DNA from: Candidatus Saccharimonadota bacterium
GTDB lineage: Bacteria; Patescibacteriota; Saccharimonadia; Saccharimonadales; Saccharimonadaceae
NCBI GenBank assembly: GCA_049296095.1
Contig: JBAQRV010000001.1
Location: 678,318-710,317 of the forward strand
DNA length: 32,000 nt
Reading direction: 5' to 3'
Shown here: in pieces, positions 1 to 32,000 of the stretch
How the letters are laid out: each line of letters starts with the position of its first letter
How positions within the stretch are numbered: the first letter of the stretch is position 1
Made by a program: the position numbers and the translations under genes
The notes under the pieces: generated by a model
What the model saw: the letters and a program-made list of their open reading frames with translations, nothing else
Told to the model about the DNA's origin: nothing
The model's database searches: none

Positions 1-699
1 CACTTGCTTCTCGACTGAGAAATCAGGCTTATCGACAACAAATTCGTAGATAACATATCCAGCAAATTGGTTACAACCAGGAAGTGAGCCATTTAGGCTG
101 TCATATCCCAGCGGGGTTCCAGACGTGAGGAAGCTATCAGGAAGTGTGGCACCATTAACAGCACCATTACTTGTGACTTTTGCTGATGCAGGAACATATC
201 GCAAGTACAGCTTGTCACCAGTTTCGTTCTTCATGTTTGCGCTGTCCCATACAGATGTAGGGTTAGCGTTAGATGAGTTGATGAAACCACTAACAAGTGA
301 TGTTGTGTTAGCTGTAACTTCTCCGGGCATCTGCATACGTAGGGTAACGTCTTTTGCAATGCCAGCACCACTTGCATTTAAGCTAGTGGCTGCGTTGTTG
401 TGGTAATAAACCATAACTTGGTACGTTTTGCCCGCTTGGAGCGAAACGTTCTCGTCGTAGTCAGCTTGTGTGCCCTTTTCACGAACACGTACAAAGTTTC
501 GCTCATCGCCAACACTTGGGTTGTCGGTGATCGAGTTAAATGTAACGTAAGGGGCAGGGTTTGCGAACGTAAATGTTGCGCGGTCTACCGGACCATAAGC
601 GAAGACGGCTACTGGAACAATAATTGCTGCTGCAATCATTGCGACAACTGCTGTTACGCGTTTTGGAGCACGGCGGATGAGTGAGAGTAATTTACTCAT
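1..699 (-). CDS. Secreted/cell-surface protein, N-terminal 233 codons only (gene runs off the window start)
   Basis: Absent from the ORF track because it has no in-window stop. I checked all plus-strand frame-1 triplets over 1-699 and none is tta/cta/tca, so the minus strand is open. The ATG is the complement of 697-699, with GGAG (708-711) 8 nt upstream. The product starts MSKLLSLIRRAPKRVTAVVAMIAAAIIVPVAVFAYGPVDRATFTFANPAPYVTFNSITDNPSVGDERNFVRVREKG..., a basic N-terminus plus a hydrophobic span (signal/anchor) followed by an Asn/Ser/Thr-rich extracellular-type sequence. Confidence 0.7.
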   Translation of the reverse strand, partial: MSKLLSLIRRAPKRVTAVVAMIAAAIIVPVAVFAYGPVDRATFTFANPAPYVTFNSITDNPSVGDERNFVRVREKGTQADYDENVSLQAGKTYQVMVYYHNNAATSLNASGAGIAKDVTLRMQMPGEVTANTTSLVSGFINSSNANPTSVWDSANMKNETGDKLYLRYVPASAKVTSNGAVNGATLPDSFLTSGTPLGYDSLNGSLPGCNQFAGYVIYEFVVDKPDFSVEKQV

Positions 700-785
700 T
701 ATTGATTCTCCGTTTCTTGATTCATCTCGCAGGATTGAATCAAACTTAATATAAAAATTGAAAACACTGTTACCGGATTGTCAAT

Positions 786-828
786 GTTACAAATCAGATC
801 ATTACAATGTGCACGTTCTTGCCGCACG
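786..828. repeat. Left arm of imperfect inverted repeat (IR-L)
   Basis: gttacaaatcagatcattacaatgtgcacgttcttgccgcacg aligns with the reverse complement of 3070-3110 (gttaacaagtcagatcattacagtgcacgttctttagcacg). My hand alignment gives 37 identical positions, including perfect blocks of 13 bp (tcagatcattaca) and 12 bp (gtgcacgttctt). Confidence 0.8.
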
Positions 829-923
829 AGTAAGGGATTACTCCCAAGGAATCTAAGACTATGAGGTGGGCGAACCACCAGATAGAAGATAGACTCCTTA
901 GGTCAAAGCTGTAGGCGAGGTTC

Positions 924-959
924 CCAGGGGGCAGCACGACAGGTCGTGTCACCCCCTGG
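924..959 (-). terminator. GC-rich hairpin downstream of the 968..2020 gene (no U-tract)
   Basis: ccaggggg (924-931) pairs with ccccctgg (952-959), and inner cacgac/gtcgtg arms are also present. It lies 9 nt after the minus-strand stop. The lack of a T-run makes it an actinobacterial-style or merely stabilising hairpin. Confidence 0.35.
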
Positions 960-967
960 TTCACTCA

Positions 968-2020
968 TCAGGCGTCTGGATCCGCGATCGGTGTAGTCGG
1001 CGCCTGTGTAGGTGGCGGCGCGATAACGGGATCAGGCGCGGGAGCGGGAACGGGAACAGGATCGGAGTGTGGCGGGGTTGCCGGGTTCAAAGGAACCGCG
1101 GGTGCCACCGGTGGAGTGTGCTCCGGTGCGTCAATCCCTTTCGGGGCGACGAACGGGGGCTCATCCACACTGTCAATCTGGTTCTTCGCGTCACAGTTCA
1201 CCGTACAGGGAGGAGGACCGCAGTTAGTGGTGCACGGGGGCACCTCACTGCAGTTCTCCGTGCACCCAGGCTGGGCCGGAGTTCCTTCACACTCGAAGAC
1301 TTCCAACCTCTTGTCCTCGGCGTTGAAACCGATTCGGAAGAGGCAGTTGCCGTTCTTGTCCAGGAGTGTGCGCACCCATGCGGGCTTGCTCTCCTGTTCG
1401 GACGCCAACCTTGCGGTCGGCAGTGTGATAGGTGAGGCATCGGCGGGGACCTCCCAGTTCCTGATCGAGGTGAGCGACTGCTTACCCTCGGTCGTGAAGC
1501 GGAGCAGGACGGCGTTGAGCCATCCAGCGTACTTCTGGAACTGAGGAGTGACGATCAACACGTCGTTCTCGGTCTTCTCGACGAACGAGTCGAGACCGTT
1601 GGTGTTGATGTCATCCAGAATGACCTGGATCCACGCCTTGTTGCCTTCTGCGCCCTTGACGGTCCACAGCATCATGTCGTCGGCGATCATACGGAGGAAC
1701 GTGGGGTTACCACAGACCTCCATCGTGACCTCCTTGTTCACAGCTTCGTCGTCGGACCCCGCGACGGGGATCGAGACTGCTGTTGCGAACTGACGGTACT
1801 CCGAATTGCCGACCTTAACGGTCTGCAGGGAGGAGTCGATGAAGTGGTTATCGGTGCACCGCGCGTCGTCGGGAACCAGATCGGTTTCCGGGTCGAACGC
1901 AACAGTGCCGGACGGGGTGTTGCTGGAATCCGTGGCCTGGAAGGCGAACGGCACCAGCAAGATCCCCACAACGACGACTGCAGCAATGGCTGCCACAATC
2001 CCCTTTGCTTTCTTGCTCAT
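968..2020 (-). CDS. Hypothetical N-terminally membrane-anchored protein with Cys-rich CTxNC triplet and Pro-rich C-terminal tail
   Basis: 350-aa ORF with a strong SD (GGAGG on the minus strand, 5 nt before the ATG). N-terminal hydrophobic span GIVAAIAAVVVVGILLVPFAF. Motifs CTENC..CTTNC..CTVNC are followed by a PxP-rich tail. High GC3. The overlapping ORFs in other frames look like GC artefacts. Confidence 0.75.
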   Translation of the reverse strand: MSKKAKGIVAAIAAVVVVGILLVPFAFQATDSSNTPSGTVAFDPETDLVPDDARCTDNHFIDSSLQTVKVGNSEYRQFATAVSIPVAGSDDEAVNKEVTMEVCGNPTFLRMIADDMMLWTVKGAEGNKAWIQVILDDINTNGLDSFVEKTENDVLIVTPQFQKYAGWLNAVLLRFTTEGKQSLTSIRNWEVPADASPITLPTARLASEQESKPAWVRTLLDKNGNCLFRIGFNAEDKRLEVFECEGTPAQPGCTENCSEVPPCTTNCGPPPCTVNCDAKNQIDSVDEPPFVAPKGIDAPEHTPPVAPAVPLNPATPPHSDPVPVPAPAPDPVIAPPPTQAPTTPIADPDA

Positions 2021-2147
2021 TTTGACCTCCTAGGCCAATCGGTCCCTAATTCTTAAAGCCCCAGGGAAAGGATGGGCTAGCGAGCGAGGCGGTATGAGCC
2101 GCCACAAGACAAATCTTGTAGAGTCAAAACTCTTCGCCCTGTCCGCA

Positions 2148-2846
2148 TTACGCTACGGGCACAGCGGCTGGCGGTGCCGGCGGGTTGGGCTGAGCTACCT
2201 CGTCCTCCGGGGAGGTGAAGTAGCCACTCAGGAAGAACCCGAGTGCCGGCCAGCCGACCCAGTGAAGGATCGACAGGATAACTCCAGCCACGTGCCACTT
2301 GGGATCGTGGTTGAAGAACCAGTCCTGCACGAACCACCCCCAAAGGAGGGCGGCGACGAGCAGGGCGAGCACGGTCGCGAAAGCGATGAGCCATCCCCAG
2401 CGATGCCAGTTCCACCGCCTCGGGTTGAAGTTGGTGTACCAGTGGTGAGCCGGCGGCGTCACAACCACAGCCGCCGGAGCGGGTGCGGGAATGACGACGG
2501 TGTCGATGACCGGCTCGGGCACGACCGCTGCGGGTGCAGCGACGGGCTCGGGTTCGGTGATGACCGGCTCGGGAACGACCGCTGCGGGTGCAGCGACGGG
2601 CTCGGTGGAAGGAGGGGCAACGGGCAGGTCAGGATCGATCTGGCTGAGGACTTCCTCTGCTTCGTCGATCCTGTCCTGCAAGCGTCGCTTTGCCAAGCGC
2701 GCGCCGTAGTCGATCTCGGACTGCACTTTGAGTGCATCCTTGATCTCCTTCCTGCGCTTCTTGACTTCCTTCTTGCCTGCGGCGCTCAAGTCGAGCAGCG
2801 CATTAGTGGCGGCATCTGCCTCATCGGCAATATCGATGGTGGACAT
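2148..2846 (-). CDS. Hypothetical membrane protein: charged N-terminal helix, duplicated Pro/Val/Ala-rich linker, Trp-rich C-terminal region with two hydrophobic spans
   Basis: 232-aa ORF with SD GGAAAGGGA upstream on the minus strand. Hydrophobic spans WGWLIAFATVLALLVAALLWGWF and VAGVILSILHWVGWPALGFFLSGYF. High GC3. The antisense 263-aa ORF (2094..2885) has junk-like composition. Confidence 0.75.
   Translation of the reverse strand: MSTIDIADEADAATNALLDLSAAGKKEVKKRRKEIKDALKVQSEIDYGARLAKRRLQDRIDEAEEVLSQIDPDLPVAPPSTEPVAAPAAVVPEPVITEPEPVAAPAAVVPEPVIDTVVIPAPAPAAVVVTPPAHHWYTNFNPRRWNWHRWGWLIAFATVLALLVAALLWGWFVQDWFFNHDPKWHVAGVILSILHWVGWPALGFFLSGYFTSPEDEVAQPNPPAPPAAVPVA
2505..2612. repeat. Tandem duplication, 2 x 54 bp, inside CDS 2148..2846
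   Basis: gatgaccggctcggg[c/a]acgaccgctgcgggtgcagcgacgggctcgg occurs at 2505 and again at 2559 with one mismatch in the first ~47 nt. It encodes EPVAAPAAVVPEPVI twice, and the 54-bp period preserves the reading frame. Confidence 0.85.
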
Positions 2847-3006
2847 AGTATCCCTTTCCTATTTCGTGTGTCGAGTTGGGGATGACCCCGAATCAATAAA
2901 GATTGGGGAGGACCCCCAGCTGCGTGACACTAGGTCAGGTGCAGCGTGTCAATTAACCATATAAATGATTAACTGGCGCGCCACACCTGAAAGAAAGGTA
3001 CTGTCT

Positions 3007-3024
3007 GGTATACTTGCGTATACC
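3007..3024. promoter_or_regulatory. Perfect palindrome ggtatac-ttgc-gtatacc in AT-rich region upstream of the minus-strand operon
   Basis: 7-bp arms with a 4-bp spacer read directly from the sequence. It lies between the ATG at 2846 and IR-R, and could be an operator or an RNA hairpin. Confidence 0.3.
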
Positions 3025-3069
3025 TATAGCTTTGTTATCAGTGCGTCTTAAAGCATGAATATAAATAGA

Positions 3070-3110
3070 CGTGCTAAAGAACGTGCACTGTAATGATCTG
3101 ACTTGTTAAC
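3070..3110. repeat. Right arm of imperfect inverted repeat (IR-R)
   Basis: cgtgctaaagaacgtgcactgtaatgatctgacttgttaac is the reverse-complement partner of 786-828. Confidence 0.8.
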
Positions 3111-3297
3111 GACCTCTCCACGTCCATGAGCCTCACGCCCACTGGTGAATGATGTTCTTAATCTATCATATTAATGCTAAATTGTCAATAACGTAAGCAA
3201 TAATATGACATAAAGCACAAGCATTATTGATTACCATTCTCGACAGACGCTATATGTAGCGGTGATTCCAGATATGAAACACTATATATAATACTAT

Positions 3298-3326
3298 TTG
3301 ACAAGGGTTGTCAAGGAGAGTATATT
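3298..3326 (+). promoter_or_regulatory. Sigma-70-type promoter TTGACA-17-TATATT with a palindromic operator over the -35
   Basis: TTGACA at 3298-3303, a 17-nt spacer, TATATT at 3321-3326. TTGACAA-ggg-TTGTCAA (3298-3314) is a perfect 7-bp-arm inverted repeat. The downstream ORF pair starts at 3413 with SD AAGGGAG. Confidence 0.55.
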
Positions 3327-3412
3327 GCCATGTTATGTGCAGAATCAGCGCCCGCTGGTTGCTTGGATCTCATGATTTGAGTTTAGTGCACTGTGCAAAA
3401 TAAGGGAGTCGC

Positions 3413-3748
3413 ATGACTATTGCATCACCCGAGTCCATCACTCGGCCCATCGACGAGATGGTGACGGAGGGTTTCAGAGAGACCTGTGACAAAGTGATTG
3501 CTAACGGTGGACTCGTTCACCAGATGCAAGATAGGCTGTTCCAGCTCTGCGAAATCTCCCAACGCCAGTACGACATCGAGATGGTGAGGGACCTGATGGT
3601 CTACCTGGTGATAATTAAGGGGGTGTTTATCGGTGCCGTTGTACGAGAAATCCGTCTTCACGACGTTATATTCTCGGACCTCGTCGCGAAGGAAGCTGCT
3701 CAGCGGAAGGCTGTAGTGGCTGACGGTGACAAGGTCGCAGCGGCATGA
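3413..3748 (+). CDS. Hypothetical small protein (111 aa), first of an overlapping pair
   Basis: ORF with SD taAGGGAGtcgcATG. Its stop overlaps the next start (ATGA at 3745-3748). GC is moderately high. No recognisable family. Confidence 0.6.
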   Translation: MTIASPESITRPIDEMVTEGFRETCDKVIANGGLVHQMQDRLFQLCEISQRQYDIEMVRDLMVYLVIIKGVFIGAVVREIRLHDVIFSDLVAKEAAQRKAVVADGDKVAAA

Positions 3749-4092
3749 CCGTCGTCGACATTCGAATCCCTTGGGATTCTAAGGTGTACGTTGTGCCGGC
3801 TGTAACGGTAGAGGTTATCAATAAACACTTGGCGAACGGTACGGTATTCTCGGGAGAGATAGCCCGGGCCGTAGATGCCGAGCTGGTTGCCTCAACAGCG
3901 AAAGTTAAAAATGGCGCATACCTACTCGGTCAGGTACGAAGAGGGCTGTACATCTACGCTGTGTTCGAAGGGGGCTTAAGAGCGCCAGAGCTGACGTGGC
4001 TCGCTCGACAGCTAGACGGTAATGCAGTCAGGGTCATCTGTCATGACGCGGCACGTCGCCGCCAAAGGATGCGGATGGGGTTGGCTGTATGA
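3745..4092 (+). CDS. Hypothetical small protein (115 aa), translationally coupled to 3413..3748
   Basis: 4-nt ATGA overlap with the upstream ORF. Arg-rich C-terminus (AARRRQRMRMGLAV). No recognisable family. Confidence 0.6.
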   Translation: MTVVDIRIPWDSKVYVVPAVTVEVINKHLANGTVFSGEIARAVDAELVASTAKVKNGAYLLGQVRRGLYIYAVFEGGLRAPELTWLARQLDGNAVRVICHDAARRRQRMRMGLAV

Positions 4093-4258
4093 CGATCCCA
4101 TTGGACGACCCAACAAACATACCTTTTGCAGAGACTAAGACAGTCTCGCTGAAGGTTGAGCTCGGGACTTCGAAGACCTAGCTCAACAACCTGTCGGGGG
4201 ACCCGCGGCCACAAGCTGCGGGCCCCGACGGGTTCACAAAACTCATGTACACCGTTAG

Positions 4259-4283
4259 CCTCTAGTCAAACAGAGGTTTTTTT
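4259..4283 (+). terminator. Rho-independent terminator candidate
   Basis: cctct (4259-4263), 8-nt loop, agagg (4272-4276), then 7 T (4277-4283). The short stem makes it only moderately strong. Confidence 0.5.
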
Positions 4284-4332
4284 GATACAATTTCCCGAGT
4301 CGAAAGATATTTTTTTGATCTATTCTTTTGAT

Positions 4333-4407
4333 GGTCTCATCGTCTAACGGTTAGGACACCAGGTTTTCATCCTGGCAATCGGAGTTCGATTCTCCGTGAG
4401 ATCACCA
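4333..4407 (+). tRNA. tRNA-Glu (anticodon UUC), CCA encoded
   Basis: Cloverleaf parse: acceptor GGTCTCA/TGAGATC, D arm TCGTCTAACGGTTAGGAC (very similar to the E. coli tRNA-Glu D arm), anticodon stem CCAGG/CCTGG with loop TTTTCAT (UUC), T arm CGGAG-TTCGATT-CTCCG, discriminator A plus CCA. Confidence 0.95.
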
Positions 4408-4457
4408 AAAGAATCGCTCAAACTCTTTCGACACTCCATTTAAACAAAGGGAAAACT

Positions 4458-5873
4458 ATGGGAATTATTTTCAAACGTACCAAAATCTTAGCAACAGTTG
4501 GTCCTGCCACTGGAACACCAGAGATGATCGAACAACTCATTACCGCAGGTGTGAATGGTCTTCGTCTTAACTTTAGCCACGGAGACTATGCTGAACGCGA
4601 TAATCAGATTACTTGGATTCGTGAAGCCAGTAAAAAGATTGGCAAACCAGTCGCTATCTTACAAGACCTTCAAGGCCCAAAGATTCGTCTGGGAATGTTG
4701 AACGAAAACACCGCTGTTAAAAAAGGTGATGAAATTATTCTTGATCACGCCGCTGAACATAACGGCATGACCTTTCCTGTTCAGTACAACCTGGCTGAAA
4801 AGGTAAAGGTTGGTGAGCCAATTTACATCTTTGACGGTAAGGTTCGTACCACTGTTCTCGAGATTACTTCTGAAACCGCCATTAAGCTCCGCGTTGAGAA
4901 TGACGGTACCTTGATGAGCAAAAAGGGTATTAACCTGCCTGATACTGACTTTGGCGGTGACATCCTCACCCCGAAAGATCTTAAGGATATCGAATATGGT
5001 CTGACTAAAGATATTGACTATGTTGCACTTAGCTTCGTTCAGAGTCCTGACGATATTCACAACCTTCGACAAATCCTGGTTGCAGGGGGTTCACAGGCAC
5101 AGATTATTGCCAAAATCGAGACCAAAGCAGCGATTAAAGACGACGTTCTTGAAGCAATTGTTAAAGCGACTGACGGTATTATGGTAGCGCGTGGAGACTT
5201 GGCGGTTGAGGCTGGTGCTGAAATCGTTCCTATCGTCCAGCGTCGCCTGATCGCACTGTGCCGTAAGCACGGTAAATTGAGCATTGTCGCAACACAAATG
5301 ATGGCCAGCATGGTTGATGCGCCCGAGCCAACTCGCGCAGAGGTGAGTGACGTTGCGAATGCGGTTATTCAAGGTGCAGATGCGGTGATGCTCTCTGATG
5401 AGACGGCGAACGGTAGTTATCCTCTCGAAACGGTTGCGGCTATGAAGAAGGTCATTCTGTATACACAAGAGAATGCTCCTGTTGCTCCAATCCACGACGA
5501 GATTGTGGCCAAGAATATGCAACTTGATGCAATTAGTACCGCCGCAGTAAAACTTGCCGAGCAATTAAAGGTGTCGGCTATTATTGCTGAAACAAAATCA
5601 GGCGCGACAGCCGCCCAGATTGCAGCCCACCGTCCAAACCTGCCAATTGTCAGTGTGACCAGTGAACTTCGAGCTGCGCAGCAACTTGGCCTTAGTTACG
5701 CTAATCGTAGCTACGTTCGTCCAGATAGCCCAGAAGCGGGCTTCGACCTCGCAAAGGAACTGAAACTCCAAGGTTTCTTTGGTGATGAGCCAGCAACGGT
5801 GATTATCGTCAGTGGCCAACAGCCTGGAATCATCGGAACTACTGACACGATCAAAGTCCGCGTGCTAGAATAA
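4458..5873 (+). CDS. pyk: Pyruvate kinase
   Basis: 471 aa. N-terminus KRTKILATVGPAT, LNFSHG, and the MVARGDLAVE and MLSDETANG motifs are typical of pyruvate kinase. SD aaaGGGAaa upstream. Confidence 0.95.
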   Translation: MGIIFKRTKILATVGPATGTPEMIEQLITAGVNGLRLNFSHGDYAERDNQITWIREASKKIGKPVAILQDLQGPKIRLGMLNENTAVKKGDEIILDHAAEHNGMTFPVQYNLAEKVKVGEPIYIFDGKVRTTVLEITSETAIKLRVENDGTLMSKKGINLPDTDFGGDILTPKDLKDIEYGLTKDIDYVALSFVQSPDDIHNLRQILVAGGSQAQIIAKIETKAAIKDDVLEAIVKATDGIMVARGDLAVEAGAEIVPIVQRRLIALCRKHGKLSIVATQMMASMVDAPEPTRAEVSDVANAVIQGADAVMLSDETANGSYPLETVAAMKKVILYTQENAPVAPIHDEIVAKNMQLDAISTAAVKLAEQLKVSAIIAETKSGATAAQIAAHRPNLPIVSVTSELRAAQQLGLSYANRSYVRPDSPEAGFDLAKELKLQGFFGDEPATVIIVSGQQPGIIGTTDTIKVRVLE

Positions 5874-5898
5874 TAGTACTGATTAACAGGGTGGGTAC

Positions 5899-7122
5899 TT
5901 GAGCTTTTTTAAACTGACAATTCGTGATGTTCCGCTCGATCACCAGACGGTGTTGGTGCGAGCAGATTATAATGTGCCTCTGAATAAAAAAGGGGAGATT
6001 GAGGATGACCTGCGCATTCGGGCGAGTTTGCCTACGCTTCGTTATCTCCATGAACGTGGCTGTAGAATTGTCATCATAAGTCACCTCGGGCGGCCAGAGG
6101 GGAAGGATGCGTCGTTGTCGCTGGAGCCCGTCGCCAACAGATTGGCAAAGCTATTGGATCATCCCGTCACCTTCGTGGATGACTGTATCGGTGACAAGGT
6201 GGTTCAAGCGGTAAAGAAATCCTCGCCCCACTCTGTTACTTTGCTCGAGAACCTGCGGTTTTATAAAGAAGAAGAGGCGGACGATGCGGCCTTTGCCAAA
6301 AAAATTGCCACGGCAACCAATGCTCGGTATTTTGTTCAGGATGGCTTCGGGGTCGTTCATCGGGCGCATGCCAGCACACATGCCATTACCCTCTGTATTC
6401 CCAGTGTTGCTGGTCTTTTGTTGGAGCGAGAATACAAAACCATTACCGAGGCGATGGAAGCACCAAAACGCCCCTTAGTGGCAGTGTTGGGCGGTGCTAA
6501 GATTGCAGACAAGATCGGGGTGATTGAGCGTTTTGTCCAGATTGCAGACAAGATTATTATCGGTGGCGCAATGGCTAATACCTTCCTTAATTACAAAGGT
6601 TTTGATATGGGCGCCAGTCTATATGAAAAGGACGAGCACGAGGTACTCGATCGGATTTATCAGGCAGCACATAAAAAACATGATGGGAGCGTTGAAGATT
6701 TTATTATACTGCCATCTGATGTGGCTGTAGCAGAGGAGGCTACCTCTGGTGTTGAGCGCCGCATCGTGACATTGGGGGATATTAGTCCCAAGGATAAAGC
6801 GCTAGATATCGGTGATGCTTCAATCGAACGGATGGTAGCTGAGGTCGCTCATGCAAAGACAGTGATTTGGAACGGAACTCTGGGGTATGCCGAATTGCCG
6901 ACTTTTGCCCATGGCTCGGCTCGGTTGGCATTGGCACTCGCGACCCAACCCAAAACCACCTCTATTATCGGTGGTGGCGATACAGCTGATTTTGTGCTGC
7001 AATGGGACGCTCAGGATGGTGAGAGCTTTTCACATGTTTCCACTGGCGGCGGCGCTAGCCTAGAGCTGATGGCTGGGGAAAAATTACCAGGCATCGAGAG
7101 TTTGCTGGATGCACGCAAATGA
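5899..7122 (+). CDS. pgk: Phosphoglycerate kinase
   Basis: 407 aa with a TTG start. LTIRDVPL..VLVRADYNVPL, SHLGRP, and C-terminal STGGGASLELMAGEKLPG are PGK hallmarks. Confidence 0.93.
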   Translation: MSFFKLTIRDVPLDHQTVLVRADYNVPLNKKGEIEDDLRIRASLPTLRYLHERGCRIVIISHLGRPEGKDASLSLEPVANRLAKLLDHPVTFVDDCIGDKVVQAVKKSSPHSVTLLENLRFYKEEEADDAAFAKKIATATNARYFVQDGFGVVHRAHASTHAITLCIPSVAGLLLEREYKTITEAMEAPKRPLVAVLGGAKIADKIGVIERFVQIADKIIIGGAMANTFLNYKGFDMGASLYEKDEHEVLDRIYQAAHKKHDGSVEDFIILPSDVAVAEEATSGVERRIVTLGDISPKDKALDIGDASIERMVAEVAHAKTVIWNGTLGYAELPTFAHGSARLALALATQPKTTSIIGGGDTADFVLQWDAQDGESFSHVSTGGGASLELMAGEKLPGIESLLDARK

Positions 7123-7156
7123 GCTACACTAACAGTAATAAGCATAAGTGGTAATC

Positions 7157-7936
7157 ATGGCTAGGGACAAGACGCTCATTATCGGTAACTGGAAGATGAA
7201 CCTCGGAGTACACGAGGCGAGTTTGTATTTGCATAAACTTGAGAAATCGGTCAAACAGCACCGAAATGTCGAAGTGGTGTTGGCGCCGACGATGCTCACC
7301 CTCCAGACACTGAGCCTACAGGTGAATTATCGTCAATTTAAACTCGCTGCTCAGAACTTCTACTGGCGTGATCACGGTGCATATACCGGTGAAGTTTCGG
7401 CGACGCAGCTGCGCGGGATCGTTTCTTATGCTCTCGTTGGACACTCTGAGCGACGTCATATCTTCCATGAATCCGACAAAGATACTCGTGCGAAGGTGCA
7501 GGCAGCGATTCGTAATGGGATTCGTCCTGTGCTTTGTGTTGGTGAAACGGCGAGCGAGCGGGCCTTGGATGAAACACAGGATGTGATTCATGATCAGCTT
7601 ATTGGTGGCCTCGCGAATGTGACGAGTGAAGAACTGGGGGAGGTGGTGATTGCATACGAACCAGTCTGGGCAATTGGCACGGGACAAAACGCCCTCCCAG
7701 GCGACGTGATTGCGGCTGTCCGTTCAATCCGCAGCCAGTTGAAGCATCTGTATGGCGCCAAGGCTGCTGATAGTGTCCAGGTCCTCTATGGGGGAAGTGT
7801 GACAGCTGACAGCGCTGCTGATTACCTTTCTCTTCCAGAAATCGACGGGTTATTGGTCGGCGGTGCTAGTTTAGATGAAAAAGCCTTTAGTAATATTGTC
7901 GAAAAAGCTTATACTAATGGTAAGAAAGATAAATAG
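7157..7936 (+). CDS. tpiA: Triosephosphate isomerase
   Basis: IIGNWKMN, VGHSERR and AYEPVWAIGTG motifs. The ORF track starts at GTG 7148, but ATG 7157 gives the canonical N-terminus (MARDKTLIIGNWKMN). Confidence 0.93.
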   Translation: MARDKTLIIGNWKMNLGVHEASLYLHKLEKSVKQHRNVEVVLAPTMLTLQTLSLQVNYRQFKLAAQNFYWRDHGAYTGEVSATQLRGIVSYALVGHSERRHIFHESDKDTRAKVQAAIRNGIRPVLCVGETASERALDETQDVIHDQLIGGLANVTSEELGEVVIAYEPVWAIGTGQNALPGDVIAAVRSIRSQLKHLYGAKAADSVQVLYGGSVTADSAADYLSLPEIDGLLVGGASLDEKAFSNIVEKAYTNGKKDK

Positions 7937-7944
7937 GGCGGGCG

Positions 7945-8805
7945 ATGCAAGATATTGATTTTGAAGAACTAGACCGAGCGGTCAACTCAGTGAGTGCTCC
8001 TTCGGCACCAAAAACTGAGGCTGCTTCTTCTGATAGCGTCCCTGTGACCGTGCAGTCTGCACCCGCGCCAACTCCTTCAACTCCTGCGGCACGTCGTAGT
8101 TCGGGACGATTCATGGATGTTGTACATCCCTCTTCTGATATGCGCACATCCTCGGTTCCTGAGCGTTCAACACCTCGTTCCGAGCCAGAATCCAGCCCTA
8201 CCCCGACGACAGAACGATCGACTGACTGGCCTGACCCACTTGATTTTCATGGCTTTAAGGATGAACCAGAATCGACCCCAGAACCTGTGACACCGCAGGA
8301 GGTACCACAGGATTCACTCGAATCACCATTCCTCAGTGACGCTAAGGTAGAAAAACGACCGCTCGGTGGTTTCTCAACTGAGACAACTGTCGCTACACCA
8401 CTCGAGACTCCTAATGAGCCTGAGCTGCTTCTCGAAGCGCCACAAGAAGAGGAATTGCTTACTGCGACCACCGAAGAGAGTGACAAGGCAGAACCGATTT
8501 CGGATGCCGAATTGCCGCAAGAGGACGAAAAACCGGTCATTCAACCAACTCCAGAACCAACGCCCGCTCCTGCTGAAGACATGACGTCTGTTCCTGCTTC
8601 AATCACGCAGCAATATAAAGAACAGCCAAGCACGACCGAACAAACCTCAGGGCCTATTTTTGATACCGAATCATACCACCAGCCCCTGACTCATACTCCA
8701 AAGAAGAAATCCGGCGCACTCGTCGTTGTGTGGATCGCTGCCCTTATCCTGATTGGTGCTGGCGCTGGTGCCGCAGTGTACTTCTTCGTTCTTCCGATGC
8801 TTTAA
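7945..8805 (+). CDS. Hypothetical acidic Pro/Ser/Thr/Glu-rich protein with a single C-terminal transmembrane anchor
   Basis: 286 aa, low-complexity through most of its length. C-terminal hydrophobic span ALVVVWIAALILIGAGAGAAVYFFVLPML. Confidence 0.65.
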   Translation: MQDIDFEELDRAVNSVSAPSAPKTEAASSDSVPVTVQSAPAPTPSTPAARRSSGRFMDVVHPSSDMRTSSVPERSTPRSEPESSPTPTTERSTDWPDPLDFHGFKDEPESTPEPVTPQEVPQDSLESPFLSDAKVEKRPLGGFSTETTVATPLETPNEPELLLEAPQEEELLTATTEESDKAEPISDAELPQEDEKPVIQPTPEPTPAPAEDMTSVPASITQQYKEQPSTTEQTSGPIFDTESYHQPLTHTPKKKSGALVVVWIAALILIGAGAGAAVYFFVLPML

Positions 8806-8831
8806 GCCTAGGCTGAGTCCCCCGGCTCGGC

Positions 8832-8837
8832 TATAAT
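8832..8837 (+). promoter_or_regulatory. -10 box TATAAT 7 nt upstream of the pcrA ATG (leaderless-type)
   Basis: ggcTATAATagaaggaATG. No SD fits in the 7-nt gap. Confidence 0.45.
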
Positions 8838-8844
8838 AGAAGGA

Positions 8845-10953
8845 ATGAATTTACTTGAGGGTTTAAACGAGGCACAGCAAGAGGCCGCGAAGGTCACGAC
8901 TGGCCCTCTCTTGATTTTAGCTGGTGCGGGAAGTGGAAAAACTAAAACACTGACGCATCGAATCGCCCGGCTGGTTGCTGAAGAAGGTGTCTGGCCGAAT
9001 CAAATTCTGGCGGTTACTTTCACCAATAAAGCAGCTCGCGAAATGCGTGAGCGCCTTAGTCACCTCTTGGGACAAGAGAATAATCGCAACTTTATGCCGT
9101 GGATGGGAACATTCCACGGTATTTGCGTGCGTTTGCTTCGAATGGATGGTCAGGCAATTGGGATTGCTCGAAACTTCGTCATTTATGACGAGGATGATCG
9201 GCAGTCTTTGATCAAGCAGGCGATGAAGCAACTCTCGATCAGCGACAAAGAAATCAAGGCCTCACAGGCAAGCAGTACAATCTCGAATGCCAAGAACGAA
9301 ATACGCACGCCAGATGATTATGAAACGGCGGCGAACTATCCTTATGAGAAAAATATCGCCAAGATCTACAAACGCTATGAAACCATGCGCAAGGAAGCGG
9401 GAGCGCTTGATTTCGATGATCTGCTTCTCGATGGTGTCCGTTTGCTCCGTGATGATCCTGCAATGCGCAAGAAATGGCGAGACCACTTTAAATATATCTT
9501 GATTGATGAGTACCAAGACACCAACGCTGCGCAGTATCAGCTGGTGAAGTTATTGGTGAATGACGATAAGAACATTTGCGTGGTCGGTGATGACTGGCAA
9601 TCGATCTATAGCTGGCGTGGTGCCGACTTTACCAATATTCTGAATTTTGAACGGGACTTTCCTGGTGCGAAGGTGGTCAAGTTGGAGCAAAATTATCGTA
9701 GTACCGGCAATATCCTCGAAGCTGCGCACAACGTTATTTCAAAAAATACCCAACGAACTGACAAGAAACTTTGGACGGCTGAGGGCCCCGGTTCACCGGT
9801 CCAGGTGCACGGGGTATATGATGAGGCTGAAGAGGCGAGAATGGTGGCTGAGCGGATCTCGACACACGTGGCAATGAAGGCACGAACTTTTGATGAGTTT
9901 GCCGTTTTGTACCGTACGAACGCTCAGAGCTATACTTTAGAACGAGCTTTCTTGCAATTACGCGTCCCCTATCAATTAGTTGGCGGCGTGCGTTTCTATG
10001 ACCGCAAGGAAATTAAAGATGTTATCGCCTATCTGCGATTACTCTACCAACCAAATGACCGGATGAGCTTTAGCCGTATCGCCAATGTCCCCGTCCGCGG
10101 CGTCGGTGCAACCAGTCTCGAAAAGTTCTTTGATTGGCAGTCTGCCAGTGGGTTGGATATCATTACGGCGCTCAATGAGGTCGAGGGAACGAGTACTATT
10201 ACGGCACGCGCAAAACAAAGTCTCGGTACTCTTGGACGTATTCTACGGGGACTGACGCTGTCTATCGAAACTTCTTCACCAGCTGAACTTATTGAGTCAG
10301 TGATCAGCGCAGTTGGGTATCGTGATTATATCCTTGATGGTACTCCACAGGCCGAGGACAGAGAGGCAAATATTGGCTCGCTATTGTCCGATGCGCAGAA
10401 CTTTAGTGACTTGCCTGACTTCCTCGAGGAAGTTGCGCTGATGTCGAGCGCCGATAATAGTGCAGATGGACAGAAAGTAACACTTATGACACTCCATGCT
10501 GCCAAAGGGCTAGAGTTCCCGGTTGTCTTTATTGTCGGTATGGAGGAAGGGATTATTCCGCATGCCCGTGTTTTTGAATCAGGCCCCGCTGAGCTAGAAG
10601 AGGAGCGTCGTCTGGCCTATGTTGGCATGACGCGTGCTCGTGAAGAGTTGCATCTCAGCTATGCCTATAGCCGTTTGCAGTTTGGCCAGCGTAGCTATAA
10701 TCCAATGTCACGGTTCATTAGTGATATGGGTGACCAGATTGTGGCCAGTGAGCCTGCTTCGTTGATGGGTCAGCGGCAGGATGAACCGTTTTATAGTGAT
10801 GACCTCGGCTTTGCAGTTGGTGATCATGTCAAATCAGCTGCCTTTGGAACAGGCGAGATCATTGACGTCGATGGCATGGCCGTCACGGTTGCGTTTAAGG
10901 GTGGACAGACCAAGAAGCTCAACGCCGAATATGCTCGGCTCGAAAAGCTTTAG
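8845..10953 (+). CDS. pcrA: ATP-dependent DNA helicase PcrA/UvrD family
   Basis: 702 aa. Walker A AGAGSGKT, DEYQDTN, VGDDWQSIYSWRGA, TLHAAKGLEFP, and YVGMTRAREEL. Confidence 0.93.
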   Translation: MNLLEGLNEAQQEAAKVTTGPLLILAGAGSGKTKTLTHRIARLVAEEGVWPNQILAVTFTNKAAREMRERLSHLLGQENNRNFMPWMGTFHGICVRLLRMDGQAIGIARNFVIYDEDDRQSLIKQAMKQLSISDKEIKASQASSTISNAKNEIRTPDDYETAANYPYEKNIAKIYKRYETMRKEAGALDFDDLLLDGVRLLRDDPAMRKKWRDHFKYILIDEYQDTNAAQYQLVKLLVNDDKNICVVGDDWQSIYSWRGADFTNILNFERDFPGAKVVKLEQNYRSTGNILEAAHNVISKNTQRTDKKLWTAEGPGSPVQVHGVYDEAEEARMVAERISTHVAMKARTFDEFAVLYRTNAQSYTLERAFLQLRVPYQLVGGVRFYDRKEIKDVIAYLRLLYQPNDRMSFSRIANVPVRGVGATSLEKFFDWQSASGLDIITALNEVEGTSTITARAKQSLGTLGRILRGLTLSIETSSPAELIESVISAVGYRDYILDGTPQAEDREANIGSLLSDAQNFSDLPDFLEEVALMSSADNSADGQKVTLMTLHAAKGLEFPVVFIVGMEEGIIPHARVFESGPAELEEERRLAYVGMTRAREELHLSYAYSRLQFGQRSYNPMSRFISDMGDQIVASEPASLMGQRQDEPFYSDDLGFAVGDHVKSAAFGTGEIIDVDGMAVTVAFKGGQTKKLNAEYARLEKL

Positions 10954-11018
10954 CATGACGCTGGCGGCCTTGTTTGCTATACTAAAAGGAACACCTAGGG
11001 GGTGTTAAGTAAATAGTA

Positions 11019-12197
11019 ATGAAACAACTACGACACAGGTCCACCATATTCGTGAGCGTCGGTATAGCTACCGCTGTGCTTTTACTTGTCTCCCTTATTT
11101 CTTTTGTTAGTCCACGAGTCATGGCAAGTACTCAATCTGGCCGCCTGGTGACGATTCATGATCGTGGTGAGCAGAAGTCCTTCCTGAGTGACGCCGAGAC
11201 GGTTGCCGATGCGTTGAGCGATGCGGGGGTGACGCTTGATGCTCACGATGCAATTGAGCCAGCGCTTGATCAAAAACTGATTGCGCGGGAATATGAAGTA
11301 AATATCTATAGGGCTCGTCCTGTTATCGTGATTGACGGTCCGACGCGTCAGAAGGTAATGACGCCGTATCAAGTAGCCGACCGCATCGTGAAAGATGCGG
11401 GTGTTACTTTGTACCCAGAAGATACGACGTCCGTCACGCGAACGAACGATTTGGTATCCGATGGTGCTGGATTACAGCTGACAATTGATCGAGCTATGCC
11501 GATGACCTTGACACTTTTTGGAAGTAAAACCGAGATTCGGACTCAAGGTGAGACTGTTGGTGATATGCTGCGAGAAAAGGGTGTGGAGCTAGCGCAGAAC
11601 GATCGGGCGTCGGTCGCTTTATCCACGCCAATTCAAGCCGGAATGAATGTGTCGGTCTGGCGCGAAGGCAAGCAGACGGTGACTGTACAGGAAGAGGTGG
11701 CGTTTGGTGTCGAAGTGATTCGTGATGCTGATCAATATACCGACTACAAGGCTGTACAATCGGCTGGACAAGCGGGTCAGCGTAATGCTACCTATGAAAT
11801 TGAAATTAAGGATGGCATCGAAGTGAGTCGAGTTGAAATTGCTTCACTAGTGACGCTTCAGCCCGTCAAGCAAGTGGAAGTTGTTGGAGTGAAGGTGAAA
11901 GTCATGCCATATACAGGTGGGGGGACGAAAACGGAGTGGCTGGCTGCTTCAAATATCCCTCAAGAATCATGGGGATACGCCGATTTTATGGTCCAGAAGG
12001 AAAGCGGCTGGAATCCGAACGCGATCAACAAAAGCTCAGGTGCTTGTGGGCTTGCCCAGGCGTTACCTTGTTCAAAGGTCCCTGGCGACCCTTACAATCC
12101 TGTAAACTCCCTTAACTGGATGAATAGTTACGTCAACGGTCGTTACGGTGGTTGGCAGGGCGCATACAACTTTTGGGTAGCGAATCACTGGTACTAA
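11019..12197 (+). CDS. RpfB/YabE-like cell-wall protein: TM anchor, DUF348-like repeats, G5-like domain, C-terminal lysozyme-like (SLT/Apf-type) domain
   Basis: 392 aa with an N-terminal hydrophobic span. Repeated ~45-aa units carry ..TVGD(A/M)L...GV.L...D pattern. C-terminus QKESGWNPNAINKSSGACGLAQ...GGWQGAYNFWVANHWY. Synteny with rsmA directly downstream matches rpfB-ksgA and yabE..ksgA arrangements. Confidence 0.8.
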   Translation: MKQLRHRSTIFVSVGIATAVLLLVSLISFVSPRVMASTQSGRLVTIHDRGEQKSFLSDAETVADALSDAGVTLDAHDAIEPALDQKLIAREYEVNIYRARPVIVIDGPTRQKVMTPYQVADRIVKDAGVTLYPEDTTSVTRTNDLVSDGAGLQLTIDRAMPMTLTLFGSKTEIRTQGETVGDMLREKGVELAQNDRASVALSTPIQAGMNVSVWREGKQTVTVQEEVAFGVEVIRDADQYTDYKAVQSAGQAGQRNATYEIEIKDGIEVSRVEIASLVTLQPVKQVEVVGVKVKVMPYTGGGTKTEWLAASNIPQESWGYADFMVQKESGWNPNAINKSSGACGLAQALPCSKVPGDPYNPVNSLNWMNSYVNGRYGGWQGAYNFWVANHWY

Positions 12198-12198
12198 T

Positions 12199-12975
12199 AT
12201 GACTGGTCCAAAAAAATCACTCGGACAACACTGGCTCAAGGATCGTGACGTTCTGGCGGGCATTGCCGAAGCGGCTGATATTCGGCCAACTGACGCAGTG
12301 CTCGAGATTGGCCCTGGCTTGGGGACATTGACCAGTGAACTCTTGCGACGCGCTAACAGAGTGATCGCGGTCGAACTTGATAAAGAACTTGCCACGAAGC
12401 TACCAGGTCAGTTTCCTGGTACGAATCTAGAGGTTGTTCGGCAGGATATTCTGAGTTTTGACTTATCAAAATTACCTAAAGACTATGTTGTCGTGGCGAA
12501 TGTTCCGTACTATATCACCTCAAAAATCATTCAACTATTATTAAATGCTGATAATAAACCCAGGGTAGCAGTCTTGTTGGTGCAGAAGGAAGTGGCTGAG
12601 CGGTTGGCTGCAGGGGCAGGTGATATGAGTATTCTTGCCATCAGCGCCCAGCTGTTTTCCGAAGTCTCACTTGGTGATGTTGTACCGGCTCGTTTCTTTA
12701 CACCGCCACCAAAGGTAGATAGTCAGGTGGTAGTGTTGAAATTGCGCGATCATCCCCTTGTTTCGGCAGAGGATGAGAAGGAATTTTTCCGTGTCGTGAA
12801 GGCCGGGTTCTCGGCTAAACGTAAAAAGCTTCGAAGTAGTCTATCTGGTGGATTGGGCATTTCGAAATTTGAGGTAGAGGAGTTGCTCCGGCGTGCCTCG
12901 ATCAGTGCTGATGCTCGGGCAGAATCTTTATCGATTGATGATTGGACTCGTCTCGTGAAAATTGCTGCCTCATAG
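12199..12975 (+). CDS. rsmA: 16S rRNA (adenine1518/1519-N6)-dimethyltransferase RsmA/KsgA
   Basis: 258 aa. KSLGQHWL, SAM motif VLEIGPGLGTLT, NVPYYITS. Confidence 0.93.
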   Translation: MTGPKKSLGQHWLKDRDVLAGIAEAADIRPTDAVLEIGPGLGTLTSELLRRANRVIAVELDKELATKLPGQFPGTNLEVVRQDILSFDLSKLPKDYVVVANVPYYITSKIIQLLLNADNKPRVAVLLVQKEVAERLAAGAGDMSILAISAQLFSEVSLGDVVPARFFTPPPKVDSQVVVLKLRDHPLVSAEDEKEFFRVVKAGFSAKRKKLRSSLSGGLGISKFEVEELLRRASISADARAESLSIDDWTRLVKIAAS

Positions 12976-12981
12976 TGCTCG

Positions 12982-12990
12982 TGCTAAAAT
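12982..12990 (+). promoter_or_regulatory. Extended -10 TGcTAAAAT 9 nt upstream of ATG 13000 (leaderless-type)
   Basis: gTGcTAAAATagcagcactATG. Confidence 0.4.
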
Positions 12991-12999
12991 AGCAGCACT

Positions 13000-14430
13000 A
13001 TGAAGCAACGCTCAACAACTCTGCGATCTCAAGCTTTTACGATCGTCGAATTGATTATTGTCGTAGCTGTCATCGGTATCTTAGCAACGATCGGTATCGT
13101 TTCATACGGGGCAATACAGGCGAACGCTCGTGATAAAGCAATCTTATCTGATCTTGATGGCGTGGCTGGCGAATTAGCGCATTACGCGGTGAATAATGCT
13201 GGGGTATATGGAAGTGCTGTAGAGTGGTATTCCCCAGATGGCGAGAATGTAAACATACGATTTAGCCCTTCTAATGGCAACGTCATTGATGTCGTTGCAA
13301 ATGATACAGATTATTGTATTAGAGGATATAATTTAGCTGCTGGGCAATATAGATCTCTCGCAACAGCGTACACGAAGGGCTCAAGTTCGACCGCTTGTGA
13401 TACTCTTAGTGCTTCGAGTGCAGCTATTGCTGCGGGGACGGCTGCTTTCACTGACCTCACTTGGACGCCGCAGTCCAGCCCAGGGACGCATCGCTGGAGT
13501 ACGGTCGCAATATCTGCTGATGGCACAAAGCAAGCCGCCGGTGTTTCAAACGGAGGATATGTCTATACATCAGATGATTCAGGATCCACCTGGACGGCTC
13601 GTACAAGTCTAGGATCACGTTATTGGACTTCTATTGCAATGTCATCTGACGGAAGTAAGTTAATAGCTGCGTATAGCACTGGTCTCCCTGGGTCATACCT
13701 TTATAGGTCGACCGATGGTGGTGTAACATGGTCCTCCCTTGCGAGCGCTGGACAGAGGTCGTCGTGGGGTGTCGTTGCATCCTCGGCTGACGGGACAATC
13801 TTATATGCGGGAGCTGGCTATGATCCATCAGGTTCGTATATACAGAAGTCGACAGATTCAGGTGCTACCTGGTCGCCTCTCACAAGCTCGCTCATGAGTG
13901 GATATGGTTGGGGTTCGGGGACGATTGATGTCTCATCCGATGGGAGCAAGCTGGTCATGGTACAAGGTGGGAACTTGTATGTATCAACTGATGGGGGTGC
14001 TACTTGGAACTTACGGATTACAGCGACAGGGAGTATATATGTCGTTAATCCAACTATATCTGCGGATGGAACTAAATTGGCAGCTACTGTCTCCACATCG
14101 GACACTACCGGTTCTATCATGACATCTACAGATTCGGGGGCTACATGGACGACACAAGCAGGAGCGGGAACGCATCACTGGCATGGCATCGCATCCTCAT
14201 CTAACGGTTCTCGTCTCGTTGCGGGCATCGACCCAGATGCCTCTACTGGCGGCAGCACTCATAATGGTCAAGTATATACCTCATTGGATAGTGGAGTGAC
14301 CTGGACGCAGCAGAGCGGACCTAGCCCAGGTAACTATAGGGCGGTCGGTATTTCGGGAGATGGTTTAAAACTTATAGTCGGGTCATATTACAACTCACTC
14401 ATCAATACTGGCGTCTACACCGCTCCTTAA
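13000..14430 (+). CDS. Type IV pilin-like N-terminus fused to a BNR/Asp-box beta-propeller domain
   Basis: 476 aa. The class III signal-like N-terminus RSQAFTIVELIIVVAVIGILATIG has Ala, not the canonical Gly, at -1. There are six S-x-D-x-G-x-T-W boxes (SDDSGSTW, STDGGVTW, STDSGATW, STDGGATW, STDSGATW, SLDSGVTW) alternating with S(S/A)DG(S/T)KL strands. Confidence 0.8.
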   Translation: MKQRSTTLRSQAFTIVELIIVVAVIGILATIGIVSYGAIQANARDKAILSDLDGVAGELAHYAVNNAGVYGSAVEWYSPDGENVNIRFSPSNGNVIDVVANDTDYCIRGYNLAAGQYRSLATAYTKGSSSTACDTLSASSAAIAAGTAAFTDLTWTPQSSPGTHRWSTVAISADGTKQAAGVSNGGYVYTSDDSGSTWTARTSLGSRYWTSIAMSSDGSKLIAAYSTGLPGSYLYRSTDGGVTWSSLASAGQRSSWGVVASSADGTILYAGAGYDPSGSYIQKSTDSGATWSPLTSSLMSGYGWGSGTIDVSSDGSKLVMVQGGNLYVSTDGGATWNLRITATGSIYVVNPTISADGTKLAATVSTSDTTGSIMTSTDSGATWTTQAGAGTHHWHGIASSSNGSRLVAGIDPDASTGGSTHNGQVYTSLDSGVTWTQQSGPSPGNYRAVGISGDGLKLIVGSYYNSLINTGVYTAP

Positions 14431-14436
14431 CAGATC

Positions 14437-14445
14437 TGTTATAAT
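14437..14445 (+). promoter_or_regulatory. Extended -10 TGtTATAAT 7 nt upstream of the metG ATG (leaderless-type)
   Basis: cTGtTATAATagccccaATG. Confidence 0.5.
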
Positions 14446-14452
14446 AGCCCCA

Positions 14453-15946
14453 ATGGAAAAGAAGCTCTACATCGCGACCGCTATTCCCTACGTCAACGGC
14501 ACGCCACATATTGGTAATGCCCTCGATTATTTATTAGCTGATATTTGGACCCGCTACGAAAAACAATTAGGTCATGAAGTTCGTTTCCAAGTTGGTACCG
14601 ATGAACATGGTAATAAGATTGCCGCAAAGGCTGCCGAGGCTGGTATCGATCCACAGACTTATACTGACCAGGCCTATGTTAATTTTGAAAATCTGATGAA
14701 GAAAATGACCACATCGTACACGGATTTTGTGCGTACAACCGACCCCCATCACGTATCATCAGTTCAATACATTTGGCAACAACTCCAGCCGTATATTTAC
14801 AAAGGCTCCTACCAAGGTTGGTACTGCGTTGGTCACGAAGCTTTCTTCACCGACAAAGAAGTCCAAGCGACAAATGGTGTCTGCCCTGATCATCAAACGC
14901 CATACCAGCAGGTGAGCGAAGAAAACTACTATTTTAAAACCAGCGCTTTTACAGACCAGATCAAAGCAGCATTGAACGATGGAACGATGCAAATCGTTCC
15001 CGAATTCCGTAAACTAGAATTCCTTGAGCTTATTAAGAATGGCTTACCTGATGTTAGTGTGTCGCGTCCGAAGAAGAACCTCAGTTGGGGCATTCCTGTG
15101 CCTGGTGATCCTGATCAGATCATGTATGTTTGGCTGGATGCGCTTGCAAATTATATTACGGTGATTGGCTATCCAGACCGCCCGGAATGGCAAGAATACT
15201 GGCCTGCCGATGTGCAGGTAATCGGTAAAGATATTCTTCGCTTTCACGCTGGGATCTGGCCAGCTATGCTTCTAGGCCTGGGGCTTGCGCTGCCAAAGAA
15301 ACTGCTCGTCCATGGTTTCGTCAATGTCGGCAGTGCCAAAATGAGCAAAACTGTCGGCAATGTTGTTGATCCTAACGAGATCATCGATAACTATGGCCTC
15401 GATGCTTTTCGCTACTTCTTCTCACGTCACATTCCAACGCTTGATGATGGCGATTTCACTTGGGAAAAGTTTGAGAACGCCTACAATAACGAGCTGGGTA
15501 ATGATCTTGGTAACTTGATCCAGCGTGTCTCTAGCATGATTACAAAATATCAAGCAGGTGTGATTGGTGAGTCTGAACAAACCGAGCATGACATGAGTGC
15601 CTATCACGAGGCGATGGAAAATCTTGAATTTAATAAAGCGATTGATGAAGTATGGAATATGGTCCGCAGCCTCAATCAATACATTGATAACGTGAAGCCT
15701 TGGGAAGTTGCCAAAGGAATCGGCAAGGATGCCGAGGCTGAACCACACTTATCTGAAATACTGGCACACTGTGCAGGGGCGCTGATCCAAATCGGTGATC
15801 TATTACTTCCCTTCTTGCCTGGTACGGCCGGGGCGATTCATCAAATCTTTGAAAGTGGCGTGATCAAGGCGTCTGACGGGGTTCTTTTTCCTAAAATCTA
15901 CCGTCACACACCAGATCCTCACGCACCGAAACCAGATGCTAGTTGA
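14453..15946 (+). CDS. metG: Methionine--tRNA ligase (short form, no C-terminal tRNA-binding domain)
   Basis: 497 aa. The HIGH-type motif PHIGNALDY and the KMSKS motif (SAKMSKTVGN) are both present. Confidence 0.93.
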   Translation: MEKKLYIATAIPYVNGTPHIGNALDYLLADIWTRYEKQLGHEVRFQVGTDEHGNKIAAKAAEAGIDPQTYTDQAYVNFENLMKKMTTSYTDFVRTTDPHHVSSVQYIWQQLQPYIYKGSYQGWYCVGHEAFFTDKEVQATNGVCPDHQTPYQQVSEENYYFKTSAFTDQIKAALNDGTMQIVPEFRKLEFLELIKNGLPDVSVSRPKKNLSWGIPVPGDPDQIMYVWLDALANYITVIGYPDRPEWQEYWPADVQVIGKDILRFHAGIWPAMLLGLGLALPKKLLVHGFVNVGSAKMSKTVGNVVDPNEIIDNYGLDAFRYFFSRHIPTLDDGDFTWEKFENAYNNELGNDLGNLIQRVSSMITKYQAGVIGESEQTEHDMSAYHEAMENLEFNKAIDEVWNMVRSLNQYIDNVKPWEVAKGIGKDAEAEPHLSEILAHCAGALIQIGDLLLPFLPGTAGAIHQIFESGVIKASDGVLFPKIYRHTPDPHAPKPDAS

Positions 15947-16679
15947 TACCCACTGTCACATTCATGAATCAGAATTCCCGCTTGACCGAGAAGAGACACT
16001 GACCCGAGCTCGAGAGGCAAAGGTAGCACTATCAATTTGTGTCGGTACTAATATATTAAGCTCTCAGGAGGCAATTGAGTTTGCTGTGAGGCACGATGGC
16101 GTATTCGCCTCTGTTGGTGTTCACCCTCATGATACGAAAGATGGCTTTGATATCACCAATTTTGCCGATAAAGATAAAGTGATTGCGATCGGCGAGATCG
16201 GCCTGGATTATTTTTACACGAACAGTCCTCGAGAGGTTCAGATCGAGGCGCTCAAAGCACAGATTGAAGTGGCGATGAAGCATAATTTGCCAATTATTTT
16301 TCACGTTCGCGAAGCCTTTGATGATTTCTGGCCGATCTTTGATAGCTTTGAAGGTATCCGCGGTGAGCTTCATAGCTTTACGGATTCACAGGAGAATCTC
16401 CAAAAGGCACTCAATCGAGGGCTCTATATTGGCGTGAATGGCATCAGCACCTTTACAAAAGACGAAGCCCAACAAGCAACGTTTGATGCCATACCGCTTG
16501 ATCGTTTACTCCTTGAAACGGATGCGCCGTTCTTGACGCCTGCTCCTTTTCGTGGTAAGGTAAACGAGCCTGCAATGGTGAGGACAATCGCTGAATATCA
16601 TGCCAAAAGACGTGGTATTTCTGTCGAAGAAATCGCCAGCGCGACCAGCGAAAACGCACAGACGTTGTTCGCACTCTAA
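15936..16679 (+). CDS. tatD: TatD-family metal-dependent hydrolase/DNase
   Basis: 247 aa. N-terminal VDTHCHI, GEIGLDY, LETDAPFL. It overlaps metG by 11 nt, and metG-tatD synteny is common. Confidence 0.9.
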   Translation: MLVDTHCHIHESEFPLDREETLTRAREAKVALSICVGTNILSSQEAIEFAVRHDGVFASVGVHPHDTKDGFDITNFADKDKVIAIGEIGLDYFYTNSPREVQIEALKAQIEVAMKHNLPIIFHVREAFDDFWPIFDSFEGIRGELHSFTDSQENLQKALNRGLYIGVNGISTFTKDEAQQATFDAIPLDRLLLETDAPFLTPAPFRGKVNEPAMVRTIAEYHAKRRGISVEEIASATSENAQTLFAL

Positions 16680-16744
16680 GACAAACATCCATCAATCATG
16701 ATTCATAGGAGTATGAAGCTATTAACGACGCGCCACAACAGAAA

Positions 16745-17491
16745 TTGAACGGTCAGTTTGTCATTCCTGGACAGTCTGTTGAGTTTACCTCCGTGACCGA
16801 TAGTGCTGAAGTGGTTGATATTACTCATGAGGATATTCATCAAGCACGACAAAAAGAAATTGCAGAGTTCGAACAAGCTGCTGCAACTATTGCTCTCTCG
16901 AGTAGTGCAAGCCCTCTTTATCGTGAAGCCTCTCTTGAAATAGCCAATCGCCCTGATGTACTAAAACCACCAATCGAGATTGAATTTATCCTAGGTAATG
17001 GTGAAAAAATTAGAGCCGCTCGTCAAGACTATCTCGCACAACGTAGCCGAACAATCGAAAGTTTGCGCGGGATGGCTGCTATGCTAGGTCGTCGAATTAC
17101 TCGCATTGATCGCATTGAACACGAACTTATAAATCGCGAAGCAGTAGTTGGTGGTCAGACATTTGTTGATGCACTTGGCTATTCGTTTGTTCCATCAGGT
17201 CAAACATGGCGTTTTTCGTTCCAAGATAGTGAGTGGATTTGGGAGCGATTTAATAATGACGATAAGGAACCTTTTGCGGTGACGCGGTATGTTGCGATTA
17301 GCAATAGACAAAACATACAAGCAATCGAATATCACATTAATCATCCTGGGGTTCTCACTACTGAAATACTTGATAAAAATGCGCTGAGAGCGCTTGGTAT
17401 TTGGACTTACAATACGGCTAATGCGGTCCGAGACAAAGTCTATCTACGGCCAGAATCCTCTGGTGAACATCTGCAAATAGATAAGATATAA
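16745..17491 (+). CDS. Hypothetical protein (248 aa), no recognisable family
   Basis: Long ORF with backbone-like composition. The only upstream-most start is TTG 16745, which overlaps the stop of an 11-codon uORF that has a good SD. The start is uncertain. Confidence 0.6.
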   Translation: MNGQFVIPGQSVEFTSVTDSAEVVDITHEDIHQARQKEIAEFEQAAATIALSSSASPLYREASLEIANRPDVLKPPIEIEFILGNGEKIRAARQDYLAQRSRTIESLRGMAAMLGRRITRIDRIEHELINREAVVGGQTFVDALGYSFVPSGQTWRFSFQDSEWIWERFNNDDKEPFAVTRYVAISNRQNIQAIEYHINHPGVLTTEILDKNALRALGIWTYNTANAVRDKVYLRPESSGEHLQIDKI

Positions 17492-17492
17492 C

Positions 17493-17501
17493 TGGTATAA
17501 T
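17493..17501 (+). promoter_or_regulatory. Extended -10 TGgTATAAT 6 nt upstream of GTG 17508 (leaderless-type)
   Basis: cTGgTATAATagaacgGTG. Confidence 0.45.
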
Positions 17502-17507
17502 AGAACG

Positions 17508-18665
17508 GTGAATAAAGAGGTGATCTATCTCGATCATGCGGCGGCGACGCCCATGGCACCGAAAGTCATTGCGGCGATGCAGCCGTATTTTTCTGATGAC
17601 TTTTATAATCCCTCTGCTCCTTATGCGCCAGCCGTAGCGGTGCGTCGGGCATACGAACAAGCAAAGCAAATCATTGCCCAGACTATTGGAGCACGTGGCG
17701 ACGAAATCGTCATCACGGCTGGGGCAACCGAATCAATCAGCTTGGCTTTTCATAGCATTGGCGGGCATATCGTGACTGCTAATATTGAGCATCATGCTGT
17801 TCTTGAGGCGGCCAAACGATTCGATCATACAATTGTATCGGCTGATGAACGGGGTTTTGTGCCTGCCGATGTGATTCGTCAGGCAATCACTCCCGAGACG
17901 CGTTTAGTGAGTATCGCACTCGCTAACAATGAGCTAGGAACCGTCCAGCCGTTAAGAGATATCGCCGAAATTGTTCGAACCGAACGTGAAGCTCGTCTGG
18001 CTCGTGGCGATCACACCCCAATCTACCTTCATAGTGACGCGTCACAAGGTGTCGGTCAGCTTGATGTGAACGTTGCTCGACTTGGGCTTGATCTGGTGAC
18101 ACTCAACGCCTCGAAAGTCTATGGTCCAAAACAGGTCGGGCTACTCTGGGCGGCGAGCCATGTTGTACTAGCTCCGCAAATTGTTGGTGGTGGACAAGAA
18201 AGAGGGCTGCGTAGTGGTACCGAGAATGTCGCCGGGACAGTTGGGTTTGCAAAAGCAATGGAACTTGCTCAGGAGCATCGTAAATATGAAGCTGATCGCC
18301 TGATGAAACTTCGAGACTCACTTCAGCAAAAGTTGGTCGCGGCCTTTCCAGAGGCGGTTCTGTCAGGTCACCAAAAACATCGTTTAGCAGGGCATCTGCA
18401 TATTTCATTCCCTCATCTCGATGCAGAGCGAGTATTGTTCGCCCTAGAGTCGCGAGGTGTCCTTGTTGCAACCGGCAGTGCCTGTGCTGCAAACAAAGGG
18501 ACTCGTTCTCATGTTCTGACTGCTATTGGATTAACTCCTGAAGTTGCCGACGGCAGTCTTCGCATGACCCTCGGCCATCTCTCAAATGAAGAGAATATCG
18601 CGCGGGCAGCAGAGATTATTATCGAAGAAGTTCAGCGTGAATATGACAGGATGGCTCGTTTATGA
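17508..18665 (+). CDS. Cysteine desulfurase (NifS/IscS-like class V aminotransferase)
   Basis: 385 aa. IYLDHAAATP, PLP-lysine context LNASKVYGPKQVG, GGGQERGLRSGTENV, ATGSACAA. Confidence 0.9.
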   Translation: MNKEVIYLDHAAATPMAPKVIAAMQPYFSDDFYNPSAPYAPAVAVRRAYEQAKQIIAQTIGARGDEIVITAGATESISLAFHSIGGHIVTANIEHHAVLEAAKRFDHTIVSADERGFVPADVIRQAITPETRLVSIALANNELGTVQPLRDIAEIVRTEREARLARGDHTPIYLHSDASQGVGQLDVNVARLGLDLVTLNASKVYGPKQVGLLWAASHVVLAPQIVGGGQERGLRSGTENVAGTVGFAKAMELAQEHRKYEADRLMKLRDSLQQKLVAAFPEAVLSGHQKHRLAGHLHISFPHLDAERVLFALESRGVLVATGSACAANKGTRSHVLTAIGLTPEVADGSLRMTLGHLSNEENIARAAEIIIEEVQREYDRMARL

Positions 18666-19264
18666 AATGGTTGATCGTTATTCCGATCGTACTGGTTGCT
18701 TTCATTGTTGGGGTGAGTTTTTACTTACAACCTAATGACTTTATTGGTTGCCAAGATCGCCCATTAGAAGGCTCGGGCCACTGTGAAGCGGCTGATGCAA
18801 TTGTTGTTGTCAGTGGCGGAGATACAAATGCCCGTACCGATGAGGGTATTCGACTATTTGACAATGGTTGGGCCGAAAGCATTATCTTTTCTGGCGCGGC
18901 TCAGGATAAAACGGGCCTCAGCAATGCTGCGGCAATGCGCAATCGAGCACTCGCGGCAGGCGTACCCCAATCTGCTATTTATGTTGACGAATTCTCTGAG
19001 ACGACTGAACAGAATGCTGAGAATACACAGTCAATTTTTACGCGTCATGGCTTTGACAAGGTAATCCTGGTCACCTCTGGCTATCACCAGCGCCGTGCAG
19101 ATTTAGAGTTTGAAAAAAGAGCAAGTGACGTCAAAATTCTCAACCATCCATTACTGGTCGACAAAGACTGGTCGATGTGGTGGTGGCTGACACCTCGAGG
19201 CTGGTGGTTGGCTGGTGGTGAAATGGTGAAGGTAATAGCCTTTTATATTCAGGGAGTGCGTTGA
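18662..19264 (+). CDS. DUF218 / YdcF-ElyC-SanA family protein with an N-terminal TM helix
   Basis: 200 aa. The VVVSGGD and ILVTSGYHQRRA motifs are typical of DUF218. It overlaps the upstream gene by ATGA and the downstream gene by TGATG. Confidence 0.75.
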   Translation: MKWLIVIPIVLVAFIVGVSFYLQPNDFIGCQDRPLEGSGHCEAADAIVVVSGGDTNARTDEGIRLFDNGWAESIIFSGAAQDKTGLSNAAAMRNRALAAGVPQSAIYVDEFSETTEQNAENTQSIFTRHGFDKVILVTSGYHQRRADLEFEKRASDVKILNHPLLVDKDWSMWWWLTPRGWWLAGGEMVKVIAFYIQGVR

Positions 19265-20301
19265 TGAAAAAAGTCTATGTCGGGATGAGCGGTGGCGTTG
19301 ATTCGTCTTTGACGGCTGCCCTTTTGAAAGAGCAAGGTTACGACGTCACTGGCGTGTATATGAAAAACTGGACACAGGACTTGCCTGGTATGAAATGCCC
19401 CTGGGCAGATGATTTGGCCGATGCCAAGCGTGTCGCCGTGCAGCTCGGTATTGATTTTAAGGTTTTTGATTTCGAGAACGAGTACAAACACAAAGTCGTC
19501 GATTATATGATCAACGAATATAAACTCGGTCGCACACCCAATCCAGATATCATGTGTAACCAAGAGGTGAAGTTTAAACTTTTTCTTGAAACAGCTCTCG
19601 AGGACGGCGCCGACATGATCGCCACTGGTCACTATGCACGAGTGGAGGATGGTGTACTCAAGCAAGCAGCTGATACCAATAAAGATCAGACATATTTCCT
19701 CTACCGTGTTACCGGTGAAGCTCTGTCGAAGACGCTCTTTCCACTCGGTGAGTACACCAAGCCTCAGGTGCGTGAAATGGCTAAAGAGTGTGGCCTCTCA
19801 ACCGCAGCCAAAAAGGACAGCCAAGGCATTTGTTTTGTCGGTCAAATTGGTATTCGTGAATTCTTATCTCAGTATGTTGAGCAAACTGCTGGGGCGATTA
19901 TCGATAAAAAATCTGGCAAGAAATTGGGGCAACATGATGGAGCGATTTTCTACACCATTGGACAGCGCCACGGACTAGATCTAGGTGGGGGGTTGCCGTA
20001 CTACGTGGTTGGGAAGGATATGGACAAGAACGAAGTCTACGTCACGACCGATCTAAACGACGAGAGTTTATGGAAGCCAGAACTGACTTTAACGGCAGTG
20101 CATTGGATTAATAAAGCGCCGAAAGCGGGTGAGTACGAGATCCGAGTTCGTCACCGCGCAGCATTAGCAAAAGCAACCTTATCGTATGAGGGTAATGAAG
20201 TAAAATTAGTGCTTCATCACCCCGAGCGCGCTGTCGCCGCTGGACAGTCGGTGGTTGTTTACGACGATACCGTCTGCTTGGGTGGCGGCATCGTCGCCTA
20301 A
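19264..20301 (+). CDS. mnmA: tRNA 2-thiouridine(34) synthase MnmA
   Basis: PP-loop VGMSGGVDSS, CNQEVKF, ATGHYAR, DQTYFL. ATG 19264 is preferred over the track's TTG 19261, with GGAG 8 nt upstream. Confidence 0.92.
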   Translation: MKKVYVGMSGGVDSSLTAALLKEQGYDVTGVYMKNWTQDLPGMKCPWADDLADAKRVAVQLGIDFKVFDFENEYKHKVVDYMINEYKLGRTPNPDIMCNQEVKFKLFLETALEDGADMIATGHYARVEDGVLKQAADTNKDQTYFLYRVTGEALSKTLFPLGEYTKPQVREMAKECGLSTAAKKDSQGICFVGQIGIREFLSQYVEQTAGAIIDKKSGKKLGQHDGAIFYTIGQRHGLDLGGGLPYYVVGKDMDKNEVYVTTDLNDESLWKPELTLTAVHWINKAPKAGEYEIRVRHRAALAKATLSYEGNEVKLVLHHPERAVAAGQSVVVYDDTVCLGGGIVA

Positions 20302-20371
20302 CCGTCTCTCAGCAAATCCTCATACCAACTTTGTATACTAAGGGGGTATCAATCGTAACATAGGAGGTTTT

Positions 20372-20632
20372 ATGGGATTCTTTGACGATGCTAAAGACAA
20401 CGTAAAGGATGCAGCCGAGGATGTTAAAGATAACACTCAGCAAGCAGTAGAAAACGCACAGGACATGGTGGGTGATGCTGCTGAAAAAGCTAAGGACGTT
20501 GCGGGTGACGTAAAAGAACATGTCGCCGACAAAGCTGAAGACGCCAAAGATGCATTTGTGGAGAAAAAAGAAGACGTACAAGATGCCATTGGTGAAAAGG
20601 TAGAAGAAGTCAAAGACCGCTTCGACCGATAG
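20372..20632 (+). CDS. Small acidic protein built of seven 11-residue repeats (LEA group 3-like amphipathic helix pattern)
   Basis: 86 aa with a strong SD AGGAGG 5 nt upstream. After MGFFD the sequence parses exactly into 11-mers: DAKDNVKDAAE DVKDNTQQAVE NAQDMVGDAAE KAKDVAGDVKE HVADKAEDAKD AFVEKKEDVQD AIGEKVEEVKD. It is followed by a good terminator. Confidence 0.75.
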   Translation: MGFFDDAKDNVKDAAEDVKDNTQQAVENAQDMVGDAAEKAKDVAGDVKEHVADKAEDAKDAFVEKKEDVQDAIGEKVEEVKDRFDR

Positions 20633-20652
20633 CATTCACTGACAATTCAACA

Positions 20653-20684
20653 AACTACCGCTACTTGTGGGGCGGTAGTTTTTT
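20653..20684 (+). terminator. Rho-independent terminator
   Basis: aactaccgc (20653-20661) pairs with gcggtagtt (20672-20680), giving 9 bp and a 10-nt loop. The T-run extends to 20684. Confidence 0.8.
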
Positions 20685-20695
20685 ATTGGAGATTC

Positions 20696-20704
20696 TGGTA
20701 GAAT
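20696..20704 (+). promoter_or_regulatory. Extended -10 TGgTAGAAT 7 nt upstream of the alaS ATG (leaderless-type)
   Basis: cTGgTAGAATaacagagATG. Confidence 0.45.
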
Positions 20705-20711
20705 AACAGAG

Positions 20712-22604
20712 ATGAACGCCCAAGAAATCCGTAATGCGTACCTCGCATTCTTTAAAGAACGTGGCCATGCGATTATTCCGCGGGCCAAATTAGTGCCGTA
20801 TAACGACCCGACAACCTTATTCACTGGTAGTGGTATGCAGCCTCTTCTCCCTTATCTTTTGGGTGAGCCACACCAGGATGGGGTGCGACTGGTAGATAGT
20901 CAGACCTCACTCCGCGCTCAAGACATCGAGGATGTCGGCGACAACCGCCATACGACCTTCTTTGAGATGCTAGGGAACTGGAGCCTGGGCGATTATTTTA
21001 AAGAACAGCAGATTCGTTGGTTCTTTGAATTCTTGGTAGATGTGGTTGGGCTTGATCCGAACAAGATATACGTGACGGCCTTTATTGGTGATGAGAAACA
21101 TGGTATCCCTCGCGACGACGAGGCGGCTACTATCTGGCAGAAGGTCTTTGAAGAAAAGGGGATTGAAGCCAAAATCGTTGAAATCGGTAGTCAAAAGGAT
21201 GGTGATGAGCGCGGCATTAAACCAGGTGAGCGTATCTTCTTTTACGATGACGGCGAAAATTGGTGGTCTCGAGGTGGTGGACTCGACAAGACTCCTATCG
21301 GCGATCCTTGTGGTCCCGATAGTGAGGTGTTTTATGATTTTGGTCCCCAGAACCATGCCGAGGGGTATGGCTTGGCACATCCAGCTAGTGACAGCGGTCA
21401 GTTTATGGAGATTGGCAATCAGGTCTTTATGCAGTATCGCCGTCTGGAAGATGGCTCGTTTACACCGCTTGAAAAGAAAAACGTTGATTTTGGCGGCGGC
21501 CTTGAACGTATCGCGGCAGCTCGCATTGATAGTCCTGACGTGTTCAAAATTAGTATCCTCTGGCCGATTATTGAGAAGCTCCAGGAACTATCTGGGAAAG
21601 ACTATGAATCGCACACTGTCAGTATGCGCGTCATCGCTGACCACCTGCGGGCTGCGACTTTCCTGGCTGTTGATGACGTCAAACCAGCAAACAAAGAGCA
21701 GGGCTACGTCATGCGACGCTTGCTCCGCCGTGCGATCCGATTCGCTTTTGACTTGGGTATTGAACAAAACTTCCTCGAAGAAATTGTCCCGGTCATTGCC
21801 GATATGTACGTTGAGGATTACCCAGAAGTTGCTGCGAAGCGCGATGAAGTGATTGCAACACTCGTTAAGGAAGAAAAGGTGTTCCGCCAGACGCTACGAA
21901 AGGGTATTAACGAGCTTTTGAAGCGCAAAGAAAACGGCCTGACTGGTGCGGAAATCTTTACGCTCTATGATACCTATGGTTTCCCGGTGGAACTTTCAAC
22001 CGAAGAAGCATTCAAGCAAGACATTACCTTGTCTGATACTTGGCGCGAAGAATTCGATGCCAAGATGAAGGAACAACGTGAGCGCTCGCAAACTGCAGCC
22101 AAAGGAACTTTCAAGGGTGGCCTCGGTGGGCAGACATTGCAGCACAAGAAATATCACACCGCGACCCATTTGATGTATGCAGCCCTTCGCCAGGTCCTCG
22201 GTGATCATGTTGTTCAACACGGCTCGAATATCACCGAAGAGCGCCTTCGTTTTGACTTTTCTCATCCTGAAAAAATGACCCCTGAGCAGATTCAAGAGGT
22301 CGAGGATATTGTCAACGCCGAAATCGCCAAAGACCTAAAGGTGAGCTATGCTGAATACCCAACCAAAGTAGCTCGTGAAGAAATGGGTGCTTTGGGACAA
22401 TTTGGTGATCGCTATGGAGAAACCGTCAAGGTCTACAAGATGATTGCTGATGGTGCTAAAAAACCATTTAGCTTTGAAATCTGCGGTGGTCCTCACGTTG
22501 ATCACACCCACGAACTGACCGAGCCAGACGGTAAGAAGTTCAAGATTATTAAAGAAGAATCAAGCAGCGCCGGCATCAGGCGTATCAAAGCTATCCTCGC
22601 CTAA
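20712..22604 (+). CDS. alaS: Alanine--tRNA ligase, short form ending after the editing domain (no C-Ala domain)
   Basis: 630 aa. The N-terminus EIRNAYLAFFKERGHAIIP, FEMLGNWSLGDYF, editing-domain HTATHLMYAALRQVLG and CGGPHV motifs are present. It ends at ...SSSAGIRRIKAILA. Confidence 0.92.
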   Translation: MNAQEIRNAYLAFFKERGHAIIPRAKLVPYNDPTTLFTGSGMQPLLPYLLGEPHQDGVRLVDSQTSLRAQDIEDVGDNRHTTFFEMLGNWSLGDYFKEQQIRWFFEFLVDVVGLDPNKIYVTAFIGDEKHGIPRDDEAATIWQKVFEEKGIEAKIVEIGSQKDGDERGIKPGERIFFYDDGENWWSRGGGLDKTPIGDPCGPDSEVFYDFGPQNHAEGYGLAHPASDSGQFMEIGNQVFMQYRRLEDGSFTPLEKKNVDFGGGLERIAAARIDSPDVFKISILWPIIEKLQELSGKDYESHTVSMRVIADHLRAATFLAVDDVKPANKEQGYVMRRLLRRAIRFAFDLGIEQNFLEEIVPVIADMYVEDYPEVAAKRDEVIATLVKEEKVFRQTLRKGINELLKRKENGLTGAEIFTLYDTYGFPVELSTEEAFKQDITLSDTWREEFDAKMKEQRERSQTAAKGTFKGGLGGQTLQHKKYHTATHLMYAALRQVLGDHVVQHGSNITEERLRFDFSHPEKMTPEQIQEVEDIVNAEIAKDLKVSYAEYPTKVAREEMGALGQFGDRYGETVKVYKMIADGAKKPFSFEICGGPHVDHTHELTEPDGKKFKIIKEESSSAGIRRIKAILA

Positions 22605-23609
22605 AGCGAAATTAACTTCTCGACGGAGCCGTTCAAGCGATTTTTCATCATCTGCAGCCGCATGTTCAATAGCAATTTCTTCGGGGTCTTCGCTGATTGA
22701 TTCACTTTGAAGGATAGGTAGTGAGTCGCTAAGAATAAGTTCAACTTCTTTTTTAATCAGCTTTCGGAAGAATTCAATTTGCTCGATGCTTGGGCGAACT
22801 TCGGCCGAAAGAGTCTCAGCAAATACGTAGAATTTAAGAGTGATTCCGGTCTTCGTATCGCCTTCGATGCTCATCGTCTGGTCACTAGCTGTGTCTGTAT
22901 AAAAGAAAGAAAAAGTAACGTCCTGGTTCTCTTTTCTAAAGTCGAGTTCAGTGTCACCATCTCTAAAGATGTAAGTGCCTTTTGTCGCAATATCACCAAG
23001 CGCTTTTTCGCGAAGCGTTTCGATCAAAAAGCCGAAAGAACTGGCTTCGAGTAAGTCCTTTTGATCGAGGCCTTCATAATCAGCTCGTCCAGTGGCAAGA
23101 CTCATCAGTAATTCATTCACCTCTAATCGAGTCAATGAACGAGATGGTAGATGGTCGGTTTTAGGTAGCTCGGGTTGTACTATTGGTGCAAGAAGAATAT
23201 AGTCTTCGTCCTCGTGTTCAGGGTCATTATTGCGTTGGATAGTATGTGTAATGTGATTTTGAGTAAGATACAGCTCAATATAGTTGATATTCACAGCAGT
23301 ATCATCGTACTCAATTCCGTCGTCAGAACCATCAACAAGATTTCCTTGTGTTTTCGCAACGCCAGCCTTTAAAGTAATCATTTCTGGTTGATCAAATGCC
23401 TCGAGTGACGGGTATGTGACGTTTGGATGAAGAAAAGCAGGAAAATCGAGTTTGTAATCGATATGTTGAGCTTGTTGGTGTGAATGGAGGAGCTCGATTA
23501 GTGTTGAGGATTCAATTAAAAGCTCACCGATACTCTCGAGCCGTTCGTATTCCTTTTCCTGCTCAGTTTTCGGTGTGAGTGATTCGTTCTCTGAGGGATG
23601 GTGATCCAT
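22560..23609 (-). CDS. Hypothetical acidic cytoplasmic protein (349 aa), no recognisable family
   Basis: The only long minus-strand ORF in the backbone. An extended -10 (TGaTATAAT on the minus strand, 23618-23626) lies 8 nt before the ATG at 23609. The 3' end overlaps the alaS 3' end by 45 nt. Confidence 0.65.
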   Translation of the reverse strand: MDHHPSENESLTPKTEQEKEYERLESIGELLIESSTLIELLHSHQQAQHIDYKLDFPAFLHPNVTYPSLEAFDQPEMITLKAGVAKTQGNLVDGSDDGIEYDDTAVNINYIELYLTQNHITHTIQRNNDPEHEDEDYILLAPIVQPELPKTDHLPSRSLTRLEVNELLMSLATGRADYEGLDQKDLLEASSFGFLIETLREKALGDIATKGTYIFRDGDTELDFRKENQDVTFSFFYTDTASDQTMSIEGDTKTGITLKFYVFAETLSAEVRPSIEQIEFFRKLIKKEVELILSDSLPILQSESISEDPEEIAIEHAAADDEKSLERLRREVNFALGEDSFDTPDAGAA

Positions 23610-23678
23610 ATACTATAATTATATCACAAACACAACCATTTTACAACCCCGTAGGACCATAAGCACCTTTGTTATATA

Positions 23679-24956
23679 ATGGAATCACCTATGGTATTAG
23701 AAAAACTCCGAAAGGCTCGCAAAAAAGCGGCTGAAAATGACTACATTGTTGCCCTTGATATTGGGACTGAATTTGTAAAGGCTTTGATCGCAAAGCTCGA
23801 GAATGATGAATTACAGATCGTTGGCGTCGGGCGGGCTCGTCAAGACGTTAGTGACATGCACTCTGGGGCGATTGCCGATATCGCTGGTGTCGTCCGTAAT
23901 TGTGAGGAAGCTCTAGCCGACGCCGAAGAACAGGCTGGCTTACAGGCAAAACAAGTGGTGATTGGTATTGCTGGCGAGCTTGTCAAAGGCGTTACGGACA
24001 CTATCCGCTATCGCCGTCCTCAGCCAGATCGTCCCCTTGATTCCTCTGAAATGGAATTTATCATCGAAAAGGTCCAGGAGCGTGCTCAGATTAAGGCACA
24101 GAAACAGATTGCACTCGAGACTGGCAACGATGAAGTCGAGGTAAAGTTGGTGAACAGCGCGCTGGTCAGTATTCACATTGATGGTTATAAAGTCAGCAAC
24201 CCGATCGGTTTCCAAGGTAAGGATGTTGCCGTTCAGATTTATACCGCCTTTGCGCCGATGGTGCACATTGGAGCGCTGGAACGGGTGGCTGATGAACTCT
24301 CGCTCGAACTTCTGGCAGTTGCGGCTGAGCCGTTTGCTGTCAGTCGAAGTGTCCTTGGAAACGATGCGAGCAGCAACTTTACTGCCATTCTCGCTGATGT
24401 CGGTGGTGGAACAACTGATATCGCGGTTGTTAACGACGGTGGTGTAGAAGGTACCAAGATGTTCGGTATCGGCGGACGAAGCTTTACGCAGACCATCGCC
24501 AGTGAGATGAGCCTCAGCTATAAAGATGCTGAAAAACTTAAGGTGAACATTGATCATTCCCAGATCAAACCTGCCGTGCAAAAGGAAGTGAATGAAGCTA
24601 TTGATAAGACACTAGAGGTTTGGCTGGCCGGCGTTGAACTTGCCTTAAGTGAGTTCGATTCCGTCGATCACTTGCCAAATCGGATTCTCCTTTGTGGAGG
24701 TGGCTCAAGTCTTGAGAAATTGGTGAAAGCACTTGAAGGTTCGGACTGGCACAAGGACCTGCCATTTACCAGAAAGCCAACCGTACACCATATTAACCCT
24801 TCTGAAGTGATCGGTGTTGTCGACAAAACAAACGATGTCACCGACCATACGATGATCACGGCCATGGGACTTCTACGGGTTGGCTATGATACACTAATAG
24901 GGAGTGGAGAAGGGGATTCGATCAAAGATAAATTTAATCGGCTCCTACGAATCTAA
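23679..24956 (+). CDS. ftsA: Cell division protein FtsA (actin-like ATPase)
   Basis: IVALDIGTEFVKALIA, ADVGGGTTDIAV, and a C-terminal amphipathic tail IKDKFNRLLRI. TATAAT at 23675-23680 overlaps ATG 23679, so ATG 23691 may be the true (near-leaderless) start. Confidence 0.88.
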   Translation: MESPMVLEKLRKARKKAAENDYIVALDIGTEFVKALIAKLENDELQIVGVGRARQDVSDMHSGAIADIAGVVRNCEEALADAEEQAGLQAKQVVIGIAGELVKGVTDTIRYRRPQPDRPLDSSEMEFIIEKVQERAQIKAQKQIALETGNDEVEVKLVNSALVSIHIDGYKVSNPIGFQGKDVAVQIYTAFAPMVHIGALERVADELSLELLAVAAEPFAVSRSVLGNDASSNFTAILADVGGGTTDIAVVNDGGVEGTKMFGIGGRSFTQTIASEMSLSYKDAEKLKVNIDHSQIKPAVQKEVNEAIDKTLEVWLAGVELALSEFDSVDHLPNRILLCGGGSSLEKLVKALEGSDWHKDLPFTRKPTVHHINPSEVIGVVDKTNDVTDHTMITAMGLLRVGYDTLIGSGEGDSIKDKFNRLLRI

Positions 24957-26623
24957 TGAATAAAGACGTAATTTATATCGATGTTGATGACGACGTCACT
25001 GCAATTATCGGCAAAATAAAAAAAGCCAAAGAAAAAGTCGTCGCCTTAGTGCCACCAAAACGAGCGGGGGCGCTTCAAAGTACCGTTAATTTGCGATTGA
25101 TCGATCGTATGGTTAAGGCTGACAAGAAGCATCTCGTTCTTATTACTAATAACCAAGCACTGATCGCTTTAGCGGCAAATGCCTCTATTCCTGTGGCTAA
25201 AAATCTCCAAAGCAAGCCTGAGCTCGCTGAGATTCCTGCACTCGCGGTTGATGACGGCGATGATATTATCGATGGTTCAGAACTACCAGTTGGAGATCAC
25301 GCGAAAACCGTGAAGGTGAGTGATAATACGCGGGAAAAGACCGAAGCGCGTAGCGATGTGATCGATGATATGGATATTGATGGCGAAGCAGTCGCAACGA
25401 GTGCTGCATCTATCGGCGTGGCTGGTGCTGTTTCAAAGAAGGTAGCTCAGGCACGTAGTAAGGTGAAAATCCCTAATTTTGACAAGTTCCGAAAACGGCT
25501 TTTCCTTGGTATAGGCGGCGGAGTGCTTCTGATTGCACTATTGGTGTGGATGTTTGTATTTGCTCCAGCAGCAACGATACTCGTCACTGCAAAAACCAGT
25601 CCAGCACCAGTCAGCGCGACGGTGAAACTTGGGGGAGCGGCTGCGACTGATTTTAAAACAGGCGTTGTAAAGTCAGTTTCTCAACAAGAAAAAAAGGACG
25701 AGTCGGTTGAGTTTGAAGCGACTGGTCAAGAAGATGTCGGGAATAAAGCTACTGGTACGATTAAGGTATCCAAACTGTCTCAATCTGACCAGGCGGTTCC
25801 TGCAGGCAGTCGATTCACCACGACCAGCGGTCTCGTATTCGTTACTCAGACGGCGATTACCGTTCCAGCTAGCGTTCCTTGCTTCCCGTCATTCTGTGCT
25901 CAATCTGTTGATGTTGCGGTGACTGCTGACAAGGCAGGGACGGATTACAACGGCATTTCAGGAGCGTCCACCGGTCCGAGTGGTACGACTGGGACTTTTA
26001 ATTCACCGACTTCAGGTGGGACGACAAAGATAGCAAAAGTTGTCTCTGCTGATGACATTGAACGCGCAAAGGGTCAGCTCATTGGCAAACCAACTGATGA
26101 AGAGAAAAAGGCCCTCACTAAGAAGTTTACTAATGGTGAAAAAGTAATAGACAGTAGTTTCACGGTCGAGCGGGCTGAGGCTGTTTCGACACCGAGCGTG
26201 AATGCTGAGGCAGCAAATGGTAAGGCCAAGCTCACTATCGCAACCACCTATACTCTCTATGCAGTGCCAAAGGCTGATCTTGAAAGCTTCTTGTCTAGCA
26301 GTGTAAAGACCCAGCTTGATAACGAAAATAGCCAACGTGTCTACAATACTGGTATCGACAAGGCCAACCTCAGTAACTTCAAGAAAGATGGCGACACCCT
26401 CACAGCCACAGTGACGGCGACTGGCCAAATTGGTCCAAAGATTGACGAAGCTGCCATAAAAGAGCTGGTGAAGGGTGAGATTTACGGTGAAGTCCAGTCA
26501 ACCCTCGAGGCAATTGACGGCGTTCAAGAAGTCGATGTGAAGTTTTCATACTTCTGGGTTCGCACTGTACCAAACGACACCAACAAGATTCATATCGAAT
26601 TTAAGTTAGAGGATGAAAATTAA
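24956..26623 (+). CDS. Hypothetical bitopic membrane protein (555 aa) translationally coupled to ftsA
   Basis: TAATG overlap with the ftsA stop. N-terminal ~180-aa soluble domain, one TM (LFLGIGGGVLLIALLVWMFVFAP), and a ~350-aa Thr/Ser/Val-rich exterior domain. No family assigned with confidence. Confidence 0.7.
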   Translation: MNKDVIYIDVDDDVTAIIGKIKKAKEKVVALVPPKRAGALQSTVNLRLIDRMVKADKKHLVLITNNQALIALAANASIPVAKNLQSKPELAEIPALAVDDGDDIIDGSELPVGDHAKTVKVSDNTREKTEARSDVIDDMDIDGEAVATSAASIGVAGAVSKKVAQARSKVKIPNFDKFRKRLFLGIGGGVLLIALLVWMFVFAPAATILVTAKTSPAPVSATVKLGGAAATDFKTGVVKSVSQQEKKDESVEFEATGQEDVGNKATGTIKVSKLSQSDQAVPAGSRFTTTSGLVFVTQTAITVPASVPCFPSFCAQSVDVAVTADKAGTDYNGISGASTGPSGTTGTFNSPTSGGTTKIAKVVSADDIERAKGQLIGKPTDEEKKALTKKFTNGEKVIDSSFTVERAEAVSTPSVNAEAANGKAKLTIATTYTLYAVPKADLESFLSSSVKTQLDNENSQRVYNTGIDKANLSNFKKDGDTLTATVTATGQIGPKIDEAAIKELVKGEIYGEVQSTLEAIDGVQEVDVKFSYFWVRTVPNDTNKIHIEFKLEDEN

Positions 26624-27014
26624 GTCCCTCATTAGCCTCGATGTCGGCGAAAAGCGTATCGGTGTGGCGGTCGCCGACCCGACCGTTCGTATTGCTGTGC
26701 CGTTTCAGACTATTGAAGTTGATGGAAACGAAGTAGAGGCGATTGCAGAGACTGTGATTAAAGAGAATGCTGATACGATCATTATTGGTTATCCGCGCAA
26801 TCAGATGGGTGAATCGACCGCCCAAACGAATTACGTCGAAAACTTTGCGAAACAACTCGAAGAACTGGCGCCGACTATCGTCTTTCAGGATGAATCACTC
26901 ACCAGCGTGATGGCCGAACAACAGCTAAAGGCGCACAAAAAGCCATATACAAAGGGTGACATTGACGCTCAGGCAGCCGCAATTATATTACAAGATTACC
27001 TAGAGACTCATTAA
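26613..27014 (+). CDS. ruvX: Holliday junction resolvase-like nuclease RuvX/YqgF
   Basis: 133 aa. LDVGEKRIGVAVAD and DESLTS motifs. Adjacent to mltG, as in many Firmicutes. Confidence 0.9.
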   Translation: MKIKSLISLDVGEKRIGVAVADPTVRIAVPFQTIEVDGNEVEAIAETVIKENADTIIIGYPRNQMGESTAQTNYVENFAKQLEELAPTIVFQDESLTSVMAEQQLKAHKKPYTKGDIDAQAAAIILQDYLETH

Positions 27015-28169
27015 ATGGATATTAAACCTGTTCGTAAACCACCAGTCCCAAGGCCGCCGGCGCCTGTTACTCCCCCTGCTTCAACACCTCAGCCCTTTGC
27101 GGCTATTGAAGAAGCGCCCGCGTCTGGTTTGAATGTAAAGAAAAAGTCTCCCTTAAAGAAGGTGCTCTTATGGTCTGGCCTCGGGGTGTTTATAGTTCTG
27201 CTTGCGACTGCATTAGCAAGCTGGTTTTGGTACCAGGCACAGCTCACGCCACTGGGGACTGATAGTAATGAACATGTGAAAGTGACGATTGAGGAGGGTA
27301 GTACGCCATCTCAAATTGCCGATCTTCTTGAGGAAAAGAAAGTGATCCGTAATAGTTTTGCATTCGGTCTGTATGCTCGCTTTTCTGGAACACAAAATCA
27401 ATTACAGGCCGGGAGTTACCGATTAACACCTTCGGAATCGACCCCTGAGATTATTAGTCACCTCGTCAGTGGGAAGAATGTCGACACCTTTGACATTACT
27501 TTCTTGCCAGGCGCGACGCTACAACAAAACAGAGATGTATTGTTGAAGGCGGGCTATAGCGAACAAGAAGTTGATACGGGGCTGAGTGCGTCATATGTTT
27601 CGCCACTATTTGCTGGCAAACCTGCCTCAGCTGATCTTGAGGGCTATATCTACGGAAACACTTATAAATTTGGCAGCGGTGCGACCGTCGAAGAAATTCT
27701 CCAGTATACGTTTGATACCTACGAGGCAGTGATCGAGGAAAATGATTTGGTTGCAAAGTTTGCTGCCCAAGGACTCGATCTATTCCAAGGTATTACGTTA
27801 GCCTCGATTGTTCAAAGAGAGTCGGGTGGCGATGATGAGGCAGAGATTGCCAGTGTCTTTTATAACCGTATGGCTGAGGGTATTGAGTTGGGATCTGATG
27901 TTACCTACCAGTATATCGCCGACAAAACAGGGGTCGCTCGTGATCCAGGCCTGGATTCCCCGTACAACACTCGTCGTTATCCCGGACTGCCTCCAGGCCC
28001 GATCGCTACCCCAGGTCTGAAAGCACTCCTGGGAGTTGCCAATCCAGCCAGTAGCGACTACTACTATTTCCTTAGTGGTGACGACAATATTACCTATTTT
28101 GCTCGTACTTTAGAAGAACATGAGCGTAATATCACTGACCACTGTAAACAGAAGTGCTTGATTCTTTAG
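27015..28169 (+). CDS. mltG: Endolytic murein transglycosylase MltG (YceG-like)
   Basis: 384 aa with an N-terminal TM. ASIVQRES, FYNRMAEG, and YNTRRYPGLPPGPIATPG motifs. Confidence 0.9.
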   Translation: MDIKPVRKPPVPRPPAPVTPPASTPQPFAAIEEAPASGLNVKKKSPLKKVLLWSGLGVFIVLLATALASWFWYQAQLTPLGTDSNEHVKVTIEEGSTPSQIADLLEEKKVIRNSFAFGLYARFSGTQNQLQAGSYRLTPSESTPEIISHLVSGKNVDTFDITFLPGATLQQNRDVLLKAGYSEQEVDTGLSASYVSPLFAGKPASADLEGYIYGNTYKFGSGATVEEILQYTFDTYEAVIEENDLVAKFAAQGLDLFQGITLASIVQRESGGDDEAEIASVFYNRMAEGIELGSDVTYQYIADKTGVARDPGLDSPYNTRRYPGLPPGPIATPGLKALLGVANPASSDYYYFLSGDDNITYFARTLEEHERNITDHCKQKCLIL

Positions 28170-28182
28170 TCGCCCCTGTTAA
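28169..28182 (+). repeat. 14-bp direct repeat copy 1 (gtcgcccctgttaa)
   Basis: Identical 14-mer to 29627-29640. It overlaps the last base of the mltG stop codon. Confidence 0.85.
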
Positions 28183-28208
28183 CCTCTGTAAAAAATCTGC
28201 CACGAAAA

Positions 28209-28237
28209 TTGACCATGACGCTTATTTTTGCTACAAT
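28209..28237 (+). promoter_or_regulatory. Near-consensus promoter TTGACC-17-TACAAT with TG extension
   Basis: TTGACC at 28209-28214, a 17-nt spacer, TGcTACAAT ending at 28237. Confidence 0.65.
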
Positions 28238-28243
28238 CAAACG

Positions 28244-28517
28244 AGCACATTTTGTGATTCTGTCTACTGATGTTGTTTGGTGAGAGCTAAATAACACATG
28301 CGGGTGGGTTACAGATCACGAATGAGCCTGCCATAACTGTCGTACGGGTACCGAAACTCATAAATTAATTAATATCGGTCGACATGTACCCTGTTCTCTC
28401 GCAAGGAGAGAAGTTAAGACTTAGTAAGGTAGACGCCCCCGGAGCAATCCGAGCGGCAGGAGAACGATAATTCGTAATGATATTACGACGAGTAGCAATA
28501 CTCAAGTTGGAACAGCC
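28244..28517 (+). promoter_or_regulatory. Long structured 5' leader of the LysM-CHAP gene (candidate cis-regulatory RNA/riboswitch, class unassigned)
   Basis: About 270 nt between the predicted TSS and GTG 28518 with no plausible ORF. Hairpins include ttctctc-gcaag-gagagaa, cgga-gcaa-tccg, gagta-gcaa-tactc and tcgtaat-gat-attacga. Long-range pairs are gtgattctgt/acagatcac and acgggtac/gtaccctgt. Confidence 0.45.
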
Positions 28518-29606
28518 GTGATAGGCGAACGCGCAGTCCCTGTTCCGTCCCGACGCGGTAAAAAGAGTCGGATCAAATCGTCCACTATTGCCGTCTATGC
28601 GAGCATCTTTGTACTCCTTGTAGTACTCATTGGTATCGGTTACCGAGCACCTCAACAGGTGAGCGGAGCGAGTGCTAATGCCCTTCCGACCGGACAAGTG
28701 GAGGAAAAGGAAACAACTGCAGTTAACGCTGTAGTTGCGACAAACATTGCCGCTAACGTTGCAACAACGACTAACCTGTCGGTTGCACCTTCTGTGACGA
28801 GTTTGGCGATTTCGACTCAGATCGAAAGCACCTTGCCTTCATCTGATGATTCTTCGATTTCTAAACCTTCGATTATTCAGGTGTCAGCAGCCAGCCGAAA
28901 CATTGCCTCATATACAGTTCAGGCTGGTGATACAGTCGACACTTTAGCTGCCAAATTTGGTATTTCTAAAGATACGATAAAATGGGCCAATAACCTGACC
29001 TCTGATGCATTGACTGTTGGTCAGTCGCTTCAGATCCTGCCGCGAACAGGTATTGTCTATACAGTTAAGAGTGGTGACACGATTCAGTCTATCGCTGAAA
29101 AGTATAAGGGTGACGTTTCGACGATTACAACTTATAATGACCTCGAAATTAGTGGTGTGACCGATGGTCTCAAGATCATCATTCCTGGCGGTATCTTGCC
29201 AACGAACGAACGCCCCGGGTATAGTGCGCCTGTCTCATCTGGCTATAGTTTTGCTGGTTTCCGTGCTGGTTCAGTTGGAAACAAGTATGGGTACGGTTAT
29301 TGTACCTGGTATGCTTATGAGCGTCGTGTGGCTCTAGGTAGACCTATAGGAAGTTATTGGGGTGATGCAGGCTCTTGGAAGCGTTCAGGTGAACTGTCAG
29401 GATATGCCGTTAATCGAACACCACTCCCAGGTGCTCTTATGGTTGAACTTGGAAGCCCTGGACATGTTGGAGTAGTAGAGTCGGTGTCGGATAATGGAGA
29501 CGTGATTATTAGCGAGATGAATAATCGTGCCTATGGTGGTTGGAACGTCATTAATAACCGATCATTATCAGCAGGCCAAGCCGCTGCTTATTGGTACGTT
29601 CACTAG
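28518..29606 (+). CDS. Peptidoglycan hydrolase: TM anchor, two LysM domains, C-terminal CHAP domain
   Basis: 362 aa with a GTG start. LysM units YTVQAGDTVDTLAAKFGISKDTIKWANNL and YTVKSGDTIQSIAEKYKGDVSTITTYNDL. CHAP-like GYGYCTWYAYERR...GHVGVVESV...ISEMN. Confidence 0.88.
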   Translation: MIGERAVPVPSRRGKKSRIKSSTIAVYASIFVLLVVLIGIGYRAPQQVSGASANALPTGQVEEKETTAVNAVVATNIAANVATTTNLSVAPSVTSLAISTQIESTLPSSDDSSISKPSIIQVSAASRNIASYTVQAGDTVDTLAAKFGISKDTIKWANNLTSDALTVGQSLQILPRTGIVYTVKSGDTIQSIAEKYKGDVSTITTYNDLEISGVTDGLKIIIPGGILPTNERPGYSAPVSSGYSFAGFRAGSVGNKYGYGYCTWYAYERRVALGRPIGSYWGDAGSWKRSGELSGYAVNRTPLPGALMVELGSPGHVGVVESVSDNGDVIISEMNNRAYGGWNVINNRSLSAGQAAAYWYVH

Positions 29607-29626
29607 GCCTTTTATCGCTAACGCTT

Positions 29627-29640
29627 GTCGCCCCTGTTAA
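29627..29640 (+). repeat. 14-bp direct repeat copy 2 (gtcgcccctgttaa)
   Basis: Identical to 28169-28182. This copy supplies the left arm and part of the loop of the terminator hairpin. Confidence 0.85.
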
Positions 29641-29655
29641 TTCAGGGGCGATTTT
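29628..29655 (+). terminator. Rho-independent terminator
   Basis: tcgcccctg (29628-29636) pairs with caggggcga (29643-29651), with a 6-nt loop, followed by tttt (29652-29655). Confidence 0.8.
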
Positions 29656-29663
29656 GCTATACT
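29655..29663 (+). promoter_or_regulatory. Extended -10 TGcTATACT 8 nt upstream of the obg ATG (leaderless-type)
   Basis: tTGcTATACTgaggacaaATG. Confidence 0.45.
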
Positions 29664-29665
29664 GA

Positions 29666-30961
<1,296 letters not shown>

Positions 30962-31190
30962 ATTTTCATATAATTAGTGCAAGCAAACTGCCTTTATTGT
31001 AAATTACCTACAATCTCAGATGATTGAGCGAAAACTCCTGCCTGGACACATTGAAAAACTTGCCTGATACGCGATAAGGTGATATTATCATCTCTAATCC
31101 TTTGATCGAGCTACTTGCTCTCAAATGATCATTCACAATATAAGAGAGTGACTTTCCAAGTTTCTAGCCTGAAGGCTATTTGAGATAAGT

Positions 31191-31540
31191 GTCGCGTGAG
31201 CGAGTGCATCACCTGTCGTTATTCGGGTTTTCGACAGCTGGATCTGTGCGCTCACGCGACTTTAACCACATCAAGAAAGGAAAGGGGGTGGCCATGGTCA
31301 ATACTCTACGACGTGACCTGTAGAAGTGGGGATCTCTAGAGGTTGCCAGATATGTCAAACCAATCATCTCCTGGTCTCAGCTCTGACATATGGTCGTGAC
31401 ACTGGGTGGAGGCGGACTCGTTCGAGGTGCGGAATAGCTGATGCGCAAAGCATCAAATCCCCTCGGACACCGCCTCCATTCACCCACCCATAAACCTCAC
31501 TTCTTATTGTGTACAGCACCCTTCGGGGTGCTTTAATTTT
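31191..31540 (+). ncRNA. Candidate structured small RNA ending at an intrinsic terminator (family unknown)
   Basis: The region has no long ORF. A 12-bp stem gtcgcgtgagcg/cgctcacgcgac (31191-31202 / 31249-31260) encloses ctgtcg/cgacag. A three-tier hairpin spans 31407-31478 (tggaggcgg/ccgcctcca, cgagg/cctcg, tgatgc/gcatca). The terminator is at 31515-31540. The 5' end is not defined. Confidence 0.3.
31515..31540 (+). terminator. Rho-independent terminator
   Basis: agcaccc-ttcg-gggtgct (a 7-bp stem with a UUCG loop) followed by ttaatttt. Confidence 0.7.
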
Positions 31541-31552
31541 CCCGATGAATAT

Positions 31553-31581
31553 TTGACATAAACAACGTCACATGCTATAAT
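31553..31581 (+). promoter_or_regulatory. Perfect consensus promoter TTGACA-17-TATAAT with TG extension
   Basis: TTGACA at 31553-31558, exactly 17 nt of spacer, TGcTATAAT ending at 31581. It is the best promoter match in the window, yet no ORF of 60 aa or more follows in the remaining 419 nt. Confidence 0.7.
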
Positions 31582-32000
31582 GAACTCAATCAGTTGAAAC
31601 AACTGTTTCCTGAGTACCTCGATAAGCAGAGCGGCAACATGCAGTTAGCGATAGCTTCGTGTATATCTATATGGTGTATGCAAAGCTATCGCTGAAGTAC
31701 CCGAAGGGTAAGCGATGCAATGAGTGGTGTGTCCTGCAAAGAACAACTACTCATTTGCTCGATCGACATCATTACGCCCACAGCGTCGTCGGTGTAACCA
31801 CCCTGATGTTGATCGATTAGTGCACCAGTAGCTCAAGCGAAAGAGATTGCAGATTGCTCGTCCCCCCCGCGAGAATCATGCGCGTGGCCATCGGGGTCAC
31901 AGTCTCGGCAGCGGCAAGCTTCACTGGTGACACTGGCGTCCTTTCGAGGATGCCGTCGCGGGAGCGACGAGGATGACGGTCCCCCCGTCCGTCCCTCGTT

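Follow-up and report, generated by a model that had tools for sequence, protein, structure and literature searches.

The window that we analysed, a stretch of 32,000 nucleotides, contains an island of GC-rich genes situated between a CLIPPER-type gene that starts at 699 and a tRNA-Glu gene. The features of the island and its borders are as follows, with z-scores for GC3 calculated against 22 backbone genes:

785–828, minus strand: 3′ arm, an inverted repeat (core 789–806, 2-nt bulge, second helix 809–820, plus 824–828)
924–959, minus strand: GC-rich hairpin in the 3′ UTR of the 350-aa gene, with no U-run (17-nt arms, 82% complementary)
968–2020, minus strand: cargo gene 2, 350 aa, with an N-terminal membrane anchor or signal, ectodomain, stalk and tail; GC 0.607, GC3 0.749, z = 5.8
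2148–2846, minus strand: cargo gene 1, 232 aa, architecture as read from the sequence; GC 0.641, GC3 0.768, z = 6.2
2851–3003, minus strand: 5′ leader (pyrimidine tract 2991–3000, hairpin P1 2935–2990, RBS 2851–2860)
2904–2918, minus strand: terminator-like hairpin of the leader, with a U-rich tail; second hairpin at ~2872–2890
3070–3125, minus strand: 5′ arm (core 3089–3106, second helix 3077–3088, and 3070–3076)
3160–3188, minus strand: predicted cargo operon promoter (TTGACA, 17 nt, TAGATT; TG-extended −10)
3210–3262, no strand assigned: boxes of the AT-rich hub (AAGCTTGTGCTTT-like box at ~3210–3226; palindrome CGCTA-N4-TAGCG at 3248–3261)
3298–3326, plus strand: predicted divergent promoter of the small-gene operon (TTGACA, 17 nt, TATATT; 11/12 matches)
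3413–4092, plus strand: two overlapping GC-rich small genes, of 111 aa (3413–3748; GC 0.536, GC3 0.643, z = 3.8) and 115 aa (3745–4092; GC 0.549, GC3 0.569, z = 2.3)
4093–4285, plus strand: 3′ region of the small operon, GC 0.56, ending in a terminator (stem 4257–4278 plus T-run)
4333–4407, plus strand: tRNA-Glu(UUC), adjacent here but not always beside the module

Composition and promoters of the island

GC content was 60.5% over 840–2960 and 54.7% over 3413–4257, compared with 48% elsewhere in the window. In 500-nt windows it reached 0.57–0.65 over 751–3000 and 0.50–0.55 over 3251–4250, with the rest at ~0.43–0.53, and 60-nt lines that attained 60% GC made up 21 of the 34 within 841–2880 versus 26 of the 472 outside. 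GC3 spanned 0.57–0.77 in the island genes versus 0.45 ± 0.05 in the backbone (0.447 ± 0.052 over 22 genes). An earlier, sequence-only reading had described this compositional island, which is real, and all of its quantitative statements were borne out: our recount at 3181–3240 gave 0.28 where it had 28% GC, and the 67% that it gave for gene 968–2020 falls among 60-nt lines that, over 961–2020, range from 0.50 to 0.67 with a mean of 0.60.

Within two-fold codon families the island strongly favoured NNC over NNT (TTC 0.96, TAC 1.00, AAC 0.83), the third positions of Ala and Gly were nearly unbiased, and both AGG, at 26% of Arg codons, and AGA were raised. The same reading had called these codons actinobacterial in style, which holds insofar as GC3 lies far above the backbone but not for the nearly unbiased Ala and Gly positions or the frequent AGG, when judged against the look that general knowledge leads one to expect of an actinobacterial gene; the codon usage is not simply that of a high-GC genome. 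In many bacteria, highly expressed genes typically favour NNC over NNT, and the GC-ending codons might on that ground be put down to optimised translation of genes with very high expression. This explanation is very unlikely, because in a related Saccharibacterium 17 genes for ribosomal proteins, SecY and RpoA lack the preference (NNC 0.14–0.46; their NNG is 0.12–0.44 and their GC3 0.26–0.42), the glycolytic genes of the window have a GC3 of 0.44–0.51, and AGG and AGA are raised in the island.

The native AT-rich promoters that had been proposed for the island were recovered as AT-rich consensus promoters conserved across the lineage, with a TTGACA-17-TGnTAnAnT promoter kept at the same place in eight species. 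The hub boxes between the two promoters, also conserved in eight species, are candidate operator sites. Downstream of the divergent promoter, the small genes are largely replaced in relatives by detectably unrelated small genes. The sole match of the 115-aa protein among 5.8 billion proteins was itself, partial relatives occur in L061 (47%) and L133 (31%), and the C terminus of the 115-aa protein has weak HTH-like similarity to its counterpart in L012, a 154-aa protein that itself gave a weak hint of an IclR-type HTH (E = 0.09). The end of the 3′ region of this operon forms the right compositional boundary. Two candidate hairpins ahead of the terminator were seen by eye in this region.

Lineage and origin of the island

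Composition changes abruptly at ~830 and ~4260, and a contig of GCA_049286885.1 ends at window position 4660, with the remaining window on another contig; both observations would fit the alternative raised in the sequence-only reading, that an assembly error had joined DNA of a GC-rich organism to a Saccharibacteria contig. Contigs of five Logan assemblies and an NCBI MAG were, however, 100% identical across 1–2550, 725–2085 and 810–2428, with the left junction covered at 100% identity by Logan assemblies from five runs, and L008 (Logan) spans 2576–4361. Moreover, the complete TM7i chromosome and many metagenomic contigs share with the window the order CLIPPER, module, tRNA-Glu, PK (pyruvate kinase), and homologues of the 350-aa protein sit between CLIPPER and PK genes in TM7i and eight other lineages. 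A chimera is thus refuted by independent assemblies and synteny, barring a systematic artefact common to independent assemblers and samples. The tRNA-Glu gene had been correctly placed beside the island, but the island is not tied to it, as illustrated by UBA6040, in which 9 kb of other genes separate the PK gene from the module.

The backbone is of the Saccharibacteria type, as had been supposed, with a lysM-TM7 RNA at 28326–28462 (Rfam) and NCBI protein names in agreement; the NCBI name on the island proteins is Candidatus Microsaccharimonas sp. The four island ORFs, in which no family had been recognised, matched no family in Pfam, PHROG or NCBIfam. Among 5.8 billion proteins the 350-aa protein had 27 relatives, of which the named ones were all from Saccharibacteria, and in all five cases in which genomic context was read the relative lay at the same Saccharibacteria locus. 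Searching 1.84 billion representatives with a profile of the ectodomain matched 252, and among ten matches sampled for names the two usable names were Saccharibacteria or Saccharimonadales. The 350-aa gene was present in five of 185,579 species (one genome per species), four of them titled Saccharibacteria and the fifth, BP8.bin114, having the same locus arrangement.

These results bear on the proposal that an actinobacterial host was the source of the four genes, which then came under native promoters. Host origin would fit GC and GC3 values well above the backbone, the GC-rich hairpin without a U-run, the natural competence of Saccharibacteria, and the presence of the gene family in TM7i, the one cultured genome that has it, whose organism grows on Leucobacter, an actinobacterium (PMC9894109). 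Nevertheless, every relative with a source name or context was from Saccharibacteria, and no Actinomycetota relative was identified among the 5.8 billion proteins, the 185,579 species genomes or the sampled profile matches. Protein, profile, species-genome, phage and plasmid searches identified no relatives outside Saccharibacteria, and phage and plasmid sequences gave no match at either the protein or the DNA level. The Saccharibacteria-specific stalks and tails common to cargo types, the unbiased Ala and Gly third positions with frequent AGG at a GC3 of 0.65–0.8, and the absence at the island of integrase or other mobility genes and of att-like direct repeats likewise speak against a host source. 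What the sequence-only reading had named as evidence against its proposal is essentially what we found: all relatives examined have the locus in synteny and with equally high GC, with the GC excess at the same place in every relative that has this gene, the sole departure being that other relatives hold other cargo, which is also GC-rich. We therefore regard a host-derived island as scarcely tenable, and saw in the high GC no sign of host DNA.

Arms, leader and exchangeable cargo

The cargo operon is bracketed by complementary arms of ~30–45 nt. The 5′ arm, with its conserved upstream context GGAGAGGTCGTTA, lies in the 5′ UTR ~45 nt downstream of the predicted transcription start, and the 3′ arm ends ~90 nt upstream of position 699, where the CLIPPER-type gene starts. 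Arms were found in all nine species first examined and in 37 cassettes, across which both arms carried matched compensatory changes. In all 37 cassettes, position 12 of the core was C or T and matched between the arms, a second helix of 9–12 bp was present in 30 of 37 with several pair types, and the predicted duplex energy was −50 to −65 kcal/mol. On our preferred reading of these sequence comparisons, the arms would pair in RNA, within one transcript. Pairing by itself would not require their almost invariant 18-nt core to be so strongly conserved, which suggests a protein site. Apart from one fixed G/A position, mismatches of the sense-RNA G·U type (15 cells) were not in excess over those of the A·C type (14 cells), and the mismatches therefore establish neither the strand nor even the RNA level of the arms.

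The arms could instead act in DNA, either as recombinase sites for inversion or cassette exchange or as paired operators through which a looping regulator would control the cargo and CLIPPER promoters jointly. In addition to the near-invariant core and the missing G·U excess, several observations favour this idea: the inverted repeats mark the exact limits of the exchanged segment, the cargo is truly replaced between lineages, and the 3′ arm keeps its distance from the CLIPPER ORF (83–216 nt upstream in 31 of 31 cassettes), adjoining the CLIPPER −35 box. However, orientation relative to the CLIPPER gene was the same in all 31 cassettes, and inversion must therefore be rare at best. The neighbourhood contains no recombinase or known DNA-binding family, the matched within-genome changes at many positions of both arms fit base pairing rather than a fixed protein specificity, and in L103 the arms bracket three tandem cassettes that have a promoter and a leader apiece and do not adjoin a CLIPPER gene. 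Given also the demonstrable RNA structure of the leader next to the 5′ arm, we consider action in DNA a serious possibility but the less probable one, and favour pairing in RNA.

The evidence for structure in the leader came from covariation. Of the 12 pairs of P1, 11 had compensatory changes, with the observed score reached by 0 of 500 shuffles, and the fold had a z-score of −6.55. A covariance model of the leader matched 2913–3003 on the minus strand with 70.6 bits, the only locus found in the 32 kb (the other match in the window, at 18 bits, was a weak echo, on the opposite strand, of the same hairpin). Among its 74 matches were ~45 sense-strand leaders, and each one checked lay just downstream of a 5′ arm; the leader itself matched no Rfam family. 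The pyrimidine tract at 2991–3000 pairs with the RBS at 2851–2860, this anti-SD:SD helix being part of the minimum-energy structure. Pairing of the tract with the RBS or the start region recurs in at least 15 of 24 cassettes, and its complementary extensions are specific to lineages. The leader thus appears, in these structural models, to sequester the ribosome-binding site, and it may gate translation.

The product of the first gene of the operon, 232 aa long, has a charged N terminus that is probably helical, then Pro/Ala repeats, and a hydrophobic, Trp-rich C-terminal part that by sequence resembles membrane helices; the gene has a 54-nt tandem duplication at 2505–2605, and weak relatives of the protein occur in L018, L021, L024 and L015. 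In the 350-aa product, an ectodomain of ~210 residues with four Cys that are invariant in the alignment of relatives is followed by a Cys/Pro stalk and then a Pro-rich tail with the end ...TPIADPDA. AlphaFold2 gave block-mean pLDDT values of 84–98, mostly above 90, for residues 41–240, and the fold had no PDB or viral match at E ≤ 1e-3. The hairpin at 924–959, which the sequence-only reading had noted as lacking a U-tract, was found by a repeat scan; for want of a T-run, the terminator scan did not call it. Similar 3′ hairpins were seen by eye in L023 and L103. The description of the products as membrane and Pro-rich proteins also held, in that the main ones are membrane-anchored and Pro/Cys-rich; with a CLIPPER-type protein encoded beside them, a role at the cell surface or in host contact is therefore plausible.

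Close relatives of the window organism hold different cargo. The metagenomic relative L065, whose PK is 90% and kinase 73% identical to those of the window organism, has a different ectodomain type, and the ectodomain profile matched 13 of 30 large cargo proteins and no more; cargo types share Cys/Pro stalks and tails, and their ectodomains vary. Between L023 and L024, four-fold identity was 0.68 in cargo versus 0.37 in folD. The idea of foreign content at the locus thus survives insofar as cargo is exchanged horizontally, as in L065, but no Actinomycetota source was identified.

Persistence and possible causes of the GC excess

The difference between cargo and backbone GC3 was +0.28 ± 0.02 in eight species (r = 0.83 with backbone GC3). 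Among 29 well-sampled cassettes of several cargo types, 21 had a GC3 excess of +0.17 to +0.38 (median +0.29), and eight cassettes from low-GC genomes had the same frame with little or no GC excess. Four-fold identity between species in backbone genes (housekeeping, kinase and regulator) was 0.21–0.41 versus 0.24–0.31 expected, which is near saturation; the CLIPPER gene had higher four-fold identity than these genes and shows discordant similarity too, yet its GC3 is ordinary. In the cargo gene, synonymous changes polarised by parsimony, which is biased when outgroups are saturated, had S->W:W->S ratios of ~1:1 in the closest pair (13:10 and 8:11, small counts) against the ~3:1 that we roughly estimate for the backbone bias. 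Per site, the W->S rate in cargo was ~2x the S->W rate, and folD showed the reverse.

The GC excess therefore looks stationary rather than like a fading foreign signature. The latter would be expected had the cargo entered the clade at its base, from an unknown GC-rich donor, and been inherited since, still slowly losing its foreign composition. Such a history would be in keeping with the narrow distribution of the family (five of 185,579 species representatives), with the somewhat lower GC3 where backbone GC3 is lower, and with some triplets in which S->W exceeded W->S (19:9, 21:11). It is nonetheless improbable, given the near-saturated backbone sites, at which by a rough estimate neutral decay would leave at most ~+0.15 even from a donor with a GC3 of ~1, the uniformity of the offset, the ~1:1 changes in the closest pair, and the same excess in unrelated cargo types at the same site.

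As to what maintains the excess, a recombination-associated, gBGC-like bias is in our view the most likely cause, with selection on the transcript nearly as likely. The GC3 shift differed by amino acid, from +0.03 for Gly and +0.11 for Ala to between +0.36 and +0.48 for Phe, Ile, Lys, Gln, Pro, Leu, Tyr, Asn and His, an unevenness that is not predicted by uniform gBGC. A shift of +0.28 is, to our knowledge, far above the recombination effects described in bacteria. The ribosomal-protein genes of a relative do not use these GC-ending codons, a pattern that Lassalle et al. also report for recombining genes (PMC4450053).

Selection on the transcript could act through, for example, avoidance of AU-rich RNase sites in long-lived mRNAs or evasion of AT-binding silencers. 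It would suit the shifts being largest in codons with A/T-rich first two bases and smallest in GGN and GCN, the RNA-centred design of the cassette (arms, leader and 3′ hairpin), and the GC, raised only moderately to 0.38–0.59, of untranslated spacers within the operon. It sits less easily with the divergent small-gene operon, which is GC-rich yet has no arms, with the cassettes of low-GC genomes, which have the same frame and are not GC-rich, and with the strong shift of Pro, for which the first two bases of CCN are already G/C. It is accordingly a possible explanation, close behind the recombination-associated bias.

Taken together, we propose, with a probability of about 0.6, that 785–4285 is a native, Saccharibacteria-specific expression site with exchangeable cargo, an RNA-bracket frame and a stationary GC bias, a proposal built on the lineage restriction, the synteny, the conservation and covariation of the arms and leader hairpin, the cargo turnover and the constant GC3 offset. 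According to this proposal, the site, directly upstream of the CLIPPER-type surface-protein gene, would use the two consensus promoters of its AT-rich hub to express two operons, the divergent one encoding small proteins that vary by lineage and the other encoding membrane-anchored proteins with variable ectodomains on common Cys/Pro stalks and tails. The cargo transcript would run from the 5′ arm through the structured leader and the cargo to the 3′ hairpin and the complementary 3′ arm. The outer helix of the leader would sequester the ribosome-binding site, such that the leader gates translation, and the arms, by our preferred mechanism, would pair in RNA to close the transcript as a bracket that is processed or protected. 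Recombination inside the conserved frame would replace cargo between lineages, and the high GC would be the stationary state of a fixation bias that favours G/C where sites in the exchanged cargo are silent. Such a bracket would resemble the stalks that flank rRNAs and the duplex between the 5′ and 3′ UTRs of icaR, with the pairing in RNA being, in our case, deduced from sequence.

A GC-rich module at a conserved Saccharibacteria locus

Measured in 500-nt windows, GC content was 0.57–0.65 at 751–3000 and 0.50–0.55 at 3251–4250, and near 0.43–0.53 over the rest of the 32 kb. The GC-rich module (785–4285) comprises a cargo operon on the minus strand, an AT-rich hub and a divergent operon of small genes on the plus strand. 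Its composition departs from that of the recipient genome, with GC3 values of 0.57–0.77 for its four ORFs versus 0.447 ± 0.052 for the 22 backbone genes of the window.

Genes and adjoining features of the module
924–959: hairpin without a T-run
968..2020, minus strand: cargo ORF, 350 aa, GC3 0.749 (z = 5.8)
2148..2846, minus strand: cargo ORF, 232 aa, GC3 0.768 (z = 6.2)
3413..3748, plus strand: small ORF, 111 aa, GC3 0.643 (z = 3.8)
3745..4092, plus strand: small ORF, 115 aa, GC3 0.569 (z = 2.3)
4333–4407: tRNA-Glu(UUC)

The GC figures of the sequence-only reading held up (28% for line 3181–3240, and 67% as the top 60-nt line within the 968..2020 gene), as did the adjoining tRNA-Glu and the GC-rich hairpin at 924–959, at which read-through is possible because it lacks a U-run. 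That reading had also recognized no family among the four ORFs, and Pfam, PHROGs and NCBIfam gave no match to any of them and nothing usable for six other cargo proteins or for 10 proteins of relatives that are either small or encoded by a first gene. The AlphaFold2 model of the 350-aa protein was confident and had no Foldseek match in the PDB or BFVD at E ≤ 1e-3.

The anomaly had been read as possibly host-derived, actinobacterial DNA re-wired with native AT-rich promoters, with a chimeric assembly as the main alternative. We rejected an assembly artefact because both junctions are covered by other assemblies and the gene order is the same in TM7i, a complete cultured Saccharibacteria genome. 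An identical 350-aa protein is encoded on contigs of five Logan assemblies from different runs and in the NCBI MAG GCA_049286885.1. Over the left junction, these contigs match the window at 100% identity (1–2550, 725–2085 and 810–2428), and another Logan contig spans 2576–4361, running through hub and small genes and across the right junction as far as the tRNA. In GCA_049286885.1, a 275-kb contig stops at window 4660 inside the pyruvate kinase gene (PK), with the rest of the window on a 27-kb contig; the window itself must stem from a different assembly of this organism. The order of the CLIPPER gene (the neighbouring surface-protein gene), module, tRNA-Glu and PK recurs in the TM7i chromosome and on many metagenomic contigs.

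The 232-aa gene contains a 54-nt tandem duplication (98% identical, window 2505–2605) that repeats a Pro/Ala segment. Three Logan contigs end nearby at 2550 and others begin at 2576 or 2593, indicating that short-read assemblies break at the duplication. At the far end of the window, positions 31000–32000 hold no ORF of at least 60 aa, no tRNA and no Rfam match, and contigs of three other assemblies all stop at 31962–32000; a repeat or rRNA operon probably starts just beyond 32000.

We then looked for a donor lineage. Among 5.8 billion proteins, the 350-aa protein had 27 relatives, the named ones being Microsaccharimonas and TM7i, and the MAG that carries the identical protein is itself Candidatus Microsaccharimonas sp. 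The five relatives whose context we read all lie between a CLIPPER-domain surface-protein gene and PK and have the same neighbours, namely folD and genes for a histidine kinase and a response regulator. Scanning 185,579 species, each represented by one genome, returned five carriers, four of them titled Saccharibacteria and the fifth, a MAG with no taxon in its title, showing the same locus. An ectodomain profile matched 252 proteins at E ≤ 1e-3 among 1.84 billion representatives; ten of these were looked up, and the two usable names were Saccharimonadales and Saccharibacteria, the latter for a fusion to a DMT transporter. In P0098, a 721-aa protein of Candidatus Saccharibacteria bacterium, a distant copy of the ectodomain (residues 416–601) is fused to an NCBI-named DMT transporter. 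In the 5.8 billion proteins the 115-aa and 232-aa proteins each matched themselves alone, with the Pro-rich words of the latter saturating the candidate list. Phage and plasmid collections yielded no match to the 350-aa protein or the island DNA (tblastn, blastn), plasmids, the sole collection searched with the 111-aa protein, yielded none to it, and viral contigs yielded none to the ectodomain profile.

With named relatives, contexts and best matches all within the lineage, an actinobacterial source finds no support: no relative was identified outside Saccharibacteria, to which all named relatives belong, or in a donor lineage, every context read was the same locus, and the relatives carry the same genes with the same GC excess. 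This is essentially the outcome that the sequence-only reading had itself named as refuting a host origin. We have therefore removed the claim of host-to-epibiont gene transfer, which was attractive but unsupported. Nor did the locus bear a signature of mobility, as judged by the lack of a tRNA-derived direct repeat and of any recombinase family among the neighbouring proteins. The missing repeat, together with a 9-kb gap between PK and the module in UBA6040, led us to reject tRNA-targeted integration. Between PK and the module, UBA6040 carries extra putative surface-protein genes of GC ~0.50 (L023 1072–7411), one of which encodes 1234 aa with repeated segments that we read as PKD-like and a C-terminal domain.

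A literature search on GC islands in Saccharibacteria turned up only an unrelated archaeal-bacterial island paper, and the TM7i paper (PMC9894109) makes no statement on this locus. Elsewhere in the window, a lysM-TM7 RNA (Rfam RF03005, 87 bits; 28326–28462, plus strand), a known TM7-specific cis-regulatory motif, lies upstream of a LysM/CHAP gene (28518..29606) and confirms the taxon.

Complementary arms and a leader RNA

The AT-rich hub is highly conserved across the compared loci, and two further elements, a pair of arms and a structured leader, accompany the cargo operon.

Non-coding elements of the module
3298–3326: divergent-operon promoter, TTGACA-17-TATATT
3248–3261: hub palindrome CGCTA-N4-TAGCG, CGCTATATGTAGCG, conserved across 8 species
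3210–3226: AAGCTTGTGCTTT-like box of the hub, conserved across 8 species
3188–3160, minus strand: cargo-operon promoter, TTGACA-17-TGnTAnAnT
3070–3125: 5′ arm, with core ACAAGTCAGATCATTACA at 3106–3089
2935–2990: leader hairpin P1, 12 pairs, 11 with compensatory changes
2918–2904: terminator-like hairpin with a U-rich tail, in the leader
785–828: 3′ arm, with the 3′ hairpin of the 350-aa gene on one side and the CLIPPER −35 box on the other

The palindrome and the box are likely operator sites, for which the adjacent variable small proteins are candidate binders.

The arms form an inverted repeat that brackets the cargo operon, with its 5′ arm ~45 nt downstream of where transcription is predicted to begin. 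Scanning public metagenomes with the arm core recovered 120 loci, roughly half of which had full arm context by our reading. (Fourteen matches to the core in viral contigs all lacked arm context and were rejected as chance.) Across 37 complete cassettes, matched changes have kept the arms complementary, as expected of a long-range RNA bracket. Core position 12, for example, is C in 28 cassettes and T in 9, and is always identical in both arms; after a bulge of 1–4 nt, a second helix of 9–12 bp follows in 30 of the 37, with up to four pair types at a single position. The predicted energy of the arm duplex is −50 to −65 kcal/mol.

We consider RNA-level pairing of the arms, which would close a bracket around the cargo transcript, the most likely reading, because their complementarity is kept by compensatory change, because the adjoining leader is demonstrably an RNA structure, and because each unit of a tandem array has its own bracket, as rRNA units do. 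Two observations leave room for the arms acting as DNA, either as exchange sites or as paired operators: mismatches of the G·U type are no more frequent than those of the A·C type (15 and 14 cells, respectively, with one fixed G/A position set aside), and the core is more conserved than pairing requires. We regard a DNA-level role as less likely, but as a serious alternative. A promoter function of the arms was rejected by eye, the gap to −35-like boxes ranging from 13 to 22 nt between species.

All 31 loci that have both a complete cassette and a CLIPPER gene (loci recovered by searching with cargo or arm motif) carry the cassette in the same orientation, with the 3′ arm 83–216 nt upstream of the CLIPPER ORF. 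This uniformity argues against a frequently inverting switch, and no site-specific recombinase family appeared among the neighbouring proteins at the loci examined. Thus, although the segment resembles an invertible switch or shufflon in being flanked by inverted repeats, it is not evidently a switch of that kind, given cassettes that are co-directional with CLIPPER in 31 of 31 cases and a neighbourhood lacking a recombinase family.

The leader has a conserved secondary structure backed by covariation, as does a cis-regulatory leader: in hairpin P1, 90% of the cells are paired compared with 73% in shuffles, and none of 500 shuffles reached the observed score. A covariance model of the leader gave a single match in the window, apart from a weak echo on the opposite strand, and roughly 45 sense-strand copies in related loci (by our count among the 74 matches), which in every case checked lie just 3′ of a 5′ arm. 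The fold is more stable than that of shuffles (z = −6.55), and at minimum energy a pyrimidine tract 5′ of P1 pairs with the ribosome-binding site, a pairing that at least 15 of 24 cassettes share and that different lineages extend in their own ways into the start codon. From these models we predict an expression platform made up of an anti-SD:SD helix and the terminator-like hairpin. At E ≤ 1, Rfam 15 matched nothing but tRNA in 650–4460, the leader thus falling into none of its described RNA families.

Exchange of the cargo and an apparently stationary GC excess

The genes between the arms differ by lineage. The ectodomain profile built for the window recognizes only 13 of 30 large cargo proteins. 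Common to the large proteins are an N-terminal anchor, Cys/Pro stalks and tails like ...DPGTPITDPDG, but their ectodomains differ; a metagenomic locus whose PK and kinase are 90% and 73% identical to those of the window (L065), for instance, carries another ectodomain type. The operon's first gene and the divergent small genes are replaced even more freely than the large cargo. Between L023 and L024, fourfold-site identity is 0.68 in the cargo versus 0.37 in folD, discordant with the flanks.

Tails of the form ...DPGTPI(T/A/G)DPD(G/A) or ...PPNEGGDN..G.F are common to different ectodomain types (window 968–1000, L065, L018 and others), which suggests a sorting or anchoring signal. An alternative first gene or N-terminal module with repeated ALDAAAPD...WLAG(R/K) stands in for the window-type membrane protein at L012 1792–2109, L022 1195–1617, L023 9341–9913 and the cargo N terminus of L043.

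Three tandem cassettes lie at L103 10342–13470, between a ribosomal-protein cluster (rpsI end) and trpS of a low-GC Saccharibacterium, each with its own promoter, 5′ arm, leader, ORF, 3′ hairpin and 3′ arm. Because these units are away from a CLIPPER gene, the cassette is not tied to that gene. None of the three is GC-rich, and they encode small proteins of 125, 278 and 203 aa, the 278-aa one with a hydrophobic C-terminal end.

The CLIPPER-type gene of the window (1–699, minus strand) shows a pattern of similarities (for example L012/L024 72%, L015/L023 73%, window/L018 70%) that disagrees with those of folD and the kinase, and its fourfold-site identity is above that of the other backbone genes. 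On these sequence patterns the gene probably undergoes recombination as well, although its GC3 lies in the ordinary range.

Relatives that carry this gene share the GC excess. The homologous cargo gene has a GC3 of 0.65–0.76 in every relative, compared with 0.35–0.48 for neighbouring genes, and the difference between cargo and backbone is +0.28 ± 0.02 (8 species; r = 0.83 with backbone GC3). Between these species, divergence at fourfold sites is near saturation in PK, PGK, TIM, folD and the kinase and response-regulator genes (identity 0.21–0.41 observed, 0.24–0.31 expected from composition), so that most of a foreign signature decaying neutrally should by now be gone. Polarized synonymous changes in the cargo were about balanced: the closest pair gave G/C-to-A/T versus A/T-to-G/C counts of 13:10 and 8:11, and deeper triplets reached 21:11. 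Under the backbone bias, our rough calculation predicts ~3:1. Per site, changes toward G/C were about twice as frequent as the reverse, opposite to folD. Because counts were small and parsimony with distant outgroups is biased, we take the substitutions as supporting rather than decisive evidence. With a steady offset, near-saturated neutral sites and ~1:1 changes, decay toward the recipient composition was not seen, and the excess looks stationary rather than decaying.

Comparing 3,137 island codons with 27,614 backbone codons revealed a shift of +0.36 to +0.48 for Phe, Ile, Lys, Gln, Pro, Leu, Tyr, Asn and His but merely +0.11 for Ala and +0.03 for Gly, and raised use of AGG plus AGA. A plain high-GC-genome codon style was rejected because of this unevenness across amino acids. 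We also rejected translational optimization, since 17 ribosomal-protein, SecY and RpoA genes (those of L103, a related lower-GC Saccharibacterium) lack a preference for C- or G-ending codons; codon usage in the window's glycolytic genes is ordinary.

Among 29 well-sampled cassettes, 21 have a GC3 excess of +0.17 to +0.38 (median +0.29) across cargo types. Seven with an excess of at most +0.07 all come from genomes with a backbone GC3 of 0.33 or less; the three of L103 and one of L116 carry small proteins that are not surface proteins, and the remaining three carry large ones. The divergent small-gene operon has no arms yet is GC-rich, and untranslated spacers in the cargo operon are only moderately raised, with a GC of 0.38–0.59 compared with 0.32–0.40 in the window's backbone spacers. 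What the GC-rich parts share is being the parts that are exchanged.

We favour a recombination-linked fixation bias that would keep the cargo GC-rich, because the excess is confined to exchanged segments, because ribosomal-protein genes do not prefer GC-ending codons, and because the substitution pattern favours changes toward G/C. About equally likely is selection on the transcript, for mRNA stability or for avoidance of AU-rich sites or AT-binding silencers, since four points speak against recombination bias: the effect is very large for such a bias, amino acids differ in how far they shift, GC3 is ordinary in the recombining CLIPPER gene next door, and low-GC relatives lack the excess.

A probable native expression site and its analogues

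We interpret the locus as a native site from which exchangeable cargo, mostly surface proteins, is expressed. Variable surface-protein loci and cis-regulatory RNAs are known kinds, here in a new form; what is unusual is that a reduced genome of mid GC carries a conserved GC-rich cassette of stationary composition, framed by bracket arms and a leader RNA that are both non-coding, conserved and without a match in Rfam 15. A strong compositional anomaly can thus be a stable trait of a native locus, which bears on GC- and codon-based screens for horizontal transfer in reduced genomes. The locus also indicates the probable variable surface proteins of the cultivable TM7i, which are candidates for host recognition.

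Tentatively, and against the odds as we judge them, this could be a new kind of gene cassette in this group of Saccharibacteria: a self-contained unit of promoter, 5′ arm, leader RNA masking the ribosome-binding site, exchangeable cargo, 3′ hairpin and 3′ arm, whose ends would pair in the RNA, which would undergo GC-biased exchange by transformation, and which would serve as an expression site for rapidly exchanged host-contact surface proteins. The cargo pool would then be GC-rich because transformation-borne exchange would impose unusually strong GC-biased fixation. If so, the architecture would be a new form of RNA-based regulation, the locus would be among the strongest local GC-bias signals in bacteria, and it would mark genes that set host range in epibionts.

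Several known systems share parts of this arrangement. tRNA-linked genomic islands resemble it in their atypical composition, variable content and unknown genes with surface features, and in having a tRNA neighbour in this genome; they differ in that here there are no integrase and no att repeats, tRNA adjacency is inconsistent, frame and position are conserved in all relatives, composition is stationary, and no donor lineage was found outside Saccharibacteria. An integron cassette was rejected, as each cassette has its own promoter and leader, the repeats stand on either side of the ORF and do not make up a local attC, and no integrase was seen in the loci. In surface-antigen and capsule loci, variable content is replaced by recombination in conserved flanks; the likeness lies in a conserved frame with swappable, unrelated or highly diverged surface-component cargo, whereas the frame here has complementary arms and a dedicated structured leader, and its cargo has a compositional signature.

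The stalks that flank 16S and 23S rRNA in operon transcripts, which RNase III cuts, are likewise long-range helices joining both sides of each unit, and the three L103 units are individually bracketed; the units here, however, are protein-coding with their own promoters, and cleavage is putative. In hok/sok-type mRNAs, fold-back pairing of the 5′ and 3′ ends accompanies an occluded translation start and an encoded membrane protein, as is predicted for the end-to-end pairing here, but the cargo consists of surface proteins of 350–540 aa rather than small toxins, the context is not a plasmid and, unlike in hok/sok, no antisense RNA gene was identified at the locus.

Recombining bacterial genes have been reported to be GC-enriched through non-optimal GC-ending codons, under the gBGC hypothesis (Lassalle et al., PMC4450053). 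The GC3 excess limited to exchanged genes, the non-optimal GC-ending codons and the signs of recombination are alike; the effect here appears much larger than those described in bacteria, is uneven between amino acids, and is absent from the recombining CLIPPER neighbour and from low-GC relatives. In the icaR mRNA of S. aureus, the 3′ UTR pairs with the 5′ UTR (PMC3868564), and both systems combine complementarity between the 5′ and 3′ untranslated parts of an operon with masking of the ribosome-binding site by a distinct element. The predicted duplex here differs in being ~30–45 bp long, in lying far upstream of the ribosome-binding site and in covarying across many lineages and cargo types, and the masking element would be the leader's own pyrimidine tract. 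By analogy of arrangement, then, the nearest functional analogues are the icaR duplex, rRNA stalks, hok-type mRNAs and surface-antigen loci replaced by recombination.
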